Positions 1-64,000 of a stretch of DNA of 64,000 nucleotides are shown one piece after another. A program made the translations under genes and the position numbers. This DNA is from an uncultured Nitrososphaerota archaeon (lineage in GTDB: Archaea; Thermoproteota; Nitrososphaeria; Nitrososphaerales; Nitrosopumilaceae). Numbering within the stretch: position 1 is the first letter of the stretch; every line of letters starts with the position of its first letter. The stretch is from contig CAWGPD010000001.1 in NCBI GenBank assembly GCA_963824385.1, positions 224,001-288,000 of the forward strand, read 5' to 3'. Under the pieces are notes generated by a model. That model was not told where the DNA came from and did not search any database. It saw only the letters and a program-made list of their open reading frames with translations.

Positions 1-677
1 CAATAAAAAACAATGAAATCATCGATCTTATTGAAAATGAAGCCAACCTAAGTGTGGATAATTTCATCGAGGGTGCAATAGAGTTAGCAAAAGAGGTACA
101 TTCAGGAGTAAAACGAGAGGATGGCACTTCATCATTTCTTGAGACGCATATTTGGCCTGTTGTGATGGATGTGATAAGACACTATAGATCAGCAAGTAAA
201 CCGATATCTAGCATTCAGATAGTTTCTGCCATCTTACATGACGTGTTAGAAGATAATGAACGAATATTGGACCTGTATTCTTCAAAATCATATGGTTTTG
301 ATGCATACTTTGAGCATAGATTTGGGCATTATGTTAACAAGGTAGCTACAACTCTAAAGACAAAACCAATAGAAATGTACCAAGGTTCTGACAACAAAGA
401 ACGCGAATTTGAGAGATTCCACGATTATTGTAACGTTTTAGCAAAATCAGATTATGATGTAAAGGTAATCAAACTGGCAGACAGATTAAACAATATGAAA
501 TTCATTGTCAAAGTACCAGGAAATGAAAAGATAATGCGTTATGTTAGAGAAGCTGAAGACTTTTACATTGCATATACAATTCTTGACCCACCAATGTCTG
601 ATTTTTACTTGCAGATTAGGGAATCATATGAGCAATTAAAAAAAATAAAAAAAATGCCTGACCTGGTAACTCAATAA
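1..677 (+). CDS. HD-domain protein, RelA/SpoT-hydrolase (Mesh1)-like; 5'-partial
   Basis: Motifs LHDVLED and IKLADRLNN. The frame stays open from GTG 54 back to the window edge. Confidence 0.8.
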   Translation, partial: IKNNEIIDLIENEANLSVDNFIEGAIELAKEVHSGVKREDGTSSFLETHIWPVVMDVIRHYRSASKPISSIQIVSAILHDVLEDNERILDLYSSKSYGFDAYFEHRFGHYVNKVATTLKTKPIEMYQGSDNKEREFERFHDYCNVLAKSDYDVKVIKLADRLNNMKFIVKVPGNEKIMRYVREAEDFYIAYTILDPPMSDFYLQIRESYEQLKKIKKMPDLVTQ

Positions 678-739
678 TCATATCATTCATATCATAAAAA
701 ATAATCCAAGAAAGTTATAAAATATTTAAGATTTTTGTT

Positions 740-2608
740 TTAACCGTATTGATAGTTTATTCCCTTCTCGCCACGTGCATGTTTCCAGTCAGTCTCTTCT
801 GAACATGTTCCACATTCTACACACCCCTCATGTTGTATAACCACCTTGTTATTTTCTAAAGAGTAACATTTGGTTGGACATAGTATTACCATTTTTTTCA
901 TAAAGTCACTGTCTGATTTTATCACTTTGATATGCGGAAGGTTATCATCGTTGAACTTTAGTTTTCCAATTCGTTCAGCAATAGATGGAATATGTGGTGT
1001 GTAAGAAGCGGAAATTGTTTTACCTGATCTTTCAGCTAGTTCCGTTGGAACTTTGACATAGGTCTCTTCGGACTCTACTAGTGGTAATAATTTATCATAT
1101 CCCAAAATATTTGCAAATCCTACTGCAAAGCCCCTCAGAGTACTGCTAGTCATAAGTTTCACAATCATGCCGTATTTTGCACTGATGATATCTTTTGGAA
1201 TGTCTTTTGCGGCATCTATGAAAATTTTCAGGTAATCTTTGTCTATCTCTTTCATGTCTCTAGTATAGTGACTTTCTTCAGAAGCATTGGAATAAGACCT
1301 TCCCAGATGATCTTGAGACAAGTTGTTTTTGTCTAGAGCATCGGCAATGGCATTTGCAGCCCTTACTGCATCATCAATTCCAACGTTAAGGCCTTCTATT
1401 TTTGGTCCAATGAAGATTCCTCTGCCGGCTGCATCACCTACAAATAGAATATTTTTAATGAAAGGCGTTTTCATTCTGCCACGTTTTCCATCAGGGATTA
1501 GCTTTGCACTATATTCCACCTCGACATAATCTGTTTCAAATGTGATTCCATATTTGTCTGCCATTTGACTTTGAACTGAAGATAATTGTGATCTTATTTC
1601 ATCTTCAGATGCATATTTTCCGCTTTTGATCAGTCTTTCCCTACCACTTTTTGAAAGAAGTGCATCCCTTGTCTCCTGCCATGATTTTATCAGTTTAGTT
1701 GTTGCAAAGCGAATTCTGACTTGTTCTTCTTTTGATGAATTCTTGTCGATCTCTTTTTTTACCGGTACTTGGTCTTTGATAAATTCACTAATCATCGGAT
1801 TTTTAAGTAAAGCATCAATCATGGTATAAGGCTCAGAGGGATGCTCAAGCAAGGAATCCAAGTGATAAACTCCTCCAACTGACAAGGTGTTTTGATTAGT
1901 GTAAACAAATCCTCCACCTATATGGTTCAAAGTAACATCTCCTGCAAACAGATGAGCTGCTCCTTCTTCTGAGCTAACCCCAAACCTTTCATTGATTACA
2001 TCTTCTGGCAATTTTACTATTACTTTGACACCTTGGTATAGTTCACTTGGAGAGAATTTTGGTCTCACTTTTGTTATCTGTGCAACTTCGGAATTAACTC
2101 CATCAGCTGCAATAACTGCTCTTGTTTCAATCTCTTCAAGCTCGTCAGTATAGATTATTGTCTTGTCACCATCCCATTTGATATCTCGCACATGAACTCC
2201 AGGTATTATTCCTCCTCCGAATTTTTGTGCGCTCTCATTTGCTTGCTGTGCAAACCATTTGTTTAACTTGTTCATAAGAACAGAGTATCCGTAATTTGCC
2301 TCATAGTTATGAGCAGGTGTCAAGTCCATTGAAAAGACCTTGTCTTTGGAGGTTGAACATAGAATGTATTTTGTAATCTTTCTCTCTACAGGTGCATCAG
2401 TAAGAAAATTTTCATAGATATCTTCAACATTAAACACTTTACCTTTTACTGGTTTTTTTGAATAGAGTATTCCTCCTGAAACACTCTTTGAGCCAACCAT
2501 ATTGCCTGATTCCAAAAGTATTGCTTGCTTGCCTCGGTTTGATAGCTGTTTTAGAGCTGCAAGTCCTGAAGAACCTCCTCCAATTATAACTACATCATAT
2601 TTTTCCAA
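740..2608 (-). CDS. fixC: FixC-like FAD-dependent ETF:quinone oxidoreductase fused to a C-terminal FixX-like ferredoxin
   Basis: GGGSSG FAD motif, GSKSVSGG, AADG, VGDAAG. C-terminal CPTKCY...HEGCVECGTC. Lies downstream of etfAB. Confidence 0.88.
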   Translation of the reverse strand: MEKYDVVIIGGGSSGLAALKQLSNRGKQAILLESGNMVGSKSVSGGILYSKKPVKGKVFNVEDIYENFLTDAPVERKITKYILCSTSKDKVFSMDLTPAHNYEANYGYSVLMNKLNKWFAQQANESAQKFGGGIIPGVHVRDIKWDGDKTIIYTDELEEIETRAVIAADGVNSEVAQITKVRPKFSPSELYQGVKVIVKLPEDVINERFGVSSEEGAAHLFAGDVTLNHIGGGFVYTNQNTLSVGGVYHLDSLLEHPSEPYTMIDALLKNPMISEFIKDQVPVKKEIDKNSSKEEQVRIRFATTKLIKSWQETRDALLSKSGRERLIKSGKYASEDEIRSQLSSVQSQMADKYGITFETDYVEVEYSAKLIPDGKRGRMKTPFIKNILFVGDAAGRGIFIGPKIEGLNVGIDDAVRAANAIADALDKNNLSQDHLGRSYSNASEESHYTRDMKEIDKDYLKIFIDAAKDIPKDIISAKYGMIVKLMTSSTLRGFAVGFANILGYDKLLPLVESEETYVKVPTELAERSGKTISASYTPHIPSIAERIGKLKFNDDNLPHIKVIKSDSDFMKKMVILCPTKCYSLENNKVVIQHEGCVECGTCSEETDWKHARGEKGINYQYG

Positions 2609-2618
2609 GATCTATCAC

Positions 2619-3803
2619 CTATGCCTGGACTACCTTTTTTTGCGTTTTAAGATTTTCAATCAACATTGGAATTACATCTTCCATTCTGCCTTTAATGAAG
2701 ATGTCACATTCATCTTTTATTGGAGAATCTTCGTCAGGATTAATTGCAAGGATAAATTCAGAATCTTTCATACCAGCTAAATGTTGGATTGCTCCACTAA
2801 TACCCACTGCAATGTACAACTTGGGGCTTACTTTTCTTCCGCTGCTGCCAATTACTCTATCTGCTATAAAATATTTAGAATCAATTGACTGATTGATTGA
2901 AATAATCTTTTTTGATAACGGTAGGGATACACCTATCTCTGCTTCCAACTCTGATGCAAGTTGTTCTATTAGTTTGACATTTTGTTCTGGAGCATCCTTT
3001 ATTCCACGACCAAAACCCACAATGGTTCTACGCGCGTCAAAATCAATCTCGTTTTTAATTATTTTACGGTCAAGAATTTTAACCAAAAGATCTTTTTCTT
3101 CAAATCGTGGCAAATATTCTATAATTTTTCCACTTCGCTTAGAATCAGATTCAATTGGCTCAAAAACGCCAGGTATTATGCTGCATGCCTGTGGATGATA
3201 ATCTCTCTCAATTGATGGATTTCTGTTATCAAGACATAGAATTGTAGTCCACAAAAACCCCGAAAAGTCAGGTCTGTACATTTCAAGTGTTTTTTCATAT
3301 GTCAGAGGTTTACCAGCCGTTTTAATTTGGTGGGTTAGCTGCAGGTCCTCTACGACAAGCTTGTTGATGTCGGATGCAAGGCCAGAATCTAGTTCTGCCA
3401 TTACAGTAGAAGAGAGATGTCTTCCCACACTATCTGCTGCAAAGAACATGTAGCGAGGTTTTTTAAAACTTGCAGAGTCAACTGATTCTACTTTAGCTGC
3501 TACCTCTTTGTCTGTAGCAATCTGGGCAATCAACTTTGTGTAAATTGTATTTCTTACATATCTTAGCTCTTGATTATCAGAAACTATTACAACATCTGCA
3601 CCATGTTCAATTAGTACTTTGGAAATTTCTTTTACACCATCTCCTAAAAGTAGCGCAACAACTTTTTCATCAGATGAATATTTTTTATTAAAATCATCCA
3701 TGAGTCTTCTTGCTTCACTGAGCATCTCAAGACTAACTGGAACTATTTTACCTTCTTCCTGTTCCATTACAACGTATAGGTGTCTATAATCTCCATCTGT
3801 CAT
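2619..3803 (-). CDS. etfA: Electron transfer flavoprotein subunit alpha (FixB)
   Basis: VGFGRG and IGSSGRKVSPKLYIAVGISGAIQHLAGM..S..ILAINPD, the ETF-alpha signature. Confidence 0.92.
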   Translation of the reverse strand: MTDGDYRHLYVVMEQEEGKIVPVSLEMLSEARRLMDDFNKKYSSDEKVVALLLGDGVKEISKVLIEHGADVVIVSDNQELRYVRNTIYTKLIAQIATDKEVAAKVESVDSASFKKPRYMFFAADSVGRHLSSTVMAELDSGLASDINKLVVEDLQLTHQIKTAGKPLTYEKTLEMYRPDFSGFLWTTILCLDNRNPSIERDYHPQACSIIPGVFEPIESDSKRSGKIIEYLPRFEEKDLLVKILDRKIIKNEIDFDARRTIVGFGRGIKDAPEQNVKLIEQLASELEAEIGVSLPLSKKIISINQSIDSKYFIADRVIGSSGRKVSPKLYIAVGISGAIQHLAGMKDSEFILAINPDEDSPIKDECDIFIKGRMEDVIPMLIENLKTQKKVVQA

Positions 3804-4678
3804 TTTATCACCATTGTAGATAATGCTTGACGTAATCGGGCAACAACTTTTCCAATCTGTTCATTACTAGAACCATCTATAACTTCTGCCTGTCTACCAG
3901 CTTTTCCTTTTGGAATTTTTTCTACCTTGTATACTATAGTTGGAGAACCAGCAAGTCCAATGAGTTTTGGATCTGCTCCAAGTTGTTCGGCATTTAGAAT
4001 TTTCAAATACTGTTTGAAATTTTGTGCCCTATCACTTGCCTCTTTTTGATATTTTTGAAATGCAAGTCTCTGAGAAACAGTATTGAATATGGGCTTGTAG
4101 GATGGGTCAATTGCGATAAAGACTGGAAGTGGAGCCTCCACCTCTTCAATAACATCATAAAACCCCTGAAGTCTAATTGAGCGCTTGGCTCTCACAGTTC
4201 GATTTTTTACATCTACTTCATAATCAATAACATTGCCAAGAAATGTAAAACCAAGTTTCCATGCAGTCTGAGGTCCAACTTGACCAGTCTCTCCATCAGA
4301 GGCCCTATGTCCTGAAAATATTATATCCATAGGTCCTTGCATTTTGTGGATTCCAGTCTTTAGCAATTCTGCAGTTCCCAGAGTATCCGCACCTGCAAAA
4401 ATTCGATCACTGAAAAGATAAAGCTCGTCCGCATCTGATATCTGCTGGGCATTTTGAAGTATTAGATCAGCATTTGGTGGACCCATTGTTCCAATCGAGA
4501 CCTTTGCATCGTATTTGACCTTTGAGTAGAATGCCGCACTTGCAGCCAATGCACTATGTGGACCCAGTATGTTCTTAGTCTCTGCTCGATTAAGGGTCCC
4601 ATCAGGATTGTAACTTACATTTCCTTCAGAAAAATCTGGTTCTAGTTTGACAATTACTGCGACATTAAGTGATGACAA
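3800..4678 (-). CDS. etfB: Electron transfer flavoprotein subunit beta (FixA)
   Basis: TMGPP, FAGADTLGT, DGETGQVGP, GLAGSPT. Overlaps etfA by 4 nt. Confidence 0.92.
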   Translation of the reverse strand: MSSLNVAVIVKLEPDFSEGNVSYNPDGTLNRAETKNILGPHSALAASAAFYSKVKYDAKVSIGTMGPPNADLILQNAQQISDADELYLFSDRIFAGADTLGTAELLKTGIHKMQGPMDIIFSGHRASDGETGQVGPQTAWKLGFTFLGNVIDYEVDVKNRTVRAKRSIRLQGFYDVIEEVEAPLPVFIAIDPSYKPIFNTVSQRLAFQKYQKEASDRAQNFKQYLKILNAEQLGADPKLIGLAGSPTIVYKVEKIPKGKAGRQAEVIDGSSNEQIGKVVARLRQALSTMVIK

Positions 4679-4894
4679 TTTTACTTCCTTTGCCTTGCAA
4701 TAATTTGGGTATATAAAATATGATTTTAAAGTTTCGTATTTATGATATAAAAAAATTCAAGGACTAGAATTTAATAATTTGAGAATATCTTTGTGGATCT
4801 ATTTTTGATCGACTTGTTCATAAAATTCCTAAAATTAACTTGTTATATCATGGAATAATTTTAGTGTGGAATATACCAATAATGAAAACAGACT

Positions 4895-5101
4895 TTAGCT
4901 TAACTTTTGAGCGTCTTTTTTCCAGATTCTGACACCATCAACGAAGACTTGTTCAGGTTCCTCAAATACAGTATGCCACTTGCCGTCATGTGGAAAGAGT
5001 TTGTCCATTTCCTTTATTTTGCTATTTGTTGGAAAAGCATTGGTAAGTGCGCCCCATCTCATATTAGGAACTTTGGGCATGATCTCGTTGATATCTCGCA
5101 T
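4895..5101 (-). CDS. Small hypothetical protein (68 aa)
   Basis: ATG at 5101 gives MRDINEIMPKVPNMRWGAL..., a globular-looking sequence. Confidence 0.65.
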   Translation of the reverse strand: MRDINEIMPKVPNMRWGALTNAFPTNSKIKEMDKLFPHDGKWHTVFEEPEQVFVDGVRIWKKDAQKLS

Positions 5102-5188
5102 ATGATACAATACAAAATCACGGGATAAAATACTATGCATTTGCCTTGTGAAAAAACACACTTTGAAAAAAATCATGATCTATTGAAG

Positions 5189-5214
5189 TGACTGATTTGT
5201 ACAATCCCCAGTCA
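5189..5214. promoter_or_regulatory. TGACTG-N14-CAGTCA dyad upstream of the proteasome beta gene
   Basis: Perfect 6-bp inverted repeat. The segment 5188-5220 is 27/33 identical to 57678-57710. Confidence 0.55.
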
Positions 5215-5242
5215 ATTAATTCATGGGTACTGTATTACTTGC

Positions 5243-5815
5243 ATGACAACAATAGTTGGAATCAAAACAAGAGAAGGCGTAGTACTTGGTTCAGACAAAA
5301 GAGCAAGCAAGGGCTTTTTTATCGGATCTAAAATAGTACAAAAAATTGCAAAGATAGATGAGACACTAGCTGTTGCAATTGCAGGTCAAGTATCAGATGC
5401 AGAGCACATAATCAAGATGGCAAAAGCAGAACGAAGGCTTGTGGAATTAAGAAGAGGATTTCCATTGAGCATCAAAGAATCTTCAAGGCTGATTGCAAAT
5501 ATAGCATATTCCGGCCTTAGAAATTATCAGCCATATTACGTAGAACTTCTAGTGGCAGGAGTTGACAGAGAAGGATCGCATGTATTTGCAGCAGATATGA
5601 GCGGCGCAGTCATGGAAGAAGACTTTGCATCATCTGGCTCTGGCTCACCTATTGCATATGGAGTGCTTGAAAGCTTGTACAACAAGGATGTAACAAATAG
5701 TCAGGCAAGCGAGATTGCAACACGCGCAGTAGCTGCAGCGATGGAGCGAGACCCTGGTTCGGGAAATGGAATAAACATTCTAGCAATACAGAATCTAAAG
5801 GAGGTTGCTGTATAA
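5243..5815 (+). CDS. psmB: 20S proteasome beta-type subunit, no propeptide
   Basis: M-TTIVGIK...D17KR...K33, AGQVSDA, SGSG. The Ntn-hydrolase catalytic residues are intact. Confidence 0.9.
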   Translation: MTTIVGIKTREGVVLGSDKRASKGFFIGSKIVQKIAKIDETLAVAIAGQVSDAEHIIKMAKAERRLVELRRGFPLSIKESSRLIANIAYSGLRNYQPYYVELLVAGVDREGSHVFAADMSGAVMEEDFASSGSGSPIAYGVLESLYNKDVTNSQASEIATRAVAAAMERDPGSGNGINILAIQNLKEVAV

Positions 5816-6481
5816 TGTCTGAATCTCAAAACAGTTCAAGATTTCCTTTCTACGGACCGCAGGGAAGGCTTGTCCTTGTAGATAGTGCATTAGAAGCAGT
5901 AAGCAGAGGCTCTACTACAATAGGAATCAAGACTCCAAACTTTGCAATGATTGCAAGTCAGATAAAACCAACACATCCATTGATGGAACCATCTGAGAAG
6001 ATATTTCCAATAGATTATCATGTTGGTGCAACAGGTGCTGGATATATTGGTGACATCTTGCAACTAATTGATACACTGCGTCTTGAATCACAAAAACATA
6101 GATTGACATACGAGACTCCGATAGATGTAGACTCGCTTGCAAAACATCTCAGTAGTTTTCTGCATAATTATACAACATATGCAGTAAGACCTCAGGCAGC
6201 ATCTGTAATTCTTACAGGTCAAGACCAGACTGGAATACAACTGTACCAAGTAGAATCCTAGCGGAACTTTTTTTAGAGGTTCTGGATTTGCAATAGGCCA
6301 GTCCTCAGATATTGCCCTTGATGTCATAACTAAAGAGTACAGCAAAGAGATGAAGTTAGAACAAGCAATAGAACTTGGCAGAAAGGCAATAGAAAAAGCA
6401 CTTGGAGAAAAGCCCATAGTTGAGACAGGAATCATAGAACCTGGGCAGGCATTTCGTAAAATACGCACTGATAACACCTAG
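5815..6481 (+). pseudogene. psmA: 20S proteasome alpha-type subunit; +1 frameshift near 6255 (likely sequencing error)
   Basis: GPQGRL..V..ALEAV.RGSTTIGIK, EKIF.ID.HVG. Removing one A restores VDPSGTFF...AIG and the frame runs to TAG 6479-6481. Confidence 0.85.
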
Positions 6482-6610
6482 ATTTTTTTCAAGGTGTTCA
6501 TTTTTATTTTTTTTAAAAACATACCAAAAGACTAGAGACAATTTATTTCATATTCAAGAACAATAATCTACCAGTAACTAAAATACAACATGTGCGGATA
6601 AATAACAGAT

Positions 6611-7390
6611 ATGAATCTGGTACAAAATATCAAAGATACAGTACATGCCAAAAATATCACTACTAGTGAATATTCAAAATCGCCGCAAATCGCTGACGAT
6701 ATAGTACTAAAAATAGAACATGTCGACAAGATATTTGATTCAGCTTCTGGCAGAGTTGTTGCATTAAAAGACATAAATTTAACAGTAAAACGCGGCCAGT
6801 TTGTATCCATTATAGGTCCTTCTGGATGCGGAAAATCTACACTTCTTAATATCATAGGCGCACTTGACAGGCCAACATCAGGTAATGTATTCATAAACGG
6901 ATACAACATATTCACGCTTGGAGACTCTGAAATTGCCACCATGCGAAATCGTCTCATAGGATATATCTTTCAATCATATAATCTGGTCAACAGAAGCACA
7001 GTTGAGATCAATGTAAAACTTCCCGCAATCATAGCTGGAATGTCTACTGCAGAGGCAAATCATAGAGCAAAAAATATTTTAAAAGAATTAGGAATAGAAG
7101 ACAAGGCAAAACAAAAACCAGCCAATCTAAGTGGAGGCCAGCAGCAAAGGGTTGCAATTGCAAGATGCTTGATTAACAACCCGGCAATAATTTTAGCTGA
7201 CGAGCCAACAGGAAATTTAGATACAAAAACGGGTCAGGACATATTTGATATGCTAAAGATATTATCCCACAAGTTTGGACGCACCATCATAATGGTTACA
7301 CATAATCCCGAACTTGCAGAAGCTACTGACAGATCAGTTCAAATCAGAGACGGCAGAATTGAAAAAGACGTGCTAAATAAAATCAATTAA
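6611..7390 (+). CDS. ABC transporter ATP-binding protein (LolD/MacB family)
   Basis: GPSGCGKS, LSGGQQQRVAIAR, LADEPTGNLD. Confidence 0.92.
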   Translation: MNLVQNIKDTVHAKNITTSEYSKSPQIADDIVLKIEHVDKIFDSASGRVVALKDINLTVKRGQFVSIIGPSGCGKSTLLNIIGALDRPTSGNVFINGYNIFTLGDSEIATMRNRLIGYIFQSYNLVNRSTVEINVKLPAIIAGMSTAEANHRAKNILKELGIEDKAKQKPANLSGGQQQRVAIARCLINNPAIILADEPTGNLDTKTGQDIFDMLKILSHKFGRTIIMVTHNPELAEATDRSVQIRDGRIEKDVLNKIN

Positions 7391-7463
7391 TATCATTTGC
7401 ATGCATTATCAGATATAGTAATTCAGAGCCATCTTAAAATACGATCCACTCGTAATTATACAC

Positions 7464-7817
7464 ATGCAAGGTTCAAGTGCATTAGACAAATATGATTTAA
7501 AAAAAGCCCATAAAGCTTTGAAGATGTTACTTATTGATAGAAGTAATGAATTTCGAGTATTTGCCCACGGTATTGGATACCCAGTAAATACTGAAAACTG
7601 GGAAGTAATTGTATTAAATTTCTGCCTTGATTTTGTAGATTGTTTCAAAGACATGTCAGGTGAGACTCCACTTGACCATAATCAGATCCACAAATGCATG
7701 ACTCACATTAGACAAATTACTAGAGGCAAGACAAACATGACCGAAGTTACACACCTTGAGAATACCGCGTACCTCATTGCAGAAGATTTCAAATCAATTT
7801 ACAAAAGAATGGAGTAG
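7464..7817 (+). CDS. Hypothetical protein
   Basis: 117-aa ORF with normal composition. Confidence 0.65.
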   Translation: MQGSSALDKYDLKKAHKALKMLLIDRSNEFRVFAHGIGYPVNTENWEVIVLNFCLDFVDCFKDMSGETPLDHNQIHKCMTHIRQITRGKTNMTEVTHLENTAYLIAEDFKSIYKRME

Positions 7818-7867
7818 AAAGTATATTTCATACTCTAAAGATTATACATTCAGATTAGCATCATAAA

Positions 7868-8596
7868 TTAATTATACGAGCTAAAAGAATGAAAACTATT
7901 TTTACCATCAGGTCTGTCTTGCCTTTCTTTGAGTAGTCTTGTAATATGTTCTAATATTTTATGAGCATGAATTATAGACTCGGACTTGAGCTTGGCTCCT
8001 GAAGCATCACTTTCCACAACTGCGTATCTTGAGACAAGTTTTAGATTTACACGATACTTGTCACTACTTGCCCATTGCAGCACATACCCACCATCCCCTT
8101 GGATAATTCCTATCCAGCGCAGAGTTCCAAACCATTTTCCATGTAATTTGCGTATAACATCCTCTACTTTGATCTCAGTTGGAATGTACAGCTGAAGTAT
8201 CTGTTCGAATTGTTCATACTGGTCAGATATTCCATTGGATAAATTTTCAAGATCAATTCTAGACTTTTTGACAAGTATTGAATCCAAATTCTTTGCAAGT
8301 CTGTAACCATGAACTGTTTTTTTTATCAAGCCTGCACTTGCTAGTCGGTGTAATGAGCGTGTTAGGCTTTGTTGATGAATCCCAAGCTTTCGAACAAGAC
8401 CATTAAACGTATACTGGTTATCACTAACATCACTGTCCTGATTTAATACAGACAAGACTTTTTTGTCGTTTGTCTGAAAATCATCAAGGGATAAATCAGT
8501 TGAATTATCAATTATAATCTGGACCATCTTATCATCCACTTTGACCTCTTTTTCGTTTTCAGGCTTTGCTTTTTCTTGTGATTCTTTGTTTTCCAT
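7868..8596 (-). CDS. Winged-helix DNA-binding domain protein
   Basis: TFNGLVRKLGIHQQSLTRSLHRL..AGLIKK, a wHTH pattern. Confidence 0.7.
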   Translation of the reverse strand: MENKESQEKAKPENEKEVKVDDKMVQIIIDNSTDLSLDDFQTNDKKVLSVLNQDSDVSDNQYTFNGLVRKLGIHQQSLTRSLHRLASAGLIKKTVHGYRLAKNLDSILVKKSRIDLENLSNGISDQYEQFEQILQLYIPTEIKVEDVIRKLHGKWFGTLRWIGIIQGDGGYVLQWASSDKYRVNLKLVSRYAVVESDASGAKLKSESIIHAHKILEHITRLLKERQDRPDGKNSFHSFSSYN

Positions 8597-8619
8597 GTCT
8601 ATTACTCCAATTAGCTCTT

Positions 8620-8925
8620 TTACTTATTTAAAACTAGTTTAGCTTCAAGCACTTGAGATGATTCTAATATAGAATTTCTAGGTTTTATCAAATTACTTTC
8701 ATTTTTTATCATACCATAATGTAGTAGAGATAATCTATTTTTTCGTGACTGTGTATTTCTTGAGTTTAATCGTAGTTTATTATTGCAACATGGACAACGT
8801 ATTCCAGAGGATAGCGAGTCTACAAATATTCCGCATATAGAACAAGGTCTTTGTCCCACTGCAAATCTAAATCCTCCCAATGGTTTTTTTGCTGCAAACC
8901 TGTAGCAAATTCCTTTGCACTTCAA
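8620..8925 (-). CDS. Cys-rich putative zinc-binding protein
   Basis: CKGIC...GQRPCSIC...CPCC. Paralogous to 60618-60923. Confidence 0.7.
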   Translation of the reverse strand: MKCKGICYRFAAKKPLGGFRFAVGQRPCSICGIFVDSLSSGIRCPCCNNKLRLNSRNTQSRKNRLSLLHYGMIKNESNLIKPRNSILESSQVLEAKLVLNK

Positions 8926-8958
8926 GTCTTACTAGTAATACTACATTTCAAATAAAAT

Positions 8959-8984
8959 AGACTAGGTTCAGCAAAACCTAGTCA
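8959..8984. promoter_or_regulatory. Inverted repeat in divergent promoter (AGACTA-N14-TAGTCA)
   Basis: GACTAGGTT-CAGCAA-AACCTAGTC is a perfect 9-bp dyad with the same geometry as the 5189 and 57679 sites. Confidence 0.5.
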
Positions 8985-9040
8985 CATGTATTTTCATACC
9001 AATTCAAAAATAAATACTGCCATCAAATAGAAGATAGTCA

Positions 9041-9835
9041 TTGGTCGACGTTTGGACTTTTGTAGCAATATCCATTCCTACAATGATCCTACTAGGTATG
9101 CGACATGCCCTTGATGTTGATCATATAACTGTAATAGACAATCTAGTACGATTACACAATGCTATTAAAAAATCAAGATGGGTAGGTGCAGGATTTAGTG
9201 CTGGACATATGGCATCAGTATTAGCAGAGATGCTTTTCATAATTTATGTAGTTGGCAGTATAACCAGTGCAAATAATCTCATGTTTTGGGGCGGCGTGGT
9301 TGGAGCAATTGCTTTGGGAGTAATAGGTGCAATCAACATCATTTCAATGAAAAAATGGGGAAGGAGCGGTGTCGCAATATTTGCTAGCAAGATTCTTGCT
9401 AGAACTGGAGTTTTAGGACCAGTTGGATCTTCAGTAGTCACGGGTTTGATATTTGGCCTTGGCTTTGATACTGCTACACAGATCTCTGCAATTACATTGT
9501 CTGCGGTAGCATCCGCTACGGCTGGAATGCAAACAGCACTAATCCTTGCAGGATTCTTTGCTCTTGGAATGATTCCAATAGATACTTTTGACAGCGTTCT
9601 ATTGCGTTCCGCATTCTCCAAGATACTTCACGCAAAAGGATTCAGGTATACATCATATGCATTAAGCGCTGCAGCATTGACAATCGCTGCTGTTGCAGCA
9701 TATGAAACGTTAACAAATTCAGAGATACTTCCAGAATTGACAGGTCCAGTTTTGGCAGTGACAATAGTTTCTGCTTCATTTGGATATGCTTTTGTCACAA
9801 GGAAAAAAATTCAAGGAACAAAGCATGCGGATTAG
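9041..9835 (+). CDS. NiCoT (HoxN/HupN/NixA) family nickel/cobalt permease
   Basis: RHALDVDH, GFSAGH and GLGFDTATQ signatures, with multiple TM helices. Confidence 0.85.
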   Translation: MVDVWTFVAISIPTMILLGMRHALDVDHITVIDNLVRLHNAIKKSRWVGAGFSAGHMASVLAEMLFIIYVVGSITSANNLMFWGGVVGAIALGVIGAINIISMKKWGRSGVAIFASKILARTGVLGPVGSSVVTGLIFGLGFDTATQISAITLSAVASATAGMQTALILAGFFALGMIPIDTFDSVLLRSAFSKILHAKGFRYTSYALSAAALTIAAVAAYETLTNSEILPELTGPVLAVTIVSASFGYAFVTRKKIQGTKHAD

Positions 9836-9875
9836 AATATTTAATTGTGAAAAAATTTTGTATTAGATATACAGA

Positions 9876-10628
9876 TTAATTGCCTTTTTTGTACAAACAA
9901 ATATTATTTCCATAACATGAGTTATCAATACCAGAAATATCAGCCCCTTGTGTGATAGCACCATGCAGGTGTGCATTGGCAAAGACGTCCCCAACAAGAG
10001 ATGCGTCGGAAAGATTTGCATATCTTAGATTAGCATATGAAAAATCAGCAGTCTGACATATACAATATGAAAGATCTACACCTTGCATATTTGCAGCTGT
10101 AAAATCAGCACCATTGAATTGGGCTTGTGTGAATGTTGCACTCTCCATGTTTGCGTCTTGAAAGGTAGACCATGGAAATGTAGAACCAGTAAACTTGGCA
10201 TCTCTAAGATCTGCTCCATTAAAATTTGTGGACCAAATAACTGCATATCTTAGGTCAGCGCCATGAAGGTTTGCACCTGAAAGGTTTACACCTGAAAGGT
10301 TTACACCCTTCAAGTCTACATTTTGGAGATCTGCATTTTGAAGATTGACGCCAAACAAATCTGCGTTTACAAAAATACTTCCGGACATATTAGCGCCATA
10401 CATATTAGCATTATGAATACTGAGGTTATCCCAATGACAGTTACTCAAATCAGCATCTGGTTGCACTTTTATGTTGCAAAGTTTTGTGGATGGCGTTACA
10501 GAAGTATTATCGTTTGAGTTTAGATTTGCATTTTGCTCATCACCAAAAACCTTTGTTACTTGCCCCATTGGGAATAGAACCAACATTGCAGTGATAAAAA
10601 ATAAAGCGATTTTTGGATTTATTTGCAT
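9876..10628 (-). CDS. Exported pentapeptide repeat protein
   Basis: Signal peptide followed by many A(N/D)LxG-type pentapeptides. Confidence 0.9.
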   Translation of the reverse strand: MQINPKIALFFITAMLVLFPMGQVTKVFGDEQNANLNSNDNTSVTPSTKLCNIKVQPDADLSNCHWDNLSIHNANMYGANMSGSIFVNADLFGVNLQNADLQNVDLKGVNLSGVNLSGANLHGADLRYAVIWSTNFNGADLRDAKFTGSTFPWSTFQDANMESATFTQAQFNGADFTAANMQGVDLSYCICQTADFSYANLRYANLSDASLVGDVFANAHLHGAITQGADISGIDNSCYGNNICLYKKGN

Positions 10629-10664
10629 AATACGTTCAACATAATCAAGGTAATTTAAGACCTG

Positions 10665-10687
10665 TGGTACAACTATCGAAAATAAAT
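10665..10687. promoter_or_regulatory. Island motif half-site upstream of the pentapeptide gene
   Basis: Minus strand reads TGTACCA-CAGGT-CTTAAAT. A TATACCA half-site lies at 10709-10715. Confidence 0.55.
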
Positions 10688-10856
10688 TCCAATTCCAATT
10701 TCATGGAATATACCATACTTGTGTAATTATATTTGCAAGGAGAAATCTGCGAAAGATGTTTAATTTAGGAAATAAAGTCTACAAACATACTGGTACTAAT
10801 TTCAATGGTACTTGTTGAAAAATAAAAAAGAATTGGTTATGGTAAAAAAATAGTTT

Positions 10857-11894
10857 TTACCCAATTACGTTCATAAATCCAGTGGCAATAGAGAACGTTG
10901 ATGTGTATCTTTCGTTGTTTTTACTAAGATCTACAGTCGTGAGCACTTGTGTTGACAAGAGCAAAGTCAGTTACTCCATAAGGATTTGCCGACTCTGTTG
11001 TTTGTGCAGGATGACCATTATTATCTCCCATGTAAGGAGCGTCTGCATCTGTTTTCAAACCAATGTCAAAGTGGTATACGCACATGCCAAGTGTTTTGGG
11101 ACTTGATATGTGATTTAGATACTGCATTGTTGATGCCTCCATTGTAAAGACTCCTCCGTCTATGATTCCTTGATAGAGTCTAAGGTCTGGAGTTCCATCT
11201 GATTCACACGGTAATACCATTGCCATGTGTCCATGGGTAGTGTACCAAGGTGTGGTATCTGCCAAGTCCAAGAATGTGCCAGGCTTTAGGGATTACTCCT
11301 GCAAGATGGAACCATTCTTCAGTTGGGACTCCACCATTTCCAGGTAGAGACGATAGTCCTGCTGATGGGACGTTCCATCCATCAGTGTAGTTACCTTGTG
11401 TGTAACCTCTTACTGGTGCAACATCACAGTCGCCATAGTATCCTATTCCATTTTGCACCCAACATGGATGATTTACATCCAATCCCATCATGTTTGGATA
11501 GTTCATGTTAACTATGCCTACATCCATCTCCATCAGTGGTATTCTGCTGGGCACACCATCCTGTAAATGATGAAGCTTGCAGTACAGAGGATGGCGGGTT
11601 GTTTGGATATGATGCCATGTCGTAGATGAATGTGTCTCCAGGACCTCTTGTTGGTGAGTCTGATGGTAGAGTTGTCATCATACACATGTGAGGATTTCCA
11701 TTTAGACCAGTTGTGAAATAACTTGGTGGCGGTGCTGTCGTAGTCGGTGGATTAAATGGTGTTGGTGCTGCGATATATGGTGCTTGAAAGCCATATGCAG
11801 AGGTCATTGTCTGACCAGAACCTGCCATTCCCAATCCGACTATTACTGCAATTGCCACAATTGCAGTCGTCGATTTTCGTTGTTGAAAATTCAT
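10857..11894 (-). pseudogene. Exported His/Cys/Met-containing protein split by three +1 frameshifts (likely sequencing errors)
   Basis: ORFs 11508-11894, 11204-11554, 10924-11271 and a tail ending FMNVIG* (stop 10857-10859) join by removing single bases. Signal peptide present; motifs DLADTTP..GHMAMVLPC and CVYH. Confidence 0.7.
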
Positions 11895-11930
11895 TAAATC
11901 TCTTGTTGATACTTTTTATTTTAAACATTA

Positions 11931-11953
11931 TGGTACAAAAGTAGAATGATTTT
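11931..11953. promoter_or_regulatory. Island motif half-site
   Basis: Minus strand reads TGTACCA-TAATG-TTTAAAA, about 25 nt before ATG 11894. Confidence 0.6.
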
Positions 11954-12070
11954 TTGCATTGCTGCCAGTAAAAGTTACTGTGTTATCGGCACAATCAATT
12001 AATTTGTCTGACATTTGCAAGGACAAGTCTTCGAAAGACGTTTAATTTACCAGATAGAGTCTAAGATTGT

Positions 12071-13183
12071 TTGAAAAAATATCTTGGATTAATTCTGGTA
12101 GGAGTTTTGGCAATACAGGTGCTGAGTATCTCCCAAGTGTTTGCAGTATACCCATGCGATAGCCCATACTGCCCATATACTCCACCTGGTTTTCAAACGG
12201 AGGACTTTAAATTAAAATCAAATCCTGTCATATGTGAAATAGAGCCAAATGATACAAGATTTCCAAATCTTGCACAGACTGTAATCACTACAACTCATCA
12301 AGCTGTAAAAAATTGGACAACTCTTCTAAACAGTGATGCTGAAAAAAATTCCACATGGGATATAGATGAGATAATAATTCCTCCAGGTGATAAGACAAAT
12401 CTAGACCCTGCATGCAACATTGCCATCGTATATGAAAGTCAGGAGCTTGACTATTGTGGTCAGGTGTTTAATGGAGTGTATTTTCCCTGCGGTCAAATAT
12501 TTAATGGAAAATCAATTCTCAATCCAGATATAGGGACTTCTCTTATTCTCATCCCATATCTTATGCCAATATACGGCAAGCAGTGTGAATATGAAAAAAA
12601 TGGCACCGTCTATGATTCCATATGTCGTTCCCAGCAAGAGATTGAGAGTCATTCAAGTCTTTTGAAAGCAATCCAGCACGAGATGGGCCATTCCATGGGG
12701 CTTGGACATTTCATTGCAAACTCGCAAGACGAGGTGGACAGGTGGTTTGCAGGAACTCAATCTGTTCCGTCTATAATGGTCTCAGGACAAGAGGGATACA
12801 TGGAGTATGCCAAAGTTACTCCACTTGATGCAAGCCAAGTTCGGGACATATATGGAAAAAATGGATTTAAAGAAATTAGTACGGTGGACGTACAGAATTC
12901 ATCCAGTCTTAGATTACAAATTCAATCACATGTTCCATCATGGATAAAAAATGTGACAGATTTGTGGTTGCAAGAAAAGATTACTGATTTGGAATTTGAG
13001 GACTGTATAAAATATCTCCCATGGCAGGGAGTAATTTCAATTCATAATACCATACCTTCTTCATCGATGATACAAGAGATTCCTTCATGGGTTAAAGACA
13101 TTGTAAAATGGTGGAGTATTGGTCAAACTGACGACACTTACTTTACAAGCATAGCACAGTGGATAATACAGACTAGAGTATGA
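12071..13183 (+). CDS. Exported matrixin-like (metzincin) zinc metalloprotease with C-terminal PSWIK-type repeats
   Basis: HEMGHSMGLGH, SIM Met-turn, signal peptide, VPSWIKN and IPSWVKD repeats. Confidence 0.85.
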   Translation: MKKYLGLILVGVLAIQVLSISQVFAVYPCDSPYCPYTPPGFQTEDFKLKSNPVICEIEPNDTRFPNLAQTVITTTHQAVKNWTTLLNSDAEKNSTWDIDEIIIPPGDKTNLDPACNIAIVYESQELDYCGQVFNGVYFPCGQIFNGKSILNPDIGTSLILIPYLMPIYGKQCEYEKNGTVYDSICRSQQEIESHSSLLKAIQHEMGHSMGLGHFIANSQDEVDRWFAGTQSVPSIMVSGQEGYMEYAKVTPLDASQVRDIYGKNGFKEISTVDVQNSSSLRLQIQSHVPSWIKNVTDLWLQEKITDLEFEDCIKYLPWQGVISIHNTIPSSSMIQEIPSWVKDIVKWWSIGQTDDTYFTSIAQWIIQTRV

Positions 13184-13389
13184 AATCATCCCTTTTTAAA
13201 AGAAAATATACCCAATTTGGAACCAGCATTTTAGTATCATCCATTCAATGGTCAAAAAATATACCACTATTGTATTTTTAGTTAAACCCTGGCAGAGGAT
13301 GCTAGTCATATCTGCCAGAGTCATCGTTATGATGAACAACGATACACTATGTTTAGACATAATCATACTTGTTCAAATAATAAAGAGAT

Positions 13390-13412
13390 TGGTACATTCA
13401 TCTATTGTACCA
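13390..13412. promoter_or_regulatory. Island motif, perfect dyad
   Basis: TGGTACA-TTCATCTAT-TGTACCA. Confidence 0.7.
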
Positions 13413-13495
13413 TAAATTTTCAAATAGAATAATAGAGTTACACAGTCAAAATATACATTAAACTAAAATAATAAAAAATAATTTCCAGAATAGAA

Positions 13496-13576
13496 TTAAT
13501 TTTTGTCTCTTTTTAGAAACGAAAACCATTTTCTTTTGGGTTTTTCTTTAGGCATAGTAGGTTGTTTGTCTTCCAT
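13496..13576 (-). CDS. Putative 26-aa basic microprotein MEDKQPTMPKEKPKRKWFSFLKRDKN
   Basis: Short ORF downstream of the motif plus TATA arrangement (TGTACCA-ACGAT-GTTATTAAA). Confidence 0.4.
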   Translation of the reverse strand: MEDKQPTMPKEKPKRKWFSFLKRDKN

Positions 13577-13610
13577 AAACATAATGTGGTTTTAATTTTA
13601 ATAACATCGT

Positions 13611-13633
13611 TGGTACATTCGGTAATTGTACCA
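13611..13633. promoter_or_regulatory. Island motif, perfect dyad
   Basis: TGGTACA-TTCGGTAAT-TGTACCA. Confidence 0.7.
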
Positions 13634-13805
13634 GACTTGTTTTATCTCACAACATATTATCTTCCAATAACTGGAATGTCATAGCCATATTTGCCATCGA
13701 GTAAATTGCTATTCATAAATGACATTCCAGTATATTTTTTTAAATATCGGAGAACAAAAAATTATTTCCCATTGTTTCAAGATATTAATTTTTATTTTTG
13801 TAACA

Positions 13806-13828
13806 TGGTACATTTCTCGATTATACCA
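13806..13828. promoter_or_regulatory. Island motif, near-perfect dyad
   Basis: TGGTACA-TTTCTCGAT-TATACCA, followed after 5 nt by CTTATTA. Confidence 0.65.
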
Positions 13829-13862
13829 TTTTCCTTATTACGTCATATGCATCATTTAAGAT

Positions 13863-13924
13863 AAGGACGACAAAACCACGCCAGACCATATCGAGCCATG
13901 TGGTTCTCGTCTTTTTTTATTTTA
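13863..13924 (+). terminator. Stem-loop followed by a T-tract (terminator or small RNA)
   Basis: GACGA..AACCAC pairs with GTGGTT.TCGTC, followed by TTTTTTTATTTT. Confidence 0.35.
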
Positions 13925-13949
13925 CAAAAAATTAGTGTTCAAGTCCAGA

Positions 13950-14423
13950 TTAGTGGACTATCACAACAGGGCAAGGAGAATTCTCCAGTACATGACGGCT
14001 GACACTTCCAAGAATTTTTATTTTATTTATGCCTCGCAGTCCCTGGCTGCCCATAATTATGAGACCATTTTTGTTTGTTCTTGGCATGATCAAGTATGGC
14101 TTTAGCAGGATTGTCTGATACTACTTTGTAGCTTGCCTTTACGCCCTTATTTTGGCAATATGCCTCACAATCTTGCATAAATCCATGGGCTTCGCTTACT
14201 GCCTTTTTTGCAAATTCATCAATTGCCTTGGATGCACTCTTGCCTTTGATTGCACCTGAGAGAACTACCCCCGCAGGTCGTGCCGTAGATGCACTCACAG
14301 ACTGCTAAGAGTTCAATCTCAGAATCAAGTCTTTTGGAGATCTCGATTGCTTCGTCTAGTGCTCTTTTAGAATACTCTGAATCCATCCAGTGGAACAAGT
14401 ATGCTAGAATAACTTTTTACCAT
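13950..14423 (-). pseudogene. Universal stress protein (UspA family), several frameshifts
   Basis: MVKSYSSILVPLDG-SEYSKRALDEAI at the start, LGSVSRHVLENSPCPVVIVH* at the end, in different frames. Confidence 0.8.
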
Positions 14424-14489
14424 AAACTAAAGTCAAGTTTTAGTCTATTATAAACATTGAAGAATATCATTTTTGATAATATAAAAAGG

Positions 14490-14792
14490 CTAGTTTTGTT
14501 GCTTGTTTCGTGTAATTGCAATAACTGCAATTACAATACCTGCAATGCCAATACCAATTCCAGTCATGCTTATCATGTATAGTGTATCAATACTATTCTT
14601 TACGTCCTGGAAAGATTGTGCCACATGTGAATAACTCTGGGCAGCACTATTGGCAGTATTTTTTGCATCGTTGATTTCGCCAGTCAGTTGGTCTATAACA
14701 TTTTGTGATGTCTGTGCAGATGCATGATGAATCAAATTAGACATTCCAACAAAACACAATGCAAGAACAAAAGTTAAAATTATAATTTTCAT
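14490..14792 (-). CDS. Small exported/membrane-anchored protein
   Basis: Signal peptide, helical segment, C-terminal TM with GxGxG. Confidence 0.7.
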   Translation of the reverse strand: MKIIILTFVLALCFVGMSNLIHHASAQTSQNVIDQLTGEINDAKNTANSAAQSYSHVAQSFQDVKNSIDTLYMISMTGIGIGIAGIVIAVIAITRNKQQN

Positions 14793-14829
14793 GTGTTATC
14801 AAAAAACGCCAATTTTCTTAAATATGTTT

Positions 14830-14852
14830 TGGTACAAGATCAAAATAAAATC
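14830..14852. promoter_or_regulatory. Island motif half-site
   Basis: Minus strand reads TGTACCA-AAACA-TATTTAAG before ATG 14792. Confidence 0.55.
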
Positions 14853-15496
14853 CTAAAAGTTAAGAAAACCCCTAGTCTTTGCAGTCACTGCAATTACACT
14901 TACTATAGCAATTACAAGAACTAGTGATGCAATAGGACCAAATTCTGGTACTGCATTGTTTGACATGCTAGATTCATGTTGCCAGACATGTTCATCGAAT
15001 TTGTACTAGTCATGTTCATGGCATTCATGCTACCAGACATTGGTGGAAAATAATAACTGTCCTTGGCTTCAACTTCTTGCATTGGATATGTAGTAGATGG
15101 AACGGCTGTTCCGTTTATTGTACCCTGAATTATAACATTATAGGTTCCAGCTTGTGAGGGTATCAGGGCAGAGACATACAGTCCTGGAGTGTCATCACTT
15201 GCCTCAAAGTCTAGAGTCTTTGTCTGACCACCATATTGTATAGTGACAGTCATGTTGTTTAGTGCATTACCAACAATGGGTGCTGCTTGGTCAGTAGTTC
15301 CGTTATACACGTAGACGTCAACCTCATTCAAGTCTCCAACAAACGGCGGTTCATTTAACCAGCCTATTTTTACCGATAAATTTGGTGAAAAGTTCTTTAG
15401 GATATGTGCCTCTGCTGGATGAATAGCATACGGACCAACAATAACTACAACCAAAGCAAGTATAGCTGGGATTATTATTTTTCTATTCATGTCCAC
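14853..15496 (-). pseudogene. Exported His1 protein with Met-rich linker and PEFG-CTERM anchor; frameshift near 14970
   Basis: AEA-HILKNF, MSGSMNAMNM..., then in another frame AVPEFGPIASLVLVIAIVSVIAVTAKTRGFLNF* (stop 14853-14855). Confidence 0.8.
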
Positions 15497-15508
15497 TTGT
15501 CTCCATTA

Positions 15509-15967
15509 TCAAGGAAAGTTATACTTGTCCTTGGCTTCAACTTCTTGCATTGGATAAATGGTAGAGGGAATGGTCACTCCATCTATGGTTCCTTTGATTA
15601 TGGTATTGTATGTTCCAAGTTGTGTTGGAATTACAGCTGCACTATACAATCCAGGTGTATCATCACTTGCATCAAAACTGAGTACCTTGGTCTGACCACC
15701 ATATTGTACGGTTATGGTCATGTTATCAAGACCGTTACCTGCAATTGGAGGAGCAGAGTCATCAGTGCCGTTGTAAAGATAAACATCAATCTGATTTGTA
15801 TCACCAACAAGCGGAGGTTCATTCTCCCAGCCGATTTTTACTGAAACATTTGGTGCAAAGTTCTTCAAGATGTGCGCCTCTGCTGGATGAATAGCATATG
15901 GTGCAACAATAACTGCAACTATCGCAAGTAAGACTGGAATGATAATTTTTTTGGTGTTCATTTTCAT
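15509..15967 (-). CDS. Exported His1 protein, tandem paralog of the preceding gene lacking the anchor
   Basis: Highly similar (AEA-HILKNF, IGW.NEPP, ASDDTPGLY, YPMQEVEAKD) but ends at NFP*. Confidence 0.85.
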   Translation of the reverse strand: MKMNTKKIIIPVLLAIVAVIVAPYAIHPAEAHILKNFAPNVSVKIGWENEPPLVGDTNQIDVYLYNGTDDSAPPIAGNGLDNMTITVQYGGQTKVLSFDASDDTPGLYSAAVIPTQLGTYNTIIKGTIDGVTIPSTIYPMQEVEAKDKYNFP

Positions 15968-16005
15968 AATTAGTAAATATGCCGAATATTTGAATATATA
16001 GATTA

Positions 16006-16052
16006 TGGTACAACCCCAGAATACCGCAAAATTCTGTTTTGCGTTTGTACCA
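16006..16052. promoter_or_regulatory. Two back-to-back island motif sites in a divergent promoter
   Basis: TGGTACA at 16006 (minus: TGTACCA-TAATC-TATATAT) and TGTACCA at 16046 followed by ATAGG-ATATTAAAT. Confidence 0.65.
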
Positions 16053-16100
16053 ATAGGATATTAAATTTTAAATGCATACCAAGGAGTAGAATGTTGTATT

Positions 16101-19082
16101 ATGAGTTTTAAAAGTAGCATGTCGTCAAAGCCTTCAAATAAAATAATTTTTTCAGTATTTGTCTCATTGTTTATTTTGGCAATAATTTCAGGCATTCCAA
16201 AATCATATGAACACGCATTTGTCATAGACAGCAACCCCGCACCTGCTACATCAGTAAATACAGTTCCAGCACAGATTGAGATAGAGTTTGTCGACCCAAT
16301 CGACATGCGATATAGTCAGATCAAGGTATTGGATTCAAACGGCAAGGCAATACAAAATAATGATTGGCATTTTTTAAATGACGAGCATACAAAGACTGCA
16401 GTCACCCTTCCACCTGATACTCCAAATGGCATTTACACAGTTTACACCAAAGTACTTGATGCGACAGACGGTCATACAACTACAAATGCATTTGTCTTTG
16501 CAATAGGACAGCCAATACCTGCAAGTCTTTTGAATGCAAAAACAAACATTAGTTTTGCAGATATCGTATCCATTCCAGATAGCATTGCAAGATACCCGAC
16601 ACTTTTAGGACAGATAATTGTCGTGGGAGCTGTCTTCTCAACATTTTGGTTATGGAGACCAGTTTCTAGAATTCCTGCATTAAATGATGCAACAAAATTA
16701 ATGCGCTCAAAGATCGACATGAGCACAACCAAGATTGTACTGATTGGTTCCATTATAATTCTGATAGGAGATGTAGCAATGATTGCATCTGAAGCTTCGT
16801 CAATAAATTCCGGCATACTAGAAGCAATGGGCACTACATTTGGAAATTTATGGATTGTAAGAATGGTACTATCATTAGCATTGTTTGGAATTGCTTTATC
16901 GTTATACCTTAAACAAAAAAAATCAAACACAAATTTATCAAAAGGTCAGATAATTATTTTATTTGCATTAGGAATTGCAGTACTTACCACTACTACTTTG
17001 ATAAGCCATGGTGCGGCAAGCGGTAAGTTAGCTGCTGCGATACTTGATTTTGTACACAATGTGGTAGCATCATTATGGATTGGAAGTGTCATTTACTTGG
17101 CATTTATTGCAGTTCCGCAATTAAAAAAAGTACAAGACGAAAAAAGCAGCATGTCAGTTTTGTCATTAATCATACCCCAATTTTCTACAATAGTTGTTGC
17201 ACTTTTAGGGTTAGTAGTTATCACAGGGCCGTTTCTGCTCTATGTACTTGAGAACAATCTTTCATTGACTCTAGCATCAATATACGGTGAGATTCTCATC
17301 ATCAAACTCTCACTGGCTGCCGCAATGATAGGAATCGGGGCTTTTAATCAGAATGTAATTTACAGAAATGCGCTCAAAGCAGTAATATCATCACAGATTA
17401 CGAAAGGTTCCACAATGCCCAAGGATTACGAGGCTAGAAGTACAGGAAGTTCAGTTCTTGCCAAGTTTAACAAGAGCATAAAGATCGAGGCAATGATAGG
17501 GCTGGCTTTGATTGCATCAATTGCAGTATTGGCAGATTCTGGACTTCCAGCTATTCAATTCCAAGATGAATTAGTACAACAGCAACAGCAGATTCCGCAT
17601 GTCTTTGCATTTACCCCACTGGAGAGCCTAGTTCAAAACAAGTTTACCGAGACAAGTTTTACAGATAATGGAAATATCATACTAACTGCAGACCCGTTCT
17701 TTGCAGGACAAAATAATATTACAATATCATTTGTGGATTCAAAAAATAATCCAATTGATATCAACTCTACAAAGATTACACTAAACCAAGTAGACAAGGG
17801 AATTGGCCCAATTGCAGTCAATGATGCAGTAAAGATATCTCAGGGAGTATTTTCTGTCAACACTGCAGCTCTTGCAATACCGGGACACTGGGAAGCACAA
17901 GTAGAAGGATTAACAACAACAACTGGCGCACTAAACGTTGTTACAAACTTTAATGACCTATATGTAAAACCAAATTTGAATCAGCTTCAAGCCAACATAA
18001 CTGAATTCAAATTGCCAGACAGCAAGGCCTTGCCGCTATATCCAACTTTTGATGTCATCAGAAATGCAATATGGGTTGGAGACTCTGAAATTAACAGTGG
18101 AAGAATATGGGAGTTTAATCTAGGCTCTAAACAATATACAGAGCACAAAATTAATGGAACCAATATCATCACTGGAACTGCAATGGACTTTGAGAACAAC
18201 GTATGGTATATTGATCCCATAACAAAGATTGTTGGACAATACATGCCAGATGACAAGACGGATAAGAAATATCACATTCCAGGAAATGGTACAGTATCAG
18301 GAATTGTTGTAGACAACTCAGATAATATCTGGTTAACGGTATCAAGTACTAGCGAGGTTCTAAAACTAGATACAAAAACAAAGACATTCCAGTCGATAAA
18401 GTTGCCAGATAATTCTGTGCCACTTGGTATCTCAATTGACCAGTCAACAGGTCAGGCATGGGTAGCAGAGAGTGGCTCTGGAAAGATTGCAAACATAGAT
18501 CCTGCACAAAACTACAAGATTACAGAGTACACTCCATTTAACAGCACACTTGCAAGTCCTACTACAATATTATTTGATTCAGTAACTAACCAGGTCTTTG
18601 TTTCAGAACATGACGGCAAGGCAGTATCATCTTTTGATCCGTTGCTCAAGAGTTTTAAAAAATACAACACAGACCCTCAAGGCTTACCGTTTGGCATGGC
18701 ATTTGATCCAAATCATGATCTATGGTTGGCACAGCACACTCTAAACAAAGTAGCAGTTATAGATACAAGAACTGGCAAGTATGCCGAATTTAACATACCA
18801 ACTCCATCATCATTTACGCAATGGATAACAGCTGACTCGCAAGGTGACATGATAATAGCAGAGCAACGTGCAAATGCACTTGGAATAATCACCACTAGTC
18901 TAAAGCCAGGATTTGTTGAAAATACCGAAACAAGTACAACGTTAGGGTTGCAATTAGGAGTAGGATATGCAGACGTGGCAGGTCCTGCAATTGTAGCAGG
19001 GCTAGTAGGTGTGGCCTTTTTCTATACCAAGAGTGTGATGGATCTCAGGGGCAGTATAAAACAGGTAAAGAAAAACTATTAG
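16101..19082 (+). CDS. Copper resistance CopC-CopD fusion with Ig-like (YtkA-like) and Vgb-like beta-propeller domains
   Basis: HAFVIDSNP...DGH (CopC). SHGAA..DFVH..ASLWIG and YG.ILIIKL (CopD). PGHWEAQV. Repeated P.G...D..W.AE blades. C-terminal TM. Confidence 0.88.
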   Translation: MSFKSSMSSKPSNKIIFSVFVSLFILAIISGIPKSYEHAFVIDSNPAPATSVNTVPAQIEIEFVDPIDMRYSQIKVLDSNGKAIQNNDWHFLNDEHTKTAVTLPPDTPNGIYTVYTKVLDATDGHTTTNAFVFAIGQPIPASLLNAKTNISFADIVSIPDSIARYPTLLGQIIVVGAVFSTFWLWRPVSRIPALNDATKLMRSKIDMSTTKIVLIGSIIILIGDVAMIASEASSINSGILEAMGTTFGNLWIVRMVLSLALFGIALSLYLKQKKSNTNLSKGQIIILFALGIAVLTTTTLISHGAASGKLAAAILDFVHNVVASLWIGSVIYLAFIAVPQLKKVQDEKSSMSVLSLIIPQFSTIVVALLGLVVITGPFLLYVLENNLSLTLASIYGEILIIKLSLAAAMIGIGAFNQNVIYRNALKAVISSQITKGSTMPKDYEARSTGSSVLAKFNKSIKIEAMIGLALIASIAVLADSGLPAIQFQDELVQQQQQIPHVFAFTPLESLVQNKFTETSFTDNGNIILTADPFFAGQNNITISFVDSKNNPIDINSTKITLNQVDKGIGPIAVNDAVKISQGVFSVNTAALAIPGHWEAQVEGLTTTTGALNVVTNFNDLYVKPNLNQLQANITEFKLPDSKALPLYPTFDVIRNAIWVGDSEINSGRIWEFNLGSKQYTEHKINGTNIITGTAMDFENNVWYIDPITKIVGQYMPDDKTDKKYHIPGNGTVSGIVVDNSDNIWLTVSSTSEVLKLDTKTKTFQSIKLPDNSVPLGISIDQSTGQAWVAESGSGKIANIDPAQNYKITEYTPFNSTLASPTTILFDSVTNQVFVSEHDGKAVSSFDPLLKSFKKYNTDPQGLPFGMAFDPNHDLWLAQHTLNKVAVIDTRTGKYAEFNIPTPSSFTQWITADSQGDMIIAEQRANALGIITTSLKPGFVENTETSTTLGLQLGVGYADVAGPAIVAGLVGVAFFYTKSVMDLRGSIKQVKKNY

Positions 19083-19171
19083 AATAAATTTTTAATTAAA
19101 GAATTTGTCAAGTATAATTTTTTGTACAAAGTTCTTTAAACAATTTTTTAAAAATTAATCTAAAGACTCTG

Positions 19172-20158
19172 CTATCTGAACTTGGGCAGAGATCTTGCAA
19201 TAACAATTACAGAAACAAATGAAAGTATCACAAGCAGGAGAGGCATTGGAAACTCTGGTACTGCAGACGTATTTGATATTAATGGAATATTTAATCCAGA
19301 TATAAAATTAGGATGTATCTGCTCATGCACTATCATCATTACATCATCTCCGGATTGTTTTGTGTTGATATCTTGCTGTAATTGGCCAAAAGCAGTTTCA
19401 ATCTTGACAAGATAAGGAGATGCACTTGGCGGAGCCATCGATTTTACGTTTTCAAACATGGATTGAGCTGCAATTTCGAGTTGTTGAGAACTTTGATATG
19501 CTGGAGCATCAACAATCGTCATCTGAGTTCCTGTCATACTACCAGAACTTCCCATGTTCATTCCTGACATACCTTTCATTCCTGACATACCACTCATTCC
19601 AGACATGCTACCAGAACTTCCCATACTCATGTTATTCATATTCATATTTGCCATATTAGTGAGATCTTCTTTTGAGCCAATTGCATCAGCATAATCTATT
19701 AGTACTTGATTTAGGACATCAAGTGTTGCAAGAGATTGTATAGTTGCATTATTTTGCACAGAACTTGAAATTTCTGAAGCTTCGACTTGATCCAAAAGTT
19801 GATTCAGTACAACTGAATTTTGTGATGCAATAGTGAGGTCAGGGTTAGCACTGCCAGACATGGAATACAAATTATTAATTGCCGATGAAAGACTATTAGC
19901 CAAAGTTGCGTTTTGTTGAGTAAGTGTATTCATTTCATTTATCCCCCAATATTCTTGACTTTTTGAAATATGCCAGTTGGCAGTTTTACTGTCAGAAATA
20001 CTATTAGCAATAAGAGTTGATTCTACCTTGAATTCTTGGATTTTTGCAATAAGATCTGCATCGGAATTTTTTACAAAATTATGAGCAAATACAGGATGAA
20101 CAAACATCATTCCCACAAGTCCAATTACCATTAACGATACAACAATTTTCTTTGCCAA
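19172..20158 (-). CDS. Exported His1, Met-rich protein with PEF-CTERM anchor
   Basis: VFA-HNF, MSGMSGMSGMKGMSGM tract, MMIVHEQIHP, VPEFP followed by TM and basic tail. Confidence 0.85.
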   Translation of the reverse strand: MAKKIVVSLMVIGLVGMMFVHPVFAHNFVKNSDADLIAKIQEFKVESTLIANSISDSKTANWHISKSQEYWGINEMNTLTQQNATLANSLSSAINNLYSMSGSANPDLTIASQNSVVLNQLLDQVEASEISSSVQNNATIQSLATLDVLNQVLIDYADAIGSKEDLTNMANMNMNNMSMGSSGSMSGMSGMSGMKGMSGMNMGSSGSMTGTQMTIVDAPAYQSSQQLEIAAQSMFENVKSMAPPSASPYLVKIETAFGQLQQDINTKQSGDDVMMIVHEQIHPNFISGLNIPLISNTSAVPEFPMPLLLVILSFVSVIVIARSLPKFR

Positions 20159-20195
20159 ACTATGACAGTATATTCAAAATAATATTAAAATGTAA

Positions 20196-20218
20196 TGGTA
20201 CAATCTTCGAATATTACA
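20196..20218. promoter_or_regulatory. Island motif site
   Basis: TGGTACA-ATCTTCGAA-TATTACA. Minus strand reads TGTACCA-TTACA-TTTTAATA before start 20158. Confidence 0.65.
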
Positions 20219-20349
20219 AATTTTAGCCTCAATCTTGGTACAGCATTTACACCCATATCCACAATCCTTGGATTAATCCCAATCCACTTGTCTTGATTGT
20301 GGCATATTTTTTGTACATCATACATAATAATAAGGAAAAAAATAATGTG

Positions 20350-20493
20350 ATGGTAATGAAAAATCTTGTATGTGGAATGGAAGTAACCGAAAAGAAACAC
20401 ATGACAAAATACAATGGAAAAGACTTTCTCTTTTGTTGTGCCCATTGCAAAACAACTTTTGAAAAAAATCCAAAGCAATTTGTTAAAGAATAA
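20350..20493 (+). CDS. Stand-alone YHS/TRASH domain protein (candidate copper chaperone)
   Basis: VCGMEV...YNGKDFLFCCAHCKTTFEKNP. Confidence 0.85.
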   Translation: MVMKNLVCGMEVTEKKHMTKYNGKDFLFCCAHCKTTFEKNPKQFVKE

Positions 20494-20683
20494 CATTGAG
20501 GGTCATCATCCATCACGATGTTGTTTCTTATTTGACTAGAGAGAGACATCTCAATCATATGCTGCAATAACATTTGCAATAAATACACATTTGTTGTACA
20601 ATGAAGATTTACTTCATAGTTCAAATTCAAATACGATATCCTCCTATGATATTTTTATACAAGTTATGCGAAGAAGAGGTGAG

Positions 20684-20935
20684 ATGGGTCACCACAGCCT
20701 TGCTGATAACATAATGATGCTTGTGATGTCAGTTGCAATGCTTACAATGGTAATGTCAATGTTAATCATGGGAGTCAATTGGTCCATAGTACTCCTAATT
20801 CTATCAGGAGTATTGACAGCTGTAACAACTGTCTTTTATTCATTCCAGTCTGCCAGATGTATGTGTGGAACCAATCAATACAATAAGCAATCAAACAAAG
20901 CGATATCTGACGCTACATGTGATTGTCCTAAGTGA
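20684..20935 (+). CDS. Small two-TM membrane protein with His/Met/CxC motifs
   Basis: GAGGTG RBS, MGHH start, Met-rich TM1, CMC and CDC in the tail. Confidence 0.65.
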   Translation: MGHHSLADNIMMLVMSVAMLTMVMSMLIMGVNWSIVLLILSGVLTAVTTVFYSFQSARCMCGTNQYNKQSNKAISDATCDCPK

Positions 20936-21203
20936 AAAATGATGAATAAATATAGCACATGCGATTCAACGATATAACATTTGTAAGTCAAGAAAAAACT
21001 ACATGATGTAGATATTCCAGTTTTAAAAAATGGTACCATCCCAGGAATTTTACTAAATGAGGAGTAATATCAAACATCAATGTCATTGTACTTTTGTGTC
21101 AAAGTTAGTATCTCCAGAATATTTTGCAGAAAGTGTATGAGTTCCAATCAATAATGACGAGGAGGACATTGTAGTCATATGAGTACTAGTTCGAATCGGA
21201 GTG

Positions 21204-21599
21204 TTATTTTCTCCTTTGACTAATTATAACCCATGCAAATGGAATTCCTACCAGACATGCTGTGAGCATAGTCATCCATTCCAAAAAAATGGGTATTTTT
21301 TCATTTGAAGATATTCCCAACCTGTCAGACATTTCGCGCATACCAGACATGTTGGACATACCAGCCATTCCATGCATACCAGACATGTTGGACATACCAG
21401 CCATTCCATGCATACCAGACATGTTGGACATACCAGCCATTGTCTCACTTGATATCATTTTAATCGAGTATGCAGAATAGTATTGTTCAGCATTTACTGT
21501 ATGAAGTTGAGAAACTAATACAAATACAATACCTACGAAAATGATCGAAAAAAGACCAAACCAAACACAGGCCAAGTTTTTCTTTAACATAGAGGCCAT
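21204..21599 (-). CDS. Membrane-anchored Met-rich repeat protein
   Basis: N-terminal hydrophobic segment, (MAGMSNMSGMHG) repeats, C-terminal TM and RRK. Confidence 0.7.
   Translation of the reverse strand: MASMLKKNLACVWFGLFSIIFVGIVFVLVSQLHTVNAEQYYSAYSIKMISSETMAGMSNMSGMHGMAGMSNMSGMHGMAGMSNMSGMREMSDRLGISSNEKIPIFLEWMTMLTACLVGIPFAWVIISQRRK
21338..21441. repeat. 36-bp in-frame tandem repeat, about 2.9 copies
   Basis: Unit cataccagacatgttggacataccagccattccatg. Confidence 0.9.
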
Positions 21600-21637
21600 T
21601 CGTAACACTCGTTTATTTCTTTTAGAAATTAAAATCA

Positions 21638-21660
21638 GTGGTACAATCCACGAATGAATT
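21638..21660. promoter_or_regulatory. Island motif half-site between the Met-repeat gene and the metallothionein-like gene
   Basis: Minus strand reads TGTACCA-CTGAT-TTTAATT. Confidence 0.6.
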
Positions 21661-21714
21661 ACCAAAATTGAGAATCAAGGACATGCATATCTATGGATTT
21701 AAACAATAAACAAT

Positions 21715-21822
21715 ATGACACATTGTAATTGTGGAGCTAAACATGAAACTACTTGTAGTTGTCAAAAAACTGGCAAATGCGACTGCGGCAGTAGTTGCAC
21801 CTGCAAAGATTGCAGATGTTAA
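21715..21822 (+). CDS. Metallothionein-like protein (35 aa, 10 Cys)
   Basis: Manual translation MTHCNCGAKHETTCSCQKTGKCDCGSSCTCKDCRC*: five CxC pairs, no aromatic residues, immediately upstream of copA. Confidence 0.8.
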   Translation: MTHCNCGAKHETTCSCQKTGKCDCGSSCTCKDCRC

Positions 21823-21893
21823 TCAAGCAACACGTGTTCACAGCAAGCCAAGTAATGAGGTTAAAATATTCTTCTTTTTTAGAGTGAGCTAGA

Positions 21894-23999
21894 ATGGCGC
21901 GAGACCCCATATGTGGAATGTTTGTAGAGGAAAAAAATGAGTCATTAAATTTTGAAACAGATGGAAGAAGGTATTATTTTTGCTGCAAAAGCTGCCTAGA
22001 CGAATTCGCCATGCCAGAAAAAGAACTCAAAAAACTAAAGAGTCATGTCGTACTGGCTATCATTTTAACAATTCCCACAGTTTTGCTAACATATATCGCA
22101 ATTATACCTCACCAATTAAACCCCTACGTACTTTTTGCATTAGCAACACCAGTCCAGTTCTGGCTCGGTTGGAGATTCTATCAGGGTACATATGATGCAT
22201 TCAAGCACAAGATGACTAACATGGATGTCCTAATCGCATTAGGAACATCCACCGCGTGGGGATACAGCACTGTCATAACTTTTGTGCACAATGTAGTACC
22301 AATGGCAGATGTATACTTTGAAACATCTTCAGTCATAATCACGCTTTTGTTAATTGGAAGATTACTTGAGAGTAAGACCAAGACAAGAGCATCAAAGGCT
22401 GTAAAAAAACTACTGGATCTTAAACCAAGATTTGCTCATGCCATAAAAAATAATCAAGAGGTAGAGGTACCAGTTGAGCAAGTACAACCAGACGATATAA
22501 TCATAGTTCGTCCAGGGGAAAGAATACCTGTAGATGGAACAATAATTGAAGGAAGATCGTCAATAGATCAATCTGCGATAACAGGTGAGAGTATCCCAGT
22601 AGAAAAAGAAGTTGGAGATGATGTCATTGGAAGCACCATCAACAAAGAAGGCGCATTCAAATTCAAAGCAACCAAGGTAGGAGACGAATCTGTCTTATCG
22701 CAAATAGTAAAGCTTGTCGAGGATGCAAAATCAAGCAGGGTTCCGATACAAAAGCTTGCTGATAAAATATCATCATATTTTGTACCACTTATAATTACAA
22801 TAGCAATAATTTCTGCACTGGGGTGGTTCTTTGTAGGTGGAATTGGCCTTACTTTCTCAATTCTTGCATTTGTTTCAGTAATAATAATTTCTTGTCCATG
22901 TGCGCTTGGAATTGCAACACCTGCAGCTCTAATGGTAGGAGCAGGCAAGGCTGCAGAAAACGGCATCCTGATAAAGGGTGGTGAAAATCTTGAAAATGCA
23001 AGAAAGGTTCAGATTATAATATTCGACAAAACCGGGACTTTAACCAAGGGAATTCCTTCTGTTACTGATGTTGTGACTATAAACGAGATGAACAGCGATG
23101 AGATATTACGCCTTGCCGCAATTTCAGAGAAAAATTCAGAGCATCCCCTTGCAAGAGCTATAGTAAGACATGCAAAAAAAACAAATCTCGTAGTTTCAGA
23201 TCCAGATTCGTTTAAATCCATCACAGGTAGTGGAGTTGAAGCCCAGTACGGAGATCATCAGATATTGATAGGAAATAGAAAATTCATAACAAATAACGGC
23301 ATTACAATTGATGAAAAAATGGAGAAGAAGATTCAGGAATTTGAAGAAGGCGGAAAGACTACAATCATCATATGTATTGACAAAAAATTATCAGGAATAA
23401 TTGCAATGATGGATACGATCAGTGACAACGCACTAGAAGCCATACAGAGGCTCAAAAAGAATGGAATTCAAGTAGCAATGCTTACAGGAGACAACACAAA
23501 GATTGCCAATGCAATAGCAAGTAAACTTGGAATAGACCGAGTTTTCGCAGAAGTATCACCTCAAGAAAAAGAGAACGTCATAGCAAAAATAAAGCAAGAA
23601 GGAAAGACTGTAGCAATGGTGGGAGATGGAATCAATGACGCCCCCGCACTTGCAGCAGCTGATTTAGGAATAGCATTTGGAAGTGGAACAGATATTGCAA
23701 AGGAGACTGGAGGGATTATACTTGTCAAAGATGATTTAAGAGATGTTGTAACAGCAATAGAGCTAAGCAAGAAAACTGTTGCCAAGATTAAACAAAATCT
23801 TGTACTGTCATTTGTTTACAACTCGGCATTAATTCCAGTTGCAGCTGGCGCACTTGTTCCAATATTTGGCCCTCATGTGTACATGATCTTGCCGTTTCTT
23901 GCAGCTGGCGCAATGGCAACAAGCTCCATAACGGTAATTAGTAATTCCCTATTATTGAACAGGTACAAACCAATGAGACAGAGGTTAGAAATAAAATGA
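21894..23999 (+). CDS. copA: Copper-translocating P1B-type ATPase with N-terminal YHS/TRASH domain
   Basis: [40 protein letters not shown], MxxSS. Confidence 0.93.
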
Positions 24000-24172
24000 T
24001 CCCAAAATCCATTTTATTGATACGTGAAACTTCATATCATAATTTTAGGAGAAATATGTCAACTCAGATCTTTACTGCATGGGCGCACTCTCCATACAGC
24101 AAAGAGCAGAGCAGAATGAAGTCAAATCATTATGCAGTATCAATACCACGTCATTTTACAAGATAAAGAAAT

Positions 24173-24249
24173 TGGTACATTAGTCGAATATACCATGTAT
24201 GAAGATACTTTGCTTCATACCATGAATGAGCCATTCTATAGTTGTACCA
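24173..24249. promoter_or_regulatory. Three island motif sites at 27-bp period upstream of the regulator operon
   Basis: TGGTACA-N9-TATACCA (24173-24195), CATACCA (24216-24222), TGTACCA (24243-24249), then GTTCG-TTTAAAT. Confidence 0.7.
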
Positions 24250-24283
24250 GTTCGTTTAAATTTCTAAAAAGCGTAAATTTACT

Positions 24284-24676
24284 ATGCAGAAAGAAAGCCA
24301 TCTATTGGAAAATAGGCCAAAGCTTTTTACCATAATCATTTTTTCTGTAATCGCAATTTTTGCAGTACCAGTAATACTTCCTCATGTATTTCACGAATTT
24401 CAAGTCTTCCACATACTACTCCACTTAAGCGGAGTTGCAATAGCCAGTTTTCTTACCATAGTTTCTTCAGTAGCATATGCAAGAATTAAAACAAAAAGGC
24501 TAATGTTTACAATGATAGCATTTGGCTTATTTGCAGTTGCAGAGGTATTCTCAGTCATCGATGCAGCATGGCAGTATACTTATTATTTCGGGTCCGTCTC
24601 AGCAGATGAGGTAGGACATATTCTTGAATTATGCACATTGGGGATGTTTGCATTGAGTGTGTTTAGGAGAGATTAG
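24284..24676 (+). CDS. Four-TM membrane protein with several His residues
   Basis: Hydrophobic helices, PHVFH, FHILLH, GHILE. Ends 1 nt before the regulator gene. Confidence 0.75.
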   Translation: MQKESHLLENRPKLFTIIIFSVIAIFAVPVILPHVFHEFQVFHILLHLSGVAIASFLTIVSSVAYARIKTKRLMFTMIAFGLFAVAEVFSVIDAAWQYTYYFGSVSADEVGHILELCTLGMFALSVFRRD

Positions 24677-24677
24677 A

Positions 24678-25175
24678 ATGGATAGAAGTATAGAGATCAT
24701 AAACATTGTAGAGAAAAATCCAGGGATAAAGTTTCGAGAGATTATGAGAGAGTCCGGACTGAAAAATGGAGTTCTAAGTTATCACGTAAGAAAATTAGAA
24801 GAGAGTGGTAGTGTAAAGATAGATAGAAAGTCAGGAGAGACCCGATTTTATCCCCTTTGCGTTACAGATGAAGAATCAAATCTTATAACAAGTCTTAGGC
24901 GAGACACTCAAAGATATATTTTATTATCTTTGCTTGATGGTAAATCACTTGCATTTAATGAGATAGTTTCGAAAGTCAGAAAATCACCTTCGACTGTTTC
25001 TACATTCCTTGGAAGACTTGTTGATGATAACATAGTGGAAATTAAGATCGTGGGATTAAAGAAAGTCTACTTTTTAAAAAATACAGACATGGTTCGTGAG
25101 ATAATTGAAAAATACAATCCAATTCTTCTTGAAAGAACTGCATACAACTTTGCAGACACGTTTGCAAACCTTTAG
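24678..25175 (+). CDS. Double winged-helix transcriptional regulator
   Basis: NPGIKFREIMRESGLKNGVLSYHVRKLE and a second HTH, FNEIVSKVRKSPSTVS. Confidence 0.85.
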   Translation: MDRSIEIINIVEKNPGIKFREIMRESGLKNGVLSYHVRKLEESGSVKIDRKSGETRFYPLCVTDEESNLITSLRRDTQRYILLSLLDGKSLAFNEIVSKVRKSPSTVSTFLGRLVDDNIVEIKIVGLKKVYFLKNTDMVREIIEKYNPILLERTAYNFADTFANL

Positions 25176-25301
25176 GAATTACAACTCACAATTTACCATG
25201 CAGTCACGTATTATGCAATAATTGTACCATAATACTAGATACGAGTAAATGAGAAACTACTCACTATTTATTTAGAGTCAAAGGATAAAACTCAATCAAA
25301 T

Positions 25302-26669
25302 ATGAACAAGATTCTAGTCCTGTTTACTATTGCATTAATTCTATTTCCTAGCGTCATGTTCTTGTCAGCCCATGGAGACGGATTAGCAAGTGAAACATTA
25401 CCGCCGTCCATGATTGGTAACAAAAATGTCACATTATCAATCAACACATCGCCATTTTTGATAAACGACTATCAGTCTGGAACACAGATAAATTTTGTAT
25501 TGATGGATGTCACTGATCAGCAGCCAATTCCAGATGCAACAATCGCAGTTTCAGTCTTCAAGGACAATAAAGCTGTAGTTGGTCATGTGTTTATGAGCGA
25601 TAGTGGAAATTTCCTACTTGATTTGATTCCAGACACAACAACAAACAGCACTTCAATTGATGAACAAGGTGGAATATTTCCAGGTCTGTTGGGGCATAGT
25701 GGAGAATATAACATCAAAGGACCTGCATTTTCCACCGCAGGATTGTACAAATTCAAAATCGAAGTTCTCACAATGGGATCATATGATTACCAAGTAAGCA
25801 AGTCATTTGATGCCGGAGTATCACTTCCAGAAACAGACAATTATCAAGTCTATGATAAAGACTATGGAAATCAGAACGTTACACTAATTGCTTATTATGA
25901 TAAAATCAGTGATTTTCAATACAATACAGATACCAAGACTATAAGTTTTGTAATGCCGTTTAACTGGGATCCTGATAATGTAAAACAAGTATCAGTTGTG
26001 CACCAGGAATTAAAGATACCAAGAACATTTAGTGATTTTATAGTTACAAAATATGATGTATCCATTAATGGAGTAAAGATACCTGACAAAGAAATCAGCA
26101 TAGATGATTATTCATCAGATGAGCGAATAGTACACCTAATTTTATACAAAACTGATGTGGCAAACATTGTAAAAGAGCAGAACAGTACAAAGCAAGAGAT
26201 GGATTACTCTATTTCTCCCAGCAACACTATCAGTTTTCCAATCATACAATATACAAGAAATGCACAATACAAGGTGAGTCTTAGCTGGGACCCCCCAAAA
26301 ATTCTCCCAGGTTCAACAACCAGATTTAGTTTCCAAGTTCTAGATCCTTATTTGGTAAATAAAACAGTCGACCCCTTAGACTATGATTTTTCCATAATTG
26401 CTGGAAAGAATGGAGTGATATTTCACAAGAGTGATACTACTAATAGCAATGGCACCATGAATATAATCAATGTTCCATTCCCGTCTAATTATACGGGTCC
26501 AATTACAATTGCATTTGAGAATTTAAACGATAATAGTTTTGCAGATTCAGAATTCTCAGGAATTGTTTCAGTCCCCACAATAGTTCCAGAATTTCCCGCA
26601 GGGCTATTGTTAATAACTGCAATCACATTTTCAATCATCCTAGTACTTCCAAGACTAGGGAAAAAATGA
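25302..26669 (+). CDS. Exported protein with PEF-CTERM anchor
   Basis: Signal peptide, beta-rich body, VPEFP followed by TM and GKK. Confidence 0.8.
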   Translation: MNKILVLFTIALILFPSVMFLSAHGDGLASETLPPSMIGNKNVTLSINTSPFLINDYQSGTQINFVLMDVTDQQPIPDATIAVSVFKDNKAVVGHVFMSDSGNFLLDLIPDTTTNSTSIDEQGGIFPGLLGHSGEYNIKGPAFSTAGLYKFKIEVLTMGSYDYQVSKSFDAGVSLPETDNYQVYDKDYGNQNVTLIAYYDKISDFQYNTDTKTISFVMPFNWDPDNVKQVSVVHQELKIPRTFSDFIVTKYDVSINGVKIPDKEISIDDYSSDERIVHLILYKTDVANIVKEQNSTKQEMDYSISPSNTISFPIIQYTRNAQYKVSLSWDPPKILPGSTTRFSFQVLDPYLVNKTVDPLDYDFSIIAGKNGVIFHKSDTTNSNGTMNIINVPFPSNYTGPITIAFENLNDNSFADSEFSGIVSVPTIVPEFPAGLLLITAITFSIILVLPRLGKK

Positions 26670-26935
26670 AACGCGGAATCCTAATTGTAATTTCAGGAGC
26701 ATGCATGCTCATAGGTGGTCATTTTCTTTCACAAATGGTAATTGATGCAATTCCAACAATCAATCCTGCCAATTCAAGTACAATAAAAGATACAAATTAT
26801 CACATGGTTACTCTAAGTAACCAGTTATCATTTGCCAGCCAACTTGGAATCATAGTTTTGTTTATTGGGGCAATCATATTTTTCACAGATAGAAGAAAAT
26901 CTAGTAACTCGGATCAGAATATTACTAAAATTTAA
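26666..26935 (+). CDS. Small two-TM membrane protein
   Basis: Overlaps the previous gene by 4 nt; two hydrophobic helices. Confidence 0.65.
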   Translation: MKRGILIVISGACMLIGGHFLSQMVIDAIPTINPANSSTIKDTNYHMVTLSNQLSFASQLGIIVLFIGAIIFFTDRRKSSNSDQNITKI

Positions 26936-27007
26936 CATGTCAATTTTTTCCAAATCATACAGGATGGAAATTTCATTCAAGTACAATGCCAAAGAATTGT
27001 CGATTAC

Positions 27008-27964
27008 CTAGCCCTTCATGCCATATCCTACAAGTACGGAATAACATCCAAGGCCACATTGCTCACATATTGGCTTCATAGACGAGTTGTCCGCACTTCC
27101 AATACAGCAGGGTCGTTTCTCCCTACCCATGTGATCAACTGATATTATTGCCCATGTGGGGCAGTCAACAGGAACAGTTCCCTTTCCGCCCCAATTCTTT
27201 TTCATCAACTCTAGCTGACTATCAGGATTTATGATATAATCATCATCAAACTGGTCTCTCATTGCAATAATATCATCAACTACTTGTGTTCTTTGAGGAC
27301 CAAATGGGAGCCAGAGAGGGTCATCTTTCATAAAAGGAGTATGAAACTGAAATCCAATCTTGTTGGAATATTCATGCCATTCGTTCATGACATCTTTTAC
27401 TGTCTTGTAGTTTTGAGAATTAATTGTCATTGTAATCCATATGTCTTTCCATGCCTTTTCTCCATTATTGTTTACATAATCTAGAACATTCTTTCTTGTC
27501 TTATCCCAAGATCCGGCTCCACGAATTTTGTCATGAGTCTCGTTTGTACCATCTATTGATATCCAGTAAAAGTATAGATTTTCAATTTTTTTCAGCGGTA
27601 TAGTCCCGTTAGATACGATACAGATTCTTTTTGGAAACTGCTTTACAAACAAATCAATAACATCAGGCCTTAGAGCGGGTTCACCCCCTACTAGAGTAAT
27701 GATAAAGACATGATTTTTCTTAAATTTCTCATCAATTACTTTTTGCCATTGTTGAAGTGTTAGATCCTCATTTTCTTTTCTGTTTAGCCACCAATAACAG
27801 TGAGTACAGTGCAAGTTACATACATTGATTATATCAGCAGACCCATACAGCGGGCTTTTTCGGTGAAATAATTTGTATCCTGCAAATGTTCCAAATATGT
27901 GAAAATAGCATGGCATCTCTTGAATTATTTGTCTAACTCCCCTGCCCATTATTTCCATGATCAT
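27008..27964 (-). CDS. Radical SAM protein
   Basis: CNLHCTHC, GGEP, ISIDG, C-terminal Cys cluster (PCC..CEQC..C). Start uncertain. Confidence 0.88.
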   Translation of the reverse strand: MIMEIMGRGVRQIIQEMPCYFHIFGTFAGYKLFHRKSPLYGSADIINVCNLHCTHCYWWLNRKENEDLTLQQWQKVIDEKFKKNHVFIITLVGGEPALRPDVIDLFVKQFPKRICIVSNGTIPLKKIENLYFYWISIDGTNETHDKIRGAGSWDKTRKNVLDYVNNNGEKAWKDIWITMTINSQNYKTVKDVMNEWHEYSNKIGFQFHTPFMKDDPLWLPFGPQRTQVVDDIIAMRDQFDDDYIINPDSQLELMKKNWGGKGTVPVDCPTWAIISVDHMGREKRPCCIGSADNSSMKPICEQCGLGCYSVLVGYGMKG

Positions 27965-28057
27965 AAAGATACAGCATTGCAAGTTAAATGCGTTTAGTGT
28001 AATCACAAATTTTAAAAATTCCAAATTTTCCCTGTTTTAATATAATATCTGACTGAT

Positions 28058-28288
28058 CTAGTTAGCACACATTAATGTCGTAGTGCAATAGACTTTTTCC
28101 AATTGCCTGATTTTTTTTGCTATTGTTTCACTTATCTCATTAACATTAGGGCATTCTATTTTTACTACAATGTCATAGTTGCCAAATACCCCTGAAACTT
28201 CCTTAACAGAAGCAATTTCTTTTACTCCTTCAACAATTGCTCCCTCTGCTCCCATCTCACAGTTTATCATGACATAGGCAGTTTCCAA
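28058..28288 (-). CDS. Lrp/AsnC ligand-binding domain protein
   Basis: AYVMINCE.G...VFGNYDIVVKIE...IR.....TTTL. Confidence 0.88.
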   Translation of the reverse strand: METAYVMINCEMGAEGAIVEGVKEIASVKEVSGVFGNYDIVVKIECPNVNEISETIAKKIRQLEKVYCTTTLMCAN

Positions 28289-28486
28289 CTATACCATATC
28301 GTCTTGATAATATATGAAATTTTTGGTATTATAACATTATAAAACATTATAATTTTTTTATTTTACCAGCATATTATGAATTAATTATTTAAAATAAGAT
28401 ATTTTTTGAAATATTTTAGACTTATTAGCATATAATCACAAATGACGATTTTACTTTTAGATCACATCATATTAAAAAATATGAAA

Positions 28487-29273
28487 CTACTGATCTCCAA
28501 TTAAGAAGATTACATTTACAGTAGTTGTTACTTGCTGGTTTGATGAAAATATTGGCGTAGACCTGTCAGCCATAGCAGACATTGCACCTGGGTATATCGG
28601 CGTAGGCGGTGTATTAAAATCCGATAGATTTACAGTTTTTACGCCAATTATTTTCTGACCTAGAGGATCAATTGCGGTCTCTGCTCGAGATTTTGCATCC
28701 AAGACAGCCTTGTTTATCAAATCATCTTGCATGCTCTGTTCTTTTTCAGGAGAGAGTGAGAAAAATATGCTATCCACTCTGTTAGCCCCTGCACTAACGG
28801 CAGTATCAGTAATATTTCCAGCCATAGATAATTTGGTGGTTTTTACATACAAAGTGTTTGAAGTTTGGTAACCTATCAGTTCTGACTGGCGTATGCCAGT
28901 AGTTTGATCAGGAATAGAGTCGTTGTATACTGGTGGAAATAGAAAAGTCAGATGTACTAATCTCGTCTTTACTGATTCCAATGTTTTCAAGCGCATTTAC
29001 TATTGCGTTTGTCATTTGAGAATTTTCGTTGATCGAGTCTTGGGCAGTCTTTGCCTGAGTATCAACACCAAACTGTACAGTGACCAGATCTGGTAATACG
29101 GATGCAGTTGCTGAACCTGTAGAAGACACAGTTCTCTCTTGGGATACGGGTATTGCAGGTACTTGTTGTCCATCGGCCTCTTTCTGAGACATCTCAAAAT
29201 TAGCAAACACTATAGTTGAAACAATTAGAATCACAGCAAGTGTTACAAATATAGTTTTTTTGGGCAGTGCCAT
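28487..29273 (-). pseudogene. SIMPL/DUF541 family exported protein, +1 frameshift near 28940
   Basis: TVSSTGSA...PD.VTVQFGV in one frame; D.AVSAGANRVDSI.F...AV.DAK.RAE in the next. Confidence 0.85.
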
Positions 29274-29421
29274 TAACTCGTATAATCAAAGTTGAGTTTA
29301 TAGACTTTGAGTATATTTTATTCTAATTTGATTTTTTATCAAAAAAGTATTATTTCACAATCTCGTTAATTGATACTCATAGACAATGTAAAAATAAGCG
29401 TGAATTGTCTTTTGATGTATC

Positions 29422-29757
29422 ATGTTGCCTTTTGTACTAGACTTGTGGGGATGCATGCCAGAACTTTCCAAGAACTGTGTAGACATGACAAACGCCTCTT
29501 CTACCTATCTTGGAATTGTAGGAGGTGCAATCGTGGGAGGTATAGTCAGCTGGTGGATTTATAACAGACAAAAATACACATCAGAAAAACAAGATCATAT
29601 CCTAGGCAGAATAAAAGATCTTGAAGAAAGTCATACCAACATTTTAAAAAAACTTGAAGACTTTGATGATAAACATGAGAATTCATTTGACTCACTACAA
29701 GATATCAGTAGGAAGGTAGATGTTCTTTTGAAAAAATTTGAAGATTCCTCAAAATAA
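29422..29757 (+). CDS. Membrane-anchored coiled-coil hypothetical protein
   Basis: One TM (YLGIVGGAIVGGIVSWW) followed by a heptad-rich tail. Confidence 0.65.
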   Translation: MLPFVLDLWGCMPELSKNCVDMTNASSTYLGIVGGAIVGGIVSWWIYNRQKYTSEKQDHILGRIKDLEESHTNILKKLEDFDDKHENSFDSLQDISRKVDVLLKKFEDSSK

Positions 29758-29762
29758 TATTT

Positions 29763-29918
29763 TTACTTGTCTGAAAGGGTCCATTTTTGTTCTGTATTCA
29801 TTTTCAATATTTGCTCAGGCGGTATGTCTTTATGGTCAATACCAATATGATGTGTGTACTCTAGTAGGCTAGTAAATTTTTTCTTGCATACAGGGCAGTC
29901 CTTTTCAAAGCCAGTCAT
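29763..29918 (-). CDS. Small C2H2 zinc-finger protein (51 aa)
   Basis: Manual translation MTGFEKDCPVCKKKFTSLLEYTHHIGIDHKDIPPEQILKMNTEQKWTLSDK. Confidence 0.7.
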   Translation of the reverse strand: MTGFEKDCPVCKKKFTSLLEYTHHIGIDHKDIPPEQILKMNTEQKWTLSDK

Positions 29919-29980
29919 TATCATTTAAGATGTCAATTTTGTATTTTAAGATATTTCAGATTATCACTGACTAAAGATCA

Positions 29981-30394
29981 CTAGGAACGAGGTGGCATAT
30001 GAAATATTTTTTGAGGTAAAATTTTTAGGAGGATTCTCTTTTCACTTGGCATTGCAAACGGGTACTTGTCAACTCCCAGATATTTTTTTGCCATTTTATC
30101 TATGTGTTTGTCAGCATCATGAGTTGTCTGTTCTATGACTTTACCCCGTATTGTAACCATGTTGTAAGGATTCTTTTGATCAACTATAGAAATTGCAACT
30201 CTTGGATCTCTTGAGACGTTTCGCTGTTTTACCCTCCCCTCTGCCGTATTTACAATGATTACGCCATCAACCAAGTCAATCCAAGTCGGAGTTATCTGCG
30301 GTGAATTATCTCTCATCAAGGTGGCAACAAATGCCAAATTTTTGTCTTCAAGTAATTTTGCCACTTCAGGAGATATTACGCCAGTTTCAGTCAT
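29981..30394 (-). CDS. PPOX-class F420-dependent oxidoreductase
   Basis: FVATL..D.SPQITPTW, GRVKQRNV.RDPRVAISI. Confidence 0.88.
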   Translation of the reverse strand: MTETGVISPEVAKLLEDKNLAFVATLMRDNSPQITPTWIDLVDGVIIVNTAEGRVKQRNVSRDPRVAISIVDQKNPYNMVTIRGKVIEQTTHDADKHIDKMAKKYLGVDKYPFAMPSEKRILLKILPQKIFHMPPRS

Positions 30395-30999
30395 GGTAGT
30401 TCTGCCTTGCGTCCAAATTTGCCTTCCATCACTATTTCTGATAATGGCTTTCTTGTATTTGGTATTTCACGCACCTGTAGTTCTGGCGATAGTTTTTCCT
30501 TGGGTCCTCTTTTTCCAATTGCAACCATTGCAACTACATCATAATCATCAGGCACTGCCAAATCCTTTCTTGCTTTTTCATAATCAAATCCTGCCATTGC
30601 ATGAGTGATCAGTCCTTGTGAAACTGCCTGTAATGCAAGATTTTCACATGCAGCGCCTGTATCAAATTGGTGCGTTATAGACGGCTTTTCATTATTCTCA
30701 AAGTTTTTCCTAGAAACTATAACAACTAGAGCAAAAGCATCAGCACACCACTGTTTATTAAAATCTACAAGAAGATTGAAAAAAACGTTCCAGTTTTTTG
30801 AGTTTCTCTTTGCATAGATAAATCTCCATGGCTGACTGTTAGAAGATGATGGTGCCCATCGTGCAGCTTCAAAAAGAGAAAATAGTTCTTTATCACTAAT
30901 TTCTTCACTTACAAATGATCTTGGAGACCACCTGTTTACTATTAGTGGATTAATTTCATATGTTGTACTTCGTGTTTTCCCAACCTCGAGGTCTATCAT
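30391..30999 (-). CDS. Nitroreductase family protein
   Basis: RWSPRSF, EAARWAPSSSNSQPWRF. Confidence 0.92.
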   Translation of the reverse strand: MIDLEVGKTRSTTYEINPLIVNRWSPRSFVSEEISDKELFSLFEAARWAPSSSNSQPWRFIYAKRNSKNWNVFFNLLVDFNKQWCADAFALVVIVSRKNFENNEKPSITHQFDTGAACENLALQAVSQGLITHAMAGFDYEKARKDLAVPDDYDVVAMVAIGKRGPKEKLSPELQVREIPNTRKPLSEIVMEGKFGRKAELP

Positions 31000-31131
31000 A
31001 AATAGTGCACATGGTCTTTGATACTTAAGGTTAACAGTACGTTTCTAACAATCTATCAAATCAGAGTTTTATAGGTTAAAGATTTTTTTATAATTACACC
31101 AGATCAGAGATAGAAAAAATAGATTATTGTA

Positions 31132-31758
31132 TTATTTTTTCATGTTATCAATATAAGAAAACACAGGTCTAAGATATCTACTTGAAGCAATTACAGCACA
31201 TGCAATACCAGTTCCAAGAAGTATGCCGCCTACTACATCTAGTGGATAATGAACCCCCACGTATATTCTAGAATATGATACCAGTAATGCCTCAATTCCA
31301 AGAATTATTGAAAATACAATCTGTTTTCCTTTATTAAATCTCAAGAGAAGTATAGCAGCTCCTGCTGAAACAATTACAGCATGACCCGAAGGAAAAGATG
31401 GGTCAGATTCACTGCGTACCAGTAAATTCTCACTAGATGGCCTGGTTCTGTCTATTTCATTTTTAAGCACAGTGCCTAGTGGAATTAATATCAGAAAGGC
31501 TATTGTAAGCAATACTGCTGTTTTTCGACCGTCTTTTTTACCCAGTACTGCAAGTAAAATAATTACAGATATCCATACTACTTCTCTGCCATATTTTGTA
31601 AAATCAACCATTATTTTACTGAAAGTTTTGCCATGAGGATTGTTTATAGATTGAAATGAAGAAGCGTCCCATTTTGTAATCTCACTATTACTAGAGATCA
31701 GAAAAGATAGAATTACAAAACCTGCAAGCAATATTGCAGACACTACAACATACTTCAT
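31132..31758 (-). CDS. PAP2 family membrane phosphatase
   Basis: K......RP, SFPSGH, SRIYVGVHYPLDV. Confidence 0.92.
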   Translation of the reverse strand: MKYVVVSAILLAGFVILSFLISSNSEITKWDASSFQSINNPHGKTFSKIMVDFTKYGREVVWISVIILLAVLGKKDGRKTAVLLTIAFLILIPLGTVLKNEIDRTRPSSENLLVRSESDPSFPSGHAVIVSAGAAILLLRFNKGKQIVFSIILGIEALLVSYSRIYVGVHYPLDVVGGILLGTGIACAVIASSRYLRPVFSYIDNMKK

Positions 31759-31803
31759 ACATTATAATGAAAATGGCGGGTGGTATAAAATAGATTACAT
31801 CAC

Positions 31804-31950
31804 TCATTTGCCAAGACAAAGATCATGTACTTGATCGTCACTTTCCCTGCGACAAGACTTGCAGTAAAACTTGTATGGCTTGTTACATACAAGACAAGTC
31901 TTCAGGGATTGAAGTTCATACCCACAGTAACGACATGCATCAATTCTCAT
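31804..31950 (-). CDS. Small Cys-rich zinc-finger protein
   Basis: MRIDACRYC...CLVC...CKSC...HDLC. Confidence 0.7.
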   Translation of the reverse strand: MRIDACRYCGYELQSLKTCLVCNKPYKFYCKSCRRESDDQVHDLCLGK

Positions 31951-32143
31951 TTTCGGACAAACTTGGAAATTAAAATATTTAACAATTCTACAAGATTTCA
32001 TAAGGGGAATATGCAGTAGTGTAAGCTAATTTATCATCCTACATTCATAGAACAAGAAACAATTCCATAATGATGCGGCGTGACAAATTAGATTAATAAT
32101 TGCAAGAAGAGGTTGGAGATTAGGTACATGTGATAATTAAAAT

Positions 32144-33532
32144 TTATTCTACTCTATGATGTATAACAAGTTGATCATAATACCTTACTGATTTTACATT
32201 TACAAATTCCATCATTCCATATCTTGAAAGTTCACGTCCAAAACCACTTTGTTTTACTCCACCAAATGGAATTCTAGGATCAGATATGACTACATTATTT
32301 ACAGTAACAATGCCTGATTCTATTTGTCTAGATAATTTTTCTGCTTTTTCCAGATTTAGTGTCCAAATACTGGCTCCAAGGCCATATTGTGAGGAGTTGG
32401 CTAGTTTTATTGCCTCATTTTCGTCTTCTACTACAGTTACTGGGGCTACCGGCCCAAATGCCTCCTCATGTGCTACCAGCATGTCTGGAGTAATTTTATC
32501 AAGAACAGTCGGGGCATAGAAATAACCCTTACTTTTGAGCCTCTTGCCTCCTGTAAGAATTTGGGCACCCTTGTCTACTGCGTCTTTTACAATTTCCTCT
32601 ATTCGGTGTAAACCATCAGCATTTACAAGTGGTCCCATGTCAGTTGTATCAGACATTGGATCTCCCACAACAAGTTTTTCTGTTTTTTGGACAAATTTTT
32701 CAATGAATTCTTTTGCATGATTTTTTACTACAAAGAATCTCTTTGATGCGATACAACTTTGTCCACAATTGATGAATCTTCCTTTAACTGCACCAGTAGA
32801 AGCTTTTTCCACATCAGCATCAGTACACACTATAAACGGATCACTTCCGCCCAATTCCAAAACACATTTTTTGATTTGTCCAGAAGCTCTTTGTGCAACT
32901 TTTGCCCCAACAACATTACTGCCAGTAAAAGTTACTGCGTTAATATCAGAATCAATTAATTTTTCTGCCATTTTAGAATCGCTTACCAACGTTTGGAAAA
33001 TCCCTTCTGGAAATCCAGCATTTCTAAACATGTTTTCCATTTCTATACCACATTGCATAGTAACACTTGCAGGCTTTAGAACAATTGTATTTCCAGCCAT
33101 AAGCGATGGAGCTGCAAATCTTAATGCCTGCCAATATGGAAAGTTCCACGGCATTATACTGGCAATAATTCCAACTGGTTCAAAAGCGATAAAACTTTTT
33201 CTTGCATCAGTATTGACAACTTCAGTATTTAGAAACGTTTCACCATTGTCGCCATAAAATTCCATTGCCCATGCACATTTTTCAACTTCGGCAAGTGATT
33301 CTTTTAGCGGCTTGCCCATTTCTTGAGTAGCAGTTTTTGCAAGAGCATCCTTGTTTTTTCGAAGTTCGGCCGAGAGAATATGCAAAAACATTGATCTTTT
33401 CTTTGGATCAACTTTCCACTTTGAAAATGCCTCTCGGGATTTGGCAACTTTATTTTTAAGCTCGGCCTCTGTTATTACTTGATATTCTGCAATCACCTCT
33501 TCAGTGGCAGGATTAATTGTAGTAATTGTCAT
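32144..33532 (-). CDS. NAD(P)-dependent aldehyde dehydrogenase (succinate-semialdehyde dehydrogenase-like)
   Basis: MPWNFP, FTGS, LELGGSD, GQSCI, EEAFGP, PFGGVKQSG. Confidence 0.92.
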   Translation of the reverse strand: MTITTINPATEEVIAEYQVITEAELKNKVAKSREAFSKWKVDPKKRSMFLHILSAELRKNKDALAKTATQEMGKPLKESLAEVEKCAWAMEFYGDNGETFLNTEVVNTDARKSFIAFEPVGIIASIMPWNFPYWQALRFAAPSLMAGNTIVLKPASVTMQCGIEMENMFRNAGFPEGIFQTLVSDSKMAEKLIDSDINAVTFTGSNVVGAKVAQRASGQIKKCVLELGGSDPFIVCTDADVEKASTGAVKGRFINCGQSCIASKRFFVVKNHAKEFIEKFVQKTEKLVVGDPMSDTTDMGPLVNADGLHRIEEIVKDAVDKGAQILTGGKRLKSKGYFYAPTVLDKITPDMLVAHEEAFGPVAPVTVVEDENEAIKLANSSQYGLGASIWTLNLEKAEKLSRQIESGIVTVNNVVISDPRIPFGGVKQSGFGRELSRYGMMEFVNVKSVRYYDQLVIHHRVE

Positions 33533-33587
33533 CTAAAACGAGATTAATAACAAAAGGTTATATACCTTTGGTTGGTTACAATATCCT

Positions 33588-34007
33588 ATGAATGGTAACT
33601 ATAACCAACCAGACCCAACAACAATGTTTAGAGATTGGATTCAACAAAGCGGTAAAGCCCAGATGGACTTTATGAGAACCTTTGGCGATATGATGTACCG
33701 TAATCATCAATCTAATCCACTTGACACATTAAAAGAAATGGCAGACACTACAACCAAAGCACAATCAGAATTTGTGCAAACAGTTGCCGAATCAGGATCA
33801 AAATCCATGTTCAATTGGTTTAATCTTGCACAGGGTTTGCCACAATTTTCAGCATGGGGAGCCTTTAAGACAACAGTTGGAAGTAACGGACGCATTTCCA
33901 TACCAGAAGCAGAAAGAGAAGCAATCGGAATCAGAGAAAATGATCTGGTTCAGGTAATAGTAGTTCCAATCTACAAAAACAAATCACAACCGGAGGTGAA
34001 AAAATGA
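33588..34007 (+). CDS. AbrB-domain regulator, PhaR-like
   Basis: C-terminal FKTTVGSNGRISIPEAEREAIGI...DLVQV. Sits in the PHA cluster, coupled to a phasin-like gene. Confidence 0.75.
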   Translation: MNGNYNQPDPTTMFRDWIQQSGKAQMDFMRTFGDMMYRNHQSNPLDTLKEMADTTTKAQSEFVQTVAESGSKSMFNWFNLAQGLPQFSAWGAFKTTVGSNGRISIPEAEREAIGIRENDLVQVIVVPIYKNKSQPEVKK

Positions 34008-34420
34008 GCAAAGCAGATACAACAAAAGAAGCATATGGAGTATACAAGCAAAACGTGAATCGTTATTTTGAAGAAGTAGAAAAAAGTGTTGCACAATACA
34101 TTCAAGCAGTGTCTAACCTTCAACAGGAATTCGCTACATCATACAAAAATGCAGTAGAAACAGCAATTGAATTCCAACATGAAGCAGCAACAAAAAGCGG
34201 TCTTAATGCAAACCTTCCACCAAGTTATCTCAAAGCAATCAATGATGCAACTGAGGAGATAGTAAAAACAAGTTCCATACAGAACAAGGCAGTAATTACA
34301 GCAATGGAAGCAGCAAGACAAAACATCAAGACATTCAATGATAACTTGAAAGCATTCACAACTATGGATGCAAATATACTACAATCGTGGTTCTCAGCAT
34401 GGACTCCCAGCAAGAACTAG
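34004..34420 (+). CDS. Phasin-like amphipathic helical protein
   Basis: All-alpha Ala/Gln-rich sequence, overlapping the AbrB gene and adjacent to phaC. Confidence 0.55.
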   Translation: MSKADTTKEAYGVYKQNVNRYFEEVEKSVAQYIQAVSNLQQEFATSYKNAVETAIEFQHEAATKSGLNANLPPSYLKAINDATEEIVKTSSIQNKAVITAMEAARQNIKTFNDNLKAFTTMDANILQSWFSAWTPSKN

Positions 34421-34437
34421 ATTAAATCTTTAATTTT

Positions 34438-35511
34438 TTATTTTTTTTCAGATCTTTCAGATAACCATTGGACAAACTCGGGAAGAACTTTTTTCTGAGA
34501 AAATGAGCTTGCTATCATACCGACATGCCCAGTAGGGTAAATTTTTAGAGTTTTATCTTCACTAGATACAGCATAATGAATGGGCATGCTACATTCAGGG
34601 GATACAAGATGATCTCCCACAGCAACTTGAGTTAGAAGCGGTACTGCAATGTTCTTCAAAGAGACTTGTTTTCCTCCCACGTACATGTTGTTATTGATAA
34701 GAAGATTATCTTGATAGACATCCTTTATCCACTGTCTGTAGAGTTCGCCTGGGATTGGAGGCGTATCGTTAACCCACTTTTCTACTCGGATAAAATTCTC
34801 AACGTATTCCTTATTGTGAATATTTTTAAAGAAATTCAAATATTTTTCCATGCCCTGCTCAAACGGTTTGAGAATAGAGAAGACATAGTACATAAGCTCA
34901 GGAGGCATATTGCCCACGGTATCAACCAACTTGTCAACATCCATGTGTTTTGCAAGATTTGATACAACTGTACTATCTCGTCTTCCATCTATTATCGGGG
35001 CTGTGAGAATTAGATTTTCAATTTTCTTTGGATGAAGTGAAGTATATACAGTAGAAAGTGTTCCTCCAGTACAATATCCCTGAAGCGAGATTTTATCAGA
35101 TGAAGATTCTTTTCTTACAAAATCAATGCAGTTGTCCATGTAACCATTGACATAATCATCAAAGCCTTCATGTTGATTAATTTGAGTAGGCGTTCCCCAA
35201 TCAATAAGATAAACATCTACTCCATTAGTTAGTAAATTTCTTATCCAACTCTTTTTTGGATGAATATCAAAAATATGAAATCTGTTAACTAGAGCATAAG
35301 CTATAACAAGTGGAGTCTTCATTTGTTTGGCAGCAAGCGGGCTGAAGTGAAGTAGGCGAACTTTATCTTCAGTGTGAACCACTTCATACGGAGTCACTTC
35401 AAGATTTATCTCTTCAAGAGACTGGGCAAGATTTGGCGCATCAAGAATATTCTTGTTTAGCGTGATAAATTCTGCCAATAGCTTTGGGTCTATCCTAATC
35501 TCGTTAGCCAT
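34438..35511 (-). CDS. phaC: Class III poly(hydroxyalkanoate) synthase PhaC
   Basis: TPLVIAYALVNR, YLIDWG, lipase box GYCTGG, DHLV, GHVG. Confidence 0.92.
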   Translation of the reverse strand: MANEIRIDPKLLAEFITLNKNILDAPNLAQSLEEINLEVTPYEVVHTEDKVRLLHFSPLAAKQMKTPLVIAYALVNRFHIFDIHPKKSWIRNLLTNGVDVYLIDWGTPTQINQHEGFDDYVNGYMDNCIDFVRKESSSDKISLQGYCTGGTLSTVYTSLHPKKIENLILTAPIIDGRRDSTVVSNLAKHMDVDKLVDTVGNMPPELMYYVFSILKPFEQGMEKYLNFFKNIHNKEYVENFIRVEKWVNDTPPIPGELYRQWIKDVYQDNLLINNNMYVGGKQVSLKNIAVPLLTQVAVGDHLVSPECSMPIHYAVSSEDKTLKIYPTGHVGMIASSFSQKKVLPEFVQWLSERSEKK

Positions 35512-35514
35512 TCT

Positions 35515-36081
35515 TTATGTTACTTCCGTGTTGGTTATTTTTTCAAGTTTGGCAACTCTTTTTCGCAAAGAGTGTAATTCTTGGTACACTTCATCCATGT
35601 CCTTTTTGGTAGGCATGTTTGCACTTTCAAGTAATGCCGAAGTCATATTATTCCAGTGTTTTGCAATCTCAAGCTCACTTGTTACAAGTTTACCGAAATT
35701 TTCGGCAAATTCAGACGAGTCAAAGAGTTTTGTAAAATAATTTTCAAACATGTCAATCCAGATACGCTTTGATGCCTCCATATTTTCTATATCGTTTGGA
35801 AGTTCTGGTACCTTTCTAGAGTATTCCTTTTGAGCCTCGTTCCAGGTATCAGCAAGCTGTTTGTAGTAAGCCGCAAGTCTTGAATTAAATTCTGTCATAT
35901 CTTCATTCATCTCAATTGTCTCAGTGCTCAGTTTTTTGGCAGTAACGGCAAATTTTCGAAATGGACCCGTAGCTGTGATAGTCTGTTGCTTGTTTGACAT
36001 CAAAAACAACAGATCTGTCCAGAATAGTGAGGTATGCTTGTAATCAGCAAGTGATTTTTTCAAATCTGGTGGAATGGACAT
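35515..36081 (-). CDS. phaE: PHA synthase subunit PhaE
   Basis: IWID..E..F..LF.S.EF and NMPTKKDMDEVYQELHSLRKRV. Immediately upstream of phaC. Confidence 0.85.
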   Translation of the reverse strand: MSIPPDLKKSLADYKHTSLFWTDLLFLMSNKQQTITATGPFRKFAVTAKKLSTETIEMNEDMTEFNSRLAAYYKQLADTWNEAQKEYSRKVPELPNDIENMEASKRIWIDMFENYFTKLFDSSEFAENFGKLVTSELEIAKHWNNMTSALLESANMPTKKDMDEVYQELHSLRKRVAKLEKITNTEVT

Positions 36082-36186
36082 GGTTAGGTAGAATGTAATG
36101 GTTTTCACTACATATAGAGATTACTTCATTTATCAGTCAAAAAAGAAATAGCTAATTGTTAAAAATAAGCTCGGACAAGTAACTGT

Positions 36187-36633
36187 ATGACAATGAGTAA
36201 AACAACACCTCAAGAAAACAAGGCAGAAGATACACCCGTATTATCAGTATGTGATGTAATGAGAGACAATACAAATCAGGTTATAATGAAAGTTGAGAGT
36301 CTACTTCCTACATACATTGAAAGTATTGCCAACCTCCAGGAGGAATACTTGCACATTGCAAGAGACTTTTTTGGAACCTGTTATATTGCAGAAAAAGAAC
36401 TACTGGACAAGTTGGGTGTAGATCACAAGGCTATCGAGGGTTTTGACAAATATCTCAAGGTTTTAACAAAATATACCATATTAGATATAGACATGGCAAC
36501 CAATTTTCAGAAAACATTTGTTACCAATACCTTATCGGCCATGAAGACATATGATAATTATGTAAAACTCATGTTGTCAGAATATGCCAAGATGTTAGAA
36601 TATACATCTGCCATGTTACCCAAGAAAAACTGA
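36187..36633 (+). CDS. Helical hypothetical protein, possibly a second phasin
   Basis: YIESIANLQEEY resembles YIQAVSNLQQEF of 34004-34420. Confidence 0.6.
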   Translation: MTMSKTTPQENKAEDTPVLSVCDVMRDNTNQVIMKVESLLPTYIESIANLQEEYLHIARDFFGTCYIAEKELLDKLGVDHKAIEGFDKYLKVLTKYTILDIDMATNFQKTFVTNTLSAMKTYDNYVKLMLSEYAKMLEYTSAMLPKKN

Positions 36634-36725
36634 TCGCTATATAATTATTATAAATAGTTCTTATCAACTAGTCATAACTAGTACCAACAAAACCTTATTT
36701 TGCGTATAAAACTCAAAAAAAAGGA

Positions 36726-37511
36726 ATGGAGGAAAAATTTGTTACGATAAATAGAAATAAAATAAGATATTTGGAAGACGGTAAATCAGATCGGAACGTA
36801 CTGTTACTACATGGGCTTGGAGGATATGCTGAAAGATGGAGTAATGCAATGCCATTTTTGGCTAAAAAATTTCACCTATATGTTCCAGATATGATAGGAT
36901 ACGGACAAAGTGACAAGCCTACTGCAGATTATACCCCTGAATATTTTGCAAAATTTGTTTTTGAGTTCATGGATGCAGTAGGAATTAAAAAAACATTCAT
37001 GATTGGAACTTCACTTGGAGGTCAGGTAGTAGTAGAATGTGCAGCAACCCAACTTCCAACAATAAAGAAGATTATTTTAATTTCTCCTGCAGGAATAATG
37101 AGAAAATCCACTCCCGTACTTGATGCATATACCATGGCTGCACTATATCCTACCAAGGAAGCTGTAAAGAACGCATATCAGATGATGGTAGGTCCAGGCA
37201 AGGAGGTATCAGAAATATCAATTGAGAGGTTTGTCAATAACATGTCAAGGCCAAATGCAAAGATGGTATTTCTATCAACACTTTTGGGACTCAAAAATGC
37301 TCCTGATATTTTTGAAAAGCTAGGAAAGATCACATCACCTACTCTTGTGATCTGGGGAAAAGAGGATAAACTCATACCGTTTGAATATGCGCAACAATTT
37401 GTTTCAGCTATTAATGACTGTAAATTTATCCCAATGGAAGGATGCGGACATTCCCCATATGTTGAAGACCCAGAAAAACTCTCAGAGCTAGTGATCAAGT
37501 TTCTTTCATAA
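36726..37511 (+). CDS. Alpha/beta-fold hydrolase
   Basis: LLHGLGG, PDMIGYGQS, GTSLGG, WGKED, GH. Confidence 0.92.
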   Translation: MEEKFVTINRNKIRYLEDGKSDRNVLLLHGLGGYAERWSNAMPFLAKKFHLYVPDMIGYGQSDKPTADYTPEYFAKFVFEFMDAVGIKKTFMIGTSLGGQVVVECAATQLPTIKKIILISPAGIMRKSTPVLDAYTMAALYPTKEAVKNAYQMMVGPGKEVSEISIERFVNNMSRPNAKMVFLSTLLGLKNAPDIFEKLGKITSPTLVIWGKEDKLIPFEYAQQFVSAINDCKFIPMEGCGHSPYVEDPEKLSELVIKFLS

Positions 37512-37628
37512 TAAATTGTTCCACATAACAAAATCAATCATGAGAATCATAATCAATGTAAATAAGCATAATCTTAGAAGTGTCTATATGAATAACATAA
37601 TCGTACAAGAGAAAGGACATTATACGTT

Positions 37629-38438
37629 ATGAATTTATTTTTAAAAGATAAATCATTAGAAGAAGTATTACCAGAATCAATATTTTCTACGCCTGCAGTA
37701 AGTATTAGAGTAGAGGATACATTGGGAGAAGCAGCAACGCTTCTTCCACATCATCTTGAAACATTAACTGATTCGCTAGTTGTTACAAGTAATGACAGGC
37801 CAGTTGGCGTAATAGGAGGAATTGAAGTTTTAGAAGGAATTCTAAAAAATCAAAGTAGAGAATTTCTTGACAAGACAAAGATTGGAGATGTAATGGCCAA
37901 GAATCTTGTAATCATGAATTCAAAGAGTAAATTTTCAGAATTGGTGGATAGATGGTTGGAAACCAGAAGGGCATTTTCCATAATACCAAATCAGTACAAG
38001 GGATATTCAGTAATATCTGCAAGAAAGATTCTCGAAGTTGGCACTTTTTTTAAAATTAATACTACAATCTCTTCAATTCCTACAAAAAAAATAATCACAT
38101 TCCACAAAAGTGATACAGTAAGGCAGATTATACAACGAATGTTCGATAATGAGACTCGAAAGCTAGTGTTAGAAGGCACTTCATTCTACATCAATGACAG
38201 AATAATCATACAAAAATTAGTCAGAGAGTTTAACTGCCTCAGAGAGGGACAAGACTTCTTGGGAATGAATTCAGACACTTTTAACCTAGAAGAGGCAAAT
38301 AATGTATCGGGCGACCTTACAATCACCAAAGCATGTAAAATTATGCAAGATATGAAATCACCCTATCTGAGAGTGAATGATAAAGTCATCAGTCCATGGG
38401 ATATGGTTTTAATTCTAAATTCTGAAAACTTGTCATAA
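37629..38438 (+). CDS. CBS-domain protein
   Basis: Degenerate CBS repeats (DTLGEAA..L; DRPVGVI; DTVRQII.RM). Confidence 0.7.
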   Translation: MNLFLKDKSLEEVLPESIFSTPAVSIRVEDTLGEAATLLPHHLETLTDSLVVTSNDRPVGVIGGIEVLEGILKNQSREFLDKTKIGDVMAKNLVIMNSKSKFSELVDRWLETRRAFSIIPNQYKGYSVISARKILEVGTFFKINTTISSIPTKKIITFHKSDTVRQIIQRMFDNETRKLVLEGTSFYINDRIIIQKLVREFNCLREGQDFLGMNSDTFNLEEANNVSGDLTITKACKIMQDMKSPYLRVNDKVISPWDMVLILNSENLS

Positions 38439-38542
38439 TTTACAAGAAATCATAACACTTGATTATTTCTTCAAGAGACTTGCAAATGAGAAAAATAGAA
38501 AACATCATAATCCAATGTCAAGATAGAGATGACAGATAAAAA

Positions 38543-39625
38543 TTGTCTACAGTAAAAAATGCAAAAAACTGCGAGGAAAATGTCCTAGTTTTACAAGGAG
38601 GGGGCTCTCTTGGAGCATACGAGTGCGGAGTCTACAAATCTATCCATAAACTCAAAATAAAATTAGACGTAGTTGCAGGTACTTCAATTGGAGGGATAAA
38701 TTCAGCCATTATTGCCGCAAGTAAAAGTGATGACCCAGCAAGAGATCTTGAAGAATTTTGGCTAACATTAGCAGAGACTGTAATACCACATTTTCTTCCA
38801 GAGTGGTTAAGAGAGATGTCATCTTCATTGTATTCCGCCATGTGGGGAAATTCAAACGCATTTCTTCCACTTTGGTTAAGACCATCTCTTGATTTTACAT
38901 ATAATTTCCCATATCTGTATGATATTACACCCCTGAAGAAGACCTTAGAAAAATTTGTAGATTATTCCAAGCTTAAAGAAAAGTCAAGACCTAGACTGAT
39001 TGTAACATCTACTGATGTTCAGAATGGAAAACCATCTACATTTGATAGTAAATACGACAACTTTACGTCAGACCATGTTCTTGCAAGTGCCGGATATCCA
39101 TTTTACGGGATTTCTTGGACTAAAGTAGGTAACAGATACCTATGGGACGGGACACTTTTGAGCAATACACCGCTCAGAGAAGTTATAGACGCATCTCCAA
39201 TTTGCGACAAAAAAGTAATTATAGTAAATCTATTTCCCCGCAACCAAGAGGAACTTCCTCGTAACATGTCAGAATCATGGCACAGAGCAAGAGATATCAT
39301 GCATACAGACAAGACAGACCAATCAGTACGAATGTCCAAAATAATCTCAAGATATCTACTAATGATAAAAAAGATGTATGATATCTTGGAATCTACACCG
39401 CTTGATGAGAAAAATAAGAAAAAATTCAACGAGTTAGAGTCAGAGTATCATAGACTTGCATGCGAAAGGGGCACTGTAATCAAAGAGATAGTCCGAGTTG
39501 AAAGAAAAGAAGAATCTCACTATCTATTTGAAGATGCTGATTTTTCAGTGGATACAGTAAAGAAGCTTATACAAAATGGGGAAAGAGATGCAGAAAAAAT
39601 CCTGGCAGATTTTGGAAAAAACTGA
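38543..39625 (+). CDS. Patatin-like phospholipase family protein (candidate PHA depolymerase)
   Basis: GGGSLG, GTSIG, WDGT. Confidence 0.88.
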   Translation: MSTVKNAKNCEENVLVLQGGGSLGAYECGVYKSIHKLKIKLDVVAGTSIGGINSAIIAASKSDDPARDLEEFWLTLAETVIPHFLPEWLREMSSSLYSAMWGNSNAFLPLWLRPSLDFTYNFPYLYDITPLKKTLEKFVDYSKLKEKSRPRLIVTSTDVQNGKPSTFDSKYDNFTSDHVLASAGYPFYGISWTKVGNRYLWDGTLLSNTPLREVIDASPICDKKVIIVNLFPRNQEELPRNMSESWHRARDIMHTDKTDQSVRMSKIISRYLLMIKKMYDILESTPLDEKNKKKFNELESEYHRLACERGTVIKEIVRVERKEESHYLFEDADFSVDTVKKLIQNGERDAEKILADFGKN

Positions 39626-39738
39626 TATTTCAGAATTATAAAAATAGAAAATATTTGTGGTTATCATATAGCAAGTTGGTAATACTGGCATCTTCAAAAG
39701 TTATAAGTAAAGAGTTTTAGCAAATATTGAACAAAAAA

Positions 39739-39867
39739 TTGAGCGATAAAAAGAAACCCAATGATAACGAAGAATTTCTTGATGAATCTTCCGAAGATAG
39801 CGAGGATGAACTCGATGAATTTCTGGATGATGAGTTTGAGGAAGACAACTCTTCAGAAAAATCTTGA
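39739..39867 (+). CDS. Putative highly acidic 42-aa protein
   Basis: TTG start, MSDKKKPNDNEEFLDESSEDSEDELDEFLDDEFEEDNSSEKS. TTATAA at 39701. Confidence 0.5.
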   Translation: MSDKKKPNDNEEFLDESSEDSEDELDEFLDDEFEEDNSSEKS

Positions 39868-39919
39868 TTTTAAAAATATATAACAATCACTTAAAAGTGA
39901 GAGTTGGTTTTAATACATA

Positions 39920-40171
39920 ATGACTGATTCTCAATATGACTCTGAAATTGAGGAAGTATCAGCTATGATCCTTGCAGATAAAATATCCTTGGATGAGCAG
40001 GACAATTCAAAGTTAAAAAAATATCAAGATTTTGCAAAAAAACAATTCCGTTTAGACGAAGAACAAGCAATCCAACTTGTAAACGAAGCATTTTTGTATC
40101 TAAAGTTAAAAGGTGCAGATTCTGCGGATCTTCTACAACAGGGAGATCAATTCGGTGCAGGTTTTAGCTAA
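39920..40171 (+). CDS. Hypothetical protein
   Basis: 83-aa acidic ORF. Confidence 0.7.
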   Translation: MTDSQYDSEIEEVSAMILADKISLDEQDNSKLKKYQDFAKKQFRLDEEQAIQLVNEAFLYLKLKGADSADLLQQGDQFGAGFS

Positions 40172-40212
40172 TAAAATCAAAATAAAATAACAACATAATG
40201 AAGAAGCGTATC

Positions 40213-40716
40213 TTACAAACTAAACTTTAGTCTAGTCTTTGCAGATATTGCAACTATTGAAATTATTGCAGCTACAAGAACTATAAAGGACAGTTCGCCA
40301 AATTCTGGAACTACCTGCGTTCCAATGATCTCTATTTGCTGAGTGCCTTGTTGAAATGACACAGTCACAGTTCTATCAGTACTAGTTTTGCTTTCAGTAA
40401 AATCAGTATCTGCCCCATCAACTAGTACAAAGAATTGATCATCACCAGTAGATGTTTTGGCATCAATTAGTGCCCTTGGCATAGTAATTGTCATGTTTCC
40501 ATCACTTGCAGACTTGATGAAGACAATAAGAGAGGTGTCCTGTTGACTAATCGATATAGTGTCTAATGTTGCTCCAGTCATGCTATAATTTACAATGTAT
40601 GATTTACCACTTTGTGAGTCTTTGACAGTAAACGGTTGTGATGTTTGTGCAAATACAGGAGCCATGCCTATTGAAAATATGATAACAGTCATGATTGCAT
40701 ATGAGCCCCATTGCAT
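40213..40716 (-). CDS. PEFG-CTERM exported protein
   Basis: Signal peptide, PR.LIDAK...FFVLVDG, IEIIGTQVVPEFG followed by TM. Confidence 0.85.
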   Translation of the reverse strand: MQWGSYAIMTVIIFSIGMAPVFAQTSQPFTVKDSQSGKSYIVNYSMTGATLDTISISQQDTSLIVFIKSASDGNMTITMPRALIDAKTSTGDDQFFVLVDGADTDFTESKTSTDRTVTVSFQQGTQQIEIIGTQVVPEFGELSFIVLVAAIISIVAISAKTRLKFSL

Positions 40717-40814
40717 GTGTTCTTTTTTTTTATGTCGTATTTGACTTTTGCTAGTAAGTGCCACATTCTACAGACTAGAAAATTGGAAATAGGGCCACTC
40801 TAGCAAAATATCAG

Positions 40815-41772
40815 GTGGAATTGCTTTTGACAAGACATCACATGATTCTCTCAGTAATGCTGTTGGGCATAGTAATGTTATCTTTTGTTGCATATCATGA
40901 AAGTTATGCAGTGACAGATTATCAAAACAGTCAGCCAAAGATTACTATCACTATTAGTTATACCAACAATACATCAATGACTCATACAATTCTTGTAAAT
41001 AGCAACCAGAAATATACAGTTTCACAGGAATATTCTTGGACAAGCGATAATTTTACTAGATTCAACTTGCAAGGATATCATATTGACAATGGACCTTTTA
41101 TTCCCATTCAAAGAGAATCGGATGGAAATTTCACATTAGATATTTTAACAGATTCTAATCACTCAATAGTTTTTTTAGCAAAACCTCAATTTGAAATTAT
41201 TACATCAGATACAGACAAGATAAGTTTCTCGCCTCCATCTCCCACAAATGATACATGGTTTGATGCAGATTCAGATGTACAAATCATTGCACCATATGTG
41301 CTACAATCAGATCAAGAAAACACACGACGACAGACTTACCGGATGGTCGTTGGATAGTCCAGATATCAATGTAATTTCAAGACAAGAATCAGGGACTTTC
41401 AAATCTCATTTTGTTCACATGTCAAGTATGCATAAAATTGATCTAGAGTATATGACACAGTATTATATCAAAGTAATTTCCAATTTTGGGCGAGCTCTTG
41501 GAACAGGGTGGTATGATTCGGAGACCATTGCAGATATATCCATAATGCCCAGTGATGATGTTCTTGTCAAACATGTCTTTACAGGATGGCAGGGCCAAGT
41601 CATAGGAAGTGGAAATCAGGAATCTGTACAAGTATTTGTAGATTCGCCAAAGACCATTGTGGCCAATTGGTTTGTCGATTATACCAATGTAAGCATCATT
41701 TCAATATCTGTCATAGCAGTTGTAGTTGGATTAGTAATTTACCAGAAAAGAAGAGTCCCTTCAAAGGCATAA
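40815..41772 (+). pseudogene. Exported membrane-anchored beta-repeat protein, +1 frameshift near 41333
   Basis: ORFs 40815-41357 and 41248-41772 join (RQ-LTGWSLD). G.GWYD...F.GW.G repeat and C-terminal TM. Confidence 0.7.
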
Positions 41773-41822
41773 GCATAGAAAATGGGAGCGAGAATTTAAA
41801 ACCATCATGTTCAATTACATAC

Positions 41823-43154
41823 GTGTTGCTACAAAGCCAAGATCCCGTAGCCATACGTGAAGAAATTCAAAACATCCTAGTTACTAATGGTTTTAAAAGA
41901 GAATGCTTTTCCAAGATTTTAGATTATACAATAGATCTTTTCGAGTCAAAGGGCTTGGGTGTCGATTATTATGGATATCACAATATTGTTCACGAGTTAG
42001 AAGTGACCTATGTTACTTTACTTGCGGCCCAATGGGAAAGCACGCATGGAATTTTAAAGCCTGAAGATTTTCCCTATCTTTTTGTCGCTGCACTTTTTCA
42101 TGATTATGATCCTCAGAAAAAAGTAGACAAGCCACACGAAGAAGACGCGGTCAAATTTGTTATGACAGATGAAAAACTCGATGCGTTATTAAAAGATGCA
42201 AATATTGATAAAAATTTGATTGCCGCATTAATTCATCGAACTACATATCCTTGGAATGGAGAGATTAAAGAAAATACAGAAAAGAAAATAGATGATTGTC
42301 TTAGTAAGATACAAGCTGCAAATGAAGATGAGGTCAAGAAAGAACATTTCAAGAATATGGGATGGTTTCTTTCAGTTACAGATAGAATTGCAGGATATAC
42401 TCTCGGTGATTTTACAAAAGCATTGGAGATGGCACAGAAAAACGCTCATGCATTAGCGTGGCATCCATATTATATCGTTAGAAGATCAGTGGCATATTTT
42501 GAAGATCTTCTCAATAATGATGCAGAGATGTATCAAAGAGTGTTACGTGCACTTCCAAGAGACATGAGAAAAAATTTCACAGACAATGTTTTAGCTTTTA
42601 TGAGATTAAGAGAACAGGAAATTCAGATAGAAGGATCACTTGTTTATGATAACGCAAAATTTTTTGCAGTGATCGAACCAATGTCAAGACGTCAGGACTC
42701 TGAATTTGTAAACACGTTATCTGAAATTTATCATCAATTGCCAAAACCACTCCGATTCAAAAACAATGAATTTATTGAATCAGTCATGGCCAAAGATACC
42801 ATACTTAACACATTAAGATTGGGAAGTGACAATGGTCCAGTCATAGGTTTTGCAAAAGGTGGACCTCTTGAGACATACAAATTACGACCTGAAATCACCG
42901 ATGTAAACTATGGATTAAACAATACTGCTTTCATGGAACCACTTGCAATAAGAATGGGATATTGGGGGCAAAGTGGTGGACGGGAAATGAGGCTACTATT
43001 CAATATGCAAGCTCAGGCAAAAGGATACAAATACCTCACAGGTTTTGCGTTACGCGATGTAATATCAAGTAGAATTAAGAGAAACGAGCCGATGGAATTT
43101 GTAAAACAATTCGATCCAGAACGTTGGGATTACTACCGTGCAGCATTACAATAA
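41823..43154 (+). CDS. HD-domain protein (PDE-like YHN..H / HD) with C-terminal GNAT-like region
   Basis: YHNIVHELEV, AALFHDYD. C-terminal EPLAIRMGYWGQSGG. The likely start is GTG 41823. Confidence 0.75.
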   Translation: MLLQSQDPVAIREEIQNILVTNGFKRECFSKILDYTIDLFESKGLGVDYYGYHNIVHELEVTYVTLLAAQWESTHGILKPEDFPYLFVAALFHDYDPQKKVDKPHEEDAVKFVMTDEKLDALLKDANIDKNLIAALIHRTTYPWNGEIKENTEKKIDDCLSKIQAANEDEVKKEHFKNMGWFLSVTDRIAGYTLGDFTKALEMAQKNAHALAWHPYYIVRRSVAYFEDLLNNDAEMYQRVLRALPRDMRKNFTDNVLAFMRLREQEIQIEGSLVYDNAKFFAVIEPMSRRQDSEFVNTLSEIYHQLPKPLRFKNNEFIESVMAKDTILNTLRLGSDNGPVIGFAKGGPLETYKLRPEITDVNYGLNNTAFMEPLAIRMGYWGQSGGREMRLLFNMQAQAKGYKYLTGFALRDVISSRIKRNEPMEFVKQFDPERWDYYRAALQ

Positions 43155-43166
43155 ACAGTGTGTATG

Positions 43167-43715
43167 CTATTGAGATTTACTTGAAATTTTTCTAGAACTG
43201 ATGAATTTTACCAAATGTATCAGACCAATAAATGGCCAAGATATGACAATTATCAAAAACACAGACCAAACGGCTTGTCCATAATTAAGATAATTTGCTA
43301 ACAAGTTCAGTGGAAATACGTATTGTATCACACTATATGGTATAAAATTAGACAAGATTGGTAAAACATAAGATTGCAAGGCATTCCATCCTACAAAAAC
43401 TGTAATAAAAAATAAAATTGTTTTTCGTCCAACATATTTTTCAAATCCTTTTCTTTTAATTTCAGTCGTTTTTTCACCAAGTTCTCTTATTTCATCATGT
43501 AATTTCGTTATTGCAAATTCTACATTTTTCTGATAAGATTCAGGGTCTTGTGGGCCTAGACATAGCGGAACCATGATTTGTAAGTATTTTTTATCGGAAT
43601 CTGGAAGCGGTCTTCCTTCTTGTAAAAGTTCAAGAAGATATTCCAGTCTTCCTTTATCACCTTTGCCAAGAATCAGAATTTGTTGGATTGCGCCTATTAG
43701 ATCTTCTGACAACAT
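43167..43715 (-). CDS. Hypothetical membrane protein
   Basis: GD.GRLE motif at the N-terminus, two C-terminal TMs. Confidence 0.7.
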   Translation of the reverse strand: MLSEDLIGAIQQILILGKGDKGRLEYLLELLQEGRPLPDSDKKYLQIMVPLCLGPQDPESYQKNVEFAITKLHDEIRELGEKTTEIKRKGFEKYVGRKTILFFITVFVGWNALQSYVLPILSNFIPYSVIQYVFPLNLLANYLNYGQAVWSVFLIIVISWPFIGLIHLVKFISSRKISSKSQ

Positions 43716-43878
43716 ATAATTCAGAATTTACCCAGATAAAAGCGATTAACTATACGGTGAAAGTAATCAGATTTTTAGTCACTCCAGCCTCTCAAAATAG
43801 ATTGATATAATTTTAGAAGATAATTCCAATTACACAAGAATCAGACATAAACAAAGTTGAAGAAGAAATTCTGTTAAT

Positions 43879-45141
43879 TTACTTTAGAATGATTACTGCG
43901 GTTGGTGGCAAGGCTGGATGTGTCACTGTGATAGTCACGGTAGCCCCATCCTTTCCAAATTCATTCTTGACAATATTTGAGAACACTAGGTCCTCAGATC
44001 CGCCAAGAGGAACATTTGGTGCAGTAAATGAAGGGTTTGCAGTATTTGCATTCATCAATTGTACTGGTTCACCAGAAACTTGTGTCCAAGAGAATGTCAA
44101 GTATGAGCCTGTACTCTTTGTACCATCAAGTGTAACTGTATCACCACCATGAACTACTTGATCTTGACCTGCATCAGCTTGTGGTGGTGGACCTGGTTCA
44201 GGCCATGCTGCAAAAACATATTGTTCACAAGAACCTACTGGGGCACCGGATTGACTAATTGTCAACTGGAAATCAAATACGTTACCTCCAGAAGTGGATG
44301 GAATAGATACTGTTGGAGCTAAATCAGTTGTAGATGAGATTCCAATTGGCATGCCAGAGATTTGAGCCCATTGATATGAAAGTGGAGAATCAGAAGGATT
44401 GTTGACTGCCTCTGTTAGTACTGCTGAACCACCTGCATAGGATCTAATTATAGGTCCACAACTTAATGTTGCAATTTTGTAAGCAGAAGAGCTGATAACA
44501 TTTACAGTTACAGAGTCTGAACCAATACCACCATTACCGTCATTTGCAGAGATGGTAAAGTGTAAAGTCGCATTACCGCCAGGAGCAACAGATGGTGCGG
44601 TAAAAGTTGTAATTAGATTAGTTGGATCAGTCAAAGTAACTGGTGAACCTGAATCTTGGGTCCATGCATAAGTCATAGTATCACCATCTGGTGAAGTAGC
44701 ACTGGCCATAAGAGTAAGTGGATTTCCTTCCATCACTGTAAGTTCATGAGTGGTTGTTACTACTGGAGGATGATTAACATGAATAACATTAAGGGTAAAA
44801 GTTGTAACACTTGAAAGTCCTTGAGGATTAACTACGGTTAGTGCAAATTCCAAGTCTACTGTTTGACCAGATGCAACAGCTGGAGTTGTAAAACTAACAT
44901 CGGCACTGGAAGTAGAGGATAATGATACTGCAGGACCAGATAATTGTTCCCAAGAGTAGGAAATATTTTGGTTCTGAGGATCAGTTGATTGATCACCAGA
45001 TAGAGTGACAAGAGTTTGCTCGTTTACAGTTTCACTATTTGGAGTTGATACAGCTCCAGTTTGAGCATATGCAGAAACTGAAGATAGTCCGAGTGAGAAT
45101 AATGTAACTGCCAAAACTGCAAAAATTGCTCTTGAATTCAA
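43879..45141 (-). CDS. Exported protein with four PKD/Ig-like repeats
   Basis: Repeats of VTL.G..S..P...(Y/F).W.Q.SG..V.L......F.AP. Signal peptide from TTG 45141. Confidence 0.85.
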   Translation of the reverse strand: MNSRAIFAVLAVTLFSLGLSSVSAYAQTGAVSTPNSETVNEQTLVTLSGDQSTDPQNQNISYSWEQLSGPAVSLSSTSSADVSFTTPAVASGQTVDLEFALTVVNPQGLSSVTTFTLNVIHVNHPPVVTTTHELTVMEGNPLTLMASATSPDGDTMTYAWTQDSGSPVTLTDPTNLITTFTAPSVAPGGNATLHFTISANDGNGGIGSDSVTVNVISSSAYKIATLSCGPIIRSYAGGSAVLTEAVNNPSDSPLSYQWAQISGMPIGISSTTDLAPTVSIPSTSGGNVFDFQLTISQSGAPVGSCEQYVFAAWPEPGPPPQADAGQDQVVHGGDTVTLDGTKSTGSYLTFSWTQVSGEPVQLMNANTANPSFTAPNVPLGGSEDLVFSNIVKNEFGKDGATVTITVTHPALPPTAVIILK

Positions 45142-45850
45142 CTTGTGTGTTCTATTTTTCCGAATATTAAAAACCTTTCTCTTAAATGATTTGTTAGTCA
45201 GGATCGCTAAAAAAGTTGGCAAGAGATTTTATTTTAAAACGGATTTGGGAGCTCAAAATGATCCATTTTTAGACAAAAAATCAAGTAATTAATTTTTCAG
45301 ATCTGTACTAGTAGAGGACTTTGATGAAACATCGTGGAAATTTCGTGTTTTTGATCAAAAGTCATTGCCTTTCTTGATACTACTCGTTTTTCCAGACTAG
45401 GACGTCCTCTTTAATCAAGGATGGAATACAATACCAACTAGAGAAGGCGATCACTGAGAAATTCATTTCAAGAGGTCAATCTGATTCAAAGGACGCGGTC
45501 ACCTTGAGCGAGCATGTTTTGGAAGAATCACATGTAATGCCGCCAATGTCTTATCTACTGAAGAAATTCCAATCAATTGCAACCAGTTTTTGATGTTTCA
45601 ACTCCACCATAAATGACATGACATAACAATGGGGCTTCACACAAACCATGATTTCCAGAAGCACATCTCTTGCACTTGAAGTTACAATTCATCATTTGGA
45701 TTGATTTTCAAATACATATGATTTAATTCAATAGTCAAAAACCCATAGTTTCCAATCTAGTCTGTAATTTTCCATGCTACTAGAATCATATTTGACAAAG
45801 TCATCATAGAAACGACTTGAACATAAAATAAAAAAAATGGCAATAGGAGT

Positions 45851-46207
45851 TTACTTGTTCCACATCTTTTGCCAAGTTTCAGCAAATTTATTCATCATGT
45901 CTCCATAGGTTTTTACTTGATCCATACCAGACTGATTGAATACTTTCTGCCAGTTATCACCAAATTGTTTGAATGTTTTAATTCCCGCCTCGCTCATAGA
46001 TTTTTGCCAATTTTCAGTAAATTGATGCATGGTTTTATCACTTGAATCTTTCACTGCCTTTGCCATGACATCGTTATACTTTGATTGAACATTTTTAGTT
46101 GCCTCTTGAAGAGATTCAAAGGCATCCATCCAAGCCTTGAGCGATTTATTATATTCAATCCACAATTTGTCCCAATCTTTAGGTGGAGATTCTTTTGACA
46201 TAGACAT
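45851..46207 (-). CDS. Trp-rich amphipathic helical protein (PhaE/phasin-like composition)
   Basis: Repeated F.E.WQK motif. Confidence 0.65.
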   Translation of the reverse strand: MSMSKESPPKDWDKLWIEYNKSLKAWMDAFESLQEATKNVQSKYNDVMAKAVKDSSDKTMHQFTENWQKSMSEAGIKTFKQFGDNWQKVFNQSGMDQVKTYGDMMNKFAETWQKMWNK

Positions 46208-46322
46208 GTAATGACGTATTACTTGATAAAACTATTGATCATTGTCACAGTGTATTTTCCAATTCAAACCAGAGTAAAGATTCACCACAATAGATAAAAT
46301 CAATTCAAACATAGAACAAACA

Positions 46323-46760
46323 TTGAATGTATCAAGTTCCGCCTTTGAGAATGAAGGAATTATTCCATCAGAGTTTACCTGTGATGGCCAGGATCTTTCA
46401 CCACCTCTCAGTATAACAAATGTTCCAAAAAATACAAAGACTATATCAATTATAATGGATGACCCTGATGCCCCGATGGGAACTTTTACACATTGGGTGG
46501 TGTGGAACATTCCTTCTCACAAGATACATTTCACAAGAGGTGAAAAGTTTGATTTTACTCAAGGACGTACTAGTTTTGGTACAACGGAATATGGTGGACC
46601 GTGTCCTCCATCTGGCACTCACAGATATTTTTTTAAAATTTATGCATTAGATACAAGTCTAGATCTAAAGCACGGTTCGGGTGTAAAGGAATTACAAAGT
46701 GCAATGTCAGGACATGTTATAGCAGAAGCAGTCCTAATGGGAAAATATTCTAGAATCTAA
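46323..46760 (+). CDS. YbhB/YbcL (PEBP) family protein
   Basis: DDPDAP..FTHW, YGGPCPP.G.HRY.F.IYALD. Confidence 0.92.
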   Translation: MNVSSSAFENEGIIPSEFTCDGQDLSPPLSITNVPKNTKTISIIMDDPDAPMGTFTHWVVWNIPSHKIHFTRGEKFDFTQGRTSFGTTEYGGPCPPSGTHRYFFKIYALDTSLDLKHGSGVKELQSAMSGHVIAEAVLMGKYSRI

Positions 46761-46772
46761 GTAATAAAAATA

Positions 46773-47384
46773 TTATTTTTTCTGAAGTTTTTTTTCTTTT
46801 TTAAAGTCAGATATTCCAAGTAATATTCCAACAATAAATGCTATAATACCAATTGCCACCATGCCCATAGACACCTGAATCATATTACACTGTATTCCAT
46901 ATGACGCGTTACAGTTTTTACTCAAGAATGGGTCTTCGCCCATAATTACATTAATTATTACAGGTTGACTTCCAATATCAGAGATCTTAATTGCGTATAA
47001 TCCGCCTTGATCGTTTCGCTGTATGATATGATACAAAAATCCATCCTTGCTTTCTTTTTCAAATATCATCCCATTTGGTTCCATTCCCTCCAGATTGACA
47101 GAACCAGATGAGGGAATGGTGTGAACTATAATGACATTATGTTCCTCAAGTTGAGCTGAGCGAATTGTAAAATTAATAAATTGATTTGGCAAGATTTCTT
47201 TATTTGTTATCAAAGCGGACTTTGTTTTAAGTATAGACTCGACAGATTGATATGGTAAATCAAAAAGATTTGCACCAATAATTACTGCAATAATACCAAT
47301 TGATGCAACTATTGGACCACGTGCTAGGGACGATTTTATCAAGTACGTATAATTTTTAAGGTGCCTAATAAGAAACTTCAGCAA
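46773..47384 (-). CDS. Hypothetical membrane protein
   Basis: N- and C-terminal TMs around a beta-rich domain. The true start is probably downstream. Confidence 0.6.
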   Translation of the reverse strand: MLKFLIRHLKNYTYLIKSSLARGPIVASIGIIAVIIGANLFDLPYQSVESILKTKSALITNKEILPNQFINFTIRSAQLEEHNVIIVHTIPSSGSVNLEGMEPNGMIFEKESKDGFLYHIIQRNDQGGLYAIKISDIGSQPVIINVIMGEDPFLSKNCNASYGIQCNMIQVSMGMVAIGIIAFIVGILLGISDFKKEKKLQKK

Positions 47385-47427
47385 TTTTGTGCTTAGAACA
47401 TTTTCAATACACTTAGGGTAAACAAGA

Positions 47428-47721
47428 TTAATTCATCATTATACAAAGAGGTTTCCTCATACAAAGCAATGTAATAACAGACATGATTTTTTCATTATGA
47501 TAAAGTATCTTCCATTTGATGATCCTTTTCAGAGATTCAGAAGAGGCAGCCTCGATTTTAGCTAAAATATCATACTCACCAATTACTTCCAATACCTCTA
47601 CAATACCCTCAATTGAATGAAGTTGTTCTAGTACATCTTTTAGATGATCAGACTTGCATTTTATCATAACATGTGCAGTTGCCATATCATGAGAAGACTG
47701 GGTATCAGATTCTTCATGCAT
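47428..47721 (-). CDS. Lrp/AsnC ligand-binding domain protein
   Basis: AHVMIKC...VIGEYDILAKIE. Confidence 0.8.
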   Translation of the reverse strand: MHEESDTQSSHDMATAHVMIKCKSDHLKDVLEQLHSIEGIVEVLEVIGEYDILAKIEAASSESLKRIIKWKILYHNEKIMSVITLLCMRKPLCIMMN

Positions 47722-47902
47722 AAAATCACTTGAGAATTTTTGTATCTAAGAATTGTCCATATGTTGTATATACAATCTGTAATTTCTAAAGAACTCTAGT
47801 ACGCACATGTAAAATCATAGAGACTATGCAAAACTACAAATTAATTCATAGTGATACACAGATTAATGTTTATGATGACCCGTTTACATTATAGGATGTA
47901 AT

Positions 47903-49138
47903 TTGAAAAAAAGTCTCACAATTTCAACGATTATCATTTGCATTATGATTTCTCAAAATATAGTTCCAACAGCAATGTCTCAGATATCATCCATCCCCTC
48001 TGGAAGTTATTCTTCATCACTAATTCAGTTTAACAAAAAAGTATTTAGCTGGACTGACCGTGTGTACATTACAATTTTTGCGCCAGATTTCAACTCAGAT
48101 CCTAACATTATTGATGAACTTGGAGTTACAGCAGATGACAAAATCACCATCTCTACAAGTGGTCACAGTATACCATATCGTTTAGTTGAAACAGGTCCAA
48201 ATACAGGAATATTTAGTGGCTATGTGACACTTACTGGGGATCCGACACTAAAAGGTTCAGCAGGTGTGGACGGTCAGGGAACAAATCCTACAGGGATTCA
48301 ATCAACATGTAATCCAATATGTGGTCCAACAGATGGATTTCTTCCAAGTGAGCAAAATGATGGAATTACAGTCTCATTTGAATACAACCGTGATCAGGTT
48401 GTTACTGGTTCGGCCCCAATTCGTTGGAATGTAGGTAGCGTAGAATGGCTCCAATCAAGTTATCCCGTAAACGGTCAAGGAATAGTGCAGATAATAGATC
48501 CAGACATGAGCCTTAATCCAGACGCAGTAAACAAGTTTGATACAAAGGTTTGGTCGGATTCGGATTCTGGTGGCATAAAGTTAACAATGATTGAAACCAA
48601 TCCTGGTACTGGAATCTTTCAGGGAACAGTATACTTTACTACAGATCTAACTTCATCAGGAAGCAGATTACGTGTTGCATCAGGAGATACTGTGACTGCA
48701 GAATACATAGATACGACTCTTCCACTCCCATATTCAACATCTGACCAACTGCACCTTACTGCAACAGCAATTGTAGGGACGTCCCTTCCACCACTTGAAC
48801 GGGCATCTGCTGATAATGCAAGGATTTTAGACTCTGCAGGAAAACCAGTAAGCAAAGTGAGTGCAGGTCAACAAATACAGATTGTTTCAGATGTAACAAA
48901 TCAAGAAAATAGAGATCAGTCAATTACATATTTGGTACAAATACAAGACAGTAATGGAATAACTGTATCCCTATCATGGATAACAGGTGCAATGGTTCCA
49001 AACCAGACTCTAAATTTAGGTCAGTCATGGATACCTCGTGCTCCTGGAACATATACCGCCCAAGTCTTTGTGTGGGAAAGCACTAACAATCCAAATGCAT
49101 TATCTCCGCCACTGTCATTGCAAATCCAAGTTACATAG
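47903..49138 (+). CDS. Exported S-layer-like Ig-domain protein
   Basis: Signal peptide, two ET..TGIF.G repeats, C-terminal VQIQD..G.TVSLSW...SW.P..PGTY..QVFVW domain. Confidence 0.75.
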   Translation: MKKSLTISTIIICIMISQNIVPTAMSQISSIPSGSYSSSLIQFNKKVFSWTDRVYITIFAPDFNSDPNIIDELGVTADDKITISTSGHSIPYRLVETGPNTGIFSGYVTLTGDPTLKGSAGVDGQGTNPTGIQSTCNPICGPTDGFLPSEQNDGITVSFEYNRDQVVTGSAPIRWNVGSVEWLQSSYPVNGQGIVQIIDPDMSLNPDAVNKFDTKVWSDSDSGGIKLTMIETNPGTGIFQGTVYFTTDLTSSGSRLRVASGDTVTAEYIDTTLPLPYSTSDQLHLTATAIVGTSLPPLERASADNARILDSAGKPVSKVSAGQQIQIVSDVTNQENRDQSITYLVQIQDSNGITVSLSWITGAMVPNQTLNLGQSWIPRAPGTYTAQVFVWESTNNPNALSPPLSLQIQVT

Positions 49139-49192
49139 GTACAACTCAGAATATTCCATAACAAATTTGAACTTAGAAATATAATTAAATAA

Positions 49193-49699
49193 TTGTCTCA
49201 CATATTTTGTTACAGGTTGCACAAGGAAGTACTAAAAAGAGTATATTCTCATAAAAAATATGTAGTTTTATCCATTTCAATATTTGTCGTATTATTGATT
49301 TCTTTTTCCATGGTTTCAGAATTCATTTTCTTCTCACCTGTCTTTGTTTTTTATGTTCCGACATATGCAATTTTTGACTTCATGCTAATTGTGATAATTG
49401 CTGCATTGTCTGGAATTGTCATTAGTTTAGGAATTTATCGTGTTCATATATTGAGTAACAGCGTAAAAAAATCTGGAACAGGATTGTTTGGCTCTATCAT
49501 CGGAGCAAGTGCGGGAGCATGTAGTTGTGGACCATTGGGGTTTGCGGCAGTATCAACATTTGGAACTGTTGGAGGAATTGCCACCTCGTTTTTTACAAAT
49601 TATGAAACCCCATTGAGATTAATATCAGTTGCAATATTGTGTTATACGTATTATGCGTCAGTCAAGAGCATAACAACCCAGTGTAATATTATCAAATAG
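49193..49699 (+). CDS. Membrane protein with CSC motif
   Basis: About four TMs, GACSCG. Confidence 0.65.
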   Translation: MSHIFCYRLHKEVLKRVYSHKKYVVLSISIFVVLLISFSMVSEFIFFSPVFVFYVPTYAIFDFMLIVIIAALSGIVISLGIYRVHILSNSVKKSGTGLFGSIIGASAGACSCGPLGFAAVSTFGTVGGIATSFFTNYETPLRLISVAILCYTYYASVKSITTQCNIIK

Positions 49700-49889
49700 A
49701 GTCAGTCATTACAAGATTAGACCACACAAGGGATCTAAGATTGTTTTACGGTTGGAAATCAATACAAGTAGGCCATTTTAGAGCAGGCGTAATTGTCAGG
49801 ATTATCATCAATCTCACCAATTCAAAAAATTTCAATTGCACAAAATATTTTAATTTATTTGAACATTTATCAGTGAGAATCACCTAACA

Positions 49890-50510
49890 ATGGCATTGAA
49901 CAGAACCTCGGTTCCCATATCTAAAAATGATGTCAACAATTTGCATAAAAAAGCGCTCAGATTACAAAAAGATGGAAATCATGGAGAAGCAATAAAGAAT
50001 TTTGACAAGGCGTTGGAATTTGAACCAAATAATTCTGAATTACTATATGACAAGGCAATATCATTTCAGATACTGTTAAGATTTGATGATGCTGTAGAGT
50101 ATTACAACAAGTCATTAAAAATAGATCCTAGTAACTTTGCAACATTTATCAATAAAGGACTATGTCTTTCAAGCCCAAACATGAATAGACAAGAAGACGC
50201 CCTTTTTTGTTTTGACCAAGCTCTCATACTAGTACCAAATGATCTTGGCGCCTTATCACTCAGAGGATATGCGCTAGATAGTTTAGGAAGATATCGTGAA
50301 GCAATAGATTGCTTCGATAAAGTTCTTGAAGCTCAACCAAAAGAAATCAACATTCTAACAAACAAAGGTTTAGCCCTATCACATCTTGGGAAATATGATG
50401 AGGCAATAGCGTATTTTGATACGGTACTGGATTACGAACCAAATAATTTTTTTGTGATGCAATTAAAACAAGAAGCCTCTAAAAGCATGAAAAGAGATTT
50501 TTTGCGTTAG
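49890..50510 (+). CDS. Tetratricopeptide repeat protein
   Basis: Five TPR units (EAI..FDK.L..P). Confidence 0.92.
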   Translation: MALNRTSVPISKNDVNNLHKKALRLQKDGNHGEAIKNFDKALEFEPNNSELLYDKAISFQILLRFDDAVEYYNKSLKIDPSNFATFINKGLCLSSPNMNRQEDALFCFDQALILVPNDLGALSLRGYALDSLGRYREAIDCFDKVLEAQPKEINILTNKGLALSHLGKYDEAIAYFDTVLDYEPNNFFVMQLKQEASKSMKRDFLR

Positions 50511-50662
50511 TTATCATAATACTGTTGATCAAATACATAATCATATCAGATTGACTTTTTTCATACAACAATCATAGGAATTAGTCACTAAACTTTAGTA
50601 AATTAACTAATAAAAAAATCCAACTACATCAATGGTTAAATAGCAAAAAACTAGAACTTGTT

Positions 50663-51040
50663 TTGTTGAATAAAAAAGATGCTCAAGAGATAGTGAAAGA
50701 AATTCTGGCAATTAGTCAGTATGTCAGATTTGCAGGTGTGATAGATAGTAAAGGCAAAGTTGTGGCGTATGCCAGGAGATTAGGACATGAGCCTCTACTA
50801 AATATAAAAAATACATCAGACCAGTTTTCTCATCTAGCAATTAAGACTCGTATGGCATCACAATTTAACAAACAACTAGGAGATGTGCAATTCATGTGGG
50901 AGGAGAGAGAAAAAGTTCAGACTATTTCTTTTGCACTAGGCAAGAATACAGTGTGGGCATCAATTGATAAAAAAGTAATTCGATCTGAGGTACTTAGAAT
51001 AATAGACAATTGTCTTCCCATTGTAAAGCATTTTTCATAG
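50663..51040 (+). CDS. Roadblock/longin-like hypothetical protein
   Basis: VRFAGVID.KG...LG.V.F. Paralog-like to 55179-55553. Confidence 0.65.
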   Translation: MLNKKDAQEIVKEILAISQYVRFAGVIDSKGKVVAYARRLGHEPLLNIKNTSDQFSHLAIKTRMASQFNKQLGDVQFMWEEREKVQTISFALGKNTVWASIDKKVIRSEVLRIIDNCLPIVKHFS

Positions 51041-51076
51041 AAATATTCGTGAAATAATCTTGAACAATAAATACAG

Positions 51077-51796
51077 GTGTATATCAAGTGCATCGTGGAT
51101 AAGAAAATTCTGATTGGTGTAGTTGTGATTTCTTTAATTCTCGGTTCTACCAATTCTGCATATGCCACAAAACATGATACTTCAATATTTTCAGGAGCAC
51201 GGCAATATGCAGATTCAAACGCTTACAAAAATGATAATTATAGTTTTTCAATTCAGCCTCCTCCCAACTGGGAAATTTTGACCAACTTCCCACAAAACCT
51301 AACAAATCAGGCAATAGTAATATTTTCAAATAATAATAATAGCCAGTTGGCCACATTTGGAATTTATCATAGATACATTGGTCAATACGTAATAGATGCA
51401 TTAAACAATCATACCGACAATGACATTCTTGCCACGATAAATCAAGAGATAACAATACCAAGTGCAGATTCCAAGACAGTCATGTATAACGGAATAGTTG
51501 ACAGATATAATGATGGTATACGCGTTGTCATTAGTTCTGCTACTCAGTATACTGCAGACAATTCTACATCGTTCAGTGAAAATATATTTTATTATCTTAA
51601 TAATGGAAACCAGTATACATTAGATCTGACAAGTAATCCTAATAGCATTGATAAAAATTCACAATTATTTGAAGATTCAGCAAACACATTTCTAGTGAGT
51701 CAGACCAGTCCAGTACCAGAATTCCCCATCGCTCTTGTTATGCTGATAGTTGGAATGTTCTTAATCATCTTTATTTCTAAAATAAAAAACCAATAA
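51077..51796 (+). CDS. Exported PsbP-like protein with PEF-CTERM anchor
   Basis: YKN..YSFSIQPP.NW, VPEFP followed by TM. Confidence 0.7.
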   Translation: MYIKCIVDKKILIGVVVISLILGSTNSAYATKHDTSIFSGARQYADSNAYKNDNYSFSIQPPPNWEILTNFPQNLTNQAIVIFSNNNNSQLATFGIYHRYIGQYVIDALNNHTDNDILATINQEITIPSADSKTVMYNGIVDRYNDGIRVVISSATQYTADNSTSFSENIFYYLNNGNQYTLDLTSNPNSIDKNSQLFEDSANTFLVSQTSPVPEFPIALVMLIVGMFLIIFISKIKNQ

Positions 51797-51973
51797 ACAA
51801 AATGTACGCTATACGACGGATTTATGAACGAGTGACAATATCAGAATGTCAAGCAGGACAGGTATAACGTGGGCATAGATTGCATCCGGAATACGGAATA
51901 TATAGGAAAACATGAACATGAGTCTAAAAACTATGAGTGAACAGTTATTATGTAGCATTTAGCAACGAAAACC

Positions 51974-52117
51974 ATGTCAACAGAAGACAGACAAATGTTT
52001 CCTGCCACATGCGCAGATTGTAAAAAAGAAACACAGGTTCCCTTCAAACCAGCAGAAGGAAGACCAGTATATTGCAAAGAATGTTTACCAAAACATCGTC
52101 CAGCACGAAGATTTTAG
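51974..52117 (+). CDS. CxxC-x17-CxxC zinc-ribbon protein (47 aa)
   Basis: Manual translation MSTEDRQMFPATCADCKKETQVPFKPAEGRPVYCKECLPKHRPARRF. Confidence 0.88.
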   Translation: MSTEDRQMFPATCADCKKETQVPFKPAEGRPVYCKECLPKHRPARRF

Positions 52118-52207
52118 GCTGAAAAACGCTTAAAAAAAATTTTTTTGAACTCAAACAATATTGTCAAATCAGAAAGATTAAGTCATTTTCAGAACACAGT
52201 ATAGTAG

Positions 52208-52763
52208 TTGTCCAAGTCACATTCAGCAGAAAACTTTGCTAAAGAGAGACATTCTGGAATGACTAAAAAGGATGGGGTGACACCATATTACGAACATTTA
52301 GCCGCGGTGGTAGCCAGACTCAAGAATCTTGGAATATCAGATGAAGATGCAATATCATCTTCATGGTTACACGATATAATCGATTATACTGAAACAAGTT
52401 TTGATGAACTAAATCAAAGATTTGGTTCCAAAGTAGCAGTTCTAGTCTTGTCAGTATCAAGAGACAAGAGTTTGCCTAGAATCAGACAAGAAGAGCAATA
52501 TGTAAAACAGCTGAAAAGGAACATCTTTTGAAGCAAAACTAATCAAACTATGTGACATATCAGCAAGTCTCAGAGATTTGAAGAATTCGTCACTTTCAAA
52601 GACAAAGAAAACAAAAGAAGTAAAAAAAATGGTATTCTATCTAAATATAATAAAATCAGATCTAATCAAAAATAAATCCCAATTTCCAGGAATCTTCAGT
52701 TTGATCAGCGGAATTAATGATATGATTTCCGCATATGGGCAAAGGCCCATTATCATTCAGTGA
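52208..52763 (+). pseudogene. RelA/SpoT-like HD-domain protein, +1 frameshift near 52517
   Basis: H.G...KDG.TPY..H, WLHD, FG.KVA.LV. Continues EAKLIKLCD in the next frame. Confidence 0.8.
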
Positions 52764-52834
52764 TGTTTACTAAGAATACAATTATTTTTAAAAATTCAAT
52801 AGCCTTTTTAGAGTTGAATTAGAAAAGAGATTCA

Positions 52835-53137
52835 ATGGTACTAGAACCATACATTCAAAAAGATATTGACAGTGCTATTAAAAATTGGTGTCCAAATGTG
52901 ACACTTCTAAAGAAAGAGGAATCTCGTTCGCAGAAAGTTTGGAAATTTAAAAGTGGTTCAGATTTCATATACGGGTATTTAGTTGGTCAGATGGAAGGAT
53001 ACATTGCAGGTATGATTGTTGGAAGATATGGTAAGATACCAGATGCGAATGAAACCAAAGAGATTAGAAAAATGGTTGAAATACGCGCAAAAGAAATTAG
53101 ACAAGTAATGTCTGACTACGATAGCAAAGAAAGATAG
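52835..53137 (+). CDS. Hypothetical protein
   Basis: DFIYGY.VG motif; paralog of the next gene. Confidence 0.7.
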   Translation: MVLEPYIQKDIDSAIKNWCPNVTLLKKEESRSQKVWKFKSGSDFIYGYLVGQMEGYIAGMIVGRYGKIPDANETKEIRKMVEIRAKEIRQVMSDYDSKER

Positions 53138-53194
53138 AACTAAAATTCTTTACAAGGTAATCATATTTTTATTAGACAGCATTATTTCACAAAT

Positions 53195-53497
53195 ATGGCA
53201 TTAGAAAAAAAGGACAAAAAAATGCTTGATACAATGATCGAAGAGGAGATAATCAAGATTCCAGGACTTGTAAGAAACCTCAGGTTGCCTCAATTCCAAG
53301 ACGCATTTCAAATTAAAAATGAGTCAGAGTACGTATACGGATATACCCATGGTTCTATAATTGGAAAGTTTGAAACCTATTATTTCGTGGTCCACTCTGG
53401 GAAAAAACCAAATGGTATAGAAGTTGACGAAATTGGAAAAACAATATTTGAAAAATCTGGCGAAATAAGAAATGCTATTTCTAAAAGTAGTGAATAG
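53195..53497 (+). CDS. Hypothetical protein
   Basis: EYVYGY.HG motif; paralog of the previous gene. Confidence 0.7.
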   Translation: MALEKKDKKMLDTMIEEEIIKIPGLVRNLRLPQFQDAFQIKNESEYVYGYTHGSIIGKFETYYFVVHSGKKPNGIEVDEIGKTIFEKSGEIRNAISKSSE

Positions 53498-53526
53498 TTA
53501 GACAGTAAAATAAGAAGATCAGAGAA

Positions 53527-54280
53527 TCAGGATAACATTAATGGAATAGTGAATTTAAAAGACGCCCCATTTTTCCGATCAGAGTTAACCCAAATTCTAC
53601 CACCGTGTTCTTCTACAATACCTCTACAGATAGTCAGCCCAAGACCTGAACCTCCATATTTTCTAAATTGCCTAGAATTACCCTTGTAAAACTTGTCAAA
53701 TATTTTGTCCAAATCCTCAGAATCTTATGCCCTCTCCATTATCTTCAACAACAAACAACAAATCAGAAGTTCGGTCTTTTTCAATTTTTATTGTAATTTT
53801 ACCATCAATTTTAGGAACAAAATCTACTGAGTTTTTTACAAGGTTTACAATTACCTGTTTAATCATATTTTCATCAGCATAAATTTGTCCAGACATATCG
53901 ACTACTATTTTTAATTCAATTTGTTTTTCAGCAATAATTGGTTTTAAGAGATTCATACAATCATCCATAAGAGTCTGTACGTTAACTTTAGTTTTTGAAA
54001 ACTCTAATGATTTTAATTCTAGTTTATGCACATAAGAAATATCTTTTACCAATTCTTCTAATTTATCGGCGCACCTATGAATTGTAGTAACCATTCTTTC
54101 CTGTTTTTCATTCAATGGACCAGGAATATGAGATTCTAGCATTTCTACACATATTTTAATTGGAGAAAGTGCAGACTTTAAATCATGATTGATTATAGAC
54201 ACATCTAAGGCATTTAGTGCAGTTACTCGTTCTTGTTCATTTGGTTGCAAATTTGATTCAGATAGACGGTCTTTTGCCAT
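53527..54280 (-). pseudogene. Cytoplasmic histidine kinase (HisKA plus HATPase), +1 frameshift near 53720
   Basis: HDLKSAL.P, QV..NL.KN, DNGEGI, then IFDKFY..GGSGLGL in the next frame. Confidence 0.88.
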
Positions 54281-54453
54281 GACTATAACAAAATAATCAT
54301 CTAAAACATGATATAAGAAACAGTCAGGATACTTCGAACAAACAAAAACAGATTAGAAAATATTAAAATAAATATTAAAAATTGTTATAAATGAAAATAT
54401 TAGATAAAAATTGAGAAAAATGAGGAATCAGATATCATTCTGAATGCCTTATC

Positions 54454-54759
54454 TTATTGGGAACCTTCTACTAGTTCAGCAGAAGCAAATCTTTGGCCTA
54501 CTTGGGTAATTCTTACCTTTGCATTCTGGCCAGCCTTGCCGTCTTTAACAAATATCACAAAGCCTTCTACTCTTGCAATACCGTCGCCTTTTCTACTGAT
54601 TTCAGTAATAGAAACGTCGTATTCTTTTCCGGTTTCTACTGGTTTTGGACCGTTATCAAAACTTCTACCGCCGCCACCGCCGCCGAATCTTCGACCGCCG
54701 CCGCCGTATCCGCCGTTTGAACGTCCGCCATAGGAACTTCCTCTATCGTTGTAACTCAT
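54454..54759 (-). CDS. TRAM-domain RNA-binding protein with Gly/Arg-rich N-terminus
   Basis: PKPVE.GKEYDV.I..ISRKGDGIARV.GFVIFV. GGAGGTG RBS. Confidence 0.92.
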   Translation of the reverse strand: MSYNDRGSSYGGRSNGGYGGGGRRFGGGGGGRSFDNGPKPVETGKEYDVSITEISRKGDGIARVEGFVIFVKDGKAGQNAKVRITQVGQRFASAELVEGSQ

Positions 54760-54900
54760 CGTCGCACCTCCTTCTAATTACAAAATAGATGACACTCAAT
54801 AAAAATGCTCGAAATTAGTTTTTGATGTCAAAATTTTGACTCTTTTTCGATCATTGACTCATTTCATTATGCTTAATACGGATAGAGAGCGTCAATATTT

Positions 54901-54954
54901 ATGGCAAAAGCCAAAGCAAAACCAAAAGCAAAAGCAAAAGCAAAGAAGAAATAA
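54901..54954 (+). CDS. Putative 17-aa Lys/Ala micropeptide MAKAKAKPKAKAKAKKK
   Basis: ATG to TAA with synonymous codon variation. TTAATA about 25 nt upstream; hairpin and T-tract downstream. Confidence 0.5.
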   Translation: MAKAKAKPKAKAKAKKK

Positions 54955-55178
54955 AAAATCTGACCTGTAAAAGGTCTTATCCTTTTTCTAAGATTCTTAG
55001 ATTTTGTTATCTCTAACAATTTCTCACACCATGCGATGAGAGTTTCATGGTTGAGATTCCCAATTTACGTTCAAAATATCCCATAGTCATAGTATGAAAT
55101 TTTATAAAAATTAGCACTAGAAATAAAATCTTTTAAATTGATCAATGGTTTTTACGATCTTACTAGGAGTAATACGAT

Positions 55179-55553
55179 ATGAGTATAACAAAGACTGTAG
55201 ATTTAGATCAGTTTTGTAAGTCTATCATGATTGCAGATAGAAATGTACGTTCTGTTTCAGTAATAGACAAAAAAGGAAAAGTAGTTCACAACATATCTAA
55301 TCGAAGATTTGTGCAACCGAGTATAGAGAAATGGAATGATATCCATTACATGGAATGTATGTTTGACATTTCCATGGGAGTAAAGTTTGACAATCTATAC
55401 GGACCTATTAGATATCATCATTCAGACAAAGATAATTTTATGATGTTTAGTTTTCCGTACAATAAATACATCACAATCATTACAAGCACAAAAAAGATTA
55501 GCCCTATTGCATTTGCAACAAAGATATCCAAAATTATAATCAATTTCAAATAA
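55179..55553 (+). CDS. Roadblock/longin-like hypothetical protein
   Basis: VRSVSVIDKKGK...FD..YGPIRY. Confidence 0.65.
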   Translation: MSITKTVDLDQFCKSIMIADRNVRSVSVIDKKGKVVHNISNRRFVQPSIEKWNDIHYMECMFDISMGVKFDNLYGPIRYHHSDKDNFMMFSFPYNKYITIITSTKKISPIAFATKISKIIINFK

Positions 55554-55585
55554 GTGTAATCAAAGTCAACATGATTTTTTCCATG

Positions 55586-55891
55586 TCATAAAGTTTTCAA
55601 TCTATCCACAGCCTTCTTGAAATCATTCATTGGAACAATTTTCACAGTACTTATTGAAGATATTCCCACAGTTATGCATAACTGCTCAATATCATGTGCA
55701 CTTGATGCATCCATAATTATTGTCCATTCATGCTCAAGAACAGACATATAAAAGCCCAATATTTTTTGGATATGAAATTTTCTTTTATTTGCTTTTAGTT
55801 TATCTTGTATTTCTAGAAATATTTTTTTGCTGTTTTTATTGTTTAGTGGACATAATTCCGGACTATGTACAGCGAAAACTCCAAAGAGCAT
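55586..55891 (-). CDS. Hypothetical protein (GYD/DUF3303-like ferredoxin fold)
   Basis: HSPELCP, EH...I.DA, V.IVP. Confidence 0.6.
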   Translation of the reverse strand: MLFGVFAVHSPELCPLNNKNSKKIFLEIQDKLKANKRKFHIQKILGFYMSVLEHEWTIIMDASSAHDIEQLCITVGISSISTVKIVPMNDFKKAVDRLKTL

Positions 55892-56073
55892 AATCTCAAT
55901 CCAAAGTTATTTCTAATAAAGATTAAGGCGTGTAATAAGACAGATGGAATGGTGATATAATAGTTGATTCTCAATTTTGGATTCCAAAATTGCATTTATA
56001 TGAAAATATGATTTAGGCATCAATAGATGAACTTATTATTTATCATGATTTTGAATATTAGGAGTACAAATAA

Positions 56074-56500
56074 TTGAAACAAAAAATTAGTAAAATTCTT
56101 GTTCCTATGGATGGTTCTGACAAATCATTCAAGGCCCTCAATGAAGCAATTTACTTGGCAAGACAGTGCCACAGTACAATTACAGGTTTGTGTATCATTC
56201 CCATCTATACCATAAATTTGGGGAAATTACTGACTTCATTAAGGAATCAATCTCAGAAAGAGGCAAAAAAGTTCTTGGCAGAAGCAAAAAAGAAATGTGC
56301 ACAAAATGGCATTGTATTTAGTGAAAAAATAATTTATGGAAACCAATCTTGGGAGATAACAGAATTTGCGGCATACAAAAAATTCGATCTGATTGTAATA
56401 GGTTCACGTGGAATGAGTCGAGCAAAAGAAGACTTTCCTTGGCAGTGTGGCAAGTAACATAGTTCACAAATCCAAAGTTCCAGTACTTGTTGTAAAATAA
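56074..56500 (+). pseudogene. Universal stress protein, +1 frameshift near 56430
   Basis: ILVPMDGS, DLIVIGSRG, then FLGSVASNIVHKSKVPVLVVK* in the next frame. Confidence 0.88.
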
Positions 56501-56561
56501 TCACAATGTCAGAATTGAAACTGAAAAAATCGTTTAAATTAATGATTACTCGAATAACCAC

Positions 56562-56990
56562 ATGATAGAGCATATCATGATAGCATATGATAAATCAGAG
56601 CCGGCCAATCGTGCTTTTGAATATGCAGTAGATCTCGCAAAAAAATACAATTCCACTATCAGCATAGTATCATGTATAGTAATTCAGGTTCCTACAGATC
56701 CTTATTTTGGAACAGCATATATGGAAACTACAAAGTTATTGAGAGAGGATGCACTTGGTTCAATATCAAAACTAGAACCAAGGTTGAAAGAATCAAACAT
56801 GCCATTTAAGACAGAGGTGTTAGAAGTAATATCAATTACAGAATCTTTGATTTCATATTCAGAGTCACATAACGTCGATTTAATAGTAATTGGCTCTCGC
56901 GGATTGGGAGGTTTTAAGAAATTATTGCTCGGAAGTGTAGCAAGCGGAGTATCCCAACATTCAAAGTGTCCAGTGCTGATTGTAAAATAA
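56562..56990 (+). CDS. Universal stress protein
   Basis: DLIVIGSRGLGGFKKLLLGSVA..V.....CPVLIVK. Confidence 0.92.
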   Translation: MIEHIMIAYDKSEPANRAFEYAVDLAKKYNSTISIVSCIVIQVPTDPYFGTAYMETTKLLREDALGSISKLEPRLKESNMPFKTEVLEVISITESLISYSESHNVDLIVIGSRGLGGFKKLLLGSVASGVSQHSKCPVLIVK

Positions 56991-57017
56991 TACGAATGCA
57001 AGCAATGTATTTTTAGA

Positions 57018-57608
57018 TTATTTTCTATATCGTGATACAAATGTGTTAGAAGAATCACCATTCAAGTCCAGTACAAATTGTTGTCGTATAAGTTTACCAT
57101 AGACAATTAGATCCCTTGCCAGCATATCTAATCGCGATTCTAGTTTTGATGTAATTTTTCCATTTATGAAATCATCGCTATCACTTACAGACACTCCATA
57201 TGGAATACTCCATCCATAGCACTGTCTAACTGCGGTTCTCATCTGGTCCATTGCTGTGAGGCCCTTCTCATGAGATGCACAAATATATCCAAATGTTTTT
57301 CCTGCAAATTCCGCCCAAAAATAATCAAGAAAATTCTTCATAGCTCCAGACATAGAACCGTGATAATCAGGAGTAGAAAGAATTAGTGCGTCAGACCAGT
57401 TAACATCATCTTGGACTTTTGTTATCTCAGCAATGGATTGATTTTCAGTTGGATCATATAATGGCAATTTGGTTTGTTTCAGGTCAAGTAGTCGTACTTC
57501 TGCACCCTGTTTTTTTGCAAAATCCAATGCAATTGACAAGGCAGTTGTACTTGATGCACTTTCACGAAGACTAGATCCCACTCCTAGAACTTTGAACGTC
57601 AATACCAA
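57018..57608 (-). CDS. NADPH-dependent FMN reductase
   Basis: GSSLRESASS, STPDYHGSMSGAMKNFLD. Confidence 0.9.
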   Translation of the reverse strand: MVLTFKVLGVGSSLRESASSTTALSIALDFAKKQGAEVRLLDLKQTKLPLYDPTENQSIAEITKVQDDVNWSDALILSTPDYHGSMSGAMKNFLDYFWAEFAGKTFGYICASHEKGLTAMDQMRTAVRQCYGWSIPYGVSVSDSDDFINGKITSKLESRLDMLARDLIVYGKLIRQQFVLDLNGDSSNTFVSRYRK

Positions 57609-57678
57609 CTAATTATTTAATGGGAATAAATAATCTCGTTTTCTTAGGTTTTTCAAATTTTGAAATATAAAATTAGTG

Positions 57679-57704
57679 TGACCGAGTTTTACAATCCATA
57701 GTCA
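57679..57704. promoter_or_regulatory. TGACCG-N14-TAGTCA dyad in a divergent promoter
   Basis: Near-copy of 5189-5214, followed after 5 nt by TATAAG. Confidence 0.55.
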
Positions 57705-57748
57705 ACTAATATAAGAAATTTCAATATTTCTTAGGAGTATAGCATAAT

Positions 57749-57955
57749 TTGAAATTCTATATAGAATTTAATCCATGTAAGGAATGTAAGAACATAATTA
57801 AAGAATTAAAAGATGATGATATTCACGTACAAACTGACGAGGGATCTAAGAAATTTTTACGGCATATAACTTATAATCATACTGAAGTAGTTCAAGCAAT
57901 TATCGAGGAATTTCCAAAAGAGTCTGATAAGGATAACTTTCCGTGGTTTAGATAA
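57749..57955 (+). CDS. Small protein with CxxC...H..H (zinc-finger-like)
   Basis: CKEC and HITYNH. GGAG RBS. Confidence 0.6.
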   Translation: MKFYIEFNPCKECKNIIKELKDDDIHVQTDEGSKKFLRHITYNHTEVVQAIIEEFPKESDKDNFPWFR

Positions 57956-57976
57956 GTCGTATTTTCACATCGCGTC

Positions 57977-58597
57977 TCATTTTCTGAACCATTCCTGGGT
58001 AATTTTTTTAATTTCATCTATTGATTTTTTCATATTTTCAGTTTTGATTACATCATCTGCATTCATACCCTCAGCCAGAATTCCACGTACATCTGAAAAT
58101 CCCATAAACTGAAACTCTATTTTAGTAAGCGACATTGCATGCTCCCAATGTATCATGGGTTCTTTTGTATAAAATCCCCCAGATGATACAATTATCAAAG
58201 CTTTTTTCCCTTCCATCAAACCAAAATATTTTCCATCTGCATTATTCCATGTCTGACCCTTTAACATGACAGAATCAAACCAAGCCTTTACAGCAGCAGG
58301 CATTGAAAAGTTATGCATTGGAAAAGCCACTACAACAATATCAGCAGATTTGATTTGTTGTGTCATACGATCCATTTTTGCCAGTGTTATTTTTTGTTCA
58401 GGTAAAAGTTCTTCTTTTAGATAATTTCTTCTAATGTAAGCGTTTATGCTTTCAACATTGAACATATCTGGAACATCTACACAAAGATCTAAAACTTCAA
58501 CCTCAGAATTTTTTATTTCGTTCCTAAATACATTCAATAATTTCTTACTACTAGACCTTTCTTCTCTCGGAGTATATTTTACAAGCAGTGTCTTCAA
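57977..58597 (-). CDS. azoR: FMN-dependent NADH-azoreductase
   Basis: PR...S.S, ADIVV.AFPMHNFSMPAAVKAWFD, SSGG.Y. Confidence 0.85.
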   Translation of the reverse strand: MKTLLVKYTPREERSSSKKLLNVFRNEIKNSEVEVLDLCVDVPDMFNVESINAYIRRNYLKEELLPEQKITLAKMDRMTQQIKSADIVVVAFPMHNFSMPAAVKAWFDSVMLKGQTWNNADGKYFGLMEGKKALIIVSSGGFYTKEPMIHWEHAMSLTKIEFQFMGFSDVRGILAEGMNADDVIKTENMKKSIDEIKKITQEWFRK

Positions 58598-58655
58598 GAT
58601 CTATTTTTTAGAATTCAATGTATATAATACATACTAACAAAAAATTGATTTAATT

Positions 58656-60050
58656 TTACAGATATGATGATACATTTGGAGTTTGATTTATGCTTCGCTC
58701 TATTGCAGAATAAATTGGAGTCTCCAATCTACTAAGAGTCTTTTTCCTAATGAACCCTACAGTCATTATATCTGCAGGAAAGATCAGACTAAGTAACCAA
58801 TCAAATCCAACTTTAATTTTCTTTTCACGTGTTGGCAAGTGTGACCAATAGAATGATCTCCACAAAACCCATGCTGAGAATCCACGAATTTTTCTCCCAT
58901 TCAATAATGCAACACCTGTTCGCTTTCCAATTGTAGCCATTACTCCTTTGTTATGATAATCAAATGTCTTCATTGAACTTGCGTTGCCAGTAATTTCTGC
59001 AACCAGGTTCTCTGAGACCAACTTGGCCTGTCTTATTGCTATCTGTGCAGTTGGAGGATATGCAACTTTGGTTTTGTCGTCAATCAGATTAGCGCAGTCC
59101 CCTAATGCAAAGATACTAGGATAATCTTTTAGTCTCAGATACGAGTCAACGACTAATCGACCCGACTGACCATGTTCACACTTGAGTGAAGCTATCAGTG
59201 GATCTACTGTTACCCCTCCTGCCCAGATCAAAGTAGCACATGGAACTATAGTATTATCACTTAAAAGCACATGATCTTCCCCTGCATCCACTGCCTTGGT
59301 ATTTGAGATTACTTCAATTCCTGATTTTCGGACATAATCAAGTGCAAATTTACCAAGTTCATCCCCTACTTCTGGTAATATACCATCTCTTGCAGATATG
59401 ATAATGACAGAGATTTTTTTAAAATCTATATTTTTGTAATATTTTTTTGCTGCATTTTGTAGGAAATGATGAATTTCTGTTGCAATTTCTACTCCTGCAA
59501 ATCCTCCACCAACTACAACAAATCTAAGAAGTTGTTCTTGGAGAATTGGATCTCTTTCCTGATCAGCACATTCCAGTACGCTTATGATATGATTTCTAAT
59601 AGCTATTGCATCCTCCAGAGTCTTTATAGTAAATGCAAATTCTTCGATGTTATTATTTCCAAAGAAATTATCCTTACTACCAAGAGCAAGAACAAGATAA
59701 TCATATTCCAATACAGTTTCTTTTTGATCAAATATTCTAACTACAGAAACACTTTTGTTTTCTACATCAATTGACAGAATCTTTGCATGACAAAAATTTG
59801 CCATCTTACAAAAAGTTCTGACAGGTGTTGTAATATCACTTGCATGAAGCATTCCTGATGAGATTTCTGGAAGCATGGGCGTAAAAAGGAAAAAGTTGTC
59901 TTGACTAACCAAAGTAATTTCAGTATCACTGCCTTTGAATTTATGTTGGATTTCTCGTAGAACATTGCTTCCAGCAAAGCCACCTCCAAGTATGAGAATC
60001 CTAGTCTTGGCGGGATTTTTTGTACTAAATTTTCGTATCATATCAGGCAT
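58656..60050 (-). CDS. ndh: Type II NADH dehydrogenase family FAD oxidoreductase
   Basis: Two GGGFAG motifs, FLFTPML, YDYLVLALG, WAGG, ALGD, PPTAQ.A, KG.MATIG. Confidence 0.85.
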   Translation of the reverse strand: MPDMIRKFSTKNPAKTRILILGGGFAGSNVLREIQHKFKGSDTEITLVSQDNFFLFTPMLPEISSGMLHASDITTPVRTFCKMANFCHAKILSIDVENKSVSVVRIFDQKETVLEYDYLVLALGSKDNFFGNNNIEEFAFTIKTLEDAIAIRNHIISVLECADQERDPILQEQLLRFVVVGGGFAGVEIATEIHHFLQNAAKKYYKNIDFKKISVIIISARDGILPEVGDELGKFALDYVRKSGIEVISNTKAVDAGEDHVLLSDNTIVPCATLIWAGGVTVDPLIASLKCEHGQSGRLVVDSYLRLKDYPSIFALGDCANLIDDKTKVAYPPTAQIAIRQAKLVSENLVAEITGNASSMKTFDYHNKGVMATIGKRTGVALLNGRKIRGFSAWVLWRSFYWSHLPTREKKIKVGFDWLLSLIFPADIMTVGFIRKKTLSRLETPIYSAIERSINQTPNVSSYL

Positions 60051-60421
60051 CTACCATGATATCCATCAAGAAGATAAAAAGAATGCGTATTACACATGCA
60101 TAATCAACTGGTAATACATCAATAAACTAGTAGCTTATGTGAGATGAACAAACCCGTAGAAATTATTTGTGTATCACATATTAGTAGAAAAGTATCAGTT
60201 TGTTCTATTTCAATAAGGATTGCCTCAATACTAAATCTATGTCCATATAGAGACAACTGTGATTTTCATAGAGAGAGTAAAAGAATATACTGGAATAGAT
60301 TTGTTAAAACCAAATTCGCTCAAGTATATAACTTTGTCAGATTTCCGAAATTAATTTTAACCATTAATGAAATTCTTTAGACATAGAGGGTAATTGAAGG
60401 TAAAATAAAGTACTATACAAG

Positions 60422-60505
60422 ATGATTACATGTCCAAACTGTGAAACTGTGCATATCTCAGAATCTGCACTGGTATGTTCAGACTGTGGAATTGCATTTA
60501 ATTAG
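60422..60505 (+). CDS. Putative 27-aa zinc-ribbon microprotein
   Basis: MITCPNCETVHISESALVCSDCGIAFN, with two CxxC motifs. Confidence 0.55.
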   Translation: MITCPNCETVHISESALVCSDCGIAFN

Positions 60506-60617
60506 CCAACATATCCAGACATAAGAAAAAATCTAACCTATTAGAAAATAACAGCCTATGTACTTTTGAAGAATAAGTAATGCATGGAAATTTATTCTGC
60601 CATAGTAGGAATCAATC

Positions 60618-60923
60618 ATGCATAAAGACAAGGGCATTTGCAAAGGCGCATGTAAAGAATACAAAGTTAGAAAACCAAGAGATGGAACTAGTAGATATTC
60701 ATCAGGCCAAGTGCGCTGTCAGATCTGCGGCGTATTCATGTCAAGAGAGGCATGCCATGATAGAGAAGACAAACCTGCAACTGATGAAACTGTAGATTTG
60801 TATTGCAATTGTTGCAATTGCATGGTAAGATCAAGACCTAGAAACAAACCTGGAACTAAGCATAGTAAAAAAACACCTCAAGAAGAATACGATGAACTAA
60901 AAGAATTAAGAAAAAAATATTGA
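60618..60923 (+). CDS. Cys-rich putative zinc-binding protein
   Basis: CKGAC...RY..GQVRCQIC...CNCC. Paralog of 8620-8925. Confidence 0.7.
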   Translation: MHKDKGICKGACKEYKVRKPRDGTSRYSSGQVRCQICGVFMSREACHDREDKPATDETVDLYCNCCNCMVRSRPRNKPGTKHSKKTPQEEYDELKELRKKY

Positions 60924-60930
60924 AAAGAAT

Positions 60931-61673
60931 TTACATATTACAAGGATGTATTTTTCCACTCTGATTCAGACTTTCCAGATTTAAAATGGCATCATGATAA
61001 CTTGCTCTATTTGCAACTTCATGTTCTAGTTTATTGATACCTTTTTGTCCATTAACAAAATCATGCATTCTAGATGGATGAATAGCGTGTAGTAATTGAT
61101 GAACCAATACAACAGTTACCATCCTCCTATTATCCCTGGTATCTTCACGTAGTATATCATGAATACAAATTTTGTATGAGGGTTGACTTCGCAATCCTCT
61201 AATCAGATTGATATCTCCTGACGCATTTCCATTATTTTGTATCTTCGCATCAAAGGTCTTATGGGCAAAGAAATTTGCACAGTCTACAAAGTTTTTATCA
61301 TCAGGTTTTTCATCATGATATTCCACAATCAAATTTTTTGCATCTTCCAGACAATCAGATAGCCAATACGGATTATCCATTGAGGGGATCACCGAAGTTA
61401 CTTTTTCCACACTAGGTTCCACATGGATGCTTGTATTATCAGTTGAAGAAGGCATATGCAATTCATTTGGAGCTTGAGATCCAATAGAATTTGAAAAAGC
61501 ATCTGCTTTTACATATTCTACATTCTCAAGCATCACACATTTGTGTCTCTGAGGTGAGAGATGGTCTTTACAATAGACATATCCACATAATTTACAAGGC
61601 ATACTCAAAGTCCCTTCGACTTTTGCCCCATCAAATGTACAATATTTTTCCGTAATTTTGGAGCATAATCCAT
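60931..61673 (-). CDS. AN1-type zinc finger fused to a zincin-like domain with HQLLH
   Basis: CKLCGYVYCKDHLSPQRHKC and VLVHQLLHAIH...H. The likely start is ATG 61673, with one A missing in a homopolymer. Confidence 0.65.
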
Positions 61674-61981
61674 TGAAATAAAGTTGATTGTTTACGGATT
61701 TGACTAAAAGGTATAGGACATCTAAGTATTTTATGAAATTACGCAATATGAAAAATACTCATTTTTAGGATGTAACATATCAAACGATTCATAATTTTCC
61801 CCATCAGTATACCTTTCATCGAAATTCTAGCCCTCCAAGCAATAAGTAAATTATCAATTTGTGGAACTAGTGTGATACCTAAAATTTTCAACAATAGAGA
61901 GTTTTCACAATTACGTTTAGTACAATAATTGTCTTTTCAGCAAGAATTATCAAGTGAAGTTTTTAGTTGCTACCAATCAGA

Positions 61982-62627
61982 TTAGAAAGACGTCCAATAC
62001 TTTTTAGGATTTTTGTGCCATTTGAGTAATTCTTCTTTTTCTTCTTCACTTACATAATTTCTTGTAACTGCAACTTCAATTAGATCTGAAAATATGAGCA
62101 GTGGATGCATTTTGCATTTGGTTCTCTCAAAGTTCTTCTTTGCAACATCTAGATCATAAGTAAAGATGAAGATACAGTCGCTTACCATTCCCCCATTTCT
62201 TCTCACAGCTTTTATTGCAGATATTGCACTTCTTCCTGTACTAACAAGATCTTCAATTACTAAAATTCTATTACCCTTTTCCATATCACCTTCTATCTGT
62301 CTCTTTTTACCGTAGCCTTTAAGCTTCGGGTCTTATGTATATCATAGGCTTGTTGAGTCTCTCAGCAATTAGTGCAGCCCATGGAATTCCGGCTGTGGAC
62401 ACACCTCCAACAATATCAAAATCCAATCTTTTGGTAATTTTGACTACTTCATCTACAACCGCTCTTCTCTTATTGGGATAACTTATCAATCGCCTATTAT
62501 CACAATACATGGGGCCTTTGATACCAGAAACAAAAGTGTACAAGTATGGTTTTGTAAAACTAAAAGTTACCGCTTTGATATCAAGTAGCATTTCAGCAAC
62601 TCGCTTTGAAGCCTTAATCATCAACAA
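61982..62627 (-). pseudogene. pyrE: Orotate phosphoribosyltransferase, +1 frameshift near 62321
   Basis: SGIK.P.YCDNR, GV.TAGIP, YIR.EAKGYG..RQIEG (after removing one T), VIEDLVSTG.S. Confidence 0.9.
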
Positions 62628-62811
62628 TACCCATCAAATATACAACAAACACGGTATATTTCTGAATAACGATTAGTCTAGAGAGAACTAACAAACATAA
62701 AAAAAAATCGATTGCCAATACGGTAGATGTAATTTTCGGTTTCAACGTTTAAGAACAGTTTTAATTTTAACTAATGCCCTTCAGCAGCAAGACCCATATT
62801 TTCTGTGAGAT

Positions 62812-63384
62812 TTATTGAGAGATGTCTTCCGCTAGTTTGAGTTGTCGTAGAGTTTGTACTAGTGAGTTTACGGGATTAGTTGTTGGAGGTGTTGGAGTTA
62901 CGGGGGTGGTAGGTACTACATTATTGCCCCATATTTCTGACAGATTCACAGTTATATCAAATCCAGCTAAGGTGCCACTAAGTATTGATACAGTTTCTTG
63001 CTTGGAGTTCACATCTATTGCAAGTCTTGCAGTATCACCAGTTTTAATAAAACCAATTTGTCCCGGGTCTGTTACTGTAGACAACAAACAAGTGGCAGTT
63101 GAAGAAGAACAATTAGTACTTGGAGATACAGAGACGTGTGCCAGTCCCCTTCCAGCAGGAGATTGAATTATAATTATACCATTATTTCCATCAATAGCAA
63201 TCCACATGATTGCACCGTGGAAATTACTACTTTCTGCAATGGGTCCTTTCGTAGCCAATTTCATAGTTACCGATTGGGCATATACATTATGAGTAAGAGG
63301 TAAAGATGCAACACCTAGTACTAAAATTATCATGAAACTTGCTATCAATTTGGACTTCATTGCTATACTTGAATTAGATAGCAT
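62812..63384 (-). CDS. Exported hypothetical protein with Pro/Thr linker
   Basis: Signal peptide VYA-Q, PTTPVTPTPPTT. Confidence 0.7.
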   Translation of the reverse strand: MLSNSSIAMKSKLIASFMIILVLGVASLPLTHNVYAQSVTMKLATKGPIAESSNFHGAIMWIAIDGNNGIIIIQSPAGRGLAHVSVSPSTNCSSSTATCLLSTVTDPGQIGFIKTGDTARLAIDVNSKQETVSILSGTLAGFDITVNLSEIWGNNVVPTTPVTPTPPTTNPVNSLVQTLRQLKLAEDISQ

Positions 63385-63417
63385 AGAAATTCACAATGGT
63401 GAAAAAATATGAAGAAA

Positions 63418-64000
63418 TTAGCTAGGTTTCATCAAGATTTTCCCAAACAGATTTCCTTTGAGCATCTTACAATGAGCTTCTACAGCAGTTTCAAATGTAT
63501 AGACCGAGTCTACAATAGGCTTCAATTTACCTTTAGATATCCAAAACATCCCAGATTCAAGTTCGGCACGAGTACCTTGAGTAGAGCCCAAGATGCTAAT
63601 ACCTTTGAAAAAAACATGTCTCAGATCAGTATTTACATCATATCCAGTAGTTGCTCCAGTTGTAACCAGAGTCGAGCCGTATTTTAATAAGCTAAGTTCC
63701 TTGTTCCAATGTGATCCTCCAATATGTTCAAAGATTACATCTATGCCAGGACCAGTTTGTTTCTTTTTTGCAATTTCTTTTGATATGGTATAGACTTGTT
63801 TGTGCCAGTCCTCTAGTCTATGATCTATTGCAAAGTCTGCTCCAAGTTTTAAACAATCTTCTAACTTGTTTTTACTTGCAGTCGTAATCACATCACAATC
63901 ATATAGTTTAGCTATTTGAATACCAAATGTCCCCATTCCTGATCCACCGCCCATTATCAAAACAGTTTGTCCCGGTCTTATCTTTGCGCGACCAACCAAC
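63418..64000 (-). CDS. Medium-chain dehydrogenase/quinone oxidoreductase, 5'-partial
   Basis: GQTVLIMGGGSGMG...IQIAK, GATTG, GKI. Confidence 0.9.
   Translation of the reverse strand, partial: LVGRAKIRPGQTVLIMGGGSGMGTFGIQIAKLYDCDVITTASKNKLEDCLKLGADFAIDHRLEDWHKQVYTISKEIAKKKQTGPGIDVIFEHIGGSHWNKELSLLKYGSTLVTTGATTGYDVNTDLRHVFFKGISILGSTQGTRAELESGMFWISKGKLKPIVDSVYTFETAVEAHCKMLKGNLFGKILMKPS

Follow-up and report, generated by a model that had tools for sequence, protein, structure and literature searches.

The stretch of DNA that we analysed (64,000 nt, hereafter the window) comes from a Nitrosotalea-like genome (G000) and contains a 15-kb copper-related island, whose promoters probably (at roughly 0.6) belong to a copper-limitation regulon of ammonia-oxidising archaea that raises copper uptake and spares copper by means of antisense RNAs. 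When copper is scarce, a double winged-helix protein encoded at 24678 would bind the operator TTC-N6-TGWACYA directly upstream of BRE and TATA, presumably with one domain per sub-site, and would turn on its own operon, copCD and the genes for His/Met-rich surface proteins, most likely by recruiting TFB. A minority form of the operator, a dyad, would drive small hairpin RNAs. Free segments of these RNAs may pair over the AUG of the short-leader mRNAs of the main copper sinks, namely cupredoxins, a NirK-type oxidase and AmoA/AmoB. We are confident of the pairing of the RNAs with the AUG regions of these mRNAs in silico; that it lowers translation and thereby spares copper is likely. That the operator found before uptake genes also heads predicted RNAs complementary to copper-enzyme messages suggests copper rationing.

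Four copies of the dyad TGGTACA-N9-TGTACCA with at most two mismatches are present in the window (13390, 13611, 13806 and 24173), exactly as claimed in the initial annotation of this DNA, which was made from the sequence alone; 0.29 are expected, and none of 100 shuffles contained four or more. The window contains 27 copies of TGTACCA itself, where 7.8 would be expected. When spacers of 0-20 nt were scanned genome-wide, perfect dyads were found with spacer 9 only, in two copies that both lie within the island, to which the sites are confined. Moreover, 16 of the 64 intergenic TGTACCA copies in the 1.68-Mb genome (assembly 86% complete) fall within the 15-kb island, and the eight best genome-wide matches of a weight matrix trained on genomes other than G000 are all located inside it.

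A logo of 95 sites reads TTC-N6-TGWACYA, and the main operator is this one-sided motif, located exactly 5 nt ahead of the TATA box. A palindrome was rejected as the general operator form, because its left arm carries at most 0.28 bits per position in the 95 sites. The strong half-sites listed in the initial annotation are all present, the one given as 21638 lying at 21639, but instead of being halves of a dyad they are one-sided motifs, the core being preceded at 9-7 nt by a TTC element. The spacing of about 5 nt to a TATA box was likewise confirmed, as exactly 5 nt, at the listed promoters; the site at 25223 lacks a TATA at +6 and is separated from the following start by 72 nt. The distance from core to start codon is 34-40 nt at seven promoters and 48 nt at copCD, which places the TATA box at its genome-wide peak position, 29-32 nt before the ATG. 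The dyads are probably two overlapping operator sites in opposite orientation.

The operators of the island precede genes of several kinds. On the minus strand, a one-sided site TTC-N6-TGTACCA (10665..10680) lies 5 nt before a TATA box and 36 nt before a pentapeptide-repeat gene (10628-9876), and a second site (11931..11946) lies 36 nt before a secreted protein gene starting at 11894. The ORFs 11894-10924 look like a single gene of about 270 aa broken by frameshifts; a 270-aa relative is present in L001. A third site on this strand (14830..14845) is located 37 nt before the gene of a 100-aa membrane-anchored protein (14792-14490). Two back-to-back operators (16006..16052, both strands) serve, on the minus strand (16006-16021), two secreted His-1-type genes (15967-15509 and 15496-14921) and, on the plus strand (16037-16052), copCD, which encodes a CopC-CopD-beta-propeller fusion (16101..19082, plus; PF04234, PF05425, PF24684). 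Further minus-strand sites are found 37 nt before the gene of a Met-rich surface protein (site 20196..20211; gene 20158-19172), whose family has an operator site in 50 loci, and before the gene of a Met-repeat membrane protein (site 21639..21654; gene 21599-21204). These links between copCD and His/Met-rich surface proteins bear out the copper regulon of the initial annotation, which had cast it as one of copper homeostasis. No operator is directed at the plus-strand genes of a YHS/TRASH metallochaperone (20350..20493), a metallothionein-like ORF of 35 aa with 10 Cys before copA (21715..21822; no Pfam match) and a CopA-type P1B ATPase with an N-terminal YHS domain (21894..23999), and their lack of a site argues for a limitation regulon rather than general homeostasis.

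The operator at 24234..24249 (plus) is the single target retained in all families. It heads an operon of a four-helix membrane protein (24284..24676, plus) and a double winged-helix protein (24678..25175, plus; PF24266 plus an ArsR-like HTH), hereafter the pair. The HTH gene lies directly behind the membrane gene, and the operator heads the operon, in 40/40 loci from four families; the motif stands 5 nt before the TATA box, with a strict core in 35 of these loci and one mismatch in the remaining five, and the same arrangement occurs at 35/506 other ORFs. We propose that the double winged-helix gene encodes the regulator of the operator sites, which appears to be new. It has no conserved metal ligands, Cys or His/Met cluster; the co-transcribed membrane protein, in which H43, H47 and H112 are invariant and H34, H37, E87 and E109 nearly so, is therefore the candidate copper sensor, and the odds that it senses copper and restrains the regulator when loaded are about even. 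Fold searches returned only generic helical bundles for the membrane protein (best Foldseek E 1.1; best Z 9.4) and only single ArsR-like domains for the HTH protein, and a PDB sequence search revealed no relative. The HTH protein scores 40.6 against NF033788 (cut-off 55), and its two tandem winged helices differ from the ArsR/SmtB form, a single-wHTH homodimer with a Cys/His/Asp metal site. The initial annotation had proposed one regulator without naming a gene, and had overlooked the small RNAs behind the dyads.

The foremost alternative, which we consider unlikely, is that the HTH protein acts as a repressor with copper as its corepressor: given ample copper it would keep TFB off the overlapping BRE, and starvation would de-repress both genes and RNAs. 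In its favour, the core ends in two bases that occupy BRE positions -7/-6, and the spacer is just modestly poorer in A than at promoters genome-wide (0.31 at -3, against 0.45). Bacterial metal-uptake genes are usually corepressed, with YcnK/CutR, NikR and Fur as parallels of such logic, and genomes that have lost the pair still have copCD with its TATA-side sequence, as expected if loss led to constitutive expression. On the other hand, the rigid 5-nt spacing and the orientation, seen in every family, fit a contact with TFB that a steric repressor would not need, and TFB-RF1 (PMC5937170) and CopR (PMC7830388) bind at the same place yet activate. Activation by the double winged-helix protein is plausible. 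In Pyrococcus furiosus, TFB-RF1 (PF1088) is likewise encoded behind a four-TM membrane gene (PF1089) and auto-activates from a site that lies a constant distance ahead of a weak BRE (PMC5937170), and the pair in the window has the same autoregulated layout of a four-TM gene plus an HTH gene. The distance is constant here too, and the BRE at operator promoters is only slightly poorer than the genome-wide consensus, itself weak. The TFB-RF1 site is the palindromic TCTGAANTTCAGA, unlike the one-sided operator here, and the target is an ABC exporter (PMC5937170). The archaeal CopR/CopT proteins (Lrp-HTH plus TRASH) are also copper-linked and activate from directly upstream of the BRE, but they respond to copper excess, control copA, recognise TTNNCAWWWTGNNAA and have their own TRASH sensing domain (PMC7830388). 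Here the HTH protein has no TRASH domain, copA has no site, and PF08394 gave no match above the cut-off in G000, 86% complete.

No protein gene lies on the TATA side of the four dyads, each of which heads a predicted hairpin RNA of 65-85 nt. The perfect dyad at 13390..13412 (minus), with the TATA box TTTATTAT on its minus side, heads RNA-B (13285..13356, minus; two hairpins). The perfect dyad at 13611..13633 heads RNA-E on the plus strand (13663..13740; a long hairpin and a T run) and a 28-aa ORF on the minus strand (13582-13496). The dyads at 13806..13828 (plus; TATA box CTTATTAC on the plus strand) and 24173..24195 (minus; both arms invariant in 19 relatives) each have one mismatch and head RNA-C (13859..13922, plus; a hairpin with loop 13880-13894 and a T run) and RNA-A (24052..24138, minus; a single-stranded seed followed by a stem and a T run), respectively, the ends of all four RNAs being approximate. 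The seed of RNA-A (24115-24126) is invariant and unpaired, and its 13-bp stem covaries (96% paired; 14 double-change cells vs 3.9 in shuffled alignments). A micro-ORF at RNA-A was rejected because of frame-breaking indels. The combination of operator, TATA box, covarying hairpin and T run predicts non-coding RNAs beneath the operator, none of which matches an Rfam covariance model at E up to 1. Homologues of RNA-C were found in only 4/60 genomes of the genus, one with a different loop.

Three of the four RNAs are complementary to start codons of copper-protein genes. How well each target ranks among the 1945 gene starts depends on the metric, exact match or duplex energy, and the metrics were partly chosen after the matches had been seen. 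The RNA-A seed complements the starts of two plastocyanin-family genes (G000:C2:84431 and 83674), and these cupredoxins are its best exact match (12 nt; 0/60 shuffles as good), the target ranking 11th by energy. RNA-B is complementary, over 13331-13345, to the NirK-type multicopper gene G000:C3:294272 at its start, and this gene gives the best duplex (-29.0, a value reached by 0/40 shuffles at any start); by exact match RNA-B is unremarkable (10/60 shuffles as good). The RNA-C loop complements the starts of amoA (10 nt, the best exact match; 1/60 shuffles as good) and amoB (11 nt), with the target 23rd by energy. RNA-E has no copper target among these starts; the one to which it is most complementary, over 14 nt, belongs to a CBS-domain gene. 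Compensatory changes were found at amoB in G182 and G324 and at a cupredoxin in G351, with none in G349, and 3/18 genomes pair over only 6 nt. Out of sample, the seed of family f3 predicted pairing at a multicopper-oxidase start, which held in 4/5 genomes. The marine dyad RNA, RNA-D (8 loci), pairs weakly with the amoA/amoB starts (-12 to -21 kcal/mol), its seed pattern matched no start codon, and it persists also without the pair. The choice of metrics, RNA-E and RNA-D lend something to the view that the protein regulon is correct and that the hairpins are terminators, leaders or micro-ORFs with chance complementarity. We regard this as quite improbable, because the loci have their own TATA box at canonical spacing, frame-breaking indels and covarying stems with invariant unpaired seeds, and because the matches land on the AUG itself, change in a compensatory manner and were predicted correctly in another family. 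Antisense RNAs at the dyads, aimed at copper-protein starts, remain our preferred reading and appear to be new.

We compared the decay of sites with loss of the pair. The core of the copCD-divergent promoter is intact in 38/39 genomes of genus g3 with the pair vs 14/27 without it, and, among assemblies of at most 10 contigs, in 36/42 vs 10/30. The strict motif-plus-TATA pattern was found in 67/178 pair-positive vs 2/122 pair-negative genomes (reversed control, 8/300); a loose pattern over 301 genomes was about as frequent as in the reversed control. A first sample of the 30 vs 30 best copCD matches showed little difference (motif kept in 24/30 pair-negative vs 27/30), unlike the fuller set above; 5/16 near-complete pair-negative g3 genomes still score at least 16, and many genomes without the pair retain the motif. 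Arg27 of the HTH protein occurs with core G in 94/94 operons and Ser with C/A in 16/16, a change restricted to one lineage and hence counted as one event, and in genus g2 the base change tracks the residue change at two separate promoters. An unlinked factor reading the operator (a TFB paralogue with an extended BRE, or two-component CopR/S), with the membrane/HTH operon a mere target, would suit the sites that persist in pair-less genomes, a motif adjoining the TFB site and the up-regulated two-component pair named in PMC7785015, but is very improbable given that site decay follows pair loss, that base and residue shift together in g2 and that this operon alone is kept as a target in all families.

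The regulon had been thought undescribed, but its motif has already been reported by Reyes et al. (2020; PMC7785015) in Nitrososphaera viennensis, where TTCSGSMTTTGWACYANT precedes genes that copper limitation induces, between -35 and -70 relative to their start codons. The consensus and the start-codon distance (34-48 nt here) are the same, as is the cluster, with copC/D, exported proteins and a motif-bearing operon of a hypothetical and an ArsR-annotated gene. Under copper chelation this cluster rose by 2.2-2.8 log2; under copper limitation two cupredoxins fell by 1.3-1.6 log2, amoA/amoB fell and some multicopper oxidases rose (PMC7785015). That study concerns one species, does not tie the motif to TATA, and proposes a two-component CopR/S while leaving the regulator as an open question; its main text makes no mention of sRNA or small RNA. 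In the literature searchable without subscription (including PMC13674081, PMC13003922 and PMC5069720), neither a regulator nor small RNAs were found for these archaea. The complete circuit, in which a putative His-cluster membrane sensor releases a double winged-helix activator that induces uptake genes and trans-acting RNAs blocking the start codons of amo-subunit, nitrite reductase-type oxidase and plastocyanin genes, would then be an undescribed archaeal copper-sparing circuit, which we put forward tentatively, at somewhat short of even odds. By gene order, not by sequence, NVIE_014290/014280 would be the orthologues of the pair.

A limitation regulator that induces uptake and silencing RNAs is likewise found in Fur/RyhB and SPL7/CRR1. 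In bacteria, Fur responds to iron limitation by inducing uptake and small RNAs, such as RyhB, that silence metalloprotein mRNAs, and in plants and algae SPL7/CRR1 acts through copper microRNAs and GTAC elements. GTAC is part of the core here as well, a likeness that we take as convergence. The circuit proposed here differs from both in its archaeal promoter machinery, an unrelated regulator fold, a putative membrane sensor and several separate RNAs, each directed at a start codon. In Bacillus, YcnK/CutR places a CopC-CopD fusion (ycnKJI) under copper-status control, and the CopY cop box is TACAnnTGTA; regulation of CopC-CopD by copper status and TGTA/TACA sub-sites are shared with the window, whereas these regulators themselves carry copper ligands, and their sites are short palindromes overlying the promoter.

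In soils, oceans and treatment plants, nitrification by archaea is limited by copper, and chelators of this metal are in use as nitrification inhibitors. The analysis names a candidate regulator and sensor for the copper response and offers a base-residue pair (Arg27/core G). If the predicted RNAs are real, they would be the first metal-sparing small RNAs directed at amoA/amoB and other copper enzymes, copper status would directly control amoA/amoB at the RNA level, and amoA transcript counts could overstate activity when copper is short. Gene-level RNA-seq would overlook such RNAs, which might be used in the field to mark copper stress. The amo down-regulation in N. viennensis was ascribed by the authors of that study to energy shortage (PMC7785015).

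The four dyads at 13390, 13611, 13806 and 24173 and the single sites listed in the initial annotation are all present, far above chance expectation, and perfect dyads have no spacer other than 9 and lie nowhere else in the genome. The copper island at 9.9-25.2 kb holds 16 of the genome's 64 intergenic TGTACCA copies. When the genome was scanned with a matrix built from the loci of other genomes, eight island sites came out on top, and 8 of the 10 matches of at least 19 bits lie inside the island; in this list no high-scoring site precedes the amo genes or other distant genes. The TATA-like box expected about 5 nt past TGTACCA indeed starts 6 nt beyond the core, and it coincides with the genome-wide TATA peak 29-32 nt upstream of the ATG, so that mRNA leaders are probably very short. 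The operator had been described as the dyad TGGTACA-N9-TGTACCA. Such dyads exist, but the general operator is one-sided (TTC-N6-TGWACYA): across 54 related loci with 95 promoter sites, what carries information is the core together with TTC at -9 to -7, not a left arm.

The regulon had also been considered undescribed, which does not hold. In a copper-limitation study of N. viennensis (PMC7785015), the TTCSGSMTTTGWACYANT motif, which is the island operator, occurs 12 times ahead of genes induced by copper chelation, and both motif and copper link were thus already known. The induced genes include copC/D and a hypothetical/ArsR-annotated operon (log2 change 2.2-2.8), and the upstream sequences published there for NVIE_014290 and NVIE_1457, judged by eye, likewise have a 5-nt gap to a TATA-like box. 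The authors regard the regulation of these genes as an open question. Our literature search, outside which lay subscription papers and some supplements, found no paper naming a regulator or such small RNAs. Naming a candidate regulator turns an open question on a known motif into a testable one.

The candidate is a double winged-helix HTH protein (gene at 24678-25175, +), whose closest named relatives are Nitrosotalea records (80-90% identity), encoded in one operon behind a membrane gene (24284-24676, +). A search of 301 genomes of the class detected the latter in 179, namely in 125/191, 10/10, 40/43 and 2/4 genomes of families f1, f2, f3 and f5, and in 1/47 outside the order. We chose 40 loci from the 178 positive genomes, aiming at spread and contiguity; in every one of them the HTH gene comes after the membrane gene, one copy being split by an insertion. 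Five nt ahead of the operon's TATA, the motif has a strict core in 35 of these loci and one mismatch in the other 5, against 35 of 506 other ORFs, and the operon keeps it even where no other copper gene is nearby. The strict motif-plus-TATA pattern occurs in 67 of 178 positive versus 2 of 122 negative genomes (control, 8/300), and coordinate comparison placed a match away from the pair operon in at least 30 positive genomes. In G112 the HTH gene is broken by a transposase-like insertion (L093:8159-9319), with the operators still there. A second double winged-helix paralogue in the window's genome (G000:C3:131687-132199, -) is 23% identical and has no operator; such paralogues may partner other DUF7471/7521-type membrane proteins.

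Genomes without the pair serve as natural knock-outs. All 20 negative genomes checked lack the pair at the copCD locus, and all 5 controls have it; a full-length HTH match is missing in most of the 76 negative genomes of the order, and the matches examined among them are 23-39% identical or broken. A first sample counted against loss-linked decay, the motif persisting in 27/30 positive and 24/30 negative genomes. Because of these 24, and of strong sites retained in five near-complete negative genomes, either the pair was lost recently or the motif has a second reader. Within genus g3, the core at the copCD-divergent promoter is intact in 38/39 positive versus 14/27 negative genomes, the latter having lost scattered single bases while retaining the TATA side. 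Among assemblies of at most 10 contigs the figures are 36/42 versus 10/30; the scoring took in 70/76 positive and 59/76 negative genomes, the remainder having no fetched copCD start or lying outside f1, and all these counts treat kin genomes, which are not independent. In a set of 111 distinct operons, a core G occurs with Arg27 of the HTH protein in 94 and with Cys at this residue in one, and the 16 with Ser have C or A instead. In 10 of 12 genomes of the Ser lineage, the second promoter likewise reads TCTACCA. This exchange is one evolutionary event.

The HTH protein consists of two winged-helix domains and has no conserved metal ligands. The membrane protein has a confident four-helix model (pLDDT 91) and, in 44 sequences, three invariant and two near-invariant His plus two Glu; it weakly resembles DUF7471/DUF7521/DUF5985 proteins, and a fold search with the model gave no clear match. 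We infer that it is a putative copper sensor that would govern the HTH protein. TFB-RF1/PF1089 shares the layout of an auto-activating four-TM and HTH operon (PMC5937170), and CopR activates from directly upstream of the BRE, a position like that of the operator here (PMC7830388). Activation is the reading that we prefer, but the HTH protein is possibly a repressor instead: the core reaches into the BRE at -7/-6, and this BRE shows no clear weakness. By the features tested, the system is neither an ArsR metal repressor nor CopR/CopT. The matrix scan found no operator directed at copA, the YHS gene or a 10-Cys peptide, which fits a limitation arm apart from export. The peptide, a metallothionein-like, unannotated 35-aa ORF without a Pfam match (21715-21822, +), adjoins copA upstream.

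The dyads head predicted hairpin RNAs. Between copA and the membrane gene, the intergenic DNA is 72-87% conserved and contains no ORF. Here, behind dyad 24173, lies predicted RNA-A. Among 19 relatives the two dyad arms and a TATA hardly vary; after them come a G(A/G)CTTCAT seed left unpaired, a stem and a T run, and indels in this stretch break the frame. The 13-bp stem is 96% paired and has 14 double-change cells versus 3.9 when shuffled (0/500), with only 4 pairs changed on both sides (56/500 shuffles). The other three dyads (13390, 13611 and 13806, heading predicted RNA-B, RNA-E and RNA-C) are also followed by hairpin and T-run elements, kept in a few close relatives, and Rfam has no match for any of the four candidates. 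In the studied loci, a TATA-like box accompanies 56 dyad sides, some genomes being counted twice; an ORF follows 16 of these sides and none follows the other 40. On its minus side, dyad 13611 is followed by a 28-aa basic/aromatic peptide (13496-13582, -), which is kept in G182, G324, G334, G205 and, more distantly, G327. A marine-family dyad heads, in one direction, a predicted conserved hairpin RNA (L087:6970-7064; also L089, L090, L092, L097, L218, L219, L222 and L234) and, in the opposite one, a nitrilase-like gene; the 5' part of this RNA looks like the complement of amoA/amoB starts, and its pairing with amo starts is weak. Dyad-headed hairpins with other loops are found at L001:9123-9217, L004:9174-9268, L344:1202-1296 and L059:2369-2463 (all -).

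Of 4898 candidate starts, the two that rank highest for RNA-A belong to plastocyanin-family genes (PF00127), in each of which its 12-nt complement spans the AUG. RNA-B is predicted to form its best duplex genome-wide where a multicopper oxidase gene, presumably of NirK type, begins, and the complement of RNA-C covers the AUG of amoB (11 nt) and that of amoA (10 nt). For RNA-E, the best complement (14 nt) is at a CBS-domain gene, with no copper protein among the starts searched. A uniform test used 1945 first-ATG starts, from which the true amoB start is absent, and 13 copper genes set by motif, doubtful ones included. Exact-match ranking over these starts gave first place for RNA-A (0/60 shuffles as good) and RNA-C (1/60), and was unremarkable for RNA-B (10/60) and RNA-E; ranking by duplex energy gave first place for RNA-B (-29.0, reached by 0/40 shuffles at any start), 11th for RNA-A and 23rd for RNA-C. 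Of 24 related genomes, 18 could be scored, and in 15 of these RNA-A pairs over at least 8 nt with the AUG of a cupredoxin gene. RNA-C and the amoB leader show a compensatory change, G-C here and A-U in G182 and G324; RNA-A and its target co-vary in G351, with no matching change in G349. As an out-of-sample case, three f3 genomes have near-dyad sites that head a different covarying hairpin. In 4 of the 5 genomes searched, its seed is complementary, with one mismatch or bulge, to the beginning of a large multicopper-oxidase/cupredoxin gene. In PMC7785015, copper limitation of N. viennensis lowers two cupredoxins and amoA/amoB and raises other oxidases, and the authors invoke energy shortage for the drop in amo.

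Antisense RNAs against amoA/amoB would, if true, surprise specialists. In its workings the island would resemble iron sparing by Fur/RyhB and, in plants, the copper response of SPL7 and its microRNAs; the parts from which it is built are archaeal and similar to TFB-RF1/PF1089.

The island encodes a CopC-CopD-propeller fusion, a CopA-type ATPase, a YHS chaperone, His/Met-rich secreted proteins and the double winged-helix protein. It is bordered by a NicO/HoxN nickel-cobalt transporter gene (9041-9835, +), where no operator was seen; a weak Rfam FuFi-1 match inside this gene (9569-9761, +; 28 bits, gathering threshold 60) is probably due to chance. Fragments of a universal stress protein-like gene lie at 14023-14420 (-). 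The genome (1.68 Mb, 5 contigs, 86% complete) has several frameshifted or shortened genes that are intact in relatives: a secreted protein of ~270 aa is spread over three ORFs (10924-11894, -), the NirK-type gene (G000:C3:294272) is frameshifted in this assembly and intact in G182 and G205, and amoB (G000:C3:99438) has only 134 aa and is full in relatives. Assembly indels are the probable cause in all three cases.

Follow-up and report, generated by a model that had tools for sequence, protein, structure and literature searches.

A small metallothionein-like gene beside copA in a Nitrosopumilaceae archaeon, a candidate cytoplasmic copper buffer

We have analysed a window of 64,000 nucleotides from the genome of an uncultured archaeon of the Nitrosopumilaceae (G000). 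The window contains a short ORF that starts with ATG, encodes a product of 3.7 kDa and reaches its TAA stop codon directly after Cys35. It is followed by copA and preceded, on the opposite strand, by a gene for a Met-repeat membrane protein, and two different DNA elements lie between the divergent genes (Table 1). The original prediction had described an unannotated ORF of 35 aa that contains five CxC pairs and two His but lacks Phe, Tyr and Trp, ends 71 nt before copA and is divergent from a Met-repeat gene. Reading and translation bore out each of these points, with the ATG of copA at 21894. As for the word unannotated, a collection of about 15 billion predicted proteins has no identical entry, and the description holds for that collection.

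Table 1. Positions of the genes and DNA elements at the locus, in window coordinates except for sites marked G000
Feature	Position	Strand	Remarks
Metallothionein-like gene	21715..21822	+	35 aa, 10 Cys, [CxC]x7[CxC]x5[CxC]x3[CxC]x2[CxC]
copA, Cu(I)-type P1B ATPase	21894..23999	+	N-terminal YHS/TRASH (CCxxC), CPC, YN, MxxSS, DKTGT, HP
Palindrome TTATCA-N4-TGATAA	21659..21674	.	Here TTACCA-AAAT-TGAGAA (2 mismatches); 56 nt before ATG
TATA-like position	21686..21693	+	TTAATTA in relatives; degenerate here (CATATCTA); putative promoter
Copper-limitation motif match	21637..21654	-	15/18 positions vs Nitrososphaera viennensis consensus; directly before TATA-like box of divergent gene
Divergent Met-repeat membrane protein gene	21204..21608	-	Probable start GTG 21608, judged from relatives; longest ORF from 21665
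Palindrome regulon sites	G000 C1:4016, 30322, 50133, 61832, 162559, 221258; C3:315590; C5:103, 10965, 11538; window 14464		

On codon-level evidence, the ORF is a real gene under purifying selection. Comparison of the gene with seven relatives over 33 codons gave a pN/pS of 0.20-0.31 at a pS of 0.71-1.11, and one pair differed by 10 synonymous and 0 non-synonymous changes. Third codon positions were variable in 32 of the 33 codons, against 14 first and 15 second positions, and nine Cys stay invariant although the synonymous sites have reached saturation. Contigs from three other sequencing runs (X5, X6 and X9) span the ORF completely or for the most part and show zero letter differences, and the ORF lies outside the coverage of the contig from run X8. 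Where a habitat is given for the sequencing runs with this DNA, it is mostly that of a soil metagenome. At window position 21194, which is intergenic, one base is absent from the contigs of runs X5, X6 and X8, possibly an assembly slip or a strain variant. A plasmid tblastn search gave no match for the gene, and a scan for sigma-70 promoters and terminators, with a promoter model unsuited to archaea, found none. Among the 15,335 short ORFs (25-80 aa) of the genome, this is the single case with five CxC pairs. Another Cys-rich ORF, of 46 aa with 8 Cys (CxxC, CVCVCPFC), lies at G000:C4:534481-534621 (-) and probably encodes a small zinc-finger protein.

Metallothioneins are proteins of less than 100 aa with about 15-30% Cys arranged in CxC, CC or CCC motifs, according to the available part of PMC8476144. 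With its five CxC pairs and 28.6% Cys in 35 aa, the protein encoded here falls within that description. Aromatic residues are rare or absent in metallothioneins, and none occurs in this protein or in the aligned core of 10 relatives. Searched against Pfam and NCBIfam, the 35-aa protein reached the cut-off of no family. Below the cut-offs, the relatives matched PF12749 at E 0.11-1.1, and a look-alike from Vicinamibacteria matched PF02067 at E 0.45. The best PDB sequence matches were metallothionein domains, all of them weak (E 0.011-2.2; 1m0j 0.011, 1dft 0.026, 9q7p 0.05, 1t2y 1.9), and a search of the PDB with the single sequence gave metallothionein matches at E 0.08-0.15. In the ESM Atlas the best scores were at most 0.85, with metallothionein clusters at 0.77-0.84 among them, which serve as leads. 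An AlphaFold2 model built from a 10-row alignment with no metal had a pLDDT of 65.5 and a pTM of 0.28, values that are uninformative for an apo Cys-rich peptide, and a Foldseek search of the PDB with this low-confidence model gave no match. By these sequence tests, the protein is metallothionein-like in make-up and Cys spacing and is a member of no curated family.

A homologue search with a check of copA synteny, proposed along with the original prediction, found conserved relatives and a tight linkage. Strong profile matches occurred in 6 of the 63 genomes of the genus, which is probably Nitrosotalea-like. Two of the six hold a second member, either another full copy or a sister copy. A scan of metagenomes gave 17 loci; two of them, L121 and L122, were dropped as falling short of full membership in the family, which left 15. 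Once duplicates had been collapsed, 19 distinct loci were left, and copA adjoins the gene in 16 of them. A same-strand copA follows within 1.1 kb in 15 loci, in one of these as an 81-aa fragment only, and copA lies upstream of the gene in one further locus. Two contigs end too early to tell, and in the non-adjacent locus, that of G069, copA is about 20 kb off. The linkage survives two CopA architectures (YHS-led and, by reading, HMA-led) and an inserted gene in G009. In the 10 aligned proteins, nine Cys as well as G7, H10, G20, K21, G25 and S26 are invariant, and most of the relatives have 41-46 aa and a tail that is His-rich or of the Cys-His kind.

Searches of wider collections, limited by the length and low complexity of the protein, gave 1 match among 2 candidates (word-index protein search with alignment) and 1 match (profile search of 1.84 billion representatives). 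In a class-wide sample, searched with a first and narrower profile, strong matches were confined to this genus. The gene is accessory: a strong P1B match was present in 49 of the 63 genus genomes and the gene in 6. On a single-gene tree of 35 rows, which left out G071 (too short) and G074, the four included carriers require four changes, and we consider therefore that the module is patchy through transfer or loss. The GC profile showed no island edge.

The combination of CPC, YN and MxxSS is the Cu(I) pattern of P1B ATPases, and the CopA of the window scored 608.6 bits against TIGR01511 (cut-off 397). The small gene and copA are likely co-transcribed. The region upstream is a copper island, whose genes encode a CopC-CopD fusion, a YHS protein and exported proteins rich in Met. 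A small membrane-like ORF at 20591-20935 has two CxC pairs near its C-terminus and no Pfam family. At locus L044, a 100-aa protein with 23 His and no Pfam family (7701-8003) is divergent from the second metallothionein-like copy of G071.

Between the divergent genes, the original prediction had placed a single operator site. A conserved operator-like region does exist, but alignment of the upstream regions of the relatives resolved it into two different elements rather than one copper operator. The palindrome occurs at -55 to -58 in 17 of the 19 loci, followed in the relatives by a TATA-like box about 11 nt on, and it is likely that it serves as a regulator site for the small gene and copA. 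The genome contains 8 perfect palindromes against 1.04 expected, compared with 0-2 at other spacings, and 20 of the 30 near-perfect ones fall in the 27% of the genome that long ORFs do not occupy. They precede genes for an M50-CBS protein, Usp, four CBS proteins, TFB, PAC2, a TPR protein, one P-type ATPase and one plastocyanin-like protein, and three of the CBS genes share the palindrome distance of 56-58 nt. Since its other sites belong mainly to genes of the CBS, Usp and TFB types, the palindrome is not copper-specific and makes no case for copper induction. This gene set presumably resembles the low-oxygen or dormancy regulons of bacteria.

The other element matches the consensus motif for copper limitation in N. 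viennensis, as given in the available part of PMC7785015. Its score was equalled in 1 of 300 shuffles, and 12 of the 19 loci carry the motif at -77 to -79, none of them with more than 4 mismatches. In the island, 11 same-strand copies lie between window positions 10663 and 24251 (10.6 to 24.3 kb), and eight of these sit 28-47 nt before a gene start, most of them followed by a TATA-like box. The genes behind them encode CopCD, exported and Met-rich proteins, and a membrane protein plus an ArsR-like HTH protein. A count of 9 against 0.21 expected is partly circular, as the pattern was tuned after the sites had been seen. The ArsR-like gene at 24657-25175 is a candidate regulator. Considering that the motif is oriented to the divergent gene, it would serve that gene, and its orientation rules it out as the driver of the metallothionein-like gene. 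It is the only element here with published copper evidence, and it marks limitation, not excess.

In most relatives, the divergent position is held by a DsbD-YHS fusion of 375-400 aa that has its N-terminus in common with the Met-repeat gene. Proteins of the DsbD-YHS class are up-regulated under copper limitation in N. viennensis, according to the part of PMC7785015 that was available. The fusion seems, from the sequences compared, to have been split or replaced in this genome and in G071. A stand-alone YHS gene at 20293-20493 is about 80% identical to the C-terminal domain of the fusion. The palindrome and the limitation motif are 4 nt apart; mutual exclusion between them is plausible.

The distribution of the gene was compared with that of CopR (Lrp-HTH plus TRASH), the canonical copper sensor of archaea, which is present in 35 of the 63 genus genomes and was not found in G000 (86% complete), G071, G064, G009 and G074. 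The gene stands beside copA solely in genomes where CopR was not found. Among the 41 genomes with a strong copA match, it occurred in 4 of the 7 without CopR and in 1 of the 34 with CopR (Fisher p 0.0016, a value overstated by non-independent kin and several incomplete genomes). The single carrier with CopR is G069, in which the gene is not beside copA. G074, whose broken copA match places it outside the 41, contains the gene and gave no CopR match. The palindrome was rejected as a CopR site: in CopR-linked loci it was not found in the stretch from copR to copA, and the genomes with the palindrome before copA gave no CopR match.

Two sister subfamilies were observed. One of them, family B, comprises acidic proteins of 44-47 aa with nine Cys and a CxC-x5-CxC-x3-CxC core; it is represented in this genome at G000:C4:502960-503100 (-) and also at L055, L080 and other loci. 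Of 223 Nitrosopumilaceae genomes, 219 gave a match to its profile, against 0 of the 177 genomes searched from the rest of the class. Some of the matches are a fused form, and the proteins carry, where named, only the name hypothetical protein. An hhalign comparison of family B with the query family gave a probability of 89 and an E of 2e-6. The fused form is a protein of about 455 aa in which the family B domain makes up the C-terminal tail (L157:2349-3716, L158:2388-3755, L159:2510-3868 and L160:994-2568). In all four fused loci fetched, it adjoins cofD and has no Pfam family; by reading, it starts with a signal-like segment and has a membrane-like one late in the chain. A third subfamily of 35-38 aa, with the pattern CGC...C...CxC-x5-CxC-x3-CxC, is found at L053:90-203, L057, L058, L060, L061, L069, L070 and L074. 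One copy lies directly before a CDF transporter, and others lie near HxlR-like regulators or Met-rich island genes. Look-alikes of 35-38 aa also occur at 12 loci (L094-L105) in MAGs of Vicinamibacteria/Acidobacteriota; in two of the six loci inspected they have metal-related neighbours, L098 preceding a YHS-CopA and L104 having a metal ABC permease on one side and TolC/CusB-like genes on the other.

Based on these sequence comparisons, we favour with moderate confidence the reading that the gene encodes a single-domain metallothionein that is co-expressed with CopA and acts as a cytoplasmic Cu(I) buffer. The original prediction of a cytoplasmic copper buffer or store keeps part of its support, namely the real gene, the metallothionein-like make-up and Cys spacing, and the tight copA linkage, but loses the Cu-specificity of the CxC pairs and the single copper operator. 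It had taken CxC richness as the hallmark of Cu-thioneins. This feature is not Cu-specific, and the closest pattern is that of the vertebrate beta-domain, which has been solved also in Cd forms. As the protein seems to have no signal peptide, its location would be the cytoplasm. There the peptide would fold around Cu(I), its probable physiological metal, via nine or ten thiolates, and it would buffer Cu(I) while CopA, probably made from the same transcript, exports it. Together, the gene and copA may form a safety valve or counterweight to the neighbouring copper-uptake island, in which copCD and the exported Met-rich proteins are under the limitation motif. A general stress regulator could switch both genes via the palindrome, in place of CopR.

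On the other hand, the peptide could be a copper store or carrier for supply, which hands Cu(I) imported by CopCD to the YHS domain of CopA for copper enzymes outside the membrane. Such a role would agree with the copper-limitation motif that the other genes of the island carry at 11 sites, with the rise of a copA and a Csp store under copper limitation in N. viennensis (available part of PMC7785015), and with the export of Cu for enzyme assembly that partial sources describe for some P1B ATPases. In addition, no CopZ or CopM was found adjoining copA at this locus. However, we consider supply unlikely, in that the limitation motif faces the divergent gene and not the metallothionein-like gene, the known chaperones (in the sources as available) adopt an HMA or TRASH fold and offer one site rather than five CxC pairs, and most copA genes in the genus do without the 35-aa gene.

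We give an equally small share to a metallothionein that prefers Zn or Cd, or a general thiol or redox buffer of a broad stress regulon, that happens to share the island with copA. The nine invariant Cys would suit a divalent cluster of the M3Cys9 kind that the vertebrate beta-domain forms, and the invariant His10 and the His-rich tails of the relatives fit Zn and Cd equally. The palindrome is common to CBS, Usp and TFB genes, and a sister subfamily stands before a CDF transporter in G074 and, by reading, near HxlR-like regulators. Set against these points are the linkage to a Cu(I)-type ATPase at 16 of 19 loci, which persists across two CopA types and changing neighbours, and the copper-specific character of the surrounding island.

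It is very improbable that the gene encodes another kind of Cys-rich mini-protein, such as a small zinc-finger protein, an Fe-S carrier or a copA leader peptide. No family or fold match was found, and the occurrence of the nine-Cys domain as the tail of a membrane protein would be compatible with a module for sensing or docking. But the protein has no CxxC knuckles and no hydrophobic core, with 29% Cys all in CxC pairs; the gene has promoter-like elements of its own; and the second copy in G071 is downstream of copA, which is impossible for a leader peptide. A chance reading frame or dead remnant, which the lack of 7 residues relative to the commonest relatives and the degenerate TATA position might suggest, can practically be set aside in view of the purifying selection at the codon level, the palindrome retained at the same distance from the ATG and the recurrence of the short CxC-ended form in L106 and the second G071 copy, by which the 35-aa form is a variant and no truncation.

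Returning to the cytoplasmic Cu(I) buffer, we tentatively sketch a wider picture, which has some chance of being correct, though one well short of even. The Nitrosopumilaceae may have a metallothionein family of their own, with a beta-domain core by descent. It would consist of a near-universal nine-Cys core gene and an accessory copper branch, the 35-aa gene. This branch would form a CopR-independent module with a back-to-back promoter switch, the uptake genes with the limitation motif on one side and metallothionein-CopA with the stress palindrome on the other, and the buffer would replace the copper sensor.

Metallothioneins have reportedly been described from Nitrososphaera-type archaea. 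Our literature search, which had subscription journals mostly outside its scope, found no paper on an archaeal metallothionein, and the phrase 'archaeal metallothionein' returned 0 papers. Given that report and this scope, we make no claim to the first archaeal metallothionein. Ammonia-oxidising archaea depend heavily on copper. The available part of PMC7785015 treats the regulation of the cop genes in these archaea as an open question, and in that part metallothioneins are mentioned 0 times. The metallothionein class itself is well known; what the present analysis contributes is that the operator-like region is resolved into two elements, that one of these matches a published copper motif, and that the gene and CopR nearly exclude each other. 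The two elements and the near-exclusion predict a second route of copper-export control. The 35-aa gene is the family member with the clearest metal context, and a peptide of 35 residues can be synthesised or expressed, which makes an archaeal metallothionein directly testable.

Among known systems, the fungal single-domain Cu-thioneins, represented by 1t2y, which we take to be that of Neurospora crassa, share a single short CxC-rich domain with the archaeal protein (weak match, E 1.9-8.6). The archaeal protein, however, is longer (1t2y has 25 residues), has 9-10 Cys and His, and is encoded in a prokaryotic operon context. Bacterial SmtA and BmtA are likewise prokaryotic and small, and Cys and His are possible ligands in both cases, but no SmtA match was obtained for the 35-aa protein in Pfam (where PF02069 is presumably the SmtA/BmtA family), NCBIfam or the PDB. 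SmtA and BmtA are defined, in the literature available in part, by a zinc-finger-containing fold, whereas the archaeal protein lacks the residues of this fold and its context is copper rather than zinc. The mycobacterial Cu-thionein MymT is also a tiny, Cys-rich and initially non-annotated prokaryotic ORF, one tied to copper resistance, and the review available in part presents it as a precedent for an unannotated Cu-thionein ORF. MymT is known to be Cu-induced and Cu-binding, whereas for the archaeal protein Cu binding is a prediction.

In the archaeal cop cluster CopR/CopT-CopM-CopA of Pyrococcus and Saccharolobus, a Cu-type P1B CopA also lies behind a small gene of metal-binding type, and a palindrome before BRE/TATA resembles the one described here (TTNNCAWWWTGNNAA, the Pyrococcus CopR motif in the available part of PMC7830388). 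The palindrome here has a 4-nt spacer, one base more than in Pyrococcus, the small gene is neither TRASH nor HMA (no Pfam match to HMA or TRASH/YHS, unlike the CopZ/CopM chaperones), and CopR was not found in the genome.

The closest likeness is to the vertebrate beta-domain (1dft, 2mrt, 1m0j and 9q7p; Cys pattern as printed in the available part of PMC8476144). Residues 14-35 of the archaeal protein show [CxC]x5[CxC]x3[CxC]x2[CxC], which corresponds to Cys 1-8 of the beta-domain, and both are small, have Gly fourth in the 5-residue spacer and are free of aromatic residues. In contrast, the ninth Cys of the beta-domain (x2C) and the linked alpha-domain are missing from the archaeal protein, which for its part has one more CxC at the N-terminus and an invariant His, and the sequence matches are no better than weak (E 0.011-0.5). 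If five CxC blocks are placed at random, the 5,3,2 spacing arises with a probability of 0.0026 for that one pattern, but many metallothionein patterns are available and cluster chemistry favours such spacings, so this value does not establish homology. Cys-rich sequences of low complexity also match each other readily, and thus the likeness may be convergence. The family, the two sister subfamilies and the Vicinamibacteria look-alikes all have this core without variation, including the Gly at the fourth place of the 5-residue spacer. Should the archaeal protein and the beta-domain prove homologous, their likeness would be relevant to how metallothioneins originated.
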